Below, piece after piece: positions 1 to 32,000 of a stretch of 32,000 nucleotides of DNA; position 1 is the first letter of the stretch, and every line of letters starts with the position of its first letter. Both the position numbers and the translations under genes were made by a program. This stretch comes from Candidatus Saccharimonadota bacterium (GTDB lineage Bacteria > Patescibacteriota > Gracilibacteria > Absconditabacterales > Absconditicoccaceae). Where the stretch lies: contig CP006913.1 in assembly GCA_000503875.1 (NCBI GenBank), forward strand, positions 1,140,001 to 1,172,000. Reading direction: 5' to 3'. The notes under the pieces were generated by a model. The model had not been told where the DNA came from. It did no database searches and saw only the letters and a program-made list of their open reading frames with translations.

Positions 1-275
1 CATATAAAGCAGCGGATCAAGCTAAATTTGCTACTTCATATACTGAACTAGAAAGAAAAATATCTACAATAGCAAAGACATTCCAATATCAATATACCAT
101 AGCAAAATGAACAGAACAAGAAAAAATATCAACAATTATTTCTACAATACAAGATTTGTCTGATTATATTGCTAAAAAATATTTGATTCCACCGAAATAT
201 ATTGATAGTTTAAAAGCTATCATTCCAATACTTTCTCCACTTAAGTCAGTTTCTTTTGAAACAGCAACAGAATAA
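1..275 (+). CDS. 3' end of a hypothetical protein (5' end lies outside the window)
   Basis: The frame is open from the window edge to TAA at 273-275 when TGA at 108-110 is read as Gly. A hairpin plus T-run follows. Confidence 0.5.
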
Positions 276-299
276 TAAATCATAAAATTTTATATAAAG

Positions 300-322
300 C
301 TGATGGAAACATCAGTTTTTTT
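300..322 (+). terminator. Rho-independent terminator
   Basis: Stem CTGATG (300-305) pairs with CATCAG (310-315) around a GAAA loop, followed by T7. Confidence 0.6.
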
Positions 323-323
323 C

Positions 324-351
324 TTGCATAACAAACGTTTTTCGATACATT
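324..351 (+). promoter_or_regulatory. Candidate sigma70-type promoter for cutA
   Basis: TTGCAT (324-329), N16, TACATT (346-351), 27 nt upstream of the ATG at 378. Confidence 0.35.
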
Positions 352-377
352 GGTAGCAATGTTTTATTACCTTTTTC

Positions 378-710
378 ATGACAATGCTTATAGCACTAAC
401 CACGTTTCCCAATGATGGGAGAAAGCTCAAACAGTTAATTCAATGACTCATTAAATCAGGAATAGCTGCCTGTATCCAAAGAATAAACTACGTAAAATCC
501 TATTATATGCGAGAAGGAAAACTCAAAACAGAAGAAGAGAAAATAGTTCTCATCAAATTTCCCAAAGAAAACAAAGACCAACTTACAGCTTTTCTAAAAA
601 AGAATCATCCTTACCAGATACCAGAGCTGGTTTTTTTGGCACCAGAGGATGTAGACAAAGTCTACCTGGAACGAGTACAATCCCAGGCAAAAAAACCAGC
701 AAAGAAATAG
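378..710 (+). CDS. cutA: Divalent-cation tolerance protein CutA
   Basis: Reading TGA 444-446 as Gly gives 110 aa: MTMLIALTTFPNDGRKLKQLIQGLIKSGIAACIQRINYVKSYYMREGKL...HPYQIPELVFL. The TT.P / AAC / HPY..PE pattern is typical of CutA1. In the track only the C-terminal 67 aa appear (507..710). Confidence 0.8.
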
Positions 711-794
711 AATATTTCTCAATCACTTATTTGGTTTCAAGAAAGATAATCAAACCATCAGATTTCAATTAATTTAACAATATAAAAAGCTTAT

Positions 795-2528
795 ATGAAA
801 GAAGCTCTCTCAAATATTAAAAAATTTCTAAGCCCTATTTGATATACAAAAGGGCGATGGCGATGATTTCTAACAGCAGAAATGTATGATGCATTTCAAA
901 GCGTTTTTACTGTACAAGTTTGAGTTTTTATTATAGCAGCAATAGAAACAAAAAATATTGAAAATATAAAGTTTTGGGCAATAATTCTTGTTGTAGTAAA
1001 TATTTTTTCTTATTTTTTTGGATGGGTAGCAGAGATGTGTCGGGAGTCAGCAAATGGTAAGGTAGATATGTGATTAAGAAGAAAATATTTTGAAAAATAC
1101 ATTCATCTAGACAATACAAAAGTTGAAACTATATGAACATGAAAAATGCAGAATATTATTTTTGATGGAATTTCAAATCGAGTATGATTGGTAAATGATC
1201 TTTTTGTAGCTATTCTAGTAGAAATATTAGCCATTATTTATGCGTTTACATTGATAGCAACAAAAAGTCCAAATCGAACATATTTTTTGTGATTTACATT
1301 ATTGTTTATTGTGGCAACATTTTTAATTCGAGTTTGACTATGAATATTACAAAAAACAAGAAAACAAGCAAAAGAAATAAATATGGATCTTGCTCGTAGA
1401 GATATTAAAATTCTTATGTCCAAGTTTGAAATATTACAAAACAATAAACTATCCATAGAGATGGATAAACAAGAAGATCTTATCAACAAAAAAGTAAAAT
1501 TACGACAAAGATGAAATACAAAAAAAATCTTTTGGCAAACACCTGCAAGCGGTATTATGGATGCTATGAAAATTGGAATATATGTTTTTGTTGGTATAGG
1601 AATAGTTACTGGTAATTATACTTTTGCTTATATAATGTTACTTCTTCAACTATTAAATATTGTAAGTAGATATGTCTGGAATATTAGAAAATATCTTAAG
1701 GAATGGTATAAAAGTATTGTTCATATAGACAAATTGTGGGAAACATTTGATTCGATTTCTTCTATGAAAAATACGAAGGATATCAAAAAATTTAGTCCAA
1801 AACATTGAGACATTTTTCTTAAAAATATCAGTTTTTCCTATGAAAAAAATAAAGTCTTCGAAAACTTTAATCTCGAAATTCAAGGCTGAACCAAGACTGC
1901 TTTTGTCTGAGAATCATGATGATGAAAAACAACTTTGATCAAACTATTGGCTGGATATATCAGGCCAGATAAATGAGAAGTGATTGTAGATTGACAAAAA
2001 TTATCAAAAATAAAGCTAACTGATTACTATCGTCATATTGGTTACCTTACCCAAGATCCATCTGTATTTGACGGTACGATCCACGAAAACCTCATCTACG
2101 CACTAGACAAAGAGCCAGATACTAAACACTTGGAAAAAACAATAAAAGATGCCAAATGTGAGTTTATCCGAGAGTTTGATAATTGACTAGAAACCGAGAT
2201 TGGCGAAAGATGAGTCAGATTAAGTTGATGACAAAAGCAAAGACTCGCCATCGCCAAAATCATGCTCAAAAATCCAAACATAATTTTATTGGATGAACCA
2301 ACTTCTGCACTAGATAGCTTCAATGAAGAGCAAATCAATATAGCTCTACACAATCTTTTCAAATGAAAAACAGTTGTTGTGGTGGCACATAGATTGCAGA
2401 CAGTTAAACAAGCAGATAGAATAATATTCCTTGAGCAATGAAAAATCATAGAAGAATGAACACATAACGAGCTTGTTAAGTTATGATGAAAGTATAAGAG
2501 AATGTTAGATTTACAGAGTGGGTTTTAA
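795..2528 (+). CDS. ABC transporter, fused permease/ATP-binding protein (MsbA/exporter type)
   Basis: 577 codons with about 28 Gly-TGAs. The N-terminal half is a hydrophobic TMD. Walker A is GESGGGKTT (1908-1934), the signature is LSGGQKQR (2220-), Walker B is [11 protein letters not shown], and the H-loop is VVVAHRL. Stop is TAA 2526-2528. Confidence 0.9.
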
Positions 2529-2551
2529 GGTGTTTTATATAAAACTTTTTT

Positions 2552-4156
2552 ATGGAAAACATTGCTCTCAACAACATCCCCCAAGAGCCATGAGTGTACT
2601 TTTTCAAAGATAAGAAGGACATCGTTTTGTATATTGGAAAAGCAAAAAATCTCCAAAAAAGAGTGGCGCAATATTTTGCGGCGGGATCGGTTTGGAAACA
2701 AGATATGATGCAAAAAGCAGAGAAGGTTGATTTTATTGTTGTCCAAAATGAATCGGAAGCATTGTATCTCGAAGACAATCTTATCAAACAACATCTCCCT
2801 GAATATAACAATCTTCTCAAGGCCGACAACAGCTACACCTACCTCAAAATCACTAAACACGAATATCCAGAAATCTATCTTACAAGGAAAAAAATTCCCG
2901 ATGGATCGACCTATATTTGACCAAAACATAACACCCAGGAACTCAAAAAATTATTACAATATCTCAGACAAATCCTGCAACGAAGAGGATGTAAAAATAT
3001 CCAATTTAAACAAAAGAAATTATGTTCAGATTATTATTTTGGTTTGTGTAAAGGACGATGTGCCCTAGCAGATCTCGGCTCTTATCAACCAATTACTGCA
3101 GCGATTGCCTCATTTTTCAAAGGAAATACTAAGCCGATAGAACAGGAAATTAGACAGAAAATGAAAAATGCTATCGATCAACAACACTTCGAGCGAGCAG
3201 GGAAGCTCAGGGATATTTTGCTGTCATTGCAAGCATTTACTGAGCAACAAACTGCTGTTATTGCATCGCCAATTACGGGACATATTCTAGAAATCAGAGA
3301 GATTTGAGAGCGACGAGTATATGTTGTTCTCTATCTCTACCAGGGAAAAGTTATCGATGTTATTCGTCAGAAAATCAACAAATCTGATTATGATAAGGAA
3401 TCACTTTTGGCCAATCTCAGCGCAACCTATAATTCATTTACGCCACTAGACGATCATTATGTCGCGTTAACCAAGAAGCTTAAAAAGGCTGAAGCAGAGG
3501 AAATTAACAAATTTCTCCAGCGCTGCTTCGAATCTTTTGTCGTGTCGACCTCCTTCGAAAAAGAAAATCTATTAAATGATTTACTCTCGACACTTCAAAC
3601 CAGATACCAATTCGAAAATTTTCCTTACCGTATGGAACTGCTCGATATCTCGCACTTATCGGGCTGACGAGCAAGTGGAGGAATCTCTTGTTTGCTCTGA
3701 GGAATCCCATATTTCAAGGGATATCGCAGATATAAAATCAGCTCCAAAGTCAAACAACAAGATGACTACGCAGCCCTCAAAGAAGTCTTGATTCGTAGAT
3801 TTCTTAGCGACAAAGAAGCAACCTTACCAGATATTTTTATCCTTGATGGAGGAAAGGGGCAGCTACATGTTATTAAAGAATTACTAGAGGAAGAGCCAGC
3901 TTTTCAAGAGATTTTCGACAAAGTAGTTTTTGTTTGATTGGGAAAATGAGCCGCTAGAAAAACAACGAATATCGGGAAACAGAAATTTTGAGAAGATATT
4001 ACTGAGAAAATATATAGCTTTGATGCTTCCTTAAAAATCAAGGAAATTAAAATTATTTATGATGATGCCGATAAGCTTCTCATCAAACTTCGTAATGAAG
4101 CGCATAGATTTGCCAATGCCTACAGACAAAAACAAATGAGTAAGGAATGGAAATAA
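2552..4156 (+). CDS. uvrC: Excinuclease ABC subunit C (short form, no C-terminal HhH domain)
   Basis: Track fragments 2594.., 3044.. and 3407.. are in one frame and are joined by Gly-TGAs. Domains seen are GIY-YIG ([30 protein letters not shown]), YIGP with TGA at 2918, a UVR motif (QQHFERAGKLRD) and the endonuclease domain (ILDGGKGQL...EAHRFANAYRQK). Stop is TAA 4154-4156. Confidence 0.9.
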
Positions 4157-4366
4157 CTATTTTTTCTTAAATATAACGGTTATTAGATAGCTAGCACAAA
4201 CAATAACGATAATTATATAAATCCACCATTGTACTTCTGTTAATGCTGGAATAACTGTTGCCAAAAAAATTCAAAAAACAACCAAATAAAGTTTTAAAAT
4301 AGCCCAGTCCCAAAATCATAGATTTTTAACACCTTCCATCATTTTTTTGTAAAATTTGATCATCAT
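4157..4366 (-). CDS. Small hypothetical membrane protein (69 aa)
   Basis: The minus-strand frame reads MMIKFYKKMMEGVKNLGFWDWAILKLYLVVFGIFLATVIPALTEVQWWIYIIIVIVCASYLITVIFKKK with two Gly-TGAs and two hydrophobic helices. No homology was recognised. Confidence 0.45.
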
Positions 4367-4433
4367 ATATTTTGTAAGAAAATAAAGAACGACCTTAATT
4401 ATTGCCCCTTAGTATCGCAAGGTTCCTAACGAC

Positions 4434-4892
4434 TTATTTTCTCTTATACATCACAAAATCTAATTCTTCTCAAACCTCTCTAGAAACTTCTACAAATTTA
4501 TCTTCAAATGCAGGGAAAAATGTATCTCCGTCATATTCTTTTTTAATCTCAGTAAGATAGAGTATATCTGCTATATCTATAAATTGTTGATAAACAAAGG
4601 CTCATCATATTACAAAAAATTCTGAAACATCTTCTTTTTTCATTTGTTCCATCAATGCAGGGATACTGGTGTAGTATTCTACTCCTTCCATGGGTTCTTT
4701 GCTTAAAACAACATTCCTTCTATTGGGAAGCGGTCTTCCGAGGGATAAATAGGTGTTATATCCCATGACAATGATATGTCCTGTAGTAGTTTTTTTGAAA
4801 TGTTGGAGATCTTCTGAATAATGTCGTGGCAAAGTATTGTTTTTACCAATAACACGGTTTTGTGCCATTCCAGCGATAATATTGATTTTCAT
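4434..4892 (-). CDS. folA: Dihydrofolate reductase
   Basis: MKINIIAGMAQNRVIGKNNTLPRHYSEDLQHFKKTTTGHIIVMGYNTYLSLGRPLPNRRNVVLS...FVIGGAFVYQQF. The GG of VIGG is encoded TGA TGA just below 4605. Stop is TAA (complement of 4434-4436). Confidence 0.9.
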
Positions 4893-5065
4893 ATATATAA
4901 ATCAGAATATAAATTAGGTTAAACTTATAGTTTTTTATTTGGATGTAAAGACAAACTTTTTTGCTTCCTGTTGATTCGCTTCACAGAAAATATATATCTT
5001 TGTCGTAACTTTTTTGGGAAATATACGTATCACATAATGAATTTTTATCTTTTTATTATTGTTTC

Positions 5066-6193
5066 ATGAAAACAAAATTACTCGTGGCGATCTTGGGATT
5101 GTCCGTATTAAGCTTTTGAGGAGCTTCATTTGCAAGTGAATCTTGCACAACCTATTATGATGGATGTAATACTTGTACGGTTGCTAATTGAAAAGTAGCT
5201 TGTACAAAAATGGCATGTAAAGCAACACAAAAACCACAATGTGCTGATGGTATAGAAATTGATGTTCTGCCAATAGAACCAACGACGTCTTCTTCAGAAA
5301 AAGTAGATCGAGTACCTCCTTATCAAGGAAATAAAACGTACAAATTTGACGAAAAGGCAGTAAATGCATTAAATCTTAAAGACAGTTCTTTGTTGAAACT
5401 CAATTGTGATAGTACAACTGTTCTCAAATCTCTTGGATTTGCAGGAAATACAAAAATGTTTTCTGTAGGATTGGAAGAAGATACTTTCGATTATACGTTT
5501 GATATGAGAAATTGTAGTATGCGAGGAACCAAAAGAAATTATACATGGACAAATAATGCTGTTACCGAAAAAACTGCTTTAGCAAAAGCAAAAGAATTTA
5601 TGAAAAGTTCATTCTTTAAAGGAAAAATATTTGATAAATATGGAGAACCTATCGTGATGTATAGAAATACAAATGGTGGTGTAATGCCGTACAGAATAGA
5701 AAAAGCAGATTCTAAAATGATGTCTGATATAGAAATTGATCCAAATGATACAGGAATTTTGGAACCAGAATTTGTTTCTTTTAGCATTTTGTTTCCTTAC
5801 ACAATCAATAACAAACCAGTCTATAATGCATATGGAAATAAAGCTGGAATTACTCTCGAAGTAACTGCCGAGTGAGTAACTAGTGTAAATGCTCAATTGC
5901 TTCCATTCAAAGGAGCTGTGAGATCTTCAGAAAAACTAAGCAATGATGATATGGTTTCTTTTGTGAAGAGAGGTGGAAATAATCCTTTCCGAGGAAATCA
6001 AGCAGAAATTGAACTTCAAAGCCCAGAAAGAGTTAATGTGTTGTTCAACGTTTGGAGAAACAATACAAACGAAGTTTATCTTTCTTCTGGAATTAGATTT
6101 GGAAGCAAGGTTAAATTAGATCAATTTAATCCACAAAACTATGAAATGATAATTTCTGATTACAAAATTTGAAATGGTAGTTATGGGTACTAA
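5066..6193 (+). CDS. Secreted hypothetical protein with a Cys-rich N-terminal module
   Basis: Signal peptide MKTKLLVAILGLSVLSFGGASFA, then SESCTTYYDGCNTCTVANGKVACTKMACKATQKPQC. Track ORFs 5210.. and 5897.. share one frame and are joined by Gly-TGA. The protein ends ...DYKIGNGSYGY with TAA 6191-6193. Confidence 0.75.
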
Positions 6194-6219
6194 TATCAAT
6201 CACCCCATAAAATAAGAAG

Positions 6220-6246
6220 AATCTCGCAGAAATGCGGGATTTTTTT
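6220..6246 (+). terminator. Rho-independent terminator (copy 1 of a repeated terminator motif)
   Basis: AATCTCGCA, GAAA loop, TGCGGGATT, then T-run. The stem is 9 bp with one G-U pair. Confidence 0.7.
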
Positions 6247-6340
6247 GTCATAAAAAAACTATCTAAAAATTTGCCAAAAAATCAATTCTGGATACAATTA
6301 TACTGGAAATAATTCTGTATTTTATGTTGTTATATTTCTC

Positions 6341-7084
6341 ATGGAAACAAATCTTCTTATAACACTCCAAAACTACGGTTTTTCTGAAAAAGAAGCCAAG
6401 GTATATCTTACTGTTCTCGAACTGGGGACAAGTATCGCTAGTACTATTGCGAGACGTAGTGAAATTAAGAGAGTAACAGTTTATACTATTCTCGATGATC
6501 TCAAGAGAAAGTGAATAGCCAATGAAACCACCAAGGATGATGTAAAATTTTACAGTGTAATCAGTCCAGATATTTTATTGAAACAACTTGAACAAAAATT
6601 TGAATCGTTCAAAGAAAAGGTGCCAGAATTATTGGCTTTGGCTGAGAAGTTTGGAAACAAAACAAGAATTCAATTTTTTGAAGGATTAGAGGGTATGAAA
6701 AAAGTTTATGCAGAATTACTTACTTCTAAAGATCATAGTATTCGTTCATTTTTATGAAGTCATGAAGCTCATCCAGTTTTAAGAGATTATCTGAATGAAC
6801 ATTTTGTTCCTCAAAGAGTTAAATATAAAATAAAAGCTAAAGTAATTTGTTGTGAATCAGAAGATAATAAATCATATCATAAAGTTAACAAAAAAAACCT
6901 TATTGAAGTAAAATTTATCAAGGATGATATTTTTAAATTATCTTGTGGTATAGATATTTATGCAGGAAATAAGGTATCTATTGTATTGTTTAGTAAAGAA
7001 GAAATGTCAGGCTTAATAGTAACTAGCAAAAGATTTCATGATACATTAGCTAGTATTTTTGATTTTATTTGGGTGAAAAAATAA
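6341..7084 (+). CDS. TrmB-family (winged-HTH) transcriptional regulator
   Basis: METNLLITLQNYGFSEKEAKVYLTVLELGTSIASTIARRSEIKRVTVYTILDDLKRKGIA... has the TrmB-type N-terminal wHTH. There are two Gly-TGAs. Stop is TAA 7082-7084. The gene is entirely absent from the standard-code track. Confidence 0.7.
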
Positions 7085-7107
7085 TTTATTTTATATGTGT
7101 CTAAACT

Positions 7108-8601
7108 ATGCACAGCAAAGAAGAATCAGAAAAACATTTTAAAAAAATCAATTTTCTTAAATCAAAAATTGCCTCCAAAAAGGGTAAAATATGATGAGTT
7201 ACAAAAAACACAGAGAGCGATTTATATAATCTTTTCAATGAATATTCGAGCGCAATACAGGAAAAGAAAAAAGAAATTTTATGATGATTTGCAACATATC
7301 TAGAAAATAATGAATTACCCTCAGATATTTTATTCCACGCTTTATGACCAAAAAAATACTCAAATATTACACACAACAAAACATCGCCCTATAGTAAGAT
7401 GTATTATGGAGAAATTCAAATGTTATTAGATTTGGTTGATAATAAGTCAAAATATATAAATAAAAATATTATAGATATAGGTTGTGGTGATGGTATTAAA
7501 TTATATGCTATGCTTCAAGAAGCAATAAAAAACAAAAAAATAGAATGAACAGTAGACTATCTTGGTTTGGATGATAGTATTGATATGTTAAATTTTGCTA
7601 AAGATAATTTTTATAATATGTTTTACTCAAAAACAAAAAACAAAAAATGATTCCGTTATATTCAATCAGATGATATAGATCCAATAAATAAAAAAATTCG
7701 TCCCTGGTTTCAGAAATCCAGATTTCAAAATATCAATTGATTAGATAAAAAGACACCTAAAACCATGTTTTTTTTAGGGGGAACATTTTGAAATCTTGGA
7801 AATTTTCAAGAAGAGTTTCTGAAAGATATTAATAAAATGCTCCAAAAAGACGACACTTTTGTTTTGAGTTACTTTCGCGTTTTGGATAGATCTAAATTTG
7901 GTAATTTAGCAGGAGATGAATTAATAAAAAATTTTTTTGAAAGAGAAAAAAAACGCTATGAAGATCATAATGTGGTTTACCACGAAAAAGAAATAGATAT
8001 AAGATATTTTAAAAATATATTACCATGAATAGATATAAAGCAAGAAGATTTTGATATTAATATGGAACTTGATTCTGAAAATAAAATATTATATGATGTT
8101 AGAATATCCAATAGAGATATTATTTATAATGGTGAAATTGTAATGCAAAAATGAGTTCCATACAGAAGTGAATGAACAAAAATAGATGAACAAACACTGA
8201 GAGAAAATCTAAAGAAAGAAAATTTTACTAAAAATTTTGTAGAATCTTTGTATAGAACTAAAGAAACGCATGATTTTATAAATGAGTTTCTTGTTTTTAG
8301 ATGAGTAGACCCTAAAGATTGTAGCATACATATAGAATATGAAGATAAAGACAATACTTTGTATATATCACTTGAACCACTAAAACCAATCACTTTTTTT
8401 TGGGAAGAAGATGGTATAAAAAAGACAGTTACTAAAAAACCATGAGATGTAATAGTTCTCCACAAATCTAAAAGATTTAGTGATTCTGAAATGAAGGATA
8501 TAATTAAAAAAGCATGATTAACTATTGTTGATGAATTATGATGTAAAGGGGATATAGCAAATCAAGACATAATGAAGCTCCTCGTAATCAAAAAACAATA
8601 A
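7108..8601 (+). CDS. SAM-dependent methyltransferase, EgtD-like (histidine-specific methyltransferase family), with an N-terminal extension
   Basis: 497 aa when about 20 TGAs are read as Gly. SAM motif I is IIDIGCGDGIKLYAML. FFLGGTFGNLGNF resembles the EgtD LGSTIGNF motif. The C-terminal HKSKRFSDSEMKDIIKKAGL resembles the EgtD S.KF....AGF motif. Stop is TAA 8599-8601. Confidence 0.7.
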
Positions 8602-8644
8602 AAATTTAATGTTTGGAACTATCAATATAATCAATTAATATAGT

Positions 8645-8693
8645 CTGTTGCTATTTTCTGACAACACGTTTTACTAGGTAAGCATTGTATTTA
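8645..8693 (+). promoter_or_regulatory. Conserved intergenic leader element, copy A (putative promoter/operator)
   Basis: The 26-nt core TCTGACAACACGTTTTACTAGGTAAG (8657-8682) is identical to 9882-9907. It contains the inverted repeat TGTTG-N11-CAACA and lies 69 nt upstream of the ATG at 8762. Confidence 0.55.
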
Positions 8694-8761
8694 CTGTGTT
8701 TTTTGTTATATTTGGAAATGTCAAGAGGTCATTAACAATAATAACTTTAAAATACAATCAA

Positions 8762-8971
8762 ATGAAAAATCTAAATGAGAAACTAGAGCTTCTTCATCTT
8801 TGTTTGATAAAAGAAGGTGTTCCTATGGAACTTCCAAAAGTGCTTGAGCAATATCAATATGACTTTGTTAAGTTCAAAGAAATTGCTCAAAACTGTGAAT
8901 CATCAAATGACGATGTGTATATAAATGCTCTTAGAGCATTTAGAGATGCTTTGTTACAAGAAGAAAATTAA
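8762..8971 (+). CDS. Small hypothetical protein (69 aa)
   Basis: ATG-initiated MKNLNEKLELLHLCLIKEGVPMELPKVLEQYQYDFVKFKEIAQNCESSNDDVYINALRAFRDALLQEEN. The GVG-extended start at 8696 in the track would overlap the conserved leader. Confidence 0.5.
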   Translation: MKNLNEKLELLHLCLIKEGVPMELPKVLEQYQYDFVKFKEIAQNCESSNDDVYINALRAFRDALLQEEN

Positions 8972-9030
8972 AACAAAAATAAATAAACCTAAAACCGGGA
9001 ACAGGGGGTTAATACTGAACACAATGTATC

Positions 9031-9414
9031 ATGAAAAACAAACTTTTTGTTATCGAATCGGGAATAATTTTAGGGCTAACAATTATTTACCTATTGTTTC
9101 CACAAAAAAATGTTCATATGTTTTTTATAGTTCCATTCCTGCTTTTTGGTTATGTATTTGGACAATCTTTGAGTCAGGAATATTATAATCCTATAGGAAA
9201 TAAAATAACAAGTATCTTGATTATTTTTGGGTCAAGCGTACTCCTATCTGGGGTTGCTTATCTTCTTCAACGAGCAATGTTTGTAAAAAGCCTTTTTTCA
9301 GGGTATTTACTTTTCCTAGCCTCTGTTGTATGTTTAATTATTGTGATAATGTTTCTCCTTGGCAAAAACATATCACTATTAAACCAAAGAATCTATCATA
9401 ATGAATCACTATAA
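9031..9414 (+). CDS. Hypothetical integral membrane protein (127 aa, about 4 TM helices)
   Basis: Intact ORF whose length is made of strongly hydrophobic segments. Confidence 0.6.
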   Translation: MKNKLFVIESGIILGLTIIYLLFPQKNVHMFFIVPFLLFGYVFGQSLSQEYYNPIGNKITSILIIFGSSVLLSGVAYLLQRAMFVKSLFSGYLLFLASVVCLIIVIMFLLGKNISLLNQRIYHNESL

Positions 9415-9426
9415 ATACATAAAAAA

Positions 9427-9765
9427 ATGAAAAATCTATTTTTTGCTGCAAGTATTCTAGTAGTACTGGCCTCTTGCAATCCAAAAGAAAAACGTGCTTT
9501 TATCCTTGGACAGGAGAGAGGAAATGATACAACAATCATTGCGTTGAAATTTAATATGCCGAATGCATTTATTGTTTCTGTATTCACAGAATCAAGATTG
9601 TCTCCTAGCATAGAAAAATTTCCAACAAATTCTACTTACCTTCCACCAGATAAAAAGGGATTAACAGTTTATATTCCAACCACCAAAAGTGGAACAAGAT
9701 TCTTGGTTATGGTTACTGATGTAAAAAATCAGAAAACAATAATGATAGAATCAAAAACAGAGTAA
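9427..9765 (+). CDS. Hypothetical lipoprotein (112 aa)
   Basis: Signal peptide with lipobox MKNLFFAASILVVLASC (Cys17). The gene starts 13 nt after the preceding gene. Confidence 0.6.
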   Translation: MKNLFFAASILVVLASCNPKEKRAFILGQERGNDTTIIALKFNMPNAFIVSVFTESRLSPSIEKFPTNSTYLPPDKKGLTVYIPTTKSGTRFLVMVTDVKNQKTIMIESKTE

Positions 9766-9828
9766 GATCTCCGCTTAAAAGAGAGATTCCAGGGAGTTGT
9801 GGACTGGTAGTAAATTCACAACACATAG

Positions 9829-9857
9829 CTGACAAGGTTTTCTTTGTCAGTTTTTTT
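9829..9857 (+). terminator. Rho-independent terminator
   Basis: CTGACAA (9829-9835), 8-nt loop (GGTTTTCT), TTGTCAG (9844-9850), then T7. Confidence 0.7.
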
Positions 9858-9869
9858 ATATTCAAAAGC

Positions 9870-9919
9870 CTGTTGTAATTATCTGACAACACGTTTTACT
9901 AGGTAAGTATTGATATTTA
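9870..9919 (+). promoter_or_regulatory. Conserved intergenic leader element, copy B
   Basis: The same element as 8645-8693, with the identical 26-nt core at 9882-9907 and TGTTG-N11-CAACA conserved. It lies 57 nt upstream of the ATG at 9976. Confidence 0.55.
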
Positions 9920-9975
9920 GAAGGAATTATATAATAATAAGAATGTCAATATTTATATTCTACTCTTATTTAAAA

Positions 9976-11376
9976 ATGGCTGATTTGCTTAGTTATGTTT
10001 CCAAAAATTTTCTTAGATCAGAAAAATGACAAGAAGGTTTATCTATAATAAAAAAAGACATTTTGTTAGAAGATAAAATGAAGAGATTATATACTCTTTT
10101 GAAAATAGATTTACATTGTGGAGTGAAAGACATAGAAGATATGCTTGTCAGGTGTAATGAAGAAATAAAAGTTCTGAAAATAGCTAAAGAAAAACTTCAA
10201 GAATGATACAATAGTAATATGCAACCAATTATACCAAAATATGAAGAAGTGAGAGATCTTTTATCAGATTACAGAGTTCTTCTTAATTTTCTTTGAGAAT
10301 TAAAAGGTGGTTTGTGAAAAACTTTTTTGGATCATGAAAAAATTTGAAAATTTCAGGAAATATATAGTACTTTAATTAAAAGATCAAAGGAATTAGAAGC
10401 TTTTTTTGAAAAATGGGAAAATTTAACAGTAACCAATAATGCAAAAGAAGTGATTTTATGAACTGATGAATGTGTTAAAAAAACATTAGAAAAAGAAAAA
10501 TTAGTAAATATTCAGATTCCAAGATTGGCTAAAATATTAAAAGCTATAGACGAAAAATACAAACCATTAAAATCAAATGCATATGTAAAAGACTTGTTGA
10601 AATATCTTTCTATTTGATATAATCAGAATATTGAAGTTGATTTTTATAAACAAGCAACCCAAGAAAAATGAGAAGGTTGAAGCGAAAACATATGTGAATT
10701 TAAACATAAAGAAAATATTATAGAAGAAATGTTTCTTTATCTGGAAGAGAATGGTATTAAGTCTGATGAAAAAGATGTTATAGTAGATAAAGGAAGTCCT
10801 ACGCTCTATATTTATATCAAAGAAATGAATAAAACGGTTGTAATCTCAAATCGCTACGGAATATGAACCCATATTTATAATGGAAAAGTGGATATCAAAG
10901 AAATAGAAAGCAATACAATCGACTATCTATTAGAAAAACATGACGGAAAAAGAATTAATTTTCTCTTGGAGTCTGGATGACTTGTTGCTTGGAAAAAAAG
11001 ATTTGTTGATGCTTTATGAACTGAAAAAACATCAGATGAGACAATAGATGAAATAAAAAATCATTGAGGAGAAAAACAAATAATCGAAGTTAAAAGACAT
11101 ATCCCTTTATTCGAGAGAGTAAGAGCCTTTGCGGCAGATAAGAAAAATATAAATCTAAAAACAGTAGATTGCAATAAAACATATCAAGCAATTATTACTT
11201 CTATAAAACCATGAAGAGTATATGTTTGTATAGGATGAGAAGATAATCAGGCCTTTGGGTTTTTTAAATATATAAATCAAGAAGATATTAAACATTTTTG
11301 CCCATGAGATATTATAAAAGTTATTCCAGAAAGAATATATGAGAGATATCCTATTATCTTTAGAAAAACATCATAA
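9976..11376 (+). CDS. Hypothetical protein (466 aa), no recognisable domain
   Basis: A single frame is open from ATG 9976 to TAA 11374-11376 with about 20 Gly-TGAs. It is invisible in the standard-code track. The N-terminal half looks helical. Confidence 0.7.
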
Positions 11377-11404
11377 TATTTATTTTTTTATTGTAATATA
11401 TCCT

Positions 11405-11578
11405 ATGTCTTCAAACAGTGATAATCCTCAAATACTATCAGAAGAAAAAATAGTTTTAGATACGAAAACCCAATCTCTCAAAAACAAAAAAATATATTTT
11501 GATTCTGATGGAACTGAAGTCAAAATTGGTTATGATGACGAGACATGAATAGGTTTCGTTGAAATTATTTCAGATTAA
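11405..11578 (+). CDS. Small hypothetical protein (57 aa)
   Basis: MSSNSDNPQILSEEKIVLDTKTQSLKNKKIYFDSDGTEVKIGYDDETGIGFVEIISD, with one Gly-TGA at 11546. A terminator follows immediately. Confidence 0.4.
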
Positions 11579-11583
11579 GAAGG

Positions 11584-11607
11584 GTCTCGCAGAAATGCGA
11601 GATTTTT
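11584..11607 (+). terminator. Rho-independent terminator (copy 2 of the repeated terminator motif)
   Basis: TCTCGCA, GAAA loop, TGCGAGA, then T5. The stem-loop sequence is the same as at 6220-6246. Confidence 0.65.
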
Positions 11608-11610
11608 CTC

Positions 11611-11638
11611 TTGCCTTCTTTTTTTTAAACGCTACACT
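11611..11638 (+). promoter_or_regulatory. Candidate promoter for the nuclease gene
   Basis: TTGCCT (11611-11616), N16, TACACT (11633-11638). Confidence 0.35.
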
Positions 11639-11669
11639 TAGAAAAATCTTTAGCTTCTTCATCGAAGAA

Positions 11670-12872
11670 ATGTCTGTCTATTCATTCTCTCAACTCCAGG
11701 TTTTCCAGCAATGCCCACGTAAATATCAGTACAAATATGTAGATCAAATCAAGGAAAAAGAATTTGAAAGTTCGCCAGATTTAATATTGGGACATAGTGT
11801 GCACAAGGTTTTGGAGAATCTCTATAACAATGTGAATGTCTTCAAAATTCCAAATCTAGAAGAGGTATTGGAAGATTTTCATGCTACACGAAACCAGGAA
11901 ATAGCAGATGCAACCAAAGAAAAGCCACTTCAGATCAAGGGACAACAAACCTTGGAAGATTATATCAGAAGAGGAGAACACTACGTGAATGCGTATTACA
12001 AAAAATATGCTCCATTTACAGGAGTCCAGGTGATAGCTACGGAAAGTATGGTGAATTTTGATTTAGACACCGCTGGACAACAAAAATTCCGCGGGGTAAT
12101 CGATAGAATAGATAAGGAAGGCGATACCTTTGTGATCAACGATTATAAGACCAACAAAAATCTCCCTCCCGAACAAAAGCAGGAATATACCGAACAACTT
12201 TCTCTCTATGGACTAGCACTCCAACAAAAATATGGAAAATATTTCAAACAAATAAAAGCCAGATTACATTATCTCCATTTTGATATTACGGACGAACGGG
12301 AAATTACGGATGATGTTTTGACTACGGTTGTCCAAAAATATTCGAGCATTATCGAGTGAGTAGAACACAAAAAATTCGCCTACAATATGGGGGACAAAAG
12401 GGCTTTTGAACCTGTTCAAAACGAGTATTGTAAATATTGCGAGTATATGTCGATTTGTCCCCTTCGGGCACACATGAAATACGATGACGAGGTAATATGA
12501 GGCGAACTGGGAGCGAAGACAGTGAAAGGTCTAGTCGACGAATACGTCCAGTTCGCCAAACAGGAATCCGAAGCAAAGGCGCAAAAAGAACTCCTCAAGG
12601 ATATGCTTGTTGAATACCTCGAAAAAAAATGACTCCTCAAATTATTTGGAAACGCCTATAAAATCTCTGCCAGCCAAGGAGAAAATGTCTCAATCAAAGA
12701 TAAAGATCTGCTCGTGACTAAACTCCAAGAACTTGGAATACTAAATGAAACCTTGGATATAGACAGATTTAAATTGCAGAAATTGATAAAAGACGGAAAA
12801 ATAGATATCTCTAAACTCAATTGATCAGCAGAAAAAAATGCAAGCTGGACACTAAGATGAAGCGCTTTATAA
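11670..12872 (+). CDS. PD-(D/E)XK nuclease family protein (Cas4/AddB-like Fe-S nuclease domain plus helical C-terminal extension)
   Basis: MSVYSFSQLQVFQQCPRKYQYKY... carries the N-terminal Cys. The catalytic region is GVIDRIDKEGDTFVINDYKT (D...D/E-x-K). The C-terminal Cys triad is CKYCEYMSIC. The frame continues across Gly-TGAs to TAA 12870-12872, giving 400 aa. Confidence 0.8.
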
Positions 12873-12905
12873 AAAAAACTCCTCTTATTCAGAGGAGTTT
12901 TGTTG
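12871..12905. terminator. Bidirectional rho-independent terminator between convergent genes
   Basis: A8 run, AACTCCTCT, TATTC loop, AGAGGAGTT, T-rich tail. The 9-bp perfect stem is flanked by A- and T-runs. Confidence 0.75.
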
Positions 12906-12919
12906 TTAAAACAGAAATA

Positions 12920-13423
12920 TTATTTATGGAAAATCACATTTCCACTACTGATTCCTTCTTCAATTTCCTCTTCATCAGAAATTTTTTCCAATTCTTTTTC
13001 GCATTTTTCGCAATGACTTACGAAAGGATCTTGGAATTTAATTGCTTGTATGATCATAAGCTCAACATCTATACTTTCGTCTCTAGCATTAATTACAAAA
13101 ATTTCTTCTTCACTCGTTTCTTGCTCTTCTTGTTTGATTTTTTCACTAATAACAAATCTGGAAACATATTCGGGAACAACAACTTTTCTTGTATAGTGTA
13201 CTCAACAACGATCGCAGGTTTCTTCAAGAGTACAAGAAATATTTTCTAAATTCACATACAAAGAATCTTGATTCAATGAACGTAAAACAATAGTTCCAGA
13301 AATCCCTTCCTTGTTAAGATTTGGTAATGCTGAAGTAGTTTTTTCTTCAAAAGTAAGGGTGTCTACTTTCCCTCATTCTTTCAATAAATCTCCAACTTTG
13401 ATAATAAAATTTTTATCTTTCAT
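12920..13423 (-). CDS. yceD: DUF177 / YceD-family protein
   Basis: Minus-strand sequence is MKDKNFIIKVGDLLKEGGKVDTLTFEEK...CTLEETCDRCGVHYTRKVVVPEY...DPFVSHCEKCEKE. Paired CxxC motifs and about 167 aa are typical of COG1399/YceD. There are three Gly-TGAs. Confidence 0.7.
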
Positions 13424-13443
13424 TTGTGCATAAAAACAATAAA

Positions 13444-13478
13444 ATAGCTCATAGCTAATAACTTATAGCGTATAGCAA
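13444..13478. repeat. Tandem heptamer array (ATAGCNN x5) in a divergent promoter region
   Basis: ATAGCTC ATAGCTA ATAACTT ATAGCGT ATAGCAA, between the yceD (-) and tilS (+) start codons. Confidence 0.7.
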
Positions 13479-13524
13479 GCAATCAGATACTATATTTTTA
13501 CCAAGGATTTTCAATTGTTTATCA

Positions 13525-14706
13525 ATGAAAAATATGCGAAATATTACTAAGCAAAAATTTGATACCAAGATATTTTTTTCTTTTCATAATTTTTTTTCTC
13601 AACATATTTTCAAAAACGATATTGTAGCGGTTGCTGTTTCTGGCGGTCCAGATAGCATGTTTTTGAGTTGCTTACTTTATGATTTTTTTGTTTCTCAAAA
13701 ATATAATACAAAAAATCTGATTTTTATTCATCTCAATCACGGCGTAAGAACTGAAAGTATCGAAGAAGCGAAAAATATTAAACAACGATTTACATGAACA
13801 TCATTGGAAATTATTACCAGACCAAAAACACTCAAAGCAACAGAAAATGATCTTAGAAAACGAAGGTATCAAAAGTTTTTGGATACGATGATAAAGCATT
13901 GAGCAAACAAAATTTTTCTTGGACATCATTTTGATGATCGTGTAGAAACATCACTTTTAAACTTGCTTCGTGGATGTGGAGTAGATGGATTTATAGGAAT
14001 CAAACCAATCGAACACCATCATCTTTTACATGGAAAATTAGTTGTGAGACCGTTATTATCTCTTCGTAAAACAGAAATTCTTGATACATGTAAACAACAA
14101 AATATCCCTTATGTCCAAGATATTTCCAATCAAGATATTTCCGTAAGTCAGAGAAATTATTTGAGAAATGAAATTATTCCCAAGCTTTTTTTACAAAAAT
14201 GATTTGAAAAATTATTTCAAAAACGATACCAAAAATATGATAGCCAATCTATAGAAAACCTCTTACAACCAATAACAATAAGTCTTTATCGAAAAGCAAA
14301 ATCAGCATATTATTTGATAAAAAATAGAAAAGAATGTAGCGCCCAAGATCTTCTTCGTATCTTTAAACAACTACATGCAAGCGCTGGAATTACGACCAAA
14401 ACCTTACAAGAATTTCTGCCTTTTGTACAAACAGCAAACAAAGGTCGGAAATCAATTCAAGGCGTAATAGTTATGATTGCCCATGGAAAAGTATATTTCT
14501 TCGTTGCCTCAGAACGTTTTCGAGAAAAAACTATTGATAACAAAACTCAAATTACTACCCTTCATTATAGAGGGAAAACGCGGAATAAATATTGTATTAC
14601 CGAAAAAATTCCTATTTTCCGAAGGAACTTTATTCCTGTTGTTATAAAAGGAAATAAAATTATTTCTTGGGACAAAAAATGATGGGAAAACACGACCATT
14701 TTTTAA
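13525..14706 (+). CDS. tilS: tRNA(Ile)-lysidine synthase
   Basis: PP-loop VAVAVSGGPDSMFL, then IHLNHGVR and LGHHFDDRVETSLLNLLRG. Track ORFs 13525.., 13963.. and 14314.. share one frame and are joined by 4 Gly-TGAs. Stop is TAA 14704-14706. Confidence 0.9.
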
Positions 14707-14722
14707 TCTTTTTTACTACTTC

Positions 14723-15217
14723 ATGCGAGAATATATACAACCTATTGTATTCCAAATTACGTCTACACGATCATATATAGTTATTACTATTTCAGAAAAA
14801 CGAGGACGAACGCCACGAGTCGTAGAATATATTTTTGTTATTGGTGTTTTGTATCTTATAGCATTATTCTTACTCCACAAAGTCTATCGTTTTTTTGTCC
14901 ATTCGGTTTTAAAACAAAAAGCGAATTTTTTCTTGGCATGCGATACTGTTTTATATCAATTTCAATTAGAGAGTAACGAAAATCAACAGGATATATCTTG
15001 GATTAAAGAATTATTAAAAAAAGGATCGTATGAACAATCCTATAAATTATTTTTGGAAAAAACATCATTACTTCCTTTGGAAGCAGCAGAACACTTCAAA
15101 AGAAAACTTGAGAAAACTCACACCGCATACATCAATACATCCAAAAGAAAAACTTTTTGTGGGGTATTTTTGGTACTAGTTACTTTGGGCGTTTATAAGT
15201 TATTTCTAGAAAATTAA
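14723..15217 (+). CDS. Hypothetical membrane protein (164 aa)
   Basis: Intact ORF with two hydrophobic helices (IFVIGVLYLIALFLL and the C-terminal FCGVFLVLVTLGVY). Confidence 0.55.
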   Translation: MREYIQPIVFQITSTRSYIVITISEKRGRTPRVVEYIFVIGVLYLIALFLLHKVYRFFVHSVLKQKANFFLACDTVLYQFQLESNENQQDISWIKELLKKGSYEQSYKLFLEKTSLLPLEAAEHFKRKLEKTHTAYINTSKRKTFCGVFLVLVTLGVYKLFLEN

Positions 15218-15453
15218 TTTAATAAAATAGGTGGTCTTTTTTTGGATTGCTTTCTATCAAATTGTTCTAATTCTTCAGAAATCTGATATTCATTATGATG
15301 CTTTTTTTCTGGTTTTTTTGTTCAAACTCCTATTGCACGTCAAAGCTCTTCAAGTCCCATAGAAAGGCTGAGTCCTTTTCTTGTTCCAATAGTATTTGCC
15401 AGGCTTTCTTTTTGCTTTTCAGTTTGTTGGCCTAATTGATTATTTTCGCTCAT
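15214..15453 (-). CDS. Small hypothetical protein (79 aa), host-coded
   Basis: MSENNQLGQQTEKQKESLANTIGTRKGLSLSMGLEELGRAIGVGTKKPEKK... includes two Gly-TGAs, so it uses the host code. Its stop overlaps the stop of the convergent 14723..15217 gene. Confidence 0.5.
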
Positions 15454-15512
15454 AAGTGAATAGGAGAGATAAAACTAATTCTTATATATCTTTTTTTATG
15501 AGAAAAACAAAC

Positions 15513-15546
15513 AAAAAAAAGAGTTCCAGTAAAAAACTGGAACTCT
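15513..15546 (-). terminator. Strong rho-independent terminator of the T9SS-type operon
   Basis: On the minus strand: AGAGTTCCAGT, TTTTT loop, ACTGGAACTCT, then T8. The stem is 11 bp and lies 27 nt downstream of the TAA of the 453-aa gene. Confidence 0.8.
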
Positions 15547-15573
15547 TTAATCTATTATTTCTTCTGGTACTAG

Positions 15574-16935
15574 TTATTTACTACGCCAGATTTCTTGGCC
15601 ATCTAATTTCAACCAAAGAACTTCTTTGTTTTCGTATTCGTTCTTCTTCCAAAAGATTGCATAGCGTTTTTTGTCTGCACGAAGTAATGCAATAAAAGGC
15701 ATACTTCTTTCATCTTCAGGAAGACATCCCTTTTTAATGATTTTAGCCTGTTTGGTTAAGGCACTATCTAACTCGGCATAAACATAATCAATAACGAATT
15801 TATTAAGAGGAGATTCTCCTTCTTTTTCAATTACATCCATGCGGATGTTTTCATTATCTATACATTTAAAACGATTCTTAAAAAGAGGAACACTTGTCCA
15901 ATATCTTTGGTATGCACCAAGTTGAATTTCTCCCCTGAAAGGAACAAGTTCTAATTTTTCTAATTCAATTAAAAGTTGTTCTCTAGCGGTGATTGTATCA
16001 ATAGGTGTAGGTATAACTTGTCTCGTGAGCGTATCCAATGGAATACTATCCGATTTAGGAATTGTATCCAATACAGGAACACTGTCCAGTTGTATTGAAT
16101 CAAGTTTCGGAATAAATACAGGTTTTGTTAAGCTGTAAATGTCGTATCCACCTGATCCACCAGGACGATCAGATGCAAAATAATATAGGGAGTCAGTTTG
16201 TTTCCTAACATCTATAGTATTGCATCCAGAGATGTTAATAGGATAAGGAAGCTTTTGTGGAGCTTGCCATTCCCCATCAACAAAGAGAGATCGATATACA
16301 CAAAACCATCCATCCCGGTTGGAATTAAAATATAACTCTTTTCCGTTTGGAGTAATCCAAACACCATTCTCATCAAATGATGAATTGAGTATCTCTACAG
16401 GAACTGGTTTTTCTTTTCCTGTTTGAAAGTAGATGTCATAATTACCACTACGATTGCTCGTAAAATAAAGAGAATCTCCTTTTGTAGCTATACTATTTTC
16501 ATCATAATCGGAATTGATGTAAGGAACTTCTTGTAATGATTCTATGCTAATTCCTTGTTTCCTTGGAGCCATAAACAACTTTCCTTGGTCATTGAAATAA
16601 CCTCGATAAAAAAACCAATACTTATTAGACATACCAACCAATGCTGAATTTGCATCGATATTGGCACTGCCATAACTAAGTTTCTTTACCTTACCAAAGC
16701 TAGTATCTGCCATCTGTGTATAATACACCTTCTCTGTATATTCCAGAAGTCTATCTTCACGATTATTTCTTCGTTTAGAAGTAAACAACAACATAGAATC
16801 TACAGGAAAAGGTGAATACTCTGCAGCAACCGAATTGATGTCTAGATTTTTCATAACCCAGGTTGAATCCGGTTGCTGAGCAAACCCCAAAAAAGAACAA
16901 GAAACAGAATAAATAATTATCAGTAGCTTTTTCAT
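15574..16935 (-). CDS. PD40/TolB-like beta-propeller repeat protein with an unassigned C-terminal domain (third gene of the T9SS cargo triad)
   Basis: Signal peptide MKKLLIIIYSVSCSFLGFAQQ. Repeated PD40-type motifs are LLFTSKRRN, LYFTSNRSGNYDIY, LYFNSNRDGWFCVY and YYFASDRPGGSGGYDIY. The C-terminal ~130 aa begins FRGEIQLGAYQRY. No TGA. Stop is TAA. Confidence 0.8.
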   Translation of the reverse strand: MKKLLIIIYSVSCSFLGFAQQPDSTWVMKNLDINSVAAEYSPFPVDSMLLFTSKRRNNREDRLLEYTEKVYYTQMADTSFGKVKKLSYGSANIDANSALVGMSNKYWFFYRGYFNDQGKLFMAPRKQGISIESLQEVPYINSDYDENSIATKGDSLYFTSNRSGNYDIYFQTGKEKPVPVEILNSSFDENGVWITPNGKELYFNSNRDGWFCVYRSLFVDGEWQAPQKLPYPINISGCNTIDVRKQTDSLYYFASDRPGGSGGYDIYSLTKPVFIPKLDSIQLDSVPVLDTIPKSDSIPLDTLTRQVIPTPIDTITAREQLLIELEKLELVPFRGEIQLGAYQRYWTSVPLFKNRFKCIDNENIRMDVIEKEGESPLNKFVIDYVYAELDSALTKQAKIIKKGCLPEDERSMPFIALLRADKKRYAIFWKKNEYENKEVLWLKLDGQEIWRSK

Positions 16936-16941
16936 ACGCTA

Positions 16942-17823
16942 CTATTTAGAGGATTTCGAATAAGGAAGCTTTAGCATTAAGACAACCTCATGTTTGGTAA
17001 ACGAATAACCATATACGTCACCAAATGAATAAGAGCCGCAATACCCAAATGATATATTTTGGACATTAATTCCAAAACCACCTTTTATCGTATTTGCAGA
17101 TGCATATCCTATGCTAAAAAGAATATCCTTATTGAGAATAAATTTTCCAGATACCCCATATTGTACGCTACTGAAAGTTTGTGTGATAACATATCCACTT
17201 CCCTCCAAGAACAATACATTTTCCATCAAAGTAAATCTGTACATACCACTAGCAGCATACGTAATATTAGTTTTGTTTTCAAAACTACTTACCATCCAAT
17301 CAGTTTGACTGGGAAGTAAATTATACGCAGCGATACCAACATAGTATCTATCTACTTGATTAAGTGCTAAACCGAAATTGGCATTAAACCAGTTTCCAGA
17401 TTCGGCACCCTGGAGAATAGGATCATCTATATCGTGTACTTCTACACGATCTCTCATTAATTTTAATTGGTTAAATCCGCCACTTAATCCAAACGAAAGT
17501 TTGGAACCACCAACAGGTACATGGTAAATAAAAGTAGCCTCAGCAGAAAGGTTTTGTAGTACGCCACCTTCTTGCGAAGCAATCTTAAATCCACCTGCAA
17601 CCCGTTGATTATTAAACGGTGAACTCCCCCAAAACATAAAGGATTTCGGATGATAATCATAGGCACCCATTTCTGTTTGATAGAGCGTACCCAATTTTAC
17701 CATTTCATTGTATCCGCCCAAACTTGGATTGGCTAAATATGGGTCATAGCCAGCCCCTAATTGAGCGAACCCTTTCGTTGATATAAGCACTACCAACAAA
17801 AGGAAAATTCTGATTTTTTTCAT
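16942..17823 (-). CDS. PorP/SprF-family type IX secretion system membrane protein
   Basis: 293 aa with signal peptide MKKIRIFLLLVVLISTKGFAQ. It has the N-terminal YLANPSLGGY motif, alternating beta-strand-like sequence, and a position immediately downstream of a type-B CTD cargo gene. No TGA. Stop is TAG. Confidence 0.8.
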   Translation of the reverse strand: MKKIRIFLLLVVLISTKGFAQLGAGYDPYLANPSLGGYNEMVKLGTLYQTEMGAYDYHPKSFMFWGSSPFNNQRVAGGFKIASQEGGVLQNLSAEATFIYHVPVGGSKLSFGLSGGFNQLKLMRDRVEVHDIDDPILQGAESGNWFNANFGLALNQVDRYYVGIAAYNLLPSQTDWMVSSFENKTNITYAASGMYRFTLMENVLFLEGSGYVITQTFSSVQYGVSGKFILNKDILFSIGYASANTIKGGFGINVQNISFGYCGSYSFGDVYGYSFTKHEVVLMLKLPYSKSSK

Positions 17824-17842
17824 TGTAATATATTTTTGTTGG

Positions 17843-20401
17843 TTAGTACAATATAGTTATTGTTTTCCAATATGGTTTTTCAGAACCATCTTGTTTAACA
17901 ACTTTTAAGTATAAATAAACAAGTGATCCGGAAGCAACAAGATTACCATTTTTATTCTTGGCATCCCAAATGGTCTGAGAAGGATCTGTTGATGTAAAGA
18001 TTTCGCCATCTTTGTTTTGGATAACAAGTACTATTGAGATAGCATTGTTACACAAAGAACTAAAATCCAATACGTCATTATCTCCATCTCCATTTGGAGT
18101 AACAAGATTGGGAATAGCTACACCATTTCCTGCCATAATTTCGACAGAATCTGTTGTAACACAACCATTATTATCGGTTATTTGCACATAATGCCGACCA
18201 GCTGCCAAAGAATCCGCTTCCTGAGTTGTTTGAACGGGAATACCACTCCATAAGTAAGTATGCGGTGGGGTAAAATGATCCACATATTGTACTAAGGCCG
18301 TACCATCCTCGCATTCAGGACAAGAAGTATTTTCAACTCTGAAATAAGTTCTAGGATGATCAGGTTGTTCAATAATAACCTTTTCCATAGAGATACATCC
18401 ATTATCATCGGTAACCGTTACATCATAAGACCCTGCCTTCAGTCTATCAATAATAAAACTGTTTGCGGGAGTTGTAATAGTAACCGTAGTATCAACACCT
18501 AAATAATTAGTTCCATCAAGTACTAATGTACTATTTGGTCCAGAGGTACCACCTGATACATTCACTTCAACACTTCCTCGTCCATCATAGCATAGGCTAT
18601 GGGTTGGGTTAATAGTTACTACCAAAGGGAGTGGTTGTACAAACGTAATAGTGGTATCAAAGTCACAAGTTCCATTTGAAATACGAACCAGATGATCACC
18701 AATAGGCATATCAACAAAGCTTGTAGTGTCATCAAATAACACATTTTGCGTAACTCCACCTACAGTAATATCTAGAGGAAATGCTTCCAAGTTATGAACT
18801 CTAATTATCCCTAATTCGTCGTTACACGAGATAGGAGTATTTACAAATTCAAATTGGAAATTTGCTGGATTAGTAAGTGTCCAGGTTGTGTCAAAAACAC
18901 AGCCAACACTGTCCTTAAGATGTAAGTCATAAATTCCACTACTAAGATTTGTTATAGCATTGGTATTGTTATTCATAAGTACGCCATCTTTTTTCCAGAC
19001 AAAAGAGTTTCCTCCATTACCTCCAATAACTGTTGTCGTGATACTAGCATTGGTGTATTCATAACAACCTACAGGAACAACAACATCTGTTACATGAAGT
19101 CGGGCTGGTTCATTTATTGTTACCGCTGGCGGAATAAATGTACATCCGTTTTCATCAGTAATTGTCAATGTATACGTTCCAGCAGCAAGTCCAGTAATAG
19201 AAGCAGTCGTTTGACCACTATCCCAAGAATAACTTAATTGACCAGTTCCTCCACTAAAATTGGCAGTAATAGAGCCATCATTAGCTTGGAAACAAGTCAG
19301 ATCTTTTTTAATTAGTTCTCCTTGAATAGGTGAATCAGGTTCCTTTATAATTACACTTTGATCCAAAGCACATCCTGTAGAATCTTCTACATGAATAGTA
19401 TATCTACCAGCAAATAAGTCAGTAACTGCTGCATTATTGCTAGAGAATCCACTCGGACCAGTAATTGTGTAAACAAAACCACTATAACTTCCTTCTGCAA
19501 CTGCGTTAATACGTCCCGTATTATCTCCATAACACAAAATATTTCTTTGTGTGTAGGAAATTTTTATTGGTGTAAGAACACTGTCAACCAACCAAGAATG
19601 TCGAAAACCTTTATTATCGTTTGTTACGACTTTAAAGATATTTCTCCCTGGATAAACTTCAGAAGAAAAACTTGCTACAGTATCTGCTACACTTGTTACA
19701 TACAGTGGACCAGGAAGTAATTCAACAATAGTAACCGTGTCTTCCGGGAACTGCACTTGTGCAGGTAAATTAGCAGGAACTAAAATTGGTCTTACATCAC
19801 TAATTGGCGCTGTTGCATCATAGCAAGCAGTAGAATCAATTTCGTAAGTCGTAGTAATTCCAGATAATTCATTAACAACAACAGTATCATTTCTTTGACA
19901 ACCGTTTATATCAGTAAGCGTAATAAAATACGTTCCTGAATAAAGATTATCGAAAACATTAGCTGTTTGTGTTGTTTCAATAGTAGTAGTACTATCAATC
20001 AAATTATAGGTAAACCATCCGGTTCCACCTCCAGCTGTAATAGTAATCCTCCCATTTGGCAAAGGCCAATTGGAATTAGGAACTATCGCATATGCTGCAG
20101 TGATCGCAGGAGGATTATCCAGCGTATAAGTAAATGTTTCTGTTGCCAAAAGGGCATTAGTAACAGTTACGGAATACAAAGCAGCATCCAAACCAGAAGC
20201 GACTTTCCCTGAAAGAGTTGGTATAACTATACCATTTCGTTCCCATACATACGTATAAGGAGGATTAATCAATGTAGTAGTAACGGTTATTTCACCGTCC
20301 TTACCATCATGACACTTAATGTTTTCTGTGGCAGTGATCTGTGAAAAACCAGACAGCCAAAAAAACAAAAGTACCAACGTTACAATAATTTTTTGTCTCA
20401 T
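17843..20401 (-). CDS. SprB-repeat cell-surface adhesin with a T9SS type-B sorting (gliding-motility-associated) C-terminal domain
   Basis: Signal peptide MRQKIIVTLVLLFFWLSGFSQ. About 8 repeats of ~75 aa follow the pattern C..(D/N)G.I......GG....Y.W......GL.AG.Y...(T/V)D.NGC. The C-terminus is IPNLVTPNGDGDNDVLDF...WDAKNKNGNLVASGSLVYLYLKV. No TGA in 852 codons. Stop is TAA. Confidence 0.9.
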   Translation of the reverse strand: MRQKIIVTLVLLFFWLSGFSQITATENIKCHDGKDGEITVTTTLINPPYTYVWERNGIVIPTLSGKVASGLDAALYSVTVTNALLATETFTYTLDNPPAITAAYAIVPNSNWPLPNGRITITAGGGTGWFTYNLIDSTTTIETTQTANVFDNLYSGTYFITLTDINGCQRNDTVVVNELSGITTTYEIDSTACYDATAPISDVRPILVPANLPAQVQFPEDTVTIVELLPGPLYVTSVADTVASFSSEVYPGRNIFKVVTNDNKGFRHSWLVDSVLTPIKISYTQRNILCYGDNTGRINAVAEGSYSGFVYTITGPSGFSSNNAAVTDLFAGRYTIHVEDSTGCALDQSVIIKEPDSPIQGELIKKDLTCFQANDGSITANFSGGTGQLSYSWDSGQTTASITGLAAGTYTLTITDENGCTFIPPAVTINEPARLHVTDVVVPVGCYEYTNASITTTVIGGNGGNSFVWKKDGVLMNNNTNAITNLSSGIYDLHLKDSVGCVFDTTWTLTNPANFQFEFVNTPISCNDELGIIRVHNLEAFPLDITVGGVTQNVLFDDTTSFVDMPIGDHLVRISNGTCDFDTTITFVQPLPLVVTINPTHSLCYDGRGSVEVNVSGGTSGPNSTLVLDGTNYLGVDTTVTITTPANSFIIDRLKAGSYDVTVTDDNGCISMEKVIIEQPDHPRTYFRVENTSCPECEDGTALVQYVDHFTPPHTYLWSGIPVQTTQEADSLAAGRHYVQITDNNGCVTTDSVEIMAGNGVAIPNLVTPNGDGDNDVLDFSSLCNNAISIVLVIQNKDGEIFTSTDPSQTIWDAKNKNGNLVASGSLVYLYLKVVKQDGSEKPYWKTITILY

Positions 20402-20571
20402 AAGTGGTTAATTTAATTTATATTTAATTTTTGTTTAATTTCTTTGTTAATTACCTAGCTAGATATACCCGAAAAATAAGCATTCCAGCCATCATAGTAT
20501 ATGTAGCTATTTGGCGATAAAAGTCAATACAATAATGAGAATAAATTATATAAAACAAGAAACAAATCAGA

Positions 20572-20599
20572 TTGATTTTTTTGTAAAATTTCCTATATT
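20572..20599 (+). promoter_or_regulatory. Candidate sigma70-type promoter of dnaJ
   Basis: TTGATT (20572-20577), N16, TATATT (20594-20599), 45 nt upstream of the ATG. Confidence 0.45.
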
Positions 20600-20624
20600 A
20601 TCACCTCGACAAAAAAAGTGCTAT
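20598..20624 (+). promoter_or_regulatory. Degenerate CIRCE-like inverted repeat (possible HrcA operator)
   Basis: TTATCACCT-N9-AAGTGCTAT compared with consensus TTAGCACTC-N9-GAGTGCTAA gives 13/18 matches. It overlaps the putative -10 box of dnaJ. Confidence 0.35.
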
Positions 20625-20643
20625 TTACTATTAACGTATAGAT

Positions 20644-21693
20644 ATGGATTTTGATGTAAAAAAGGATTATTACAAAATATTAGATATTCCAGAAACGGCC
20701 ACAGCGGAAGACGCAAAGAAAGCATTCAAAAAGCTTGCAGTAAAACATCACCCAGACCGCTGATGAGATAAAGCAAAATTTCAAGAGATCAACGAAGCTT
20801 ATCAAACCTTAGGAGATGAAAAAAAGAAAGCTCAATACGATGCTTATCGTAGTGGTGGCGGAGGACAAGGATGATATGATTTTGGCGGATTTGGCGGTTG
20901 ATGACAAGGATGATTTGATTTCTGAGGAGTAGATCTCGGAGATATTTTTGGAAATATGTTTGGAGGTGGATTTGGAGGACAACAAACAAGAGCAGAATCA
21001 TTTAGTGGAGAAGATATCAAAGTTGCTATAGAAATTACTTTTGAAGAATGATTTTTGGGAGTAACCAAAAAGGTCGCTTACAATAGAAAAATAAAAATGT
21101 CTGGTATTGATGAAAAAAATTGTAGCACTTGTAAAGGTCAATGAAGAGTTTCAAGAACAGTTCAAACACCTTTTGGAATGATGCAAACTCAAACTGTTTG
21201 TCCAGATTGTGGAGGTGTTGGTCACCAATATACCAAGGATGGAAAGACTATTAAATCTCCATTTGAAAATCACAAAGAAACGATTGAAGTTAAAATTCCA
21301 GAAGGAATCGATGATGGCGTTTATATAAAATTTACTGGAAAAGGACACCAATGATTAAATGGTTATGATGGTGATTTATATATCAAAATAAATATTCAGA
21401 CTTCTCCTATATATGAAAGAAGATCAGATAATTTATATATCAAAGTTCCTGTAACCATTTTTGATCTTGTGCTTGGAGCAGAAAAACAAATCACTCATCC
21501 AGAAGGAAAACTAAAAGTAAAAATCCCAAAAGCTACTCAGGTAGGAGATATGGTCAAAATATCTGGAAAATGATTTGGTAAGTGATGAATCTTTGGTAAA
21601 AAATGAGATCTTTATCTGATTCCAAAAGTAGACATCCCAAAAAAATTAAGCAAAGAAGAAGAAAAATTGTGGAAAGAATTAGCTTCGATATAG
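20644..21693 (+). CDS. dnaJ: Molecular chaperone DnaJ
   Basis: J-domain [35 protein letters not shown], with GG encoded TGA TGA at 20761-20766. A G/F-rich region is partly TGA-encoded. The zinc finger is CSTCKGQGRV...CPDCGGVG. There are 14 Gly-TGAs. Stop is TAG 21691-21693. Confidence 0.95.
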
Positions 21694-21777
21694 TGTTTAG
21701 TGCTCTGATGATGAATGAATTTTGTTTGTTTTTTATTGCGAGAGAAACAATAACTTTATAACCTTCATAACTAACTT

Positions 21778-22335
21778 ATGCTCATAACCATAACTTGAAA
21801 AGCTTGAAGCGGAAAATCTACTGCAGCTAAGGCACTTGCAGAGAGGCTTTGATACGAATATATTTCTATATGAAGCATGAGAAGAATTGTTGCAGAGAAA
21901 ATGTGATTAAATATTTTGGAATTTAATGAGCTTGGCGAACGCCCAGAAAATCAAAAAGAATTTGATTTGAAATACGAAGAATATCAAAAAAGTTTAGATC
22001 CAACATCCAAAATTGTTTTGGAAAGTAGATTGTGATTTTTTTGTCAGCCAAAATCTTTTAAAATTTTTTTAACGGTTGATGAAGAATCTGCAGCAAAAAG
22101 AATATTTAATAATAAAAGATCTACTGATGATTATACATCTTGGGAAGAAGTTTTAGAAAAAACAAAAATAAGAGATAAAGAAGATGTAGAAAGATATAAA
22201 GAATTATATAATGTAGATTATAGTGATTTCAAAAATTATGATCTAATATTGGATACAACAATTAAAAATGTTGATGAAACAGTCGACGAAATTATAGAGC
22301 CATTTAATAAATACAAGAAAAACCAGCAAAAATAA
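21778..22335 (+). CDS. cmk: Cytidylate kinase, archaeal-type / (d)CMP kinase-like P-loop kinase
   Basis: MLITITGKAGSGKSTAAKALAERLGYEYISIGSMRRIVAEKMGLNILEFNELGE..., with P-loop glycines encoded by TGA at 21796 and 21805. 185 aa. Stop is TAA 22333-22335. Confidence 0.75.
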
Positions 22336-22350
22336 CAGCTGGTTTTTTTT
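22322..22350 (+). terminator. Rho-independent terminator overlapping the cmk stop
   Basis: ACCAGC, 10-nt loop (AAAAATAACA), GCTGGT, then T8. Confidence 0.6.
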
Positions 22351-22356
22351 AGATTA

Positions 22357-22491
22357 TTATCTTTTTTTAGCGGCACTTTTGTTAATTTCTCTAGCCAATT
22401 TGGCTAATTCTTCTATTGTTTCTATTTTTGGAAGAGGAGGTAGGCTACTTCGAGTTTTATCCTCCTTTTTAGCAATAACTATTGTTTCCAT
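22357..22491 (-). CDS. Possible small protein (44 aa)
   Basis: METIVIAKKEDKTRSSLPPLPKIETIEELAKLAREINKSAAKKR. A plausible TTGCTT-N17-ATATAT lies upstream on the minus strand. No homology was recognised. Confidence 0.3.
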   Translation of the reverse strand: METIVIAKKEDKTRSSLPPLPKIETIEELAKLAREINKSAAKKR

Positions 22492-22585
22492 AACTTTATA
22501 TTTATTTGTCTATATATACTTTTTTCCCTGGAAAAAGCAAACAATATTCCTACAGTAGGAAACGTTTTATATTTCAAGATATCAT

Positions 22586-23905
22586 ATGTTCAAATCTAAA
22601 CAATTCTTTACTGCATTAGCTATTGCAATTTTTATTTGAGCCCTTGCTGGCTGAGTATATATTACTCAAAGAAACGATCTTCCAGATATTTTTGGCTATG
22701 TTCCGACATGAATGGATCAAGTTATGGTAAATCGAGCTGAAAAAAATATCCAAAATAATACCAATATGCTCATTGAAGTTCCTCAAGCAGTGCAAGAACA
22801 ATTTCAACAAATCAAGGTGATGATTATTGTGCAAGACGAATCATTTTCAGGTGAACAAATGGTTTTTCTTCAAACCAAATCAGATTTTTCTCCGGAAGAT
22901 TTTCTTCAAACAATAAATCCTGAAAACGAAACAACATCAACGTACTTACGTTTAGACGATTGACAATATGTGTTTGGGCCTCAACAAACTATTCAATCAT
23001 ATACAAAGCCAATTCCAGATAAAACACTTTTTCAACAATCACAACTCAAAAAATATATTCCTATTATCAGAAGAAGTTCATTGAGTATTGTATCAAATAA
23101 TAATGATCTATTTTCTACACAAAAAGAATATTCCTCATTATTAGATTCTGCCGAGTATTTAGTAATGAATATTTCTTCTAGCCCAAGAGGAGAATTTGAT
23201 TTTTCTGCATATGTTATTCTTTCTCAATCTCAAGCAGAACAACAAAATAAATTCAAACCACAATTCACATCATTGCTTAAAGAGTCGACTATAACTTATC
23301 TCGAGCTTGGAAAAATTCTTTCTGGTATAGATATATCAGCTCAACTGGCATCTGGATCTGCACAAGACCTTTTGCTCAAAAAATTATTAGCGAACAACTT
23401 GGCAATCGTAGTAAGTAAAGGAGCAAATATGTTTAATCTTGGAGTAACTATTGTTGCTGATAATCCATCATTATTTACTGATCTTGAACCGTTTTTTCCT
23501 CTGTTGGGAATGTGGCTTCAAAGCCAACCGATGATTAGTGGAAATCAAGTTACCAGTATCCAACAACCAGGAAAAATAGGCTACGACATTACTCTCCAAG
23601 GAGTTCAAAAAATTGGAGCATATTTAGAACAAACAGAAAACCAAACTAAAATATCATTATGAAATCCCCTTATTGAAGGAGCAAAAAGAAAATTAAAATG
23701 ATATTCAAAAAATGCTTTGGCTGTCCTTTATGTAGATATGAATCAGCTTTTAAATTTATATAAACAATTTGCAAATATAGGTCTCAATACATCAGTCCTG
23801 ACAACATCACAAGAATCAATGTTTACACAGATGCAAGATAAGACACTCCGTGGAGAGATAGCAATAGAAAAAGACGCAATTAGCATCAAATGATCAATTA
23901 AATAA
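22586..23905 (+). CDS. Hypothetical membrane-anchored protein (439 aa)
   Basis: N-terminal TM helix MFKSKQFFTALAIAIFIGALAGGVYI. Track ORFs 22712.. and 22970.. share one frame and are joined by Gly-TGAs. Stop is TAA 23903-23905. Confidence 0.7.
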
Positions 23906-23910
23906 AGATA

Positions 23911-23939
23911 AAAAATCCCTCGTGATGAGGGGTTTTTTC
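23911..23939. terminator. Terminator hairpin between convergent genes
   Basis: ATCCCTC, GTGAT loop, GAGGGGT, then T6. The stop of the minus-strand gene (23941) abuts it. Confidence 0.6.
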
Positions 23940-23940
23940 T

Positions 23941-25374
23941 TTAAAATAGTATTTTCCAAAGTTGCCAAGAGTTTCCTTGCTGATACAAAGAGAAGCATTT
24001 TCCATTGGCTATGTTCTCAGACATTTGCTGTTCTCATAACCATATATATAAAGGTCTATTCAGATTTTTATAACTTTTTTCTAACATCTCGCATTTATAA
24101 CTTCCATCATTTTCTCGCCGCTTAATCCATTCAGTGTGGTTTCGTTTATCTAATTCAGCCATTCAAGGATTGATGTAATCTCTTTGACTCCAGCCCATAA
24201 TCCAAGGAGTATAATTTTTGTGCGAATTTATAATTATGGCATTTTCTTCTGTTCTATTTTTGATGTTTTTTATCGCAGAAAATTCTTCTTTGCTAATTAA
24301 AGGTATTGCGTTGATGTTGATATGGACAATATAATTAAACCCTACAGCCAATCCAATTATAGCAAAAATAAAAATTCAGAATTTTTTAATTTCCCATTTT
24401 TCACAAACAAATTTATATAGATTCCAAATTCCATAAGCAGCCAATATCACCACAAATATATCAAAAAAAACAATCGCTCTATTGAAATTAACCATTCTCA
24501 AGACTAGTCGTATTGCTCAAATAATATATCAAATATCTATAATTCAAAACCTTTTTCTTATGATTTTGTAAAAGAATCAAACCAAACTAAACAATAAAAC
24601 AAATCGTTGAATCTTTATATATTCGGCAATCATAATAAAATCTCAACCAGTCTGACTTGCTACAATAGTTCAAGTTGCTTTGATCGCTTCCGACATAATC
24701 TGATGCCAAATTGGGATATACATTGCAAGTCAAATAACTCCAGCTAATCATCGAAATATAGTTTGTTTCCAAGGGATTTTTTTGTTTGTATATCGCTCCA
24801 AAATCCAAGATCAAAAAAGAAGCAATCATGTATATAACGCAGTATGTTTATGGAGTAAAATAATAATCAAAAACAAAATAGATTGTCGCAATACTTTGTT
24901 TTTTTGTATAAAGATTAGGACTAGCAGCATAAGATTGACAGCAATAATCTGCTTAAAATATCCTCGCCAAAATACCTGATAGCCGACAATTGACATCCAA
25001 TACAGCCAAGCTCATATTACTCACATCCATTTGTTTTCTTTTTTCAATAACACAAAAATCAGAACTCATGGAAGGAGGTTGATTATTCATATTCATCGGG
25101 TTAGCCACCAATCAAAGTTCGCTCACATTTTGCCAAAAATTGCCATTATTGTTCCAAGTAACGGTTCATGTCTCACCCACCCAGGAAGCAGAGAAAAATC
25201 AAAATTCCACAAAATCTTGGAATATTCTACAAAAATTCATTTGTACATTCCTGGGTCATAGCCTAGTGGAGTTTCATTTCCTACAAAGTATCGTAGTCTA
25301 TACAGTCAGAATAAAATTCAGATCCATAATAGGATCCATGTTCAATATTTTTTTCAAAAACCTCCTTTCTCCAT
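23941..25374 (-). CDS. Polytopic integral membrane protein with a C-terminal soluble domain (possible GT-C-type glycosyltransferase)
   Basis: 477 aa in one minus-strand frame with over 25 Gly-TGAs, checked codon by codon with no TAA/TAG. It reads MEKGGFGKKYGTWILLWIGILFGLY...PLGYDPGMYKG..., has about 10 hydrophobic segments, and ends ...YTPWIMGWSQRDYINPGMAELDKRNHTEW.... The track shows only a 62-aa fragment. Confidence 0.7.
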
Positions 25375-25406
25375 CTATATATATCAATTAAAAACTTTTT
25401 AAAAAT

Positions 25407-25435
25407 TTGACAGAAATACAAAATTTATATATAAT
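25407..25435 (+). promoter_or_regulatory. Consensus sigma70-type promoter
   Basis: TTGACA (25407-25412), N17, TATAAT (25430-25435), 35 nt upstream of ATG 25470. Confidence 0.7.
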
Positions 25436-25469
25436 TAGATTAATATTTTTTATTTATATATTTTTTGTT

Positions 25470-26912
25470 ATGAAGAAAACAACAGAAAAGGACTCTTTGG
25501 TTTCTCAGATCAAAGCGATTCCAAATCAAGTTAAAATTTTTGTTTTGGGATTGTTTGTGGTAGTTTTGGCTCTTGTTAGTGTTTTGCCTAACTTAAATTA
25601 TAAATTCCTTCAAGGAAGCATTTTAAATATAAAAACAGAATCAAAAGTTAATGGTTATGGTTATTGATATGGTTATGAACCTCCATATGTTTTTGTAGAT
25701 GATGATTGATATGGATATGGTTATCAAGTAGATGAAAACACTAAAAAATATATTAGAATTAGAAATATTGAATTTTATTTTGATAATATGTCTGATATAT
25801 TAACTGTAAAAGTAATATATAGTCCAAGATATGAAGGCACTATGATTGTAGAACCATCTATTTATCTTGTTGAGCCAGCACAAATAAATTATTGAACCAC
25901 AAATCCATCATATATTGGGAAATGTTTGGTTTTGGAAAACAATGATATTTGTATTATGAAACAACAATTTACTATAAATAGAACATTGCATGGAAATCAA
26001 ATAAAAGTAACACCAGTATTTAAAACAAGAGTTACTGCAGTATCAAATAATGATCAAAGAGCTTTATGACAAATAATAATCGATAATGCCAGCACAAATA
26101 CAACTTGTCAAACACCAGAAAACATATTAGCGTGTTCTTTGCATTTAACATCTTGTCCAAGTGAATGTAGACCAGCTCAATGTCAAACACCAGAAAATGT
26201 ATTAGCGTGTTCTTTGGGGTTAGATTCTTGTCCACAAGAATGTATATATAATTGAAATACTACTTTAACAGGGAATGTTTGTCAAACACCAGAAAATGTA
26301 TTAGCATGTTCTTTGCATTTAGCATCTTGTCCACAAGAATGTAGACCAGCCCAATGTCAAATACCAGAGAATGTATTAGCGTGTTCTTTAGGGTTAGATT
26401 CTTGTCCACAAGAATGTATATATGGAGCAACTTCAGGAAACACAACATCATACTGGACTAACTGGCTCAATAGAGATGGTCCATCTGGAAACGGAGATTA
26501 TGAAACATATGCTGATTTTATGCCAGTTCCTTGTAAAGATGGATATCAACCAATTGATGTAAAATTTATTCGTGCTGACGAAAGTGAAACAACACAAACT
26601 ATTCATTTTTCATCGAAAGGTGGGTATTGTTTAAATAGTGAAAATTCAAAATGATGTGCAGATTATAAAGTGAAATTCTTTTGTGAAAAAACAGGAAGCA
26701 AACCAACGATTATTGAAAAGCCAAAAGAAACACCAAGAGTTATTGAACAACCAAAGGTTGTAGAAACACCGATAGTTATAGAAAAGCCAAGAACTGTAAA
26801 AGAAGCAATAACTATAGAAGCTAAACCAACACCAAAGACAAAAGAAACGATTGAAACTAAAACTACAGCAGAATCAACAATTTTAGATATTTTCAAAGAT
26901 CTTTTAAAATAA
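25470..26912 (+). CDS. Membrane-anchored surface protein: GY repeats, 4 Cys-rich repeats, WxxW (mucin-2-type) domain, Pro/Lys/Glu-rich tail
   Basis: 480 aa. The signal anchor is VKIFVLGLFVVVLALVSVL. GYGYGYGY...GYGYGY follows. CQTPENVLACSL.L.SCP.EC occurs four times. YWTNWLNRDGPSGNGDYETYADFMPVPCKDGYQPIDVKF...GGYCLNSENSKGCADYKVKFFC (26451-26684) fits the WxxW domain pattern. The tail reads KPTIIEKPKETPRVIEQPKVVETPIVIEKPR. Stop is TAA 26910-26912. Confidence 0.85.
26106..26423 (+). repeat. In-frame tandem duplication: two ~144-bp super-repeats (period 174 bp), each made of two 69-75-bp Cys-rich units
   Basis: Units lie at 26106-26180, 26181-26249, 26280-26354 and 26355-26423. 26106-26249 and 26280-26423 differ at only about ten positions. 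Confidence 0.9.
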
Positions 26913-26928
26913 AAGGTAATAATTGATA

Positions 26929-26957
26929 AAAAAGACTCCTCCTCGTGGGGAGTTTTT
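26929..26957 (+). terminator. Rho-independent terminator
   Basis: ACTCCTC, CTCGT loop, GGGGAGT, then T5. Confidence 0.6.
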
Positions 26958-27026
26958 CTTTAGACTTGAAAAAACAAACAAATACCATAAAACAAATCAG
27001 ATTTTTATTCTATATTTTGGATATTG

Positions 27027-29411
27027 ATGGCAGACAATCTAGTTATCGTGGAGTCTCCTGCGAAATCACAAACAATCAAAAAGTTTCTTTGACCAGATTA
27101 TGAGGTGAAAGCGTCCTTCGGACACGTAGTAGATCTTCCTCAAAAATCATTGGGAATCGATATAGAAAATAATTTTCAGCCACAATACGAAGTCTCTCCT
27201 GACAAGAAAAAAGTAATTTCAGAACTTAAATCCTTAGCAAAAAATGCCAAAAAGGTATGGATCGCTACCGATGAAGACCGCGAGGGAGAAGCTATCGGAC
27301 GACACGTAGCCAACCAATTAGGATTAGATATCAAAAAGACATCAAGAATCGTATTTCACGAAATTACTAAAGATGCAATCCAACACGCTGTAGCAAATCC
27401 AAGAACATTAGATATGCATTTAGTTGATGCTCAGCAGGCAAGAAGAGTCCTCGATAGACTTGTTTGATTCGAATTGTCACCGGTGCTCCGAAGAAAAATT
27501 AAAGCAGGTCTCAGTGCCTGAAGAGTACAATCAGTTGCGGTAAGATTGATTGTTGAAAGAGAAAGAGAAATACAAAAATTCGAATCAGAATCTAGCTTTA
27601 AAGTAGTTGGATTTTTTATAGGAGATGCAAAACAACCATTCAAAGCAGAACTTTCTAAAGAATTCAAAACCCAGCCAGAAGCCCAAAGCTTCTTGGAAGA
27701 AATAAAAGCAGCATTATACAATATCTCAGATATCGAGGTGAAACCAGGTAAAAAATCACCTTCAGCTCCATTTACAACATCAACACTTCAACAAGAAGCA
27801 AGTCGTAAAATGGGATTTCCTGTTGCCAGAACCATGCAAGTTGCTCAGAAATTATACGAAGCAGGATTGATTACCTACATGAGAACTGATTCCGTAAATC
27901 TTTCTGAAACAGCAATCGCTGCGTGTCAGCAAGAAATTACAAAACTCTATGGAAAGGATTATTCCAAACCAACAAACTATGTGACCAAATCAAAAGGCTC
28001 ACAAGAAGCGCATGAATGTATCAGACCTACGCATATGGAAAATTCAGTAGCAGGAGCAGATCCTCAAGAAAAAAAACTCTATGAACTGATTTGGAAAAGA
28101 ACATTAGCTTCTCAAATGGCCCCAGCCGAAGTAGAAAAGACTAAGGCTACGATAGATATATCAACCAGTAAACTAAAATTTATCGCCACAGGAGAAGTAA
28201 TTAAATTCGAATGATTTCTCAAAGTATATATGGAATCTCATGATGACGAAGATGATCAAAATCAAGAAGGAATGTTACCAATTTTGAAAAAAGGAGAACT
28301 CTTGACGATGCAATCAATTCTTGCGGGTCAAAAATTCAAAAACCATCCACCAAGATATACAGAAGCAAGTCTGGTTAAAAAGCTTGAAGAGCTAGGAATT
28401 TGACGTCCGTCTACTTATGCACCGACAATTTCTACGATTCAAAAAAGAGGATACGTGGTGAAAGAAGATAGACCGGGGGAACAGAGATCTTTTGTCGAGA
28501 TGATCCTCAAAGCCGGACAAATTACCACAGAAACCAAAAAACAGATGACCGGTGCCGAGAAACAAAAGCTGTTCCCAACTGATATTGGGATGGTTGTTAC
28601 TGATTTTCTCGTAGAACATTTTTCTGATATTATGGATTATAACTTCACAGCAAATGTAGAAGAAGATTTCGATAAAATCGCAGAAAATCAATTACAACGA
28701 CAAGATATGATGCTCAATTTTTATGGATCATTTCATGCATCGGTTGTAGATACTATGGGAAGTGCAGAAAGACAAAGCGGTGAAAGAGAGTTGGGAATTG
28801 ATCCCGTAAGTGGTAGAAAAGTAATTGCAAGGATTGGAAGGTTTGGTCCAATGGTACAAATCGGACATCAAGACGATGAAGAAAAACCAAAATTCGCATC
28901 ACTTCCAGCAGGTAAAAATATAGAAACGGTTACGATAGAAGACGCACTCAAAATGTTTGCATTACCAAGAGTTGTTGGTATGTATGAGGGGAAAGAAATG
29001 GCTGCAGCAATAGGAAGATTCTGACCATATATCAAGCGAGCATCGGTGTTCGCATCATTGCCTCGTGACGCAGGATACGACGTTTTCACGATAACTGCTG
29101 AGCAAGCCGAAACCTTGGTAAAAGCCAAAGTTGAACAAGTTCAAAATAGAAATATCAGTGCCTTCGATTACCACGGAAAACAAATCGAGGTGCTCAAAGG
29201 TCAATACGGACCATATATTAAATTTGACAAAAATAATTTCAAAATACCAAAAGGATGAAAAGATGCAACGGATCTTACCCTCGAAGATTGTATGGCTATC
29301 ATAGGTCCTAAAGCATTATGATCAGACACACCGGCAAAATCATCTGCTAAATCAGAAAAACCAAAGAAAAAAGCACCAGTTAAAAAAGCTTCACCTAAAA
29401 AGAAGAAATAA
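27027..29411 (+). CDS. topA: DNA topoisomerase I
   Basis: Toprim domain MADNLVIVESPAKSQTIKKFLG...ATDEDREGEAIG. Also DAQQARRVLDRLVGFELSPVL, SAGRVQSVA (Gly-TGA at 27519) and the active-site region LITYMRTDS. The C-terminus is Lys-rich. Five track fragments share one frame and are joined by 8 Gly-TGAs. Stop is TAA 29409-29411. Confidence 0.95.
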
Positions 29412-30424
29412 TGTACTACCTTCGATACGAGTACCTTTCAGAAAGTTTCCCGAGATGTAATGTCTTCAAAATACGTGATAACAAGGAACTCTTGCACTAC
29501 ACGATTCATGAAGATCTTTCTAATATTGTTCAACAATCCAGAGAATATCCCAAATACGATCACTTTTTCTTGCTCGACGAAAGCAGATTTTCTTTTTTTA
29601 GATGCGATGTAAATCAACTTTTTGAGGAGGAAATCACTATTCATACGCTCAATGAACTCACCAAAGAAAAAATTAGAGAGACTAAAGACGCTCATGGAAT
29701 TTGATGAGAAGTTGTGATGAATTATGTCGATACGATATTCGTAGATGGCAAAGAAAAGAAATTTCTTATTGGTCAAAAAGGTCAGATTTTCTTTAGATTA
29801 TATATTATATTTATAGCAAAAACGAGTCTGAATTTGTTTGACTCGGTCTATGGAACAACATTGGAAAAGAAAAATATAAATCTGATTCCTCAGTCATTAT
29901 ATACCTTACTATTTTTGAGAAACAATCTCAAGAAAGATAATTTTGTACTGCTGTATATTACCGAGAGCTATGCAAAAGCAATCACCGTGAAAGACGGTTT
30001 CTATGCGGGAATTGACGTGTTAAACCTCGGTATGGGAGCACTCAAACAAATGTACAAAGACAATGGCGTTGTCCAGTATCGATACAAAGAATACCAAGCA
30101 ATAGAAGCAAACCCTCTTGCAAAAGAACTGGTAGTAGAAACTCTGGAATTTTATTCACAACTCTTTTGCAAACGATTATTCGAAAAACATCTCGGCGGTA
30201 TGGATATTATTGTTATTTCTCCTATCACCAAAAACGAGCATTTCATCGAAACCTTCAACAAAGAATATAGAAAAATGAGTAACAACTATATCGTTCCTTT
30301 CCATCATTCCAACTCTCTCAATTCTTTTGGTATAGAACGAGAACCAGAAAATATGGACAGCCTCGTCTTTGTAAATCAAGAAGAAAAGATTAGAAAATTG
30401 CTGTTGGGAGAGGAGAAAAATTAA
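29411..30424 (+). CDS. Hypothetical protein (337 aa), translationally coupled to topA
   Basis: Its ATG overlaps the topA stop (TAATG). Track ORFs 29411.. and 29714.. share one frame and are joined by TGA TGA (29702-29707). No confident family assignment. Confidence 0.65.
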
Positions 30425-31419
30425 TGTAAGTTTTCTTTTTCTACATAAGAAATAAAATTATCTAAAGAAGTTTCCTTTAATAAATGTCTATCATTATTAA
30501 TTATTCATTTAATCCGGTTATTGTCTTCAGTAAAATCAAGTCTCTCTTCAGGTAAATTATGTTTATTGTTTTCTCTATCTGATAATTTTTTTGCATATCT
30601 TTTAAGGGTCATCAATAAGAATAGTCCCTCAAGATATTCTTTTGTAAAAGGAAAAGAACAATGTTTTCTATATCAAGAAAAAAATCATTCAACGTTAATT
30701 CTTCAATTTCTAATAAGTTTAGCCATTCATAAACCAATAATTTCTCTACCACTAATGCCTTCTTCATCTATAAAATAAAGATGTTCATACTGATCAAATA
30801 ATAAATTTCATGTGTGAGCATCAATCAAATCCAATCATAGATTGTTTTCTTTAGGGTCGAAAAGGATGTTAATTTTTTCTAAAATTTTTATTTGTTCTTC
30901 TGGGGAAAAAGTTTTTATTGCTTTTGAAATTCTTTTAATATGTTTAGATTTTACCTCTTCAAAATCCTCTTTTGATCTATCTTTTCTATATTGATTTGCT
31001 TGTCAAAGAATCTCTCATAGTTTATAATTTTTGTTAGGTCATTTGTATTGATGATATTCTATTGAATTGGAAATTCGTTTATAAAGCAAATATTTTCATT
31101 CTCTTCCATAATAATCAGGAAGAATATTTTTTAATTTTTTTGAATTAGTGTCTATTCGTTTGGCTTTTTTTTCTGATTCACAGATTCTCAATTTATAGGT
31201 GTTTTCTCAATCAGTTATTTTAAAGACCTCTCAACTTTGAGCGCTTTCATGATATATTTTTTCCGCTTTGAGTAGTTTATTTTTATAGTTAATTATATTA
31301 GAAAATGGTTTTGCATAAAGGTCTTCTATAAGTTCGTTTTTTTCTTTTTTAAGAAAATCATAATTTATTTTAGAAATCATATATTTAGTTTTATCTTTAA
31401 TTTTTGAGAGAATTTCCAT
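30421..31419 (-). CDS. Protein-kinase-like fold phosphotransferase (APH/choline-kinase-type motifs)
   Basis: 332 aa in a minus-strand frame with about 15 Gly-TGAs, checked with no TAA/TAG. The catalytic-loop-like LIDAHTGNLLFD is followed by YFIDEEG (D-x-E metal-binding motif). The start was chosen at ATG 31417-31419 because the upstream TTG of the track ORF is the -35 box. Confidence 0.6.
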
Positions 31420-31447
31420 AGAGGATTCTAATAATAAAAATCTAATA

Positions 31448-31476
31448 ATTATATTTGTTTTGCTTGATTTTGTCAA
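31448..31476 (-). promoter_or_regulatory. Consensus sigma70-type promoter (minus strand)
   Basis: The reverse complement reads TTGACA-N17-TATAAT, with -35 at 31471-31476 and -10 at 31448-31453. Confidence 0.7.
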
Positions 31477-31501
31477 AAAATAATAATATCAAATCAAAAA
31501 A

Positions 31502-31529
31502 TTGACAAAAAATAAAAAAGATATATAAT
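31502..31529 (+). promoter_or_regulatory. Consensus sigma70-type promoter (plus strand), divergent from the previous one
   Basis: TTGACA (31502-31507), N16, TATAAT (31524-31529), 35 nt upstream of ATG 31564. Confidence 0.65.
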
Positions 31530-31563
31530 AATGGTAGTTTTATTTGCTACCAAAAGTTTTTTT

Positions 31564-32000
31564 ATGAAACGAAAGCGCTATAGTCGAATAGTAGCTAGTG
31601 TGATTTCCCTTGCATCAACAGGGGTTTTTGCTAGTTCAATCATTCCTATAGAAGACTATAACCAATCAATTCGCACCTTTTCCTGATCTACAGAAATTGG
31701 TATCTTGGAAAAACGACGATTAACACAAAAAGCGCTTTGTACTATAGAACAAGATGGTGAAGGTTTTGTTATTTCACCCAGTTGTTTGCTTCGTCCTATT
31801 ATCGCAGAAATGTCTGTAAAATCAGCTTTGGATTTACTAACACCATATTTAGAAGGAGTTCCAATTGTGTACAATACTGCTTCTCCCAATTTTTCTTACG
31901 AAGCAACTACTCCGATTTTTTCCCAAAAACTATTTCCAGTAACTATTAGAGACCCTCTTGATTACGCTTTTTTATTATCACTACAAAAAGAGGAAAAAGT
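31564..32000 (+). CDS. 5' part of a secreted hypothetical protein (continues beyond the window)
   Basis: MKRKRYSRIVASVISLASTGVFASS is a signal peptide. The frame stays open to the window end, with a Gly-TGA at 31684-31686. Confidence 0.55.

What the first reader, a model, noticed from the sequence alone, without database searches (positions are those of the whole stretch)
15513..20571. A 4.8-kb TGA-free, Bacteroidota-type operon is embedded between TGA-recoded host genes, suggesting cross-phylum, cross-code horizontal transfer
Three back-to-back minus-strand ORFs of 852, 293 and 453 codons, with gaps of 19 and 6 nt, contain no in-frame TGA. All their many glycines use GGN. Every host CDS longer than about 170 codons in this window has at least 2 Gly-TGAs. 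My counts are about 28 in the 577-codon ABC gene, 14 in dnaJ, 8 in topA and 4 in tilS. Even at the lowest host rate, about 16 TGAs would be expected in 1,598 codons. The encoded families (type-B T9SS CTD adhesin, PorP/SprF, PD40 protein) and their order are characteristic of Bacteroidota. Their signal peptides end GFSQ, GFAQ and GFAQQ, which fits the Gln-after-cleavage-site habit of Bacteroidota. Both flanks are unmistakably host: 15214-15453 carries two Gly-TGAs, and the dnaJ promoter and gene start at about 20572. The best reading is a recent acquisition from a standard-code Bacteroidota donor that has not yet drifted toward host codon usage. The donor could be a neighbour or prey/host of this presumably epibiotic CPR cell.
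Basis: partly seen in the sequence, partly recalled or inferred. Interest (0 to 1): 0.9.

Follow-up and report, generated by a model that had tools for sequence, protein, structure and literature searches.

The report
Old borrowed operon that avoids TGA
A three-gene surface-adhesin operon that a lineage of tiny, probably parasitic bacteria took from Bacteroidota long ago now matches its new genome in codon usage, except that it still contains no TGA codon (glycine in these bacteria, stop in nearly all others), so selection seems to keep it readable in both genetic codes.

Summary
The three minus-strand ORFs at 15574-20401 encode a SprB-repeat adhesin with a type-B T9SS CTD, a PorP/SprF barrel and a TolB-like PD40 protein. 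They have 126 Gly codons and no TGA, while native genes in the window use TGA for about 34% of Gly.

The same cassette sits at the same dnaJ|tilS site in at least 9 independently assembled code-25 Absconditabacteria-type genomes. It is partly deleted in one more. Its synonymous divergence equals that of the flanks, dN/dS is 0.1-0.3, and its codon usage matches the host (r = 0.97).

At 68 conserved Gly columns, 61 have switched among GGN codons but none ever holds TGA. In native genes 147 of 192 such columns do (p = 2e-32). Off-frame TGA is normal. In-frame TGA is therefore actively selected against.

The cassette clade is nested within Bacteroidota homologues. It is also stably resident in an unrelated standard-code CPR lineage.

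The best reading is an old Bacteroidota-derived cargo-anchor operon kept "code-neutral". Why this is so remains unresolved. The leading idea is that it must stay translatable where UGA is not read as Gly.

The parts
17843..20401 (-). Gene 1: 852-aa secreted adhesin with SprB/Ig-like repeats and a C-terminal type-B T9SS sorting domain. It has 68 Gly codons and no TGA.
   Evidence: ORF and TGA count. Pfam SprB 3.6e-25 and CHU_C 6.6e-9. Signal peptide ...SGFSQ. Orthologues at 56-88% identity in 8 code-25 loci.
17888..18118 (-). Type-B CTD (CHU_C) of the adhesin, residues 762-838.
   Evidence: Pfam PF13585 scores 36.2 bits against a gathering score of 27. TIGR04131 scores 26.3 bits, below its cut-off of 35. 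Coordinates.
16942..17823 (-). Gene 2: 293-aa PorP/SprF-family outer-membrane beta-barrel, the cognate partner of type-B CTD cargo. It has 34 Gly codons and no TGA.
   Evidence: Pfam PF11751 1.6e-34 and TIGR03519 121.9 bits (cut-off 90.55). Orthologues at 58-90% identity.
15574..16935 (-). Gene 3: 453-aa protein with a signal peptide, a TolB-like PD40 beta-propeller (about residues 27-270), a disordered P/D/S/T-rich linker (274-313) and an unassigned alpha/beta C-terminal domain (317-451). It is PorE-like in position and propeller but lacks the OmpA_C domain. It has 24 Gly codons and no TGA.
   Evidence: Pfam PD40. Weak partial NCBIfam hits to PorE and CHU_0125, far below their cut-offs. AlphaFold model with mean pLDDT 79.9. 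Foldseek TolB hits at E 2e-8. No Pfam hit for the C-terminal domain.
15518..15548 (.). Bidirectional intrinsic-terminator-like hairpin (13-bp stem followed by a T run), 26 nt past the stop codon of gene 3. It closes the operon.
20402..20485 (-). A-rich 5' leader of the operon. The 25 nt before the adhesin ATG are 57% A, against 33-36% A and 48-50% T for native genes.
20486..20533 (-). Conserved upstream block: ATTGTATTGACTTTT (20519-20533, sigma-70 -35-like TTGACT), a 17-nt spacer, a weak -10-like ACATAT, then the invariant TATGATGGCTG (20486-20496). It is the candidate promoter and 5' end of the operon and is invariant in all 8 code-25 genomes aligned.
   Evidence: Alignment A2. Sequences. 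Coordinates. The consensus scanner does not call it a canonical promoter.
20644..21693 (+). Native flank: dnaJ with 14 Gly-TGA codons, divergently transcribed. It defines the upstream junction in every genome whose contig reaches that side.
15214..15453 (-). Native flank: conserved 79-aa ORF with 2 Gly-TGA codons, immediately downstream of the terminator. It defines the downstream junction together with p164 (14723-15217) and tilS (13525-14706).
   Evidence: Gene calls.

Best explanation
WHAT IT IS (shown). The region is a Bacteroidota-derived three-gene T9SS 'cargo plus anchor' operon. It encodes a SprB-repeat adhesin with a type-B CTD, that cargo's PorP/SprF-like barrel, and a PorE-like TolB-propeller protein. 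It entered an ancestor of a family-level clade of code-25 Absconditabacteria-type CPR bacteria once, between dnaJ and the p79/p164/tilS genes. Since then it has been inherited with the genome, with some exchange within the clade and one partial deletion. A sister copy is equally stable in an unrelated standard-code CPR lineage.

The three proteins are under purifying selection, and codon usage has fully converged on the host's. The single exception is that in-frame TGA, the host's commonest Gly codon, is strictly excluded by selection. Where a TGA occurs in an intact gene, it is the old standard-code stop of porP, kept as an ATGA or TGATAA junction and followed by a backup TAA. The operon therefore yields essentially the same proteins under code 25 and code 11. 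It is code-neutral, or 'bilingual'.

HOW IT MOST LIKELY WORKS (inferred). In Bacteroidota the three proteins form a cargo-PorP-PorE complex. That complex displays an adhesin on an outer membrane and ties it to peptidoglycan, and it needs a T9SS translocon. CPR cells of this group are reported to have a single membrane. I therefore infer that the module acts at the interface with a T9SS-bearing Bacteroidota partner. I also infer that TGA is purged because the operon has to be translated correctly in a setting where UGA is not read as glycine. The candidates are a standard-code cell, or the CPR cell in a state in which tRNA-Gly(UCA) decoding is unavailable.

My confidence by step:
- Old single acquisition and vertical inheritance: about 0.9.
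- Selection against in-frame TGA: about 0.9.
- 'Must stay decodable without UGA=Gly' as the reason: about 0.5.
- Any particular setting: 0.2 or less each.
For: Synteny. The order dnaJ | adhesin-porP-PD40 | p79-p164-tilS is seen in the window and in L006, L007, L024, L025, L028/L029 and L030. L005 shows the dnaJ junction, and L027 and L039 show the tilS-side junction. These are independent samples. L034 keeps only a 257-aa PD40 remnant between p161 and dnaJ.

Co-divergence and constraint. Cassette pS is 0.24-0.70 against 0.21-0.74 for the flanks, and dN/dS is 0.10-0.33.

Amelioration. GC3 is 0.221 in the cassette against 0.211 in the flanks, with r = 0.97. Bacteroidota copies have GC3 of 0.373 and track their own flanks at r = 0.98.

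TGA exclusion.
- 997 cassette Gly codons in 9 loci include 6 TGAs. Three are stop fossils and three lie in frameshifted fragments.
- Of 68 conserved Gly columns, 61 are polymorphic among GGN codons and 0 hold TGA. In native genes 147 of 192 columns hold TGA, Fisher p = 1.7e-32.
- Between the closest genome pairs, 15-22% of native Gly sites differ in TGA/GGN state. None of 105-116 cassette sites does, although 19-42% of them switched among GGN codons.
- The depletion is frame-specific. In-frame TGA is 0.2 per 1000 in the cassette against 26.6 in native genes, and off-frame TGA is equal or higher.

Not an effect of strand, secretion or abundance. Same-strand native genes have TGA/Gly of 0.47. 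A type IV pilin-like gene has 14 TGAs among 25 Gly codons. Secreted p375 and dnaJ also use TGA. The cassette shows no C-ending 'optimal codon' bias. In a code-25 BD1-5 bacterium, 97 of 820 peptides detected by proteomics carry UGA-encoded Gly (PMC4032931).

Origin. The code-25 copies plus L004 form a clade with 100% bootstrap support inside Bacteroidota diversity. L004 is a standard-code CPR: its AspRS is closest to Patescibacteria and Falkowbacteria sequences. Its relative L037 has the same synteny, with 65-80% cassette identity and 66-83% flank identity.

Bacteroidota-specific features retained.
- Gln follows the signal-peptide cleavage site in all three proteins in all CPR copies. Native p375 lacks it (Q-rule papers PMC5837995 and PMC10653852).
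- The type-B CTD is retained.
- The 5' leaders are A-rich.

Known biology. A cargo-PorP-PorE complex is described in PMC9143113. Vampirococcus, a cultured Absconditabacterium, has a single membrane (PMC8080830). Dual-code phages of these hosts lack in-frame TGA and have backed-up TGA stops (PMC10746230).
Against: - No mechanism is known by which a CPR cell would have its genes translated in another cell. None is known for switching off UGA decoding either.
- The conserved upstream block has a sigma-70-type TTGACT -35 box and not the Bacteroidota -33/-7 (TAnnTTTG) promoter. The operon also ends in an ordinary intrinsic terminator. Both point to expression in the CPR cell itself.
- I found no border repeats, integrase, or phage or plasmid copy.
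- I could not check whether these genomes lack T9SS core genes, BamA or an outer membrane. The single-membrane evidence comes from a different Absconditabacterium.
- I could not examine ribosomal-protein or EF-Tu genes of this clade. Very strong translational selection on this one operon is therefore not formally excluded.
- pS values are near saturation, so dN/dS values are rough.
- The tree is neighbour-joining on two proteins.
Confidence: 0.55

Rival explanations
1. One reading: a recent horizontal transfer from a standard-code Bacteroidota donor that has not had time to acquire TGA codons or host codon usage.
For: There is no in-frame TGA. The gene families, signal peptides and gene order are Bacteroidota-type. 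G+C is slightly higher than in the neighbours.
Against: - The cassette is present at the same site in at least 9 diverged code-25 genomes.
- Its pS equals that of the flanks.
- Its codon usage is ameliorated, with r = 0.97 and GC3 of 0.221 against 0.211. The G+C excess comes from amino-acid composition.
- 61 of 68 conserved Gly columns have already turned over among GGN codons without ever producing TGA.
- The nearest Bacteroidota homologues are only 33-41% identical.
Confidence: 0.02
2. Assembly or binning chimera: a Bacteroidota fragment was stitched into a CPR contig.
For: TGA usage changes abruptly at both junctions.
Against: - The same junctions appear in the NCBI MAG contig and in an independent MEGAHIT contig from the same run.
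- They also appear in at least 9 assemblies from unrelated samples.
- Cassette codon usage matches the CPR flanks and not Bacteroidota.
- The conserved intergenic blocks are continuous across the dnaJ junction.
Confidence: 0.01
3. Ordinary translational selection: UGA is decoded more slowly or less accurately than GGN, and this operon is so highly expressed, or so sensitive, that every TGA is purged. No second genetic code is involved.
For: - Native genes vary widely in TGA/Gly (0.125-0.79), and conserved genes such as topA are at the low end.
- Low-level mistranslation of UGA was reported in a BD1-5 bacterium (PMC4032931).
- Surface adhesins can be abundant.
Against: - All three genes are TGA-free, including the barrel and the propeller protein, in every lineage.
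- The cassette shows no other signature of translational selection. C-ending two-fold codons are not enriched, and its usage resembles average native genes.
- A pilin-like gene has 14 TGAs among 25 Gly codons.
- Conserved Gly columns of dnaJ, topA and uvrC carry TGA in 77% of cases.
- About 12% of peptides detected from a code-25 bacterium contain UGA-encoded Gly.
Confidence: 0.12
4. Reservoir model: chromosomal copies are repeatedly overwritten by recombination with TGA-free alleles that circulate on a standard-code-compatible vehicle (a phage, another CPR or the host). No selection within the code-25 genome is then needed.
For: - Cassette and flank similarities are incongruent. The L024 cassette is 87-88% identical to the window's, but its tilS and p164 are only 53-60%. 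L030 shows the reverse.
- The cassette clade spans two CPR lineages with different codes.
- Dual-code phages of these hosts exist (PMC10746230).
Against: - No relative was found in IMG/VR viral contigs, INPHARED phages or PLSDB plasmids.
- There are no mobility genes or flanking repeats.
- The standard-code copies are only 44-60% identical to the window's, so there has been no recent exchange.
- Cassette pS matches flank pS.
- Replacement would have to outpace a TGA/GGN turnover that already affects 15-22% of native Gly sites between the closest genome pairs.
Confidence: 0.1
5. TGA-independent regulon: the CPR cell has physiological states in which UGA cannot be decoded. Examples are a dispersal or attack phase, or takeover by code-11-compatible phages that disable tRNA-Gly(UCA). 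A small set of genes, including this adhesin operon, is kept TGA-free so that it can still be made.
For: - The conserved sigma-70-like upstream block and the terminator imply expression in the CPR cell.
- There are hints of other TGA-free genes that are not Bacteroidota-like. A small membrane-protein family between yceD and the PD-(D/E)XK gene has 0 TGA in 31 Gly codons over 8 loci. Window ORFs 9031-9765 and the L024 NAGPA islet are also TGA-free.
Against: - No regulation of tRNA-Gly(UCA) is known.
- The additional TGA-free genes are short, so their statistics are weak.
- The model does not explain why outer-membrane and T9SS-dependent proteins are kept by a probably monoderm cell.
- Only about 250 kb of such genomes could be surveyed here.
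Confidence: 0.15

Closest known systems
Type-B CTD cargo / PorP-like / PorE-like modules of the Bacteroidota T9SS (P. gingivalis PG1035-PorP-PorE; F. johnsoniae SprB-SprF and six porP-like genes next to porE-like genes; PMC9143113)
   Same: The gene order is the same: cargo with a type-B CTD, then a PorP/SprF barrel, then a periplasmic beta-propeller protein. HMM matches are above the curated cut-offs for SprB repeats, CHU_C and PorP/SprF. Sec signal peptides follow the Bacteroidota Q-rule. The same three-gene unit occurs in 17 Bacteroidota loci.
   Different: The cassette resides in CPR genomes, one lineage using code 25 and one using code 11, and relatives of these are reported to have a single membrane. 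No T9SS core genes are seen in the sequence available. The third protein is not PorE: it has no OmpA_C or TPR domain, and NF052230 scores 31.8 bits against a cut-off of 600. The operon is specifically kept free of the host's TGA Gly codon.
Code-11-compatible ('dual-code') phages targeted by Gracilibacteria and Absconditabacteria CRISPR spacers (Liu et al. 2023, PMC10746230)
   Same: This is DNA associated with code-25 hosts that has no in-frame TGA. Where TGA is used as a stop, a second stop follows closely (ATGA...TAA in L006 and L028, TGATAA in L025). The products are therefore the same in both codes.
   Different: It is not a phage. It is a chromosomal operon at a fixed site that has been inherited with the genome across a clade, with no phage genes and no viral-contig relatives. 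For the phages, alternation between hosts gives an obvious selective reason. For a resident operon no such reason is established.
Ordinary horizontally acquired genomic islands undergoing amelioration
   Same: The origin is foreign, as shown by phylogeny. The unit is discrete, lies between native genes, and is lost in one lineage.
   Different: Composition and codon usage are already ameliorated. There are no mobility genes or repeats, and the cassette is present in all sampled relatives. One codon has been held at zero against mutation pressure, and amelioration theory does not predict that.
Agrobacterium T-DNA and other genes kept in the recipient's 'expression language' (analogy from general knowledge, not tested)
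   Same: These are genes carried by one organism whose sequence features fit the translation and secretion machinery of another: readability in the standard code, the Q-rule and dependence on a T9SS.
   Different: No transfer apparatus, border sequences or evidence of delivery was found. The upstream element looks sigma-70-like and not Bacteroidota-like.

Membership tests
T9SS type-B CTD cargo (SprB-like adhesin) | N-terminal Sec signal peptide and a C-terminal type-B sorting domain (Pfam CHU_C / TIGR04131) | tested here: met
   The signal peptide is MRQKIIVTLVLLFFWLSGFSQ. PF13585 scores 36.2 bits against a gathering score of 27. TIGR04131 scores only 26.3 bits against 35, so the feature is met by Pfam and is borderline by NCBIfam.
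T9SS type-B CTD cargo (SprB-like adhesin) | A cognate porP/sprF-like gene immediately downstream | tested here: met
   The porP-like gene starts 19 nt after the adhesin stop. The same arrangement holds in all CPR and Bacteroidota loci.
T9SS type-B CTD cargo (SprB-like adhesin) | The T9SS translocon and motor (SprA/Sov, PorK/L/M/N, PorV...) are encoded by the same organism | not testable with these tools
   Only about 40 kb of this genome and about 250 kb of relatives could be read, and no T9SS core gene was seen. No paper in the library links Absconditabacteria or other CPR to a T9SS. Whole-genome HMM searches are needed.
PorP/SprF family outer-membrane protein | A full-length match to the family HMM above the curated cut-off | tested here: met
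   TIGR03519 scores 121.9 bits against 90.55 and covers 1-289 of 292 profile positions. PF11751 scores 120.2 bits against 22.3.
PorP/SprF family outer-membrane protein | It resides in an outer membrane of the producing cell | not testable with these tools
   Vampirococcus, a cultured Absconditabacterium, has a single membrane and a Gram-positive-type wall (PMC8080830). The envelope of this organism is unknown.
PorE (PG1058) family | TPR + beta-propeller + CRD + OmpA_C peptidoglycan-binding architecture, with a score above the NF052230 cut-off | tested here: not met
   NF052230 scores 31.8 bits against 600 and CHU_0125_OmpA scores 44.2 against 620, both partial matches to the propeller only. 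There is no OmpA or TPR hit. The structure has a TolB-like propeller plus an unassigned C-terminal domain. It is PorE-like in position and propeller but is not a member.
Genetic code 25 host genome (Gracilibacteria/Absconditabacteria) | In-frame TGA is abundant in native genes and aligns with conserved Gly | tested here: met
   There are 169 TGAs among 492 native Gly codons in the window. 147 of 192 conserved Gly columns contain TGA. dnaJ has 14 in-frame TGAs and a Gly-rich linker under code 25. Relatives are labelled Candidatus Absconditabacteria or Peribacteria.
Recently acquired genomic island | Atypical codon usage or composition, mobility genes or flanking repeats, and patchy presence among close relatives | tested here: not met
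   Codon usage correlates with the flanks at r = 0.97. There are no repeats or integrase. The cassette is present in every relative found, and one carries a deletion remnant.
Dual-code (code 11 / code 25 compatible) genetic element, as defined for phages in PMC10746230 | No in-frame TGA, and TGA stops backed by a nearby alternative stop | tested here: met
   There are no genuine in-frame Gly-TGAs in 997 Gly codons over 9 loci. The porP TGA stop fossils are followed by TAA immediately or after 4 further codons in L006, L025 and L028.
Dual-code (code 11 / code 25 compatible) genetic element, as defined for phages in PMC10746230 | It is a phage or mobile element that alternates between hosts | tested here: not met
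   The chromosomal site is fixed. There are no phage genes and no hits in IMG/VR, INPHARED or PLSDB.

The most novel reading that the evidence does not exclude
The operon is a payload meant for the partner cell. These CPR epibionts, one lineage using code 25 and one using code 11, would keep a Bacteroidota-format cargo-anchor module that is decoded by the standard-code translation apparatus of a T9SS-bearing Bacteroidota host and exported by that host's Sec/Q-rule/T9SS machinery. The host would then display a parasite-encoded adhesin or receptor, or its gliding and T9SS apparatus would be jammed. That would be a bacterial analogue of T-DNA or of Tir-type 'bring your own receptor' strategies, and it would explain why selection forbids the one codon the host would read as stop.
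Probability: 0.15. Interest if true: 0.95.

Novelty: new variant of a known kind. Interest (0 to 1): 0.8.

Why it matters
Alternative genetic codes are widely thought to act as barriers to gene flow and to phages. This locus is a foreign operon that crossed that barrier, settled for a long evolutionary time and took on host-like codon usage, yet is held by selection in a form that both codes read identically. I found no report of this for chromosomal genes. The nearest precedent is a set of dual-code phages.

It matters in three ways.
- It gives a clean, quantitative case showing that a reassigned codon can be selectively forbidden in particular genes.
- It points to a concrete molecular link between uncultured Absconditabacteria-type and Parcubacteria-type epibionts and T9SS-bearing Bacteroidota partners.
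- It offers a simple genomic marker, ameliorated but TGA-free genes, for finding genes in recoded symbionts that act across a code boundary or independently of the reassigned tRNA.

If the reason turns out to be expression in the host, or a switchable UGA-decoding state, either would be a new principle.

Tried and rejected
- **Strand or mutational bias.** Rejected. Native genes on the cassette's strand have TGA/Gly of 0.47, and off-frame TGA in the cassette is normal or higher.
- **Secretion-related avoidance.** Rejected. Native secreted proteins (p375, p439, a pilin-like protein) use TGA.
- **Shine-Dalgarno difference.** Uninformative. Neither native nor cassette genes have an SD sequence.
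- **Bacteroidota -7 TAnnTTTG promoter upstream of the operon.** Only an inexact T-rich motif (TA[TA]TTTTT) is conserved, with no consistent TTTG. The conserved TTGACT box looks sigma-70-like instead.
- **Additional codon reassignment (CGA/CGG).** Host and cassette use these codons alike, so there is no signal.
- **Rfam and tRNA scans of the window.** Nothing found.
- **Flanking direct or inverted repeats as att or border sites.** Only short matches at chance level.
- **Phage or plasmid reservoir.** No hits.
- **SPOR or OmpA identity for the C-terminal domain of the PD40 protein.** No Pfam hit. The whole-chain Foldseek search was dominated by the propeller.
- **Empty-site search with a conserved dnaJ-operator DNA probe in metagenomes.** It returned only cassette-bearing relatives and one deletion remnant.
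- **Walking along the source contig to find ribosomal or EF-Tu genes.** One table-11 fragment worked and added 8.4 kb, but it held no ribosomal genes.
- **Campbell et al. 2013 (SR1 code paper).** Not held in the library.

Full report
**1.
Under table 11 the window is a field of short ORFs, except at 15.5-20.4 kb. With TAA and TAG as the only stops it resolves into long genes, almost all of which carry in-frame TGA.

The three minus-strand ORFs 17843-20401, 16942-17823 and 15574-16935 have gaps of 19 and 6 nt. They hold 126 GGN Gly codons and no TGA. TGA reads as Gly. It supplies 14 of the Gly codons of dnaJ, whose code-25 translation has the usual Gly-rich linker, and it occupies conserved Gly columns of native genes. 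Native genes in the window use TGA for 34% of Gly codons. At the lowest ordinary native rate seen in 61 genes (0.125), the chance of 0 in 126 is 5e-8.

Pfam and NCBIfam confirm the three families:
- a SprB-repeat protein with a CHU_C type-B T9SS sorting domain;
- a PorP/SprF barrel, above both curated cut-offs;
- a PD40 protein.

A structure model of the PD40 protein (mean pLDDT 80) shows a TolB-like propeller, a disordered linker and an unassigned C-terminal domain. By the curated model it is not PorE.

**2. The region is not a chimera and not recent.**
The window is part of contig DPJE01000001.1 of MAG GCA_003543185.1. An independent MEGAHIT contig from the same run has the same gene order.

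Homology searches gave a graded series of full-length orthologues at 87-51% identity, followed by a step down to about 41%. I fetched their contexts from a GTDB-wide scan, from exact-protein look-ups and from a metagenome probe. The same layout recurs in L006, L007, L024, L025, L028/L029, L030 and, for the dnaJ side, L033, L035 and L036: dnaJ, then the cassette, then a 73-89-aa ORF, a 155-164-aa ORF and tilS. L005 shows only the dnaJ junction, and L027 and L039 show only the tilS-side junction. These assemblies come from many different samples.

All of these genomes are heavily recoded (dnaJ has 12-33 TGAs). In L034, most of the cassette has been deleted and only the last 257 codons of the PD40 gene remain between p161 and dnaJ. 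No never-occupied site was found.

Housekeeping proteins in the flanks are 78-96% identical among these genomes. Cassette proteins are 50-90% identical, like fast-evolving native genes such as tilS and p164.

**3. The cassette has co-diverged with the genomes, is constrained and is ameliorated.**
- Pairwise synonymous differences in the cassette (pS 0.24-0.70) match those of the flanks (0.21-0.74). dN/dS is 0.10-0.33, so the proteins are under purifying selection.
- Codon usage is host-like. GC3 is 0.221 against 0.211, and within-amino-acid codon fractions correlate at r = 0.97. Bacteroidota copies have GC3 of 0.373 and correlate with their own flanks at r = 0.98.
- The modest G+C excess of the region reflects amino-acid composition.

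The only large codon difference is TGA, at 0.00 against 0.38 of Gly codons.

**4. TGA is excluded by selection.**
- Across 9 loci the cassette ORFs hold 997 Gly codons and 6 TGAs. Three of the six lie at the ends of frameshifted fragments in L005 and L007. The other three are the old porP stop codon, kept as an ATGA stop/start overlap in L006 and L028 and as TGATAA in L025. The standard-code relatives L004 and L037 stop at the equivalent ATGA overlap.
- At 68 conserved Gly columns, 61 are polymorphic among GGN codons but none contains TGA. In native genes 147 of 192 such columns contain TGA (Fisher p = 1.7e-32).
- Between the closest genome pairs, 15-22% of native Gly sites differ in TGA/GGN state. 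None of 105-116 cassette sites does, although 19-42% of them changed among GGN codons. This test does not depend on when the cassette arrived.
- The depletion is frame-specific. In-frame TGA is 0.2 per 1000 against 26.6. Off-frame TGA is 12.3 and 51.5 per 1000, against 14.6 and 32.5 in native genes.

Several simpler causes are ruled out.
- Same-strand native genes have TGA/Gly of 0.47.
- Secreted native proteins use TGA freely, and a type IV pilin-like gene has 14 TGAs among 25 Gly codons.
- The cassette has no C-ending 'optimal codon' bias.
- In a code-25 BD1-5 bacterium, 97 of 820 peptides detected by proteomics contained UGA-encoded Gly (PMC4032931).

**5. Origin and distribution.**
In a PorP+PD40 neighbour-joining tree, the code-25 copies plus L004 form a clade with 100% bootstrap support. 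That clade is nested among Bacteroidota copies, which all have the same three-gene order. Its sister group is a set of 'Bacteroidota bacterium' MAGs, and Paludibacteraceae lie further out.

L004 uses the standard code, and its AspRS is closest to Patescibacteria, Falkowbacteria and Parcubacteria sequences. Its uvrC is only 33% identical to the window's. A relative, L037, carries the cassette at the same rlmH | cassette | mtnA-like site, with 65-80% cassette identity and 66-83% flank identity. The same cassette lineage is therefore a long-term resident of two unrelated CPR lineages with different genetic codes.

Cassette and flank similarities are partly incongruent within the code-25 clade (L024 against L030), which suggests recombination among relatives.

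**6. Features bearing on how it works.**
In Bacteroidota, type-B CTD cargo binds a PorP-like outer-membrane barrel. The barrel binds a periplasmic PorE-like propeller protein that is tied to peptidoglycan, and porP-like genes often sit next to porE-like genes (PMC9143113). The operon therefore encodes a self-contained cargo-anchor complex that normally needs an outer membrane and the T9SS translocon. A cultured Absconditabacterium has a single membrane and a Gram-positive-type wall (PMC8080830), so canonical function in the CPR cell is doubtful. I could not test this for the organism at hand.

All CPR copies keep a Gln right after the signal-peptide cleavage site in all three proteins. This is the Bacteroidota-specific Q-rule (PMC5837995, PMC10653852). 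Native secreted p375 lacks it. The 25 nt before the cassette start codons are A-rich, whereas native genes are T-rich and Bacteroidota genes lean toward A.

Other features point to expression in the CPR cell. The invariant upstream block, ATTGTATTGACTTTT, a 17-nt spacer, ACATAT and then TATGATGGCTG (20486-20533), looks like a sigma-70 promoter with a weak -10 element. The operon also ends in a strong intrinsic terminator at 15518-15548.

There are no mobility genes or border repeats, and no phage, plasmid or viral-contig copies.

**7. Interpretation.**
Three things are shown:
- a single old acquisition of a Bacteroidota cargo-anchor operon;
- inheritance with the genome under purifying selection, with full amelioration;
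- a selection-maintained ban on in-frame TGA, which makes the operon read the same in codes 25 and 11.

The closest precedent is the set of code-11-compatible phages targeted by Gracilibacteria and Absconditabacteria. These also lack in-frame TGA and back up their TGA stops (PMC10746230). The present case differs in being a fixed chromosomal operon.

The reason for the ban is inferred, not shown. I favour the view that the operon must be translated correctly where UGA is not read as Gly. The two concrete versions are expression in a standard-code, T9SS-bearing partner cell, and expression in the CPR cell when tRNA-Gly(UCA) decoding is unavailable.
- The first version fits the dependence on an outer membrane and a T9SS, the retained Q-rule, the presence of the cassette in two epibiont lineages, and the reported co-occurrence of Absconditabacteria with Bacteroidetes (PMC8406219).
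- The second fits the sigma-70-like upstream block and the hints of further TGA-free genes that are not Bacteroidota-like.

Ordinary translational selection and a standard-code reservoir remain possible but are disfavoured by the evidence above.

**8. Novelty.**
I found no paper linking CPR bacteria to T9SS cargo modules. The searches on code-25 bacteria and horizontal transfer likewise surfaced no report of chromosomal genes of a recoded bacterium being held free of the reassigned codon. I rate this a new variant of known kinds (T9SS cargo modules and dual-code genetic elements) and of high interest. It offers a precise marker and a set of decisive follow-up tests.

Noticed in passing
L024 19474-20793 (minus strand): A second TGA-free islet in a recoded genome. 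It comprises a 212-aa NAGPA (phosphodiester glycosidase) protein with 27 Gly codons, 0 TGA and a Bacteroidota-style signal peptide (...GSNAQ), followed by two small ORFs (115 and 97 aa); the 115-aa ORF was checked and has 0 TGA in 6 Gly codons. It is inserted between TrmB and p375, a site where the window has no insert.
   Followed up: partly
window 9031-9414 and 9427-9765 (+): Two small adjacent ORFs without TGA, lying in a variable region. One is a 127-aa membrane protein with 9 Gly codons. The other is a 112-aa lipoprotein-like protein (LPAM_1 lipobox). They may be further foreign or code-neutral genes, but the statistics are weak.
   Followed up: partly
L006 14092-14478, L007 13929-14339, L024 14035-14478, L025 14014-14403, L028 14067-14441, L030 14105-14506, L034 165-542, L039 4362-4772: A family of 124-147-aa proteins with an N-terminal TM helix and a conserved (I/L)GDDY motif, located between yceD-like and PD-(D/E)XK genes. 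It has 0 TGA in 31 Gly codons over 8 loci. It is absent from the window and is not Bacteroidota-like.
   Followed up: partly
window 20592-20625: A CIRCE-like inverted repeat (TTATCACCTC-N9/10-GTGCTATT on the dnaJ strand) lies upstream of dnaJ and is conserved in all relatives. It is probably an HrcA operator. An invariant AAAAAAATCAATCTGATTT block lies next to it at 20564-20582.
   Followed up: no
window 21778-22335 compared with L024 4516-5082, L025 4645-5205, L028 4589-5155 and L030 4650-5216: The kinase gene next to dnaJ is of two unrelated types. A cytidylate-kinase-2 type occurs in the window, L005, L006 and L007 (69-82% identity). An AAA_17/18 type in the other loci is only 32-35% identical. 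This is a non-orthologous replacement at a fixed position, and it shows that the neighbourhood is mosaic.
   Followed up: no
L034 3277-4050: In one lineage only the C-terminal 257 codons of the PD40 gene remain between p161 and dnaJ. The adhesin gene, porP and the 5' part of the PD40 gene have been deleted.
   Followed up: yes
native gene starts throughout the window and loci (e.g. window 2552, 5066, 27027): Native genes lack Shine-Dalgarno sequences (65 of 66 checked). They have T-rich upstream regions, and TTTTATAT-like motifs lie about 15-25 nt before the ATG in the examples I read by eye. This suggests very short leaders.
   Followed up: partly
L040 2169-2762 (source contig, 6 kb left of the window): A type IV pilin-like gene (MKFLGKKRGFTLIEMLIV...) uses TGA for 14 of its 25 Gly codons.
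   Followed up: yes
window 20442-20486 (minus strand, inside the operon leader): The invariant ATGATGGCTG opens a possible 14-15-codon upstream ORF (MMAGMLIFRVYLAR* in the window). It is open in most relatives but stops after 4 codons in L007. It is unclear whether this is a leader peptide or a promoter/+1 element.
   Followed up: no
window 25470-26912 (+): A secreted 480-aa native protein has four tandem Cys-rich repeats (CQTPENVLACSL..CPQEC) and a Mucin2_WxxW-type domain, with 6 Gly-TGA codons. It may be another surface or host-interaction protein.
   Followed up: no
window versus L024 and L030 (tilS 13525-14706, p164 14723-15217, cassette): The similarities are incongruent. The L024 cassette is 87-88% identical to the window's, but its tilS and p164 are 53-60%. 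L030 has tilS and p164 at 80-89%, but its adhesin and PD40 protein at 65-73%. This implies recombination breakpoints at or near the cassette borders.
   Followed up: partly

Follow-up and report, generated by a model that had tools for sequence, protein, structure and literature searches.

Three adjacent genes of Bacteroidota type, inserted next to dnaJ in a chromosome of Absconditabacteria (SR1), lack in-frame TGA, a glycine codon in these bacteria, at every intact glycine position in this genome and in its code-25 relatives. We consider it probable that the genus captured a Bacteroidales-like cassette long ago and that selection has since held it TGA-free. The lack of TGA is not a sign of youth. 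The window, the whole stretch of 32,000 nucleotides that was analyzed, contains the following features of the locus.

13525..15217, plus strand: tilS-like PP-loop gene (4 TGA) and a 164-aa gene of unknown family; syntenic left host flank
15214..15453, minus strand: small conserved host gene (79 aa, 2 Gly-TGA), which adjoins dnaJ in cassette-free genomes
15501..15565, no strand assigned: inverted repeat between A and T runs, directly 3′ of the PD40 gene
15574..16935, minus strand: PD40 protein gene, 453 aa; TolB-like β-propeller (residues 27-270), disordered linker, C-terminal α/β domain; 24 GGN, 0 TGA
16942..17823, minus strand: PorP/SprF-family β-barrel gene, 293 aa; PorP_SprF profiles; 34 GGN, 0 TGA
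17843..20401, minus strand: adhesin gene, 852 aa; Sec signal peptide, SprB repeats, C-terminal type-B T9SS sorting domain (CHU_C); 68 GGN, 0 TGA
20402..20643, no strand assigned: divergent intergenic region between the adhesin gene and dnaJ, with the minus-strand σ70-like promoter of the cassette
20644..21693, plus strand: dnaJ (14 Gly-TGA); right host flank

Glycine codons in the cassette and its host genome

The three minus-strand ORFs (852, 293, and 453 aa, spaced by 19 and 6 nt) are the same under codes 11 and 25 and thus contain no in-frame TGA; their glycines are encoded by 126 GGN codons (53 GGA, 50 GGT, 12 GGG, and 11 GGC). The preliminary description had noticed this TGA-free cassette amid TGA-rich host genes, and the ORFs under both codes bear it out; its counts for the host genes are exact (28 TGA in the ABC transporter gene, 14 in dnaJ, 8 in topA, 4 in tilS), and minus-strand ORF 15214-15453 indeed carries two in-frame TGA codons. 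Because TGA accounts for 31.7% of glycine codons genome-wide, the probability of none among 126 is 1.4e-21, and it is 5e-8 at the lowest TGA rate of a long gene in the window. Chance is no explanation. Out-of-frame TGA is frequent in the cassette genes (0, 8, and 42 in frames 1, 2, and 3 of SprB), indicating that the avoidance is codon-specific.

Being TGA-free does not by itself mark foreign DNA, as had been assumed: 67 of the 802 ORFs of at least 150 aa in this genome lack TGA, compared to 12 expected, among them EF-Tu, enolase, purA, and thyA, while EF-G (2 of 60 glycine codons) and PPDK (1 of 76) are nearly free of it. The TGA fraction also drops with rising gene GC (rho -0.56) and with conservation. 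The cassette might accordingly be expressed at a very high level and avoid TGA by ordinary translational selection, as EF-Tu and glycolytic genes do. We regard this as unlikely, since in the sister species G006 the genes for EF-Tu, EF-G, enolase, and PPDK hold 5-19 TGA (7-32%) but the cassette none. When orthologues with 15 or more glycine codons in each of the two species were compared (139 pairs), the cassette genes were the only three in which TGA stays at or below 3% in both. Moreover, with an identity of 57-77%, the cassette belongs to the poorly conserved genes, but among the 61 orthologue pairs with less than 80% identity, where the median TGA fraction is 43%, it is the extreme outlier; its glycine codon bias is also weaker than that of EF-Tu.

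The argument that a Gln after the signal peptide cleavage site points to Bacteroidota proved weak, as many TGA-rich native secreted proteins also have a signal peptide ending in AQ. The large native secreted proteins of this genome are TGA-rich as well (for example, 33 TGA in a protein of 1490 aa).

Age, ancestry, and exchange of the cassette

The cassette occupies the identical site in at least 10 code-25 lineages of one genus of Absconditabacteria (SR1), being syntenic in genomes G005-G008 and metagenome contigs L051, L055, L097, and L098. Its dS of 0.65-2.2 is comparable to that of the flanks (dN/dS 0.09-0.35), four-fold sites differ by 0.41-0.63 in the cassette and 0.40-0.64 in the flanks, and synonymous divergence is saturated to flank level. 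In GC3 and in the codons of amino acids other than glycine, the cassette matches its host. These observations refute the earlier proposal that the cassette arrived recently from a Bacteroidota donor with the standard code and was too young to have drifted toward TGA. That proposal could draw on the absence of TGA, on a nearest outgroup within Bacteroidales that has the same gene order, and on the empty sites and relic TGA stop described below, but we now consider it highly improbable.

Ten code-25 lineages together contain 996 GGN codons and 10 in-frame TGA, all ten at former stop positions or 3′ of frameshifts; at intact glycine positions, there is no glycine-TGA among 996 glycine codons. At conserved glycine sites whose codon changed between G000 and G006, the cassette shows no TGA switches and 57 GGN-to-GGN changes, the flanks 47 and 25, respectively (Fisher p = 6e-17). 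Over equal divergence, 20-45% of glycine sites in the flanks switch to or from TGA, in contrast to 0% in the cassette. The preliminary description had expected an old native locus to appear as widespread orthologous cassettes that contain Gly-TGA. The cassettes are widespread, in favor of an old locus, but Gly-TGA is absent from them, an outcome it did not foresee. Islands 2 and 3 behave in the same way as the cassette.

Chimerism of the assembly, which had been raised as a concern, is ruled out at the junctions. The source genome is one contig of 1,177,760 bp, the same junctions occur in at least nine independent assemblies, and a 51.7-kb bioreactor metagenome contig from another study is collinear over positions 14987-21684 of the window, spanning both junctions. 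We therefore give practically no credence to an artefact, be it a chimera or a Bacteroidota contig binned wrongly; nothing more than the codon contrast itself could be adduced for it. Synteny in independent assemblies contradicts the artefact, and saturated divergence contradicts the recent acquisition.

Empty sites, which the preliminary description had proposed to look for in relatives, were found in three congeners (G001, G003, and G004), where dnaJ and the small gene at 15214..15453 lie ∼160-400 bp apart. This gene is kept in all compared genomes, and since it is next to dnaJ in those without the cassette, it marks the left boundary of the insertion. The inverted repeat at 15501..15565 looks like the terminator of the cassette. 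On the other side, the promoter elements TTGACT (∼20522-20527) and TATGAT (∼20491-20496) are kept on the minus strand in every code-25 copy as well as in a standard-code lineage. No integrase or repeats marking the cassette ends were found.

The order adhesin/PorP/PD40 also occurs in Paludibacteraceae and in Bacteroidales UBA1754. Bacteroidales form the sister clade in the PorP tree (92/80), the nearest Bacteroidales PorP being just 37% identical, and a search of 400 other genomes of the phylum found no PorP. In several code-25 relatives, the stop of PorP is a TGA relic that overlaps the start of the next gene (ATGA); in this genome, the stop is TAG, 6 nt ahead of the PD40 gene. The sequences thus support the part of the earlier proposal that concerns origin, namely descent of this Bacteroidota-type cassette from a standard-code, Bacteroidales-like ancestor.

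Comparison of trees showed that the cassette does not follow its flanks. G007 and G008 are sisters in the flank tree (100/100), whereas by cassette G008 falls with G000 (100/99) and a very long branch leads to G007. Four-fold sites of G005 and G006 have diverged by 0.50 in the cassette, compared to 0.27 in the flanks. Judged from these comparisons, cassette alleles have demonstrably been exchanged between species and predate the species splits. The standard-code lineage mentioned above, the small-genome G041, encodes prfB (RF2) above the curated cut-off, while the code-25 genus stays below it; its neighbor genes use the standard code, its PorP stop is TGA, and its cassette and promoter are held in common with the code-25 copies (54-60% identity). 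The AU test does not reject monophyly of the code-25 copies (p-AU 0.17).

A standard-code reservoir, either G041-like lineages or unsampled Bacteroidota, could thus re-import the cassette frequently by recombination at conserved ends, leaving resident copies too young for TGA. The swapped, old alleles and the loss or primary absence of the cassette in some genomes agree with this, and TGA-free phages possibly crossing codes are known (PMC10746230). We nevertheless judge it distinctly unlikely. Among ∼14 sampled lineages of the cassette clade, one subclade alone is standard-code, and the rest with readable flanks show the code-25 dnaJ/tilS context. Insertion at a single site would require flank homology that is exclusive to the genus; in addition to the unmarked ends, PorP is present in 0 of 40 relatives of G041, and no viral contig was found to carry the cassette.

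A probable T9SS cargo module without detected machinery

Domain profiles bear out the families assigned in the preliminary description (type-B T9SS CTD adhesin, PorP/SprF, and PD40). The adhesin scores 87.7 bits with PF13573 and 36.2 bits with PF13585, and 26.3 bits with TIGR04131, under the cut-off of 35; the barrel reaches 120 bits with PF11751 and 121.9 bits with TIGR03519 (cut-off 90.55). In the PD40 protein, the C-terminal α/β domain gives weak matches to SPOR-like folds (Z 5.3). Binding of the adhesin tail to PorP was predicted with an ipSAE of 0.69, compared to 0.00 for the best of three controls, with partner pLDDT of at least 83 and agreement between runs in at least 72% of contacts. 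Of 80 solved complexes, 58 attained the ipSAE mark, as did 2 of 110 mismatched pairs; these counts give only a rough calibration because own alignments were used. Part of the predicted docking may come from resemblance to known PorP-type complexes. The cassette is best read as a self-contained type-B T9SS cargo-and-anchor module, in which the adhesin would be accompanied by its cognate PorP/SprF-like barrel and a PorE-like periplasmic tether with a TolB-like propeller and a possible peptidoglycan-binding domain. Against this reading, the T9SS translocon components SprA and GldM, as well as PorV and Omp85/BamA, were not found in these genomes, although all were detected in a Paludibacteraceae control, which leaves surface delivery and retention of the barrel and the T9SS-tailed adhesin unexplained.

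The codon restriction extends to the gene class: T9SS-tail ORFs across the family contain 16 TGA and 1180 GGN (1.3%), their neighbor genes 256 and 349 (42%). The class is not strictly TGA-free, as one such ORF, on L132, carries 10 TGA. An exclusion as strong as that of nonsense codons could mean that translation of these genes takes place where UGA is a stop. This might be a T9SS-bearing standard-code host cell that has received the nucleic acid, or the epibiont while release factor 2 of the host is present in it. A glycine-TGA would under such conditions act as a genuine nonsense mutation. The T9SS signals and the barrel do need machinery that Bacteroidota possess and that was not found in these genomes, and Absconditabacteria co-vary with Bacteroidetes in mats (PMC8406219). 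We consider this very unlikely, however, because the promoter is σ70-like (TTGACT...TATGAT) and not the Bacteroidota TAnnTTTG found upstream of the Paludibacteraceae homologue, and because the L132 ORF is TGA-rich. Furthermore, we know of no transfer of DNA, RNA, or release factors between such cells.

Proposed mechanism and known systems

Taken together, we favor an old capture followed by selection against TGA. The cassette would have entered a single genus in ancient times, at the divergent intergenic region that separated dnaJ from the small conserved gene. It would be transcribed from its own σ70-type promoter and all three proteins exported by Sec; the adhesin tail would dock on the barrel and the third protein tether the complex to the wall. 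The outcome would be a variable surface adhesin, presumably attaching to a host or prey cell. The locus behaves like that of a hypervariable surface antigen, its alleles being far more diverged than the flanks and swapped among species. GGA-to-TGA changes, common in every neighboring gene, would be purged by purifying selection from the cassette and from T9SS-tail genes family-wide, so that the module stays readable under both codes. As a cause, we would prefer that misreading or failure at UGA is unusually costly when the sorting or anchoring signal sits at the extreme C-terminus; truncated, unanchored copies might still leave the cell and act as decoys. The TGA-rich large secreted proteins noted above speak against this cause.

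O-antigen and capsule loci are hypervariable surface antigens that lie between conserved flanks and are exchanged by recombination, and surface proteins of Porphyromonas gingivalis reportedly undergo allelic exchange. The cassette resembles such loci in its conserved flanks, in alleles much older than the species splits, in replacement among close relatives, and in its absence from some genomes, but its exchange crosses a genetic-code boundary and its alleles are under a codon taboo. The TTA/bldA-dependent genes of Streptomyces are likewise a codon-restricted class, where presence or absence of one codon marks a functional gene class. Here, in contrast, a common codon is missing from the class instead of a rare one being confined to it, and a regulatory role of tRNA-Gly(UCA) is not part of the likeness.

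Type-B cargo is paired with a PorP/SprF-like shuttle or anchor of its own in PorE-PorP-PG1035 of P. gingivalis and in SprF-SprB of Flavobacterium johnsoniae (PMC9143113, PMC12618676). As in these systems, the type-B CTD cargo gene adjoins that of its own PorP/SprF-like barrel, with a third, periplasmic propeller protein; tail-on-barrel docking is predicted here, and Bacteroidales homologues stand in the same three-gene order. The cassette hosts differ in being small-genome code-25 bacteria without detected SprA, GldM, PorV, and BamA. Unlike PorE, the third protein lacks OmpA_C, in whose place it has the weak SPOR-like domain, and scores 31.8 bits with NF052230 (cut-off 600). Finally, code-11-compatible (TGA-free) phages have been predicted for Gracilibacteria and Absconditabacteria hosts (Liu et al. 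2023, PMC10746230). Like the cassette, they are DNA tied to code-25 hosts without in-frame TGA and legible in both codes, and there is evidence of contact with standard-code bacteria. The cassette differs from them in being chromosomal, syntenic, non-phage, inherited both vertically and laterally, and part of a whole gene class, and its exclusion of TGA survives saturated synonymous divergence within code-25 genomes.

The TGA-free cassette in its host genome

The host genome (G000) consists of a single contig of 1,177,760 bp with 31% G+C, of which the window covers bases 1,140,001-1,172,000, and is densely coding under code 25, in which TGA is read as glycine. TGA makes up 31.7% of its glycine codons, a tRNA-Gly(UCA) is present, and a prfB match above the curated cut-off is absent. 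Three TGA-free genes, here called the cassette, lie between TGA-rich host genes in the window:

17843-20401, minus strand, adhesin gene
16942-17823, minus strand, PorP/SprF-like gene
15574-16935, minus strand, gene of the PD40 protein
15214-15453, minus strand, small host gene (79 aa) on the tilS-like side
20644-21693, plus strand, dnaJ

We recovered the three ORFs exactly as the preliminary description gave them. Their 126 glycine codons are all GGN, and TGA does not occur in frame in any of the three. The description's TGA counts for host genes proved exact on recounting, and profile searches upheld its family assignments for all three proteins. At the genome-wide rate, the probability of finding no TGA in the cassette is ~1e-21, and TGA is frequent in the other two frames of the same ORFs. 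The genes end in TAA, TAG and TAA, and the combination of non-TGA stops with a lack of in-frame TGA is what defines a dual-code element among phages (PMC10746230).

TGA-free genes are not rare in this genome. No TGA is found in 67 of the 802 long ORFs; EF-Tu (28,730-29,908 of the genome), enolase (139,883-141,139), purA and thyA are TGA-free, and EF-G (259,559-261,661) and PPDK (83,519-86,152) nearly so. The missing codon alone therefore cannot mark a gene as foreign. A glutamine following the signal peptide cleavage site, which had been put forward as a Bacteroidota habit, was dropped as a marker since 42 of 200 signal-like N-termini of G000 show it, TGA-rich genes included. Within the window, a 164-aa flank gene (14723-15217) contains no TGA and five GGN codons; its orthologues in other species carry 3-5 TGA, so its TGA-free state in G000 reflects small numbers only. 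A cluster of short TGA-free ORFs (8696-9765; 91, 87, 127 and 112 aa), one with a lipoprotein-like start, gave no match to any Pfam family, and the genes on either side of it, which are similar in size (7108-8601 and 9910-11376), contain 16 TGA each.

Ancestry, age and exchange of the cassette

The sequence comparisons provide good evidence for a foreign, standard-code ancestry of the cassette. PorP/SprF is present in four of the eight other species of the genus. Searches of 32 further genera from the family and class, and of 400 genomes sampled across the phylum, did not detect it. Its closest outside relatives are Bacteroidales proteins (Paludibacteraceae, UBA1754; 37% identity), whose genes stand in the same order (adhesin, PorP, PD40) and encode the same domain architectures. 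In the PorP tree, every small-genome copy falls into one clade (100/99) with a Bacteroidales clade as its sister (92/80), and the family around the cassette copies is dominated by Bacteroidota-type proteins. The descent from Bacteroidota proposed earlier is thus borne out by sister clade and gene order; a donor clade as sister, together with PorP missing from the wider kin of the recipient, is the pattern expected of horizontal acquisition.

A trace of the former code persists in PorP itself. In several code-25 genomes, the gene ends at a TGA overlapping the next start (ATGA), as it does in standard-code copies, and under code 25 translation continues past this TGA for 2-6 codons until a TAA or TAG is reached. 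Earlier TAA or TAG stops have arisen independently, and at different positions, in other lineages, G000 among them. The terminal TGA of PorP is a relic from a genome that used TGA as stop.

Comparison with related code-25 genomes, suggested as a check for an empty site, revealed three congeners that lack the cassette at this locus. A fourth (G002) carries only a divergent PD40-like gene there (L062, 582-2015; TGA-free, 477 aa, 31% identity), and neither adhesin nor PorP was found between its small conserved gene and dnaJ. Because the TGA-bearing 79-aa gene is kept in all congeners with an empty or near-empty site, the insertion point is the divergent intergenic region between this gene and dnaJ. 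At the ends of the cassette, a search for repeats turned up only short matches of the kind expected by chance and no convincing direct or inverted repeats. The cassette shows none of the marks of a mobile island (mobility genes, tRNA target, flanking repeats), its neighbors are housekeeping genes, the window has no Rfam match, and a scan of viral contigs yielded no cassette relative.

The acquisition had been described as recent, which the distribution of the cassette contradicts: it occupies the same site in at least ten lineages of the genus, with PorP identities of 44-92%. These include the congeners G005, G006, G007 and G008 and the metagenome contigs L051, L055, L097 and L098, with TGA-rich flanks in all of them. 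Between copies, 0.41-0.63 of the four-fold sites differ in the cassette versus 0.40-0.64 in the flanks. Cassette dS is 0.65-2.2, and its dN/dS of 0.09-0.35 indicates that the genes are maintained. The view that the cassette has not yet drifted toward host codon usage likewise has to be given up, since the likelihood of its non-glycine codons lies in the 10th-20th percentile and its GC3 (0.21-0.29 vs ∼0.17-0.23 in the flanks) is like that of the host; TGA use alone differs. GC3 of cassette and flanks showed no significant correlation over the lineages because its range is too narrow. A chimeric assembly is excluded by identical junctions in independent assemblies and by a bridging contig: on comparing contigs, continuity over both junctions was confirmed by a collinear 51.7-kb contig from another study. 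The case cautions annotators against dating a transfer by the lack of TGA from a gene of a code-25 genome.

Cassette and flanks do not share one history. The species tree is well resolved by both flanks, in which G007 and G008 are very close sisters. In the cassette, G008 instead groups with G000, and G007 stands on a very long branch; between G005 and G006, the four-fold divergence of the cassette is twice that of the flanks. This conflict indicates that the locus acts as a hypervariable surface-antigen locus with allele replacement. Two copies are split, either by decay or by assembly error: the adhesin gene of G008 by a frameshift (L026, 3537-6084; 377 + 427 codons) and the PD40 gene of G005 (L028, 7816-8971; 131 + 260 codons).

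The whole cassette was also found at another locus, on a 500-kb contig of G041, a standard-code lineage with a genome of ∼0.8 Mb. Identity is 54-60% in the PorP and PD40 proteins and ∼44% in the adhesin. All neighbors of the G041 cassette are readable in the standard code, and G041 has prfB (485.8 bits, cut-off 370), whereas G000, G006 and G007 show only an RF1-like match below the prfB cut-off. The cassette accordingly has hosts of both codes, the standard code in G041 and code 25 in G000, G006 and G007. The 40 relatives of G041 and the listed 38 of 401 members of its own phylum sample all have small genomes, and none of the 40 relatives yielded PorP. Ribosomal protein L30 was not found in G041, two of its relatives or G000; to our knowledge, its absence is universal in CPR bacteria. 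On these grounds, G041 would fit as another CPR lineage. Ahead of the adhesin gene, G041 and the code-25 copies have a sigma-70-like promoter in common, while the Paludibacteraceae homologue has a Bacteroidota-type promoter motif instead. The shared cassette and promoter indicate that the cassette crossed the genetic-code boundary, in one direction or the other, together with its promoter. An AU test of the standard-code copies inside versus outside the code-25 clade gave p = 0.17 and so did not reject monophyly of the code-25 copies.

Avoidance of the glycine codon TGA

In the flanks, conserved glycine sites change between GGN and TGA more often than from one GGN codon to another. The cassette shows 29-59 GGN-to-GGN changes per comparison and not a single switch involving TGA (Fisher p = 6e-17 for G000/G006 and 4e-16 for the sister pair G005/G006). 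A strict tally over ten code-25 lineages gave 996 GGN codons and ten in-frame TGA in the cassette: six are the relic PorP stop, one is the orthologous PD40 stop (L055), and three come after a frameshift in a disrupted copy. Genuine glycine positions using TGA thus number zero in these lineages. The preliminary description had associated an old native locus with orthologous cassettes that are widespread in related code-25 genomes and contain glycine TGA codons; the wide distribution was found, the TGA codons were not.

Could a plain expression bias keep TGA out of these genes? Genes such as EF-Tu, EF-G, enolase and PPDK contain 5-19 TGA each in G006, and an expression-linked bias therefore does not account for the cassette. 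We compared 139 pairs of orthologues that had sufficient glycine codons; a TGA share of at most 3% in both species is confined to the three cassette genes, even though their proteins are among the least conserved. EF-Tu of G022 contains 12 TGA, and the TGA share of glycine codons in shared genes is strongly unlike between sister species (23% vs 42%). Genes at 1,120,376 (955 aa), 99,389 (672 aa) and 162,593 (280 aa) of the genome are low in TGA (4-10%) in both G000 and G006 despite low conservation.

The cassette is not the only TGA-free locus of this type. G000 contains two more such islands, 1,085,957-1,089,592 (L019, island 2) and 391,066-392,832 (L010), whose proteins have Ig-like domains and a T9SS tail of type A. 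Both are syntenic in G005, G006 and G007 and far more diverged than their TGA-rich, conserved flanks (39-69% identity or no detectable match). A word-index homology search with the island-2 protein returned close kin only. The single tRNA-Gly(UCA) gene (1,080,583-1,080,656) lies ∼5 kb from island 2, and a tRNA-Gly(GCC) gene (1,091,079) just past it. Type-A tails occur in 51 of the 81 family genomes and 28 of the 43 genera. At 28 loci, T9SS-tail ORFs contain 16 TGA versus 1180 GGN (1.3%), 24 of them having no TGA, compared with 256 TGA versus 349 GGN (42%) in their neighbors. The one clear exception is an ORF in which TGA accounts for 10 of 21 glycine codons (L132, contig C124 of G894), perhaps a T9SS-tail gene that has become naturalised.

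Alternative genetic codes are often seen as firewalls against gene exchange, with the expectation that a foreign gene will “naturalise” in a recoded genome by gaining the reassigned codon. The T9SS-type surface proteins do the opposite, remaining codon-neutral over saturated divergence in a lineage that reads TGA as glycine, and the same cassette is also present in a bacterium still using TGA as stop. The most economical reading is selection in place that keeps the cassette TGA-free. It is favored over frequent re-import from a standard-code reservoir of cassette alleles because nearly all sampled copies are in code-25 genomes and at one site. Our favored candidate cause for such selection would be a special cost of UGA-decoding failure in proteins sorted by their extreme C-terminus. 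With the cassette, selection on one reassigned codon becomes concrete and testable.

A further rival holds that the cassette is read in a context where UGA terminates. In its general form, T9SS-type cargo genes across the code-25 family would be kept UGA-free because they must sometimes be read where UGA means stop: in a T9SS-bearing Bacteroidota host cell, in an epibiont with host release factor 2 present, or in a gene pool circulating among symbionts of different codes. We consider this unlikely. If it were true, the reassigned codon would, in any of the three settings, be no firewall for T9SS-type cargo genes, and this class would mark a molecular interface between a recoded epibiont and a standard-code partner. 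TGA-free phages of these bacteria demonstrate that code-neutral elements exist around the group (PMC10746230), and Absconditabacteria have been reported to co-vary with Bacteroidetes (PMC8406219), which fits a Bacteroidota partner. Selection in place remains our preferred reading, and the cassette points to probable host-contact proteins of uncultured Absconditabacteria.

Predicted assembly of the cassette proteins

None of the 81 family genomes yielded SprA_N, a domain of the T9SS translocon that was readily detected in a Paludibacteraceae control. Searches of G000 and G005-G008 for GldM found no match. PorV was not found in G000, G006 and G007 and was found in the same control; SprA, PorV and BamA were not found in G041. 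PF01103 (BamA/Omp85) was not found in G000, G006, G007 or G041; the Paludibacteraceae control has it, as do 7 of 14 control genomes. The literature searched contained nothing relevant on T9SS in CPR or Absconditabacteria. Any functional account is weakest where it has to assemble adhesin and barrel without T9SS or BamA, and the cassette raises the question of how T9SS cargo, PorP barrel and PorE-like tether function without a detectable T9SS or BamA.

The adhesin matches PF13585 (CHU_C; 36.2 bits, cut-off 27) at residues 762-838, and TIGR04131 with 26.3 bits, under its cut-off of 35. Its type-B sorting domain is kept in 13 orthologues, and by a crude rule of our own, applied in place of a trained predictor, the N-terminus is signal-like (Sec) in all orthologues. 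The adjacent gene, separated by 19 nt, encodes the PorP protein, which matches PF11751 (120.2 bits, cut-off 22.3) and, over residues 1-283, TIGR03519 (121.9 bits, cut-off 90.55). The complex predicted for adhesin tail and PorP barrel reaches an ipSAE of 0.69 versus 0.00 for the best of three controls; 58 of the 80 solved complexes reach this mark, compared with 2 of the 110 mismatched pairs. The prediction was built from our own alignments, which makes these counts approximate, and resemblance to known complexes may contribute to the score. The partner has a pLDDT of 83 or higher, and 72% or more of the contacts recur between runs.

In the model of the PD40 protein, a disordered linker joins a TolB-like propeller to a compact C-terminal domain, for which the structural matches are SPOR-like but weak. 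This domain superimposes weakly on the SPOR domain of RlpA (Z 5.3, rmsd 2.8 Å over 74 residues), and Foldseek returned no PDB match for it at E ≤ 0.001. Membership in the PorE family was rejected: the NF052230 profile reaches 31.8 bits (cut-off 600) and covers the propeller region only, and an OmpA_C domain is not present.

Type-B cargo binds its cognate PorP/SprF-like barrel, and in P. gingivalis the periplasmic PorE is also bound by PorP (PMC9143113, PMC12618676). By analogy, a surface adhesin would be held by the PorP barrel plus a wall tether. In contrast to PorE, with its TPR/WD40-like propeller/CRD/OmpA_C-like architecture, the PD40 protein does not have this domain arrangement; going by its model, it may nevertheless work like PorE without being a member of that family.

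What the first reader, a model, noticed from the sequence alone, without database searches (positions are those of the whole stretch)
15513..20571. A 4.8-kb TGA-free, Bacteroidota-type operon is embedded between TGA-recoded host genes, suggesting cross-phylum, cross-code horizontal transfer
Three back-to-back minus-strand ORFs of 852, 293 and 453 codons, with gaps of 19 and 6 nt, contain no in-frame TGA. All their many glycines use GGN. Every host CDS longer than about 170 codons in this window has at least 2 Gly-TGAs. My counts are about 28 in the 577-codon ABC gene, 14 in dnaJ, 8 in topA and 4 in tilS. Even at the lowest host rate, about 16 TGAs would be expected in 1,598 codons. The encoded families (type-B T9SS CTD adhesin, PorP/SprF, PD40 protein) and their order are characteristic of Bacteroidota. 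Their signal peptides end GFSQ, GFAQ and GFAQQ, which fits the Gln-after-cleavage-site habit of Bacteroidota. Both flanks are unmistakably host: 15214-15453 carries two Gly-TGAs, and the dnaJ promoter and gene start at about 20572. The best reading is a recent acquisition from a standard-code Bacteroidota donor that has not yet drifted toward host codon usage. The donor could be a neighbour or prey/host of this presumably epibiotic CPR cell.
Basis: partly seen in the sequence, partly recalled or inferred. Interest (0 to 1): 0.9.

Follow-up and report, generated by a model that had tools for sequence, protein, structure and literature searches.

The report
Old, stop-codon-free Bacteroidota adhesin module in CPR
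A small bacterium that reads the codon TGA as glycine carries three Bacteroidota-type surface-protein genes that contain no TGA at all. These genes are not a recent acquisition: they have sat at the same place in the genomes of several relatives for a long time, and they are also shared with a bacterium that uses the standard code. Something keeps them free of TGA even though TGA is common in the genes around them.

Summary
At window 15574-20401 (minus strand) there are three back-to-back genes of 453, 293 and 852 codons, with gaps of 6 and 19 nt. They contain 126 glycine codons and not one TGA. The genome uses code 25 (TGA = Gly): it has a tRNA-Gly with anticodon UCA and only RF1, and 31% of its Gly codons are TGA. 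The genes encode a textbook Bacteroidota module for anchoring T9SS type-B cargo: an SprB-repeat adhesin with a type-B CTD (CHU_C), a PorP/SprF protein (its model folds as a 14-strand β-barrel, like T9SS barrel chains) and a PorE-like PD40 propeller. Bacteroidales carry them in the same order.

The same module sits next to dnaJ in at least 7 genomes or contigs of this code-25 genus. Its synonymous divergence (dS 0.6-1.7) and GC3 match those of the host genes, and it is under purifying selection (dN/dS 0.09-0.31). Its nearest Bacteroidota relatives are only about 37% identical. The locus varies within the genus: some members lack the module and its tree disagrees with the host tree. A code-11, BamA-less, about 0.8-Mb genome carries a close version (60% identity, where its RNA polymerase is only 44% identical). 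Across 290 aligned Gly sites in the code-25 copies there is no TGA, while the neighbouring host genes switch between TGA and GGN all the time. Something actively keeps the module TGA-free.

The parts
17843..20401 (-). Type-B CTD surface adhesin (852 aa): Sec signal peptide ending SGFS|Q, SprB repeats, CHU_C/type-B CTD at 762-838; 0 TGA / 68 Gly
16942..17823 (-). PorP/SprF-family protein (293 aa), predicted 14-strand β-barrel; signal peptide KGFA|Q; 0 TGA / 34 Gly
15574..16935 (-). PD40 β-propeller protein (453 aa), PorE-like partner (NCBIfam PorE / CHU_0125 matches below cut-off); signal peptide LGFA|QQ; 0 TGA / 24 Gly
15518..15548 (-). Strong palindromic intrinsic terminator (13-bp stem) just past the PD40 stop, conserved at the same place in genus relatives; ends the operon
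20402..20643 (.). Divergent intergenic region between the CTD-adhesin start and dnaJ; conserved (80-86%) in relatives; sigma70-like promoter for dnaJ at 20572-20601 (+)
15454..15573 (.). Left junction intergenic region (79-aa ORF to PD40 stop), conserved in relatives
14723..15453 (.). Conserved host flank: 164-aa gene (+) and 79-aa ORF (-, 2 Gly-TGA); with tilS 13525-14706 it forms the fixed left boundary of the variable locus
20644..21693 (+). dnaJ (host, 14 TGA), fixed right boundary of the variable locus

Best explanation
The three genes are a Bacteroidales-derived surface-adhesin module of the kind that anchors T9SS type-B cargo: an SprB-like adhesin with a type-B CTD, a PorP/SprF β-barrel that in Bacteroidota binds that CTD, and a PorE-like PD40 propeller. 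The module was acquired long ago by a lineage of code-25 CPR (labelled Ca. Peribacteria or Ca. Absconditabacteria in NCBI).

It sits at a variable locus between a conserved tilS/164-aa-gene block and dnaJ. At that locus it has been kept, lost (empty sites) or exchanged among genus members, and it is also shared with a code-11, BamA-less small genome. Throughout, it has stayed completely free of TGA, which host genes at the same divergence acquire and lose freely.

How it works (inferred):
- All three proteins carry Sec signal peptides, so they are exported across the cytoplasmic membrane.
- The CTD adhesin is probably held at the CPR surface through its CTD binding the PorP-like protein, as SprB binds SprF in Flavobacterium (PMC9143113). 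The PD40 protein would be the scaffold.
- The complex would mediate attachment of the epibiotic CPR cell to other cells or surfaces.
- How a β-barrel is placed in a cell without BamA is unexplained.

What keeps the module TGA-free is not settled. The most likely cause is that it keeps passing through, or must stay compatible with, standard-code genomes, so that TGA would act as a premature stop there. Shown: module identity, age, synteny, purifying selection, TGA-free maintenance, the cross-code homolog. Inferred: surface-adhesin function and the cause of TGA avoidance.
For: Module identity and Bacteroidota origin:
- Pfam/NCBIfam families.
- The same three-gene order in Bacteroidales loci L035 and L036.
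- The PorP model has the 14-strand barrel fold and matches the T9SS barrel chains 8gl6_F and 6h3i_F at TMq 0.63-0.64.
- Type-B CTD proteins bind PorP-like proteins (PMC9143113).

Old and native:
- At the dnaJ locus in G005, G006, G007, G008, L042-L044, L050 and L055.
- dS 0.6-1.7 and dN/dS 0.09-0.31, comparable to host genes.
- GC3 equals the host's.
- Junction intergenic sequences and the terminator are conserved.

Variable locus:
- Empty site in G003 and G001.
- A divergent PD40 variant in G002.
- The PorP tree rejects host clades (p-AU 0.029 and 9e-10).

TGA-free maintenance:
- Host orthologs: 212 of 374 aligned Gly sites involve TGA.
- Cassette: 0 of 290, despite 53 GGA codons each one step from TGA.
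- L023, another T9SS-type cargo family, is TGA-free in 6 genus genomes.

Cross-code sharing:
- Code-11 genome G041 (about 0.8 Mb, no Omp85) has the module at 60/54/44% identity, while its UvrB is 41% and RNAP β' 44% identical to G000's.
- Its copies nest within the CPR clade in the PorP, PD40 and CTD trees.

Precedent: TGA-free phages of Gracilibacteria/Absconditabacteria inferred to infect both code-25 and code-11 hosts (PMC10746230).
Against: The cause of TGA-freeness is not pinned down:
- The AU test cannot reject monophyly of the code-25 PorPs apart from the code-11 lineage (p = 0.107), so the direction and frequency of cross-code transfer are unresolved.
- The genus copies have diverged as much as host genes, which implies long residence in code-25 cells, where neutral TGA gain would be expected. 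Either selection acts, or cassettes are refreshed from code-11 sources that have been sampled only once (G041 and its relatives).

The function is untested:
- G000 lacks Omp85/BamA, so the Bacteroidota mechanism (OM β-barrel PorP inside a T9SS) cannot work as such.
- No CPR-specific anchor motif (LPXTG or C-terminal TM) was seen in the adhesin.
- No RNA evidence.
Confidence: 0.6

Rival explanations
1. One reading: a recent horizontal acquisition from a standard-code Bacteroidota donor, not yet ameliorated to host codon usage.
For: TGA absence; Bacteroidota family content and gene order; GC of the module is slightly higher (0.36 vs 0.31).
Against: - Present at the same locus in at least 7 genus assemblies.
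- dS 0.6-1.7 is similar to host genes and GC3 equals the host's; the higher GC comes from amino-acid composition.
- The nearest Bacteroidota homologs are only about 37% identical and the CPR copies form their own clade.
Confidence: 0.04
2. Chimeric assembly or contaminating Bacteroidota contig fused into the CPR genome.
For: A compositional shift in GC across 15.5-20.5 kb.
Against: - The same module-plus-flank structure appears in independent assemblies from many samples.
- The junction intergenic regions and the terminator are conserved.
- The host genome is a single contig, 97.75% complete and 1.04% contaminated.
- Read laying found only related strains and no contradiction.
Confidence: 0.01
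3. A native locus whose TGA-freeness comes from strong translational selection, because the adhesin complex is very highly expressed and UGA decoding by the single tRNA-Gly(UCA) is costly. No exchange across codes is needed.
For: The genome's most highly expressed genes are strongly TGA-depleted: EF-Tu 0/37, enolase 0/40, PPDK 1/76, EF-G 2/60. Ribosomal-protein operon genes are 21% vs 31% genome-wide. Surface adhesins can be abundant.
Against: - The module's CAI is low (15-37th percentile).
- Across genes, CAI is not negatively correlated with TGA fraction (rho +0.08).
- Secreted proteins in general are not TGA-depleted (34% vs 28% for cytoplasmic).
- Even ribosomal proteins keep 21% TGA.
- The TGA-free secreted proteins are specifically the Bacteroidota-type T9SS cargo.
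Confidence: 0.2
4. The module is part of a gene pool exchanged across codes: between code-25 Gracilibacteria-class CPR and code-11 small-genome lineages (and ultimately Bacteroidales). A copy with TGA would be truncated whenever it entered a code-11 genome, so selection across the network keeps all copies TGA-free. This would be a cellular analogue of the dual-code phages of PMC10746230.
For: - Code-11 G041 copy at 60% identity where its housekeeping genes are 41-44%.
- Code-11 copies nested inside the CPR clade in the PorP, PD40 and CTD trees.
- Incongruent module phylogeny and presence/absence polymorphism at a fixed locus.
- Precedent.
Against: - The AU test does not reject code-25 monophyly.
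- Only one code-11 lineage was found.
- The long synonymous divergence among code-25 copies implies long code-25 residence.
Confidence: 0.35

Closest known systems
Flavobacterium johnsoniae SprB-SprF (type-B CTD gliding adhesin plus PorP-like anchor)
   Same: A type-B CTD adhesin with SprB repeats encoded next to a PorP/SprF-family protein. In F. johnsoniae, SprF binds SprB and anchors it at the surface (PMC9143113).
   Different: Here a PorE-like PD40 protein is also part of the unit (as in the P. gingivalis PorE-PorP-PG1035 complex). The host is a code-25 CPR with no Omp85/BamA and presumably no T9SS. The genes are TGA-free and show no host-level codon adaptation.
Porphyromonas gingivalis PorE-PorP-PG1035 complex (T9SS)
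   Same: Three partners of the same types: a type-B CTD cargo, a PorP 14-strand OM barrel and a PorE β-propeller scaffold (PMC9143113).
   Different: PorE there also has TPR and OmpA-like peptidoglycan-binding domains; the PD40 protein here lacks a detectable OmpA domain. The recipient has no outer membrane or BamA.
TGA-free (code-neutral) phages of Gracilibacteria/Absconditabacteria (PMC10746230)
   Same: TGA avoidance in genetic material found in code-25 CPR lineages, explained there as compatibility with both code-25 and code-11 hosts.
   Different: Here it is a chromosomal, syntenic, cellular gene module, not a phage. It is also found in one code-11 cellular genome, with no viral contigs.
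Strain-variable large extracellular attachment proteins of Ca. Peribacteria (PMC4736985)
   Same: Large, exported, variable proteins thought to attach these CPR to other cells; the variation is a source of differences between genotypes.
   Different: Those were cysteine-rich proteins of unclear origin. This is a Bacteroidota-derived T9SS-type module at a specific variable locus.

Membership tests
Bacteroidota T9SS type-B cargo / PorP-like anchoring module | Cargo with a type-B CTD (CHU_C / TIGR04131) | tested here: met
   CHU_C at 762-838, 36.2 bits against a 27 cut-off; TIGR04131 26.3 bits, below its 35 cut-off; SprB repeats present.
Bacteroidota T9SS type-B cargo / PorP-like anchoring module | PorP/SprF-family partner encoded next to it, with a 14-strand β-barrel fold | tested here: met
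   PF11751 and TIGR03519 above cut-off. AF2 model has about 14 long strands. Foldseek: OmpG barrels and T9SS chains 8gl6_F/6h3i_F, TMq 0.63-0.64.
Bacteroidota T9SS type-B cargo / PorP-like anchoring module | PorE-like partner (TPR + β-propeller + OmpA-like peptidoglycan-binding domain) | tested here: inconclusive
   PD40 propeller present; NCBIfam PorE and CHU_0125-OmpA matches below cut-off; no OmpA_C Pfam hit. TPR not specifically tested.
Bacteroidota T9SS type-B cargo / PorP-like anchoring module | Host has an outer membrane (BamA) and a T9SS to secrete the cargo | tested here: not met
   No Omp85/BamA in G000; control genomes ring. Core T9SS genes (SprA, PorK-N, GldK-N) were not searched directly.
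Recent horizontal transfer island | Compositional or codon-usage deviation from the host | tested here: not met
   GC3 equals host. CAI is low but codon usage is not foreign; the only deviation is TGA absence.
Recent horizontal transfer island | Absent from close relatives and nested in the donor clade | tested here: not met
   Present in at least 7 genus assemblies at the same locus. CPR copies form their own clade; Bacteroidales are about 37% identical. Empty sites exist only in the more distant G001 and G003.
Dual-code-compatible (TGA-free) genetic elements of code-25 CPR | No TGA in code-25 copies | tested here: met
   0 of 290 aligned Gly sites across 5 genomes; L050, L055 and L052 copies also TGA-free.
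Dual-code-compatible (TGA-free) genetic elements of code-25 CPR | Homologs present in standard-code genomes | tested here: met
   G041, L052 and L045/L046 are code-11 genomes with the module.
Dual-code-compatible (TGA-free) genetic elements of code-25 CPR | Carried by a mobile element (phage or plasmid) | tested here: not met
   No match in IMG/VR viral contigs. No integrase or att structure at the junctions; only a chance 16-nt imperfect direct repeat.

The most novel reading that the evidence does not exclude
A chromosomal, Bacteroidota-derived surface-adhesin module circulates between CPR lineages that use different genetic codes (code 25 and code 11), possibly including transfer from code 25 to code 11. 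It is kept entirely free of TGA by selection acting across that gene network, while host genes beside it switch between TGA and GGN freely. This would be a cellular counterpart of dual-code phages, and a hotspot locus through which code-25 CPR exchange attachment proteins.
Probability: 0.3. Interest if true: 0.75.

Novelty: new variant of a known kind. Interest (0 to 1): 0.55.

Why it matters
Reassigning a stop codon should make a genome a poor donor of genes to standard-code organisms and to some degree a poor recipient. A cellular gene module that stays TGA-free over long residence in code-25 genomes, and is shared with a code-11 genome, points to a way around that barrier: code-neutral genes.

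It also shows that CPR epibionts keep Bacteroidota T9SS-type surface proteins (adhesin, PorP barrel, PorE-like propeller) even though they lack an outer membrane and BamA. That raises a concrete question about how these proteins are displayed on a monoderm CPR cell, and whether such CPR attach to Bacteroidota hosts.

The TGA-free marker may be a general, cheap way to flag genes in code-25 genomes that cross the code barrier.

Tried and rejected
- Chimeric assembly: rejected. The module and flanks recur in independent assemblies. Read laying found only related strains with short contigs: no contradiction, but not decisive.
- Recent transfer: rejected.
- UGA ambiguity, with partial termination selecting against TGA: rejected. 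G000 has only RF1 (PAT motif) and no RF2.
- A general TGA bias against secreted proteins: rejected. Secreted proteins are not depleted.
- Expression-driven avoidance measured by CAI: not supported. The module's CAI is low, and CAI does not correlate with TGA fraction.
- Mobile-element carriage: the IMG/VR scan found nothing.
- RNA evidence: no RNA holder listed. This is not evidence either way.
- L023 was checked as a second TGA-free T9SS cargo family in the code-11 genome G041: only a weak CTD-domain match, so that gene family was not informative for cross-code sharing.
- Host taxonomy: the relatives' NCBI labels conflict (Ca. Peribacteria for G005/G008, Ca. Absconditabacteria for G006). The genus was not placed more precisely.
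- G041 taxonomy: it is about 0.8 Mb and lacks Omp85, but its RNAP β' is as distant from G000 as a Bacteroidota one (44%). Its phylum could not be named.

Full report
**Observation.** The window (G000:C1:1140001-1172000, part of a single 1.18-Mb contig) comes from a genome that reads TGA as glycine (code 25):
- tRNA-Gly with anticodon UCA at c[1080583-1080656].
- The only class-I release factor carries the RF1 PAT motif and no RF2 SPF motif.
- 31.5% of all Gly codons are TGA.

Three minus-strand genes are confirmed:
- 17843-20401: an 852-aa adhesin with an SGFS|Q signal peptide, SprB repeats and a CHU_C (type-B CTD) domain.
- 16942-17823: a 293-aa PorP/SprF protein.
- 15574-16935: a 453-aa PD40 β-propeller with sub-threshold PorE/CHU_0125 matches.

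They hold 126 Gly codons and no TGA. The 852-aa gene is the most TGA-depleted of the 418 genes with at least 20 Gly. A conserved palindromic terminator (15518-15548) closes the operon just past the PD40 stop.

37 of 645 genes of 200 codons or more are TGA-free. These include EF-Tu, enolase, UvrB and four other Bacteroidota-type T9SS cargo genes.

**Not recent, not a chimera.** The same module sits next to dnaJ, between a conserved tilS/164-aa-gene block and dnaJ, in genus relatives:
- G005, G006, G007 and G008.
- Metagenome contigs L042-L044.
- Logan/JGI contigs L050, L055 and L056.

The module's host-like features:
- Divergence from relatives matches the host genes: dS 0.6-1.7 against 0.6-2.1 for dnaJ, tilS, cmk and the 439-aa gene.
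- It is under purifying selection (dN/dS 0.09-0.31).
- Its GC3 equals the host's.
- Junction intergenic sequences are conserved at 80-90%.

The locus varies within the genus:
- The more distant members G003 and G001 have empty sites (tilS-164-small ORF-dnaJ).
- G002 has a divergent TGA-free PD40 gene next to dnaJ.
- The PorP tree rejects well-supported host clades (p-AU 0.029 and 9e-10).

So this is an old, native but variable locus where the module has been gained, lost and exchanged.

**Origin.** Only 18 PorP homologs exist in 5.8 billion clustered proteins. Outside this CPR group, the closest carriers are Bacteroidales (Paludibacteraceae, UBA1754, a pig-gut MAG) at about 37% identity, with the same CTD-PorP-PD40 gene order. 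The CPR copies form one clade (100/99) sister to them. The module was therefore acquired as a unit from Bacteroidales, long ago.

**Cross-code sharing.** A code-11 genome, G041 ('bacterium AMR_MDS_3994'), carries the module in a different genomic context, as do related contigs L045, L046 and L052:
- G041 is about 0.8 Mb and lacks Omp85.
- Its PorP, PD40 and CTD proteins are 60%, 54% and 44% identical to G000's, while its UvrB is 41% and RNAP β' 44%.
- In the PorP, PD40 and CTD trees its copies fall inside the CPR clade. The AU test cannot reject code-25 monophyly (p = 0.107), so the direction of transfer is open.

**TGA is held at zero.** Between G000 and relatives, host orthologs share 374 aligned Gly sites. 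150 of them differ in TGA status and 62 are TGA in both. Across 290 aligned Gly sites in the module there is no TGA in any genome, even though 53 of the G000 module's Gly codons are GGA, one step from TGA. A second family of T9SS-type cargo (L023) is also TGA-free in 6 genus genomes.

Explanations tested and found wanting:
- Ambiguous UGA: there is no RF2.
- A general bias against secreted proteins: none.
- Expression measured by CAI: not supported; ribosomal proteins keep 21% TGA.

The remaining candidates are:
- Recurrent passage through, or need for compatibility with, code-11 genomes. The precedent is TGA-free CPR phages thought to infect both code types (PMC10746230).
- Strong but unexplained selection specific to these genes.

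**Function (inferred).** In Bacteroidota, type-B CTD cargo is anchored at the surface by binding a PorP-like 14-strand OM barrel, which binds the PorE propeller (PMC9143113). The CPR PorP keeps the barrel fold: pLDDT 78, pTM 0.76, TMq 0.63-0.64 to T9SS chains 8gl6_F and 6h3i_F. All three CPR proteins have Sec signal peptides. The likeliest role is a surface-adhesion complex for attaching the epibiotic CPR cell. How it is displayed without an outer membrane or BamA is unknown.

**Verdict.** The module and its flanks are host genes of long standing, not a chimera and not a recent transfer. The striking, under-explained feature is TGA-free maintenance together with sharing across codes, which makes this a new variant of a known kind.

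Noticed in passing
G000:C1:391066-392832(-), 1085957-1087333(-), 1087299-1088582(-), 1088687-1089592(-): Four more Bacteroidota-type T9SS cargo or associated genes (type-A CTD/TapA-like, PKD, Ig_7 CHU_C-associated), all TGA-free. The L023 family is TGA-free in 6 genus relatives too.
   Followed up: partly
G000:C1:694051-695583(+): UvrB is TGA-free (0/26 Gly), 41% identical to the code-11 G041 UvrB. It may be another code-neutral or foreign gene.
   Followed up: no
G000 EF-Tu 28730-29908, enolase 139883-141139: The most highly expressed housekeeping genes are completely TGA-free, while the ribosomal-protein operon keeps 21% TGA. This points to expression-linked UGA avoidance in this code-25 genome.
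   Followed up: partly
G041 (code-11, ~0.8 Mb), locus L078 and RNAP β' L059/L062: This BamA-less small genome also encodes a type-A CTD protein, and its RNAP β' hit is split into two segments within one 1309-aa frame (an insertion).
   Followed up: no
window 15443-15458 and 20391-20406: An imperfect 16-nt direct repeat (CACTTATG start context) at the 79-aa ORF start and at the CTD-adhesin start, flanking the module. It is probably chance, not a target-site duplication.
   Followed up: partly
G001 locus L090 4884-5345; G002 locus L089 582-2015: At the empty or variant sites of the same locus: a 153-aa TGA-free ORF with no Pfam hit (G001), and a divergent TGA-free PD40 protein, 30% identical (G002). 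This suggests other TGA-free cargo also cycles through this hotspot.
   Followed up: partly
window 9031-9414(+), 9427-9765(+), 12821-13249(+): Short ORFs with no TGA and no Pfam hit elsewhere in the window.
   Followed up: no

Follow-up and report, generated by a model that had tools for sequence, protein, structure and literature searches.

A type-B cargo, a barrel and a PD40 protein in one operon

Positions 15574-20401 (- strand) of the window, the whole 32,000-nucleotide stretch of DNA analysed here, hold three ORFs with exactly the boundaries drawn by an earlier sequence-only reading. That reading had claimed an intact triad of type-B cargo, PorP and PD40 proteins in a CPR lineage, and the ORFs and their profile matches agree with it (Table 1). 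Parts of the T9SS type (cargo, carrier, anchor) are considered Bacteroidota/FCB-specific and outer-membrane dependent, and the cassette has the make-up of a three-gene surface-adhesin module, of cargo, barrel-shaped carrier and wall anchor, which is normally found only in Bacteroidota. The host uses genetic code 25, with TGA on invariant glycines of the Walker A motif GxSGGGKT, of LSGGQ, and of the DnaJ HPDRGG motif and G/F region, and in the flanks within the window TGA makes up 171 of the 488 Gly codons. An identical PorP protein is annotated in 'candidate division SR1 bacterium RAAC1_SR1_1' as well. GC content is slightly higher in the cassette (0.36 vs ~0.30), and no tRNA genes were found in the window as integration marks. 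By inspection, all three proteins begin with Sec-type signal peptides ending in GF[AS]Q, in keeping with the complete signal peptides claimed earlier.

Table 1. Positions of the cassette genes, their signals and the bordering genes in the window
Feature	Position	Strand	Description
Native 79-aa gene	15214..15453	-	2 in-frame TGA; bounds the TGA-free island on this side
Intrinsic-terminator-like hairpin and T-run	15518..15548	-	13 pairs; 26 nt past the stop of the last cassette gene
PD40-propeller protein gene	15574..16935	-	453 aa; C-terminal domain possibly SPOR-like
C-terminal domain of the 453-aa PD40 protein	15577..15984	-	aa 318-453
PorP/SprF-like carrier gene	16942..17823	-	293 aa; predicted 14-strand FadL-type beta-barrel
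Cargo gene	17843..20401	-	852 aa; Sec signal peptide, SprB/Ig-like repeats, type-B sorting domain
Candidate cassette promoter block	20486..20535	-	from the alignment of 13 upstream regions
Native dnaJ	20644..21693	+	divergent; TGA in 14/54 Gly codons; other boundary of the island

With Pfam/NCBIfam profiles, the cargo matched SprB repeats at 87.7 bits. Its type-B CTD, described earlier as intact, was recovered by one model and missed by another: CHU_C (PF13585) scored 36.2 bits at aa 762-838, above the cut-off of 27, but the type-B model TIGR04131 scored 26.3 bits, below its cut-off of 35. Cargo orthologues in SR1 loci are 38-88% identical with a dN/dS of ~0.3, and the CTD was not seen to be more strongly conserved than the rest of the protein. 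The PorP gene starts 19 nt downstream of the cargo gene, and the cognate porP/sprF-like gene is thus adjacent. This resembles SprB-SprF of Flavobacterium johnsoniae, where SprB repeats and a type-B CTD are likewise followed immediately downstream by a gene of the PorP/SprF family, although the SR1 cargo is far from the 669 kDa of SprB.

The 293-aa protein scored 120.2 bits with PorP_SprF (PF11751; cut-off 22.3) and 121.9 bits with TIGR03519 (cut-off 90.55), and in an exhaustive search its identity to typical PorP/SprF-family representatives, none of them with a taxon name, was 24-30%. The sequence-only reading had proposed a structure prediction, beta-barrel or not, for this protein. The AF2 model gave a barrel of 14 strands (pLDDT 77, pTM 0.75) which Foldseek placed as FadL-like, with FadL and OmpG at E ~1e-8 and the best TM, 0.60, to PorV (chain 6h3i_F). 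PorP dN/dS was 0.09-0.22. SprF carries a Cys-X-Cys motif in its periplasmic C-tail, coupling it to the gliding track/GldK (Liu 2025, PMC12635249). Unlike SprF, the SR1 PorP ends in ...LKLPYSKSSK without Cys, and the motif is absent from all CPR alleles, which fits a static anchor. A further difference from SprB-SprF is the PorE-like gene of the cassette, in the model of Gorasia et al. (2022, PMC9143113) the mark of a non-mobile cargo.

The 453-aa protein carries PD40 repeats, and the PorE and CHU_0125-OmpA models match it in part, over their propeller regions. The PorE model NF052230 gave 31.8 bits against a cut-off of 600, the match covering the propeller part only, and no OmpA_C domain was found with Pfam/NCBIfam profiles; the likeness to PorE is thus one of role alone. 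Its C-terminal domain, with a nearly invariant Cys358, an invariant Cys404 and a QLGAY motif, was modelled by AF2 with a pLDDT of 92. Foldseek returned nothing significant for this domain. The most probable matches were SPOR domains (E 0.15-0.38, query-normalised TM 0.33-0.42), of RlpA, DedD, CwlC and DamX with match probabilities of 0.95, 0.94, 0.90 and 0.87 at E > 0.1, and there was no Pfam SPOR match. Judged from the model, the fold may be SPOR-like and the domain is a candidate peptidoglycan binder, which would replace the OmpA_C of PorE. It is conserved in putative Bacteroidota homologues, and proteins such as P0320 (source name '[Bacteroidota bacterium]') have the same C-terminal domain as the SR1 protein. 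The PD40 protein dN/dS was 0.17-0.31.

Together, the three genes make up a single conserved transcription unit, which has a promoter-like block and a terminator of its own. The sigma-70-like upstream block, ATTGTATTGACTTTT ... TATGATGGCTG, contains a -35-like TTGACT at 20527-20522 and TATGAT at 20496-20491, and the element TTGACTTTT is also found upstream of the cassette in a standard-code CPR lineage. A strict sigma-70 scan did not report the block because its spacing is atypical in SR1. At the other end, the strong terminator claimed by the sequence-only reading was matched by the terminator-like hairpin and T-run, and a matching hairpin sequence also lies 3' of the cassette in another SR1 locus (L022). 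Shine-Dalgarno sequences were absent from native and cassette genes alike. The putative Bacteroidota relative L019 has the Bacteroidota-type TAnnTTTG upstream instead of TTGACT; expression in a Bacteroidota host is disfavoured, since the CPR copies have TTGACT-type blocks and not TAnnTTTG.

Distribution, age and exchange of alleles

At least 10 SR1 lineages with independent assemblies carry the cassette in synteny, between dnaJ and tilS (loci L002-L012, L022 and L023), and in other SR1 loci it is followed by orthologues of the 79-aa native gene. A standard-code Patescibacteria lineage (L015, L020) carries it at a different conserved site. Across the cassette dS is 0.2-1.8, similar to the flanks, and dN/dS is 0.09-0.34 overall, indicating purifying selection. 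In one locus, L003, the PD40 gene is seemingly frameshifted; either this gene may be dispensable or the L003 assembly may be erroneous. An exhaustive search among 1.84 billion representative proteins found no close Bacteroidota donor, the best putative Bacteroidota relatives being 35-40% identical. The putative Bacteroidota triads L017, L018 and L019 contain these three genes, arranged alike, but these triads and the PD40 homologues differ from the SR1 cassette in identity (28-42%) and in their GC content of 41-47%. No cassette relatives were found in IMG/VR that would suggest carriage by phages.

These data refute the suggestion that the cassette is inert and very recent, given its synteny in at least 10 lineages, the flank-like dS, the purifying selection and the lack of a close donor. 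A chimeric contig was likewise ruled out, since more than 10 independent assemblies show these same junctions. The zero TGA count and slightly higher GC of the cassette would fit an inert transfer of very recent date, or a chimeric assembly, but with these recurring junctions, deep divergence, dN/dS well below 1 and no close donor we consider such an origin extremely improbable. The cassette has long belonged to the genomes of a group of SR1 (Absconditabacteria) bacteria, where it is conserved and under selection.

It is also exchanged. The flanks of loci L009 and L012 are 94-98% identical while their PorP proteins are 44% identical, which demonstrates allelic replacement. Very divergent cassette alleles thus replace one another between otherwise close genomes, and the cassette is kept both vertically and recombinationally at one chromosomal site. 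Most of the allele diversity lies in SR1 contexts, and the closest standard-code contig allele to any SR1 allele is at most 66% identical. A phylogeny of the standard-code lineage as donor or recipient gave a star-like tree.

Absence of in-frame TGA from the cassette

The total and maintained lack of in-frame TGA is the most unusual feature of the cassette, and goes beyond what the sequence-only reading had noticed. Over nine SR1 alleles, TGA was used for none of 1000 Gly codons vs 493 of 1130 (44%) in the flanking genes; in the window, the counts were 0/68 in the cargo gene, 0/34 in the PorP gene and 0/24 in the PD40 gene. As far as in-frame use goes, TGA occurs in the cassette at stop positions only, the stops being TAA, TAG, or TGA with TAA/TAG 4-7 codons on. 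Lacking in-frame TGA, the cassette reads alike in both genetic codes. About 100 conserved Gly columns per pair of alleles showed no TGA/GGN switches, against switches in 25-55% of the columns of the flanks. Even between the window allele and that of L003, which come from sister genomes and have diverged along with their flanks, there were 0 switches in 97 columns vs 13 in 53 in dnaJ. The cassette genes were the only ones with one TGA or none among 86 genes sampled from SR1 loci and 57 from other code-25 contigs. The pattern is shared with code-25-associated phages (2023, PMC10746230), which likewise lack in-frame TGA and rely on other stops or nearby back-up stops, but the SR1 cassette differs from them as a chromosomal, syntenic cellular operon without IMG/VR relatives, which has stayed TGA-free through long divergence inside code-25 genomes.

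Several simple causes were rejected. A strand or mutational bias was ruled out by the heavy TGA use of other - strand genes, avoidance of the TGA trinucleotide in DNA by the common out-of-frame TGA in the cassette, and a general effect on secreted proteins by the TGA use of native signal-peptide proteins. High expression was weakened as a cause, since TGA is used in EF-Tu and ribosomal-protein genes of code-25 contigs. If the lack of TGA were the mere effect of very high expression, with translational selection for GGN codons, one would point to the conserved promoter block and strong terminator of the operon and to the reduced TGA of EF-Tu in some code-25 contigs, with examples of 3/37 and 5/37. 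However, EF-Tu still has TGA for 8-55% of its Gly codons in code-25 contigs, and ribosomal-protein genes of other code-25 contigs for 28-75%; among 120 native genes sampled, every one has at least two TGA; in its other codon families the cassette is much like the flanks; and weak codon selection could not be expected to give so absolute a result as 0 of 1000 codons over three genes that are presumably expressed unequally. We therefore consider this explanation unlikely.

An explanation to which we give equally little credence is that repeated imports from standard-code carriers, in a source-sink manner, and not selection inside SR1, keep the cassette free of TGA. The standard-code Patescibacteria lineage does hold the cassette, horizontal replacement of alleles occurs at the SR1 locus, and TGA is the stop at several SR1 gene ends. 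Against this stand the sister alleles of the window and L003, without a switch in spite of co-divergence with their flanks, the lack of any standard-code allele nearer than 66% to an SR1 allele, and the allele diversity lying mostly in SR1 contexts. The codon pattern calls for selection that acts within SR1 on decoding. We tentatively propose, as a possible but somewhat doubtful reading, that the operon is a code-neutral chromosomal island, in which selection in code-25 cells purges in-frame TGA so that the module can still be decoded when UGA does not mean glycine. RelE-type toxins cut stop codons in the ribosomal A site, and one candidate cause could be that the operon has to be produced at times when the decoding of UGA is blocked or under attack, for instance by RF2 of a standard-code phage or by such toxins. 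In that case it would be the one surface structure that the cell can still build.

Envelope and proposed function

A single-chain 14-strand barrel normally requires an outer membrane and BAM, and to our knowledge neither is known in CPR, which counts against the wall-tethered adhesin proposed below. The closed SR1 genome, which carries this exact PorP, is reported to lack lipid A/LPS genes (among them lpxC and kdsA) and to have a sortase, and its description mentions no T9SS core gene (Kantor 2013, PMC3812714); Vampirococcus, a relative of SR1, has a Gram-positive-type wall (PMC8080830). We looked for T9SS core genes (gldK/L/M/N, sprA/sov, porV/U) across the 32-kb window and the flanks (~20 kb) of 10 loci and found none, and a literature search gave nothing relevant that links a T9SS part to Patescibacteria or Absconditabacteria. 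The missing genes, the sortase and the wall type argue against an unrecognised outer layer in this clade, or a complete or minimal T9SS-like export route elsewhere in the genome, with the triad working as in Bacteroidota. The proteins do keep features suited to a diderm, namely the barrel fold, the intact type-B domain and the two conserved Cys of the PD40 C-terminal domain, and selection has kept them long; nevertheless, we regard this as improbable, slightly more so than the two explanations disfavoured above for the lack of TGA.

The nearest known arrangement is the PorE-PorP-PG1035 complex of Porphyromonas gingivalis, and in F. johnsoniae porP-like/porE-like pairs lie beside type-B cargo genes (Gorasia et al. 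2022, PMC9143113). The SR1 cassette has the same gene adjacency and, by analogy, would have the same three roles, a surface protein with type-B CTD, a 14-strand FadL-family barrel, and a propeller partner tying the barrel to peptidoglycan. In contrast to that complex, the SR1 host is a CPR bacterium without known outer membrane, LPS or T9SS core, and unlike PorE the PD40 partner lacks TPR, CRD and OmpA_C and has a different, possibly SPOR-like C-terminal domain instead. The matching domain content and order support a wall-tethered adhesin. We propose that the locus is a domesticated Bacteroidota module of type-B cargo, PorP-like carrier and PorE-like wall anchor which serves as a variable surface adhesin of the SR1 clade, a role suggested by the homology and the pattern of allelic diversity, and which we hold to be plausible, if a little short of probable. 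All three proteins would exit the cell through Sec, and in an envelope without outer membrane the T9SS translocon would not be needed. The PD40 protein, tied to peptidoglycan by its possibly SPOR-like domain, would hold the PorP barrel, which would in turn hold the C-terminal domain of the SprB-repeat protein, leaving the exposed SprB repeats to bind a host cell, a prey cell or another surface. Thus among the three readings offered earlier the repurposed adhesin is the best supported, while the inert and very recent cassette has fallen.

Alternatively, the proteins exported by SR1 could work at or within a diderm host's outer membrane, the barrel inserting there and presenting the adhesin, or plugging into the T9SS of a Bacteroidota host. 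In a cell without outer membrane, the host outer membrane would be the only lipid target of the barrel; one mat study found a correlation of Absconditabacteria coverage with Bacteroidetes, and SR1 relatives are epibiotic predators (PMC8080830). However, where hosts are known for cultured or observed relatives, they are Gammaproteobacteria (PMC8080830), and a wall-binding partner fits self-anchoring better. Overall, this alternative seems to us rather unlikely; we know of nothing to support the insertion of such barrels into a membrane from outside.

Selection of the triad in two CPR lineages means either that it is a self-contained anchoring unit which does without the translocon, or that the CPR envelope differs from the current view, and both options are testable. 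An operon long free of the reassigned codon in a recoded genome is also a natural experiment on code change, gene flow and gene expression, effects for which our literature search found discussion for phages only. Finally, the cassette marks a hypervariable surface-protein site at which genomes exchange alleles, and such a locus is a strong candidate for a host-recognition determinant of the uncultured epibiotic SR1 bacteria.

Genetic code of the host and composition of the cassette

Most of the 32-kb window breaks into short ORFs when translated in the standard bacterial code, and reading TGA as sense gives long genes throughout. TGA encodes invariant glycines in the Walker A (GxSGGGKT) and LSGGQ motifs of an ABC protein and, in DnaJ, in HPDRGG and the Gly/Phe region, therefore the host uses code 25, in which TGA is read as glycine. 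The window sequence is that of contig DPJE01000001.1 (GCA_003543185.1), and the 293-aa PorP is identical to AHB41861.1 from 'candidate division SR1 bacterium RAAC1_SR1_1'.

The sequence-only reading had proposed an intact triad of a type-B T9SS cargo, its PorP/SprF partner and a PD40 protein, and we observed the three ORFs exactly where it had placed them, which confirms the observation. PorP scored above both curated PorP/SprF cut-offs, signal peptides were found at the N-termini of all three proteins, and the predicted terminator corresponds to a 13-pair hairpin with a T-run 3' of the last cassette gene. For the type-B CTD claimed for the cargo, the C-terminal Pfam CHU_C match was above cut-off and TIGR04131 fell under its own. 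The 453-aa protein carries PD40 repeats and matched the PorE and CHU_0125-OmpA models partially, over their propeller parts. The signal-peptide ending seen in the cassette proteins was not shown by the native secreted proteins of the window; the Gln which follows it is present in every PorP allele, and the pattern is that of the 'Q-rule' of Bacteroidetes for substrates of signal peptidase I. Elsewhere the window encodes another secreted protein, in which a Mucin2_WxxW domain and four Cys-rich repeats (CQTPENVLACSL.L.SCPQEC) precede a tail rich in Pro, Lys, Glu and Thr; the SR1 locus L009 has a relative.

Positions of the cassette and of other features in the window
Feature	Position	Strand	Remarks
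Three-gene cassette	15574-20401	-	
Cargo, 852 aa	17843-20401	-	SprB repeats; CHU_C (type-B) at C-terminus
PorP, 293 aa	16942-17823	-	
PD40 protein, 453 aa	15574-16935	-	
Signal peptides of cassette proteins	20339-20401, 17761-17823, 16873-16935	-	End GF[AS], then Gln
tilS	13525-14706		
164-aa ORF	14723-15217	+	Adjoins cassette; no family match
Promoter-like TTGATT-N16-TATATT	20572-20599		
Conserved element TATCACCTCGACAAAAAAAGTGCTAT	20596-20625		Upstream of dnaJ
cmk	21778-22335		
Mucin2_WxxW secreted protein	25470-26912	+	

Distribution, age and allele replacement

Contigs encoding identical or similar PorP proteins were located, and the arrangement dnaJ, the three genes in the same order, then tilS was found to recur in many independent assemblies: L002 (GCA_028693445.1), L003 (JGI 3300076802), L004-L006 (GCA_964424095.1 and two ENA assemblies), L009 (GCA_964620295.1), L007, L008, L010, L011, L012, L022, L023 and L024. 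The flanks are TGA-rich at all these SR1 loci, and such identical gene order with TGA-rich flanks in independent assemblies ruled out a chimeric contig. The PD40 gene of L003 (L003:10900-12300) matched in two reading frames, owing either to a frameshift, which would make it a possible pseudogene, or to an indel in the assembly; in L004 (L004:11126-11226) the gene looks truncated because of a run of N. Codon-wise comparison of orthologues, translated in code 25, gave dN/dS values of 0.09-0.22 (PorP), 0.17-0.31 (PD40 protein) and about 0.3 (cargo), and synonymous divergence of the cassette was 0.2-1.8 (Nei-Gojobori, near saturation for some pairs), the same range as in flanking genes (0.3-3). 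The low dN/dS and flank-like dS therefore indicate that selection has preserved these genes in SR1 genomes over a long period of divergence. Together with the synteny across SR1 assemblies, this refuted the earlier suggestion that the cassette might be very recent and inert.

Relatives outside SR1 were sought exhaustively, without profiles, among 1.84 billion representative proteins from a library lacking taxon names; the search gave only five matches at E <= 1e-30 and no close Bacteroidota donor; typical PorP/SprF-family representatives share 24-30% identity with the window PorP. The same triad occurs at 28-40% identity in an intermediate group of putative Bacteroidota loci (L017-L019; GC 41-47%, standard code), whose PD40 proteins have the same C-terminal domain as that of the window, and a full-length PD40 homologue with 40% identity carries the source name '[Bacteroidota bacterium]'. 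A GTDB genome scan with two peptide patterns missed the window's own genome and so sets only a minimum for the distribution; it returned an unexpected second CPR carrier, L015 (DAOMZR010000001.1; 499,849 bp). In-frame TGA is absent from the genes around this cassette, where TGA is used as stop. The L015 UvrA is 96% and 85% identical to 'Patescibacteria group bacterium' proteins and 74% to a Falkowbacteria protein, and its UvrC is only 33-37% identical to SR1 UvrC; by the names of its best matches, L015 is assigned to Patescibacteria. Its cassette lies between rlmH on one side and an IF-2B-family/aldolase/PNP cluster on the other, and a second species of the lineage (L020, L021) has the same context. 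The L015 proteins are 42-66% identical to SR1 alleles, within the spread among SR1 alleles themselves. Neighbour-joining trees separated a CPR clade from L017/L019 with 100% support, and are compatible with the standard-code CPR lineage as donor, recipient or sister of the SR1 copies.

Among SR1 loci the cassette alleles are far more divergent than the flanking genes, which are fairly close (DnaJ 83-96%, PDDEXK 81-93% identity). The loci L009 and L012 are 98% identical in cmk and 94% in dnaJ, yet only 44% in PorP, and in trees the PorP and PD40 proteins of L022 cluster with different alleles. Comparison of the cargo from the window, L007, L009 and L015 revealed a long form of about 850 aa (845-859) and a short form of about 525 aa (520-535); the short form can be aligned with each half of the long form, as if about 330 aa had been duplicated internally in the latter. 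Allele replacement at a fixed site would be a mark of exposed surface determinants under diversifying selection. Against L002-L012, the two housekeeping genes adjoining the cassette, cmk and tilS, both fall into deeply divergent allele classes among otherwise close genomes: the two cmk classes are about 30% identical, and the window tilS is 55% identical to most others, which are mutually 74-87% identical; the cassette neighbourhood looks like a recombination hot spot.

Exclusion of in-frame TGA

None of the 126 cassette glycine codons in the window is TGA, compared with 35% for its remaining genes (P about 2e-24), and over nine SR1-context alleles the count was 0/1000, with 493/1130 (44%) in the flanks; outside the cassette the host genome uses TGA for about 25-60% of glycines. 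We rejected the explanation that this is a leftover of recent arrival, as the absence holds in every lineage. At conserved glycine columns of dnaJ, the window's allele switches between TGA and GGN at 28 of 51 relative to L005 and at 13 of 53 relative to L003, the closest pair; with L003, hyp438 switches at 7 of 23, and in the cassette 0 of about 97-100 columns per pair do so. Repeated import is an unlikely cause for the window/L003 pair, because sister alleles sit in sister genomes. Avoidance of TGA as a trinucleotide was also dismissed: TGA is plentiful in both alternative frames (8 and 42 in the SprB-repeat cargo gene, 3 and 9 in PorP, 4 and 18 in PD40) and the reading frame alone is protected. 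A strand effect fails since other minus-strand genes use TGA, and a secreted-protein effect since native secreted proteins do so too. Most other codon families showed no difference between cassette and flanks.

High expression was addressed by searching metagenome contigs for an EF-Tu P-loop with TGA at the second glycine, which gave 34 loci, from code-25 organisms that may lie outside the cassette's clade. In four such contigs TGA made up 22/40, 17/35, 5/37 and 3/37 of EF-Tu glycine codons, and 75%, 67%, 32% and 28% of glycines in the adjoining ribosomal-protein genes, which, unlike the EF-Tu query site, were not chosen for TGA use. One further locus, L040 (Ga0228668_1001014; GC 0.43), has only one TGA in its EF-Tu gene (25-1212), on the invariant glycine of the P-loop, and its other genes are free of in-frame TGA (rpoB 0/93 Gly); this TGA may, among other possibilities, reflect a sequencing error or a pseudogene.

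Among 86 long ORFs of SR1 loci, the 23 cassette genes and no others contained at most one TGA, and such ORFs numbered 0/57 in other code-25 contigs. The few TGA codons of the cassette are all at stop positions: PorP stop and PD40 start overlap as ATGA in L002, L003, L009, L010, L022 and L023, and likewise in L015 and L020, the TGA being a genuine stop in these two; the L022 PD40 gene has TGA at the homologous stop position (...WQSK-TGA). A TAA or TAG is always found only a few codons further on. With no in-frame TGA and these back-up stops, the operon therefore reads identically in code 25 and in code 11, the standard code with TGA as stop. The nearest precedent found is in phages of these phyla that lack TGA and are compatible with both codes (Liu 2023, PMC10746230); no cassette relatives were found in IMG/VR. 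The exclusion of in-frame TGA is complete and is maintained by selection. The adjoining 164-aa ORF also lacks TGA, with only five glycine codons, and its orthologues in other SR1 loci use TGA at 3/6, 5/7 and 5/5; it is therefore a native gene outside the TGA-free island.

Transcription, structure and a proposed surface complex

A block common to all SR1 alleles lies 5' of the cargo gene (ATTGTATTGACTTTT ... TATGATGGCTG). The standard-code CPR lineage has TTGACTTTT and, 17-18 nt on, an extended -10-like TGTTAGCAT or TGTTATGAT, and L019 has instead a Bacteroidota-type TAnnTTTG motif near the start. The CPR copies appear to be wired for sigma-70-type transcription, which argues against intended expression inside a Bacteroidota host. 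The SR1 block went unreported in a strict consensus scan owing to the atypical spacing of its hexamers; its conservation makes it a candidate promoter. Shine-Dalgarno motifs are absent from native and cassette genes alike. Upstream alignment also showed TATCACCTCGACAAAAAAAGTGCTAT strongly conserved in all SR1 loci, adjoining the promoter-like sequence before dnaJ, where it resembles a degenerate CIRCE/HrcA operator.

For PorP a beta-barrel is predicted by a model with 14 strands (pLDDT 77, pTM 0.75), which matched FadL and OmpG (E about 1e-8) and gave its best TM-score, 0.60, against PorV in the T9SS translocon structure. In the PD40 protein the C-terminal domain was modelled at pLDDT 92 and had no significant structural match; its highest-probability matches were SPOR peptidoglycan-binding domains (E 0.15-0.38), so a SPOR-like fold is only a lead.

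In P. gingivalis a PorE-PorP-PG1035 complex is described and in F. johnsoniae an SprF-SprB complex; six of ten porP-like genes of the latter adjoin porE-like genes, and PorP-PorE-like pairs were proposed to anchor non-mobile type-B cargo to the wall (Gorasia et al., PMC9143113). SprF of F. johnsoniae is coupled to the gliding track by a Cys-X-Cys tail (Liu et al., PMC12635249), whereas the window PorP has no such tail. We propose that the three cassette proteins would be exported by Sec and would assemble into a static, wall-tethered adhesin complex; in an envelope that lacks an outer membrane they would need no translocon through one. The absence of such a membrane is supported by the report that an SR1 genome lacks lpxC and kdsA and has a sortase (Kantor et al., PMC3812714) and by the wall of Vampirococcus, described as a Gram-positive structure (PMC8080830). 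No T9SS core, BamA or LPS genes were found within the window or the approximately 20-kb flanks of related loci. The weak point of such a Sec-only adhesin is a barrel without a known membrane to sit in. The cassette is a long-domesticated variant of the type-B cargo/PorP/PorE-like module, carried in two CPR lineages, and, from homology and allelic diversity, very probably a variable surface adhesin.

Follow-up and report, generated by a model that had tools for sequence, protein, structure and literature searches.

The WxxW or CysD domain (Pfam PF13330, Mucin2_WxxW) belongs to a family named for animal proteins, to which its literature is devoted. A preliminary description of a 32,000-nucleotide stretch of DNA (contig CP006913.1, positions 1,140,001 to 1,172,000; hereafter the window, to which all coordinates refer) placed such a domain in a CPR surface protein, here that of an SR1 (Absconditabacteria) bacterium. 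Is the domain genuine, was it borrowed from an animal, and what may it do on the surface of a bacterium?

A native, recoded gene in a modular family

The domain is encoded by gene P148_SR1C00001G1090 of candidate division SR1 bacterium RAAC1_SR1_1, whose product matches P0001, one of the nine members (P0001–P0009) of a family of SR1 surface proteins, with 100% identity and coverage. The gene, its parts, and its two neighbors are laid out as follows:

25470–26912, + strand: whole gene, 480 aa with code 25, TAA stop at 26910–26912
25530–25592, + strand: N-terminal hydrophobic helix (about aa 21–41) after a Lys-rich head of 20 aa, predicted signal anchor
25650–25724, + strand: Gly-Tyr repeats (GYGYGYGY ... 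GYGYGY) with Gly-TGAs at 25665 and 25707, conserved in the family
25725–26105, + strand: variable middle region, aa 86–212, with two Cys (152 and 161), pLDDT about 22
26105–26423, + strand: four-Cys repeat of about 25 aa in four copies (C-Q-T-P-E-N-V-L-A-C-S-L-x-L-x-S-C-P-x-E-C)
26445–26693, + strand: WxxW/CysD domain, aa 326–408, the Pfam match covering aa 329–405 (26454–26684)
26652–26654, + strand: TGA read in frame (Gly395) within the domain, directly preceding the invariant Cys396
26694–26864, + strand: extended tail (aa 409–465) in which K, T, E, P, I, and V abound, with 18-bp periodicity, pLDDT about 30
26865–26909, + strand: C-terminal amphipathic helix (...TILDIFKDLLK), helix 466–479 in the AlphaFold (AF2) model
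23941–25374, − strand: divergently transcribed neighbor, a Trp-rich polytopic membrane protein of 477 aa, syntenic in two other SR1 genomes
27027–29411, + strand: topA (DNA topoisomerase I), the downstream housekeeping neighbor, which marks the orthologous locus

The gene is native, as had been argued from its Gly-TGA codons, one of them at 26652: it contains six in-frame TGAs (25665, 25707, 25893, 26067, 26253, and 26652), its GC content (0.308) is similar to that of neighboring genes, and its synteny is conserved. Reading TGA as glycine is supported in three ways by sequence comparisons. A TGA is located within the GYGYG(TGA)YGY repeats of the gene, the domain TGA aligns with a Gly-rich column directly before an invariant cysteine in 38 homologous domains, and TGA and GGN codons replace each other at 25 of the 125 aligned Gly columns of native genes compared between this genome and a sister genome. 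When P0002 and P0004 are translated in the style of table 4, a tryptophan occupies the position of the domain TGA, which suggests, from the translations and not from DNA, that TGA stands there too.

The gene order dnaJ-cmk-unknown-membrane protein (−)-surface protein-topA is common to two other SR1 genomes (L033 and L035), and the syntenic topA gene of L035 encodes Toprim and Topoisom_bac domains. L036 has the upstream cmk and 439-aa genes in common with them, and no topA was identified on that contig. The membrane protein at 23941–25374 has no Pfam match even at E 10 and no NCBIfam match. C-mannosylation of the WxxW tryptophans has been proposed for animal members of the family, and recombinant MUC2 CysD1 showed none (PMC7599080); the neighboring membrane protein as a GT-C or DPY19-like glycosyltransferase modifying the motif is unsupported, neither Pfam (Dpy19 included) nor NCBIfam giving a match.

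Hydropathy and the AF2 model agree with the membrane anchor of the preliminary description: the highest Kyte-Doolittle 19-mer is aa 21–39 and the AF2 helix spans aa 19–41, in a segment conserved in all nine family members. Following the positive-inside rule, the N terminus would lie inside and the C terminus outside. The repeat-rich character of the protein was likewise recovered, in Gly-Tyr, Cys, and tail repeats (Tandem Repeats Finder): the DNA of the Cys repeat forms a 174-bp unit in 1.8 copies with 92% identity, each unit holding two 75-bp sub-repeats, and the tail shows a period of 18 at 26726–26784. The Cys repeat, for which there is no Pfam model, is invariant within the SR1 family and is found in P0012 and P0013 too. 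The middle region (aa 86–212) has no Pfam or NCBIfam match and cannot be aligned among family members. The tail consists of K (18%), T (18%), E (17%), P (13%), I (13%), and S (2%); the terminal helix, a putative anchoring or sorting signal, ends as ...SLLxMVxNIFK in other members, with I474, F475, and K476 invariant in all nine. The full-length AF2 model built from the nine-member alignment is poor (pLDDT 39, pTM 0.20): apart from the anchor and terminal helices and the domain, nothing but weak helical repeats can be recognized in it, and it was left out of the architecture assignment.

All nine members have the anchor, Gly-Tyr repeats, Cys repeats, tail, and terminal helix in common and differ in their inserted modules. 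The blocks that are invariant or near-invariant in the alignment (anchor, Gly-Tyr repeats, four-Cys repeat motif, acidic/Pro-rich tail, helix) are all present in the protein studied here, and an SLH domain (PF00395) occurs only in P0007 and P0008 and not in this protein. TopA of the sister genome L035 is 94.5% identical, yet the positional orthologue of our protein there, P0005, is devoid of a WxxW domain. Judging from these comparisons, the WxxW module appears to be one interchangeable cassette in a fast-evolving SR1 surface-protein family. A side observation is a T9SS-like cassette that is free of TGA and may stem from a donor lineage; literature searches on T9SS genes in SR1 returned nothing relevant.

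Domain identity and predicted fold

The translation of 26451–26684 (+ strand) is the peptide of the preliminary description, with the glycine at codon 26652–26654 encoded by TGA, and it displays all the WxxW motifs listed there: W-T-N-W, D-G-P-S-G-N-GD-Y-E, C355, G-Y-C-L-N, and C-A-DY-K-V-K-F-F-C. The table-25 translation, submitted to hmmscan as had been suggested, gave a significant match to PF13330 over the full profile (positions 1–88 of 88), at 46.5 bits (E about 6e−12) for the 480-aa protein and 52.5 bits (E about 8e−14) for the domain by itself, the gathering cut-off being 22.4. This was the sole Pfam match in the protein, with no VWD, C8, TIL, or CTCK. The agreement of its motifs with those of the WxxW family exceeds chance by far.

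An alignment of 38 prokaryote-type domains has invariant W, D, D, E, C, G, C, C, and C columns. The four cysteines of the SR1 domain (355, 387, 396, and 405) fall in the four invariant Cys columns and would pair as C355-C387 and C396-C405, or crosswise, and a Phe...Phe replaces the extra Cys pair of six-Cys prokaryotic and animal copies. The WxxW motif itself is W329-T-N-W332, and its second tryptophan is invariant in the alignment; because the first one is an arginine in three of the four SR1 orthologues (P0002–P0004), the motif is not needed in SR1. The top PDB sequence match, the Lactococcus chitinase 3ian (E 0.024), aligns along a "YWxNW" stretch alone and was discarded as chance. D336, D343, and E345 are invariant and N389 and D398 conserved; by analogy with the structure of MUC2 CysD1 (PMC7599080), these five residues are putative calcium ligands.

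The structure prediction that had also been suggested gave a domain model with a pLDDT of 95.2 and six strands, in agreement with the 3+3 beta-sandwich described for MUC2 CysD1, a protein–protein contact module holding two Ca2+ ions (PMC7599080). Foldseek comparison with the PDB ranked 8ov0 (TMq 0.82), 8oer_I (0.76), and 6tm2_E (0.70) highest; the significant matches (E ≤ 1.4e−3) were solely CysD domains of MUC5AC, MUC5B, and MUC2, the next match having an E of 0.2. By profile and predicted fold, the region encodes a genuine WxxW/CysD domain. A spurious match, be it an accidental likeness of Cys-rich, low-complexity sequence or an artifact of TGA read-through, has a negligible probability: compared as a single sequence with the solved CysD chains, the domain scores weakly (E 0.2), but the profile match is full length, 134 representative proteins match at E ≤ 1e−10, the model is confident with a specific fold match, and TGA = Gly has independent support.

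The likeness to mucin CysD domains (MUC2, MUC5AC, and MUC5B; 6tm2, 8ck2, 8ov0, and 8oer) covers the full profile, the predicted small beta-sandwich (TM 0.70–0.82), the WxxW, DxPxGxGDxE, GxxCxN, and CxDYxV(R/K)FxC motifs, four Cys positions, the extracellular setting, and an adjoining extended Pro/Thr-containing segment. In contrast, the SR1 domain has four cysteines only, with neither the EC...QC pair nor the Cys beside WxxW, occurs as a single copy, has only 23–26% pairwise identity with mucin CysD, can dispense with the first Trp in its orthologues, and is carried by a 480-aa membrane-anchored bacterial protein. CILP1 and CILP2 also belong to the same Pfam family; CILP, a matrix protein of vertebrates, is built differently, from several domains, of which Pfam detected none beyond WxxW in the SR1 protein.

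Gel-forming mucins combine VWD-C8-TIL units with a long O-glycosylated stretch rich in Ser, Thr, and Pro and carry a cystine knot at the C terminus (PMC4948705). The SR1 protein does not qualify as one: VWD, C8, TIL, and CTCK are absent, and its tail of about 60 aa with 2% Ser is not a true Ser/Thr-rich PTS region. The earlier suggestion of a mucin-like surface layer finds no support here, and neither does that of probable glycosylation, given this low Ser content and the fact that no glycosyltransferase was identified beside the gene.

Distribution and affinities among prokaryotes

The term "eukaryote-type", and with it the idea of a domain oddly placed in a bacterium, had to be abandoned. 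By exhaustive search, we found PF13330 matches in 663 representative clusters, many of them with plainly bacterial or archaeal architectures. Proteases, phospholipases, and chitinase-like proteins of bacteria are among them, as are lipoproteins and surface proteins of DPANN. Most of these representatives carry no taxonomic assignment, and unnamed proteins were called prokaryotic by eye when they showed a lipobox, a signal peptide, or fusion to a bacterial enzyme domain. A genome scan yielded at least 32 loci in Woesearchaeota, Myxococcota, Acidobacteriota, Chloroflexota, and Gammaproteobacteria, a lower bound obtained with two narrow peptide patterns from 7 sequences that missed the source SR1 genome itself. 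A protein homologue search with the domain alignment returned 20 short proteins of little taxonomic use. The preliminary description had conceded that a profile common in bacteria would lessen the novelty, which is borne out in breadth though not in frequency: the profile is widespread across prokaryotes and uncommon per genome.

The carriers found elsewhere are secreted S8 and trypsin-like proteases, GH18-like, PI-PLC and metallophosphatase-like proteins, and lipoproteins. Secreted bacterial enzymes and lipoproteins that end in a single WxxW domain or a pair of them occur in Myxococcota (including Archangium gephyra), Cellvibrionaceae, Acidobacteriota, and Chloroflexota, and among the bacterial carriers are S8 proteases (P0073 and P0107), a trypsin-like protease (P0089), a GH18-like protein (P0085), and a PI-PLC (P0142). 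From these architectures, the domain would act as an accessory extracellular module, as it would in SR1, and its four-Cys and six-Cys forms coexist. In these bacterial carriers the domain is joined to catalytic domains, whereas the SR1 protein has none recognizable by Pfam or NCBIfam.

The closest relatives of the SR1 domain are four-Cys domains of Woesearchaeota and other DPANN (L001, L002, L007, P0010, and P0011), with 44–49% identity and 66–73 bits. The best per-domain scores outside SR1 belong to P0010 (72.6 bits) and the Woesearchaeota L001 (70.9) and L002 (66.9), all four-Cys, which are also the nearest by distance. They have in common with the SR1 domain the four-Cys pattern and a YCLNSEN...GC.DY.V.FYC signature, and their carriers, like the SR1 protein, are Cys-rich surface proteins with an N-terminal hydrophobic segment, from small-genome and presumably symbiotic organisms. 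However, the carriers are not homologous outside the domain. In Woesearchaeota and DPANN the domain directly adjoins the N-terminal signal or anchor and precedes CxDSDGG-type repeats; in SR1 it is located close to the C terminus, behind a different Cys repeat.

In a neighbor-joining bootstrap analysis of 71 sequences and 86 columns, the SR1 domains were monophyletic in 60% of replicates, with a poorly supported sister group; labeled vertebrate sequences grouped apart from SR1, and cnidarian and annelid ones were scattered. Such a tree can reject a well-supported animal sister group of SR1, without giving the direction of transfer. The weakly supported tree, the scores, and the distances together place the SR1 copy, as far as sequences tell, in a prokaryotic four-Cys branch and not in an animal-derived one.

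A recent horizontal acquisition, in which SR1 would have captured a mucin or CILP module from an animal, is very improbable in view of these data. The animal naming of the family and its literature would favor it, as would the many top-scoring multi-repeat matches from fish, sharks, and cnidarians, but the nearest relatives are prokaryotic four-Cys copies of Woesearchaeota and bacteria, and the gene has host-like GC, six Gly-TGA codons (one in the domain), and syntenic counterparts in other SR1 genomes. The SR1 domain has four cysteines, as do many bacterial copies, vs five to nine within the matched stretch of the animal copies sampled; nor does it have a Cys just before WxxW, which labeled fish and shark copies carry and which one cnidarian copy also lacks. 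The RAAC1 genome is reported to come from aquifer sediment and not from an animal host.

An evolutionary study dates the CysD domain to the Bilateria (PMC4948705); cnidarian WxxW copies are among our matches, and literature searches for prokaryotic WxxW/CysD domains returned nothing relevant. We tentatively consider a scenario, possible although not the likeliest, in which CysD/WxxW is an old prokaryotic extracellular module, varied in its cysteines and architectures over several phyla of bacteria and archaea (CPR and DPANN symbionts included), that animals acquired and expanded in mucins and CILP, the four-Cys copies of SR1 and Woesearchaeota recording an exchange of surface-adhesion modules between episymbiotic bacteria and archaea in a shared habitat.

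Possible roles of the domain

The protein would thread from an N-terminal anchor through Gly-Tyr repeats, a variable region, and a stalk of four disulfide-rich repeats to the CysD domain, the tail, and the terminal helix, which would set the domain close to the outer end of the protein. The domain itself is predicted to be a small six-stranded beta-sandwich with two disulfides that keeps the acidic DxPxGxGDxE and N/D motifs, and calcium, by analogy with the two ions of mucin CysD, would probably stabilize it. On balance we favor, as probable, an exposed CysD binding module of the prokaryotic four-Cys branch on a native modular SR1 surface protein. Its most likely role would be to attach the cell to a ligand, protein or glycan, borne by a partner cell or lying within the cell's own envelope. 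The analysis shows the identity of the domain, its predicted fold, the native status of the gene, the modularity of the family, and the distribution among prokaryotes; the topology, calcium binding, ligand binding, and adhesion role are features that we infer, and the host-interaction module of the preliminary description is plausible. The C-terminal tail and helix could also fold back to the envelope, leaving the domain less exposed than assumed.

Two narrower roles were weighed against this exposed binding module. The domain might serve self-association, linking copies of the protein non-covalently into a mucin- or S-layer-like coat. The contacts of MUC2 CysD1 are required for filament formation (PMC7599080), an extended Pro/Thr-containing tail follows the SR1 domain, and the SLH domains of the sister members P0007 and P0008 point to envelope association. 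On the other hand, MUC2 CysD1 binds VWD1 and C8-2, both absent here, there is one copy per protein instead of the many of animal proteins, a close relative does without the domain at the same locus, which would be odd for a structural coat, and no glycosylation machinery was identified nearby. We regard this role as unlikely.

Somewhat less unlikely, though still not favored, is a carbohydrate-binding module that targets a polysaccharide, for instance chitin, peptidoglycan, or a host capsule. This role would fit the position of the domain at the C terminus of the GH18-like P0085, its presence in the polysaccharide-degrading Cellvibrionaceae and Agarilytica, and the conserved aromatics W, W, Y, and F, which may be exposed by analogy with MUC2 CysD1 (PMC7599080). 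Yet the domain is equally often attached to proteases, PI-PLC, and non-enzymatic Cys-rich proteins. We know of no characterized WxxW/CysD member that binds sugar, and this too speaks against such a role. Moreover, the conserved Trp residues of MUC2 CysD1 build a structural Trp-Arg ladder (PMC7599080).

The finding shows neither an animal-to-bacterium gene transfer nor a bacterial mucin; on present sequence comparisons, the domain appears to be a prokaryotic module that has seldom been noticed, rather than one taken over from animals. For mucin biology, this means that CysD, a module characteristic of gel-forming mucins, has numerous prokaryotic relatives that are absent from the literature searched, and the small four-Cys bacterial versions could serve as tractable models for the calcium and ligand chemistry of the fold. 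For the biology of CPR bacteria, it points to a fast-evolving surface-protein locus adjoining topA in SR1, where modules appear to be swapped between close relatives and which is a candidate for host or partner attachment in these presumed episymbionts.

A CysD domain in a native surface protein

The domain lies in a surface protein whose open reading frame, with only TAA and TAG taken as stops, spans 25392–26912; from the first ATG, at 25470, it encodes 480 residues with six in-frame TGAs. Translation of 26451–26684 (+) reproduced exactly the peptide read in the preliminary description, save for the glycine before the third cysteine, which is the TGA at 26652–26654. The protein matches P148_SR1C00001G1090 (candidate division SR1 bacterium RAAC1_SR1_1, 1.18-Mb contig) with full identity and is built as follows.

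Segments of the surface protein, from the N terminus
Lys-rich head, then a hydrophobic helix (residues 21–41)
Gly-Tyr repeats, after the hydrophobic helix
Unalignable middle region, between the Gly-Tyr and Cys repeats
26105–26423, +, four-Cys repeat CQTPENVLACSLxLxSCPxEC, about 25 residues, four times
CysD domain, after the Cys repeats
Tail of 60 residues, enriched in K, T, E, P, and I; Ser makes up only 2%
26865–26909, +, conserved C-terminal amphipathic helix

The sole Pfam match of the protein (hmmscan) is PF13330 (Mucin2_WxxW), which covers profile positions 1–88 of 88 at residues 329–405 and scores 46.5 bits with the whole protein and 52.5 bits with the excised domain (gathering cut-off 22.4). 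In pairwise comparison, sequence similarity to CysD chains of known structure is weak (E about 0.2). For residues 326–408, AlphaFold2 gave, from an alignment of 38 sequences, a confident six-stranded model (pLDDT 95.2, pTM 0.81). When compared with the PDB by Foldseek, it matched CysD domains only: MUC5AC CysD7 (8ov0; E 4.8e-5, TMq 0.82), MUC5B (8oer_I, TMq 0.76), and MUC2 (6tm2_E, TMq 0.70), the following match being already at E 0.2. The full-length profile match above cut-off and the exclusive similarity of the predicted fold to CysD establish that the WxxW domain first recognized from the sequence alone is genuine. The predicted fold is consistent with that of MUC2 CysD1, described as a 3+3 beta-sandwich of small size, with two Ca2+ ions and a WXXW motif that lies in a ladder of Trp and Arg/Lys residues (PMC7599080). 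The SR1 domain retains the W, D, D, E, and G residues that are invariant in the 38-domain alignment, as well as the four cysteines conserved universally (355, 387, 396, and 405), but lacks the EC...QC pair that six-Cys prokaryotic and animal copies possess. The second Trp of the motif is invariant in this prokaryote-type alignment; the first is an Arg in three of the four domain-bearing SR1 orthologues (SYRTEWLNRD; SR1 locus L033:6001-7800, P0002, and P0004).

The gene is native, as had been proposed, given its GC content (0.308, like that of neighboring genes), its Gly-TGA codons, and a gene order (dnaJ, cmk, unknown, membrane protein on the reverse strand, surface protein, topA) common to two other SR1 genomes, L033 and L035; of this order, a further SR1 contig, L036, retains the upstream cmk and 439-aa genes alone. 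In-frame TGAs also occur in most other window genes. TGA is read as Gly on three grounds: it stands within the GYGYG*YGY repeats of the surface protein; the TGA inside the domain corresponds to a column rich in Gly, directly before an invariant Cys (38 homologous domains); and, in native genes of this genome and a sister genome, 25 of 125 Gly columns in the alignment show exchange of TGA and GGN. The share of Gly encoded by TGA varies strongly among window genes, with TGA:GGN ratios of 28:15 in the ABC transporter gene (786–2528), 14:5 in gene 30421–31539, and 2:14 in gene 29399–30424.

Distribution and origin of the domain

An exhaustive phmmer search of 1.84 billion cluster representatives with the 83-residue domain yielded 663 matches at E ≤ 1e-3, 134 of them at E ≤ 1e-10. 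The named top multi-repeat matches come from sharks, fish, and cnidarians, and many others are plainly prokaryotic by their architecture.

Prokaryote-type proteins carrying the WxxW domain
S8 subtilases: P0073, P0107
Trypsin-like protease: P0089
GH18-like protein: P0085
PI-PLC: P0142
Lipoproteins with lipoboxes: P0069, P0111, P0143
DPANN-type Cys-rich proteins bearing a hydrophobic segment at the N terminus: P0010, P0011, P0122, P0128, P0138

PF13330 was matched by 116 of the 117 representatives scanned, accompanied by families including Peptidase_S8, Trypsin_2, Glyco_hydro_18, and PI-PLC-X. When one genome from each GTDB species was scanned with two narrow peptide patterns only, 32 loci were confirmed in archaea (Woesearchaeota, Nanoarchaeota, and Methanosarcinales) and in Myxococcota (among them Archangium gephyra, with a complete chromosome), Acidobacteriota, Chloroflexota, Cellvibrio and other Cellvibrionaceae, Alcanivoracaceae, Agarilytica, Burkholderiales, and Neisseriales, where the domain is joined to secreted or surface proteins of very different kinds. 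The domain is therefore rare per genome and widespread in prokaryotes, and the bacterial and archaeal architectures among these matches defeat its initial designation as eukaryote-type. NCBIfam holds no model for the WxxW/CysD domain, and we found no mention of prokaryotic members in the literature searched. One evolutionary study traces CysD back to Bilateria (PMC4948705). The cnidarian Dendronephthya gigantea has WxxW-domain proteins (P0162 and P0039).

Outside SR1, the best per-domain scores were those of P0010 (72.6 bits), the Woesearchaeota loci L001 (70.9) and L002 (66.9), and P0011 (65.7), all four-Cys domains with the SR1-like signature YCLNSEN...GC.DY.V.FYC, which are also nearest to the SR1 domain by BLOSUM distance. 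In a neighbor-joining tree of 71 domains, the SR1 clade joins the bacterial lipoprotein copy P0115 and then the Woesearchaeota clade; labelled vertebrate sequences are placed elsewhere, and cnidarian and annelid copies are scattered. This tree is weakly supported, with SR1 monophyly in 60% of bootstraps and an unstable sister group. Scores, distances, and tree placement together argue against a direct animal origin, and the sequence relationships are compatible with exchange among prokaryotes, in either direction. A tentative and rather doubtful extension is that CysD, as a module, is old in prokaryotes and was later taken up by animals, with exchange between CPR and DPANN symbionts.

A modular locus and its surroundings

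Eight homologues on SR1-type contigs have the anchor, Gly-Tyr repeats, Cys repeats, tail, and terminal helix in common and differ in their inserted modules: three carry the WxxW domain, all with Arg for the first Trp, and the others have SLH domains or further beta-rich modules of no assigned family. All nine family members end, after an extended tail, in ...ILDIFKxLLK (variant ...SLLxMVxNIFK), which may be an anchoring or sorting signal. The Cys repeat is invariant across the family (its DNA forms a 174-bp unit in 1.8 copies of 92% identity) and recurs in P0012 and P0013, proteins with Gly-rich or Gly-Tyr-repeat segments; no Pfam model covers it, and it looks like an undescribed repeat. In the sister SR1 genome L035, whose TopA is 94.5% identical to that of the window, the orthologous site, flanked by the membrane-protein gene and topA, is occupied by P0005 (L035:7001-8194; 397 aa), which shares the anchor, Gly-Tyr, and Cys repeats, lacks the WxxW domain, and has a different C-terminal half. 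The locus is thus fast evolving and module swapping, with turnover much faster than core-genome divergence.

Other genes of the window
23941–25374, −, polytopic membrane protein (477 aa), divergent from the surface-protein gene
5009–6193, +, secreted protein (375 aa) with an N-terminal Cys-rich segment, ending in GNGSYGY
Within 15574–20407, −, SprB-repeat protein with a CHU_C type-B C-terminal domain
Within 15574–20407, −, PorP/SprF protein
Within 15574–20407, −, PD40-repeat protein

The membrane-protein gene, syntenic with the surface-protein gene in L033 and L035, is unusually rich in Trp (21 TGG) and TGA (24). Its product has no Pfam match even at E 10 and none in NCBIfam, and its assignment as a GT-C-type glycosyltransferase is unsupported, as no similarity to any glycosyltransferase family was found in these searches. 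The 5009–6193 product, another small Cys-rich module of uncertain affinity, gave weak, below-threshold matches to Pacifastin_I (E 7e-4) and VWC (E 7e-3).

The three remaining genes form a Bacteroidota-type T9SS cargo cassette, of which the literature searched makes no mention in SR1. Its roughly 1,600 codons, 126 of them GGN, include no in-frame TGA, and its GC content is 35–37% versus about 30%; every flanking gene uses TGA for Gly. The SprB/CHU_C gene adjoins dnaJ and is TGA-free also in L033:1-1026 (−) and L035:1-1958 (−). Between the window and L035, TGA/GGN turnover affects 5 of 49, 13 of 53, and 7 of 23 Gly columns in native genes and 0 of 51 in the SprB gene, whose protein is 88% identical and whose synonymous divergence is lower (10% of identical-residue codons differ vs. 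18–34% in native genes). The cassette is therefore no misassembly.

Possible role of the surface protein

By the positive-inside rule, the N terminus would be cytoplasmic and everything after residue 41 outside, a location that fits the even number of cysteines (22). The Cys repeats would form a disulfide-stapled stalk, and the CysD domain would be a calcium-stabilized surface for contact with a ligand, either protein or glycan; rapid module turnover may reflect selection acting on the targets of cell adhesion or on recognition of the cell by others. We favor, by a modest preference, such a binding or adhesion role. Among narrower alternatives, specific carbohydrate binding seems unlikely, and self-association into a coat slightly more so; MUC2 CysD1 acts as a protein–protein contact module of MUC2 filaments (PMC7599080). 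The mucin-like glycosylated layer suggested in the preliminary description finds no support, as a Pfam scan of the protein revealed no VWD, C8, TIL, or CTCK domain, the tail is not Ser/Thr-rich in the sense of mucins, and the adjacent membrane protein shows no similarity to glycosyltransferase families in Pfam or NCBIfam.

The WxxW family and its fold are already known, the Pfam match on this protein is precomputed in public data, and further prokaryotic members are visible to automated pipelines. What has been under-appreciated is the breadth of CysD in prokaryotes, together with the module-swapping locus of SR1.
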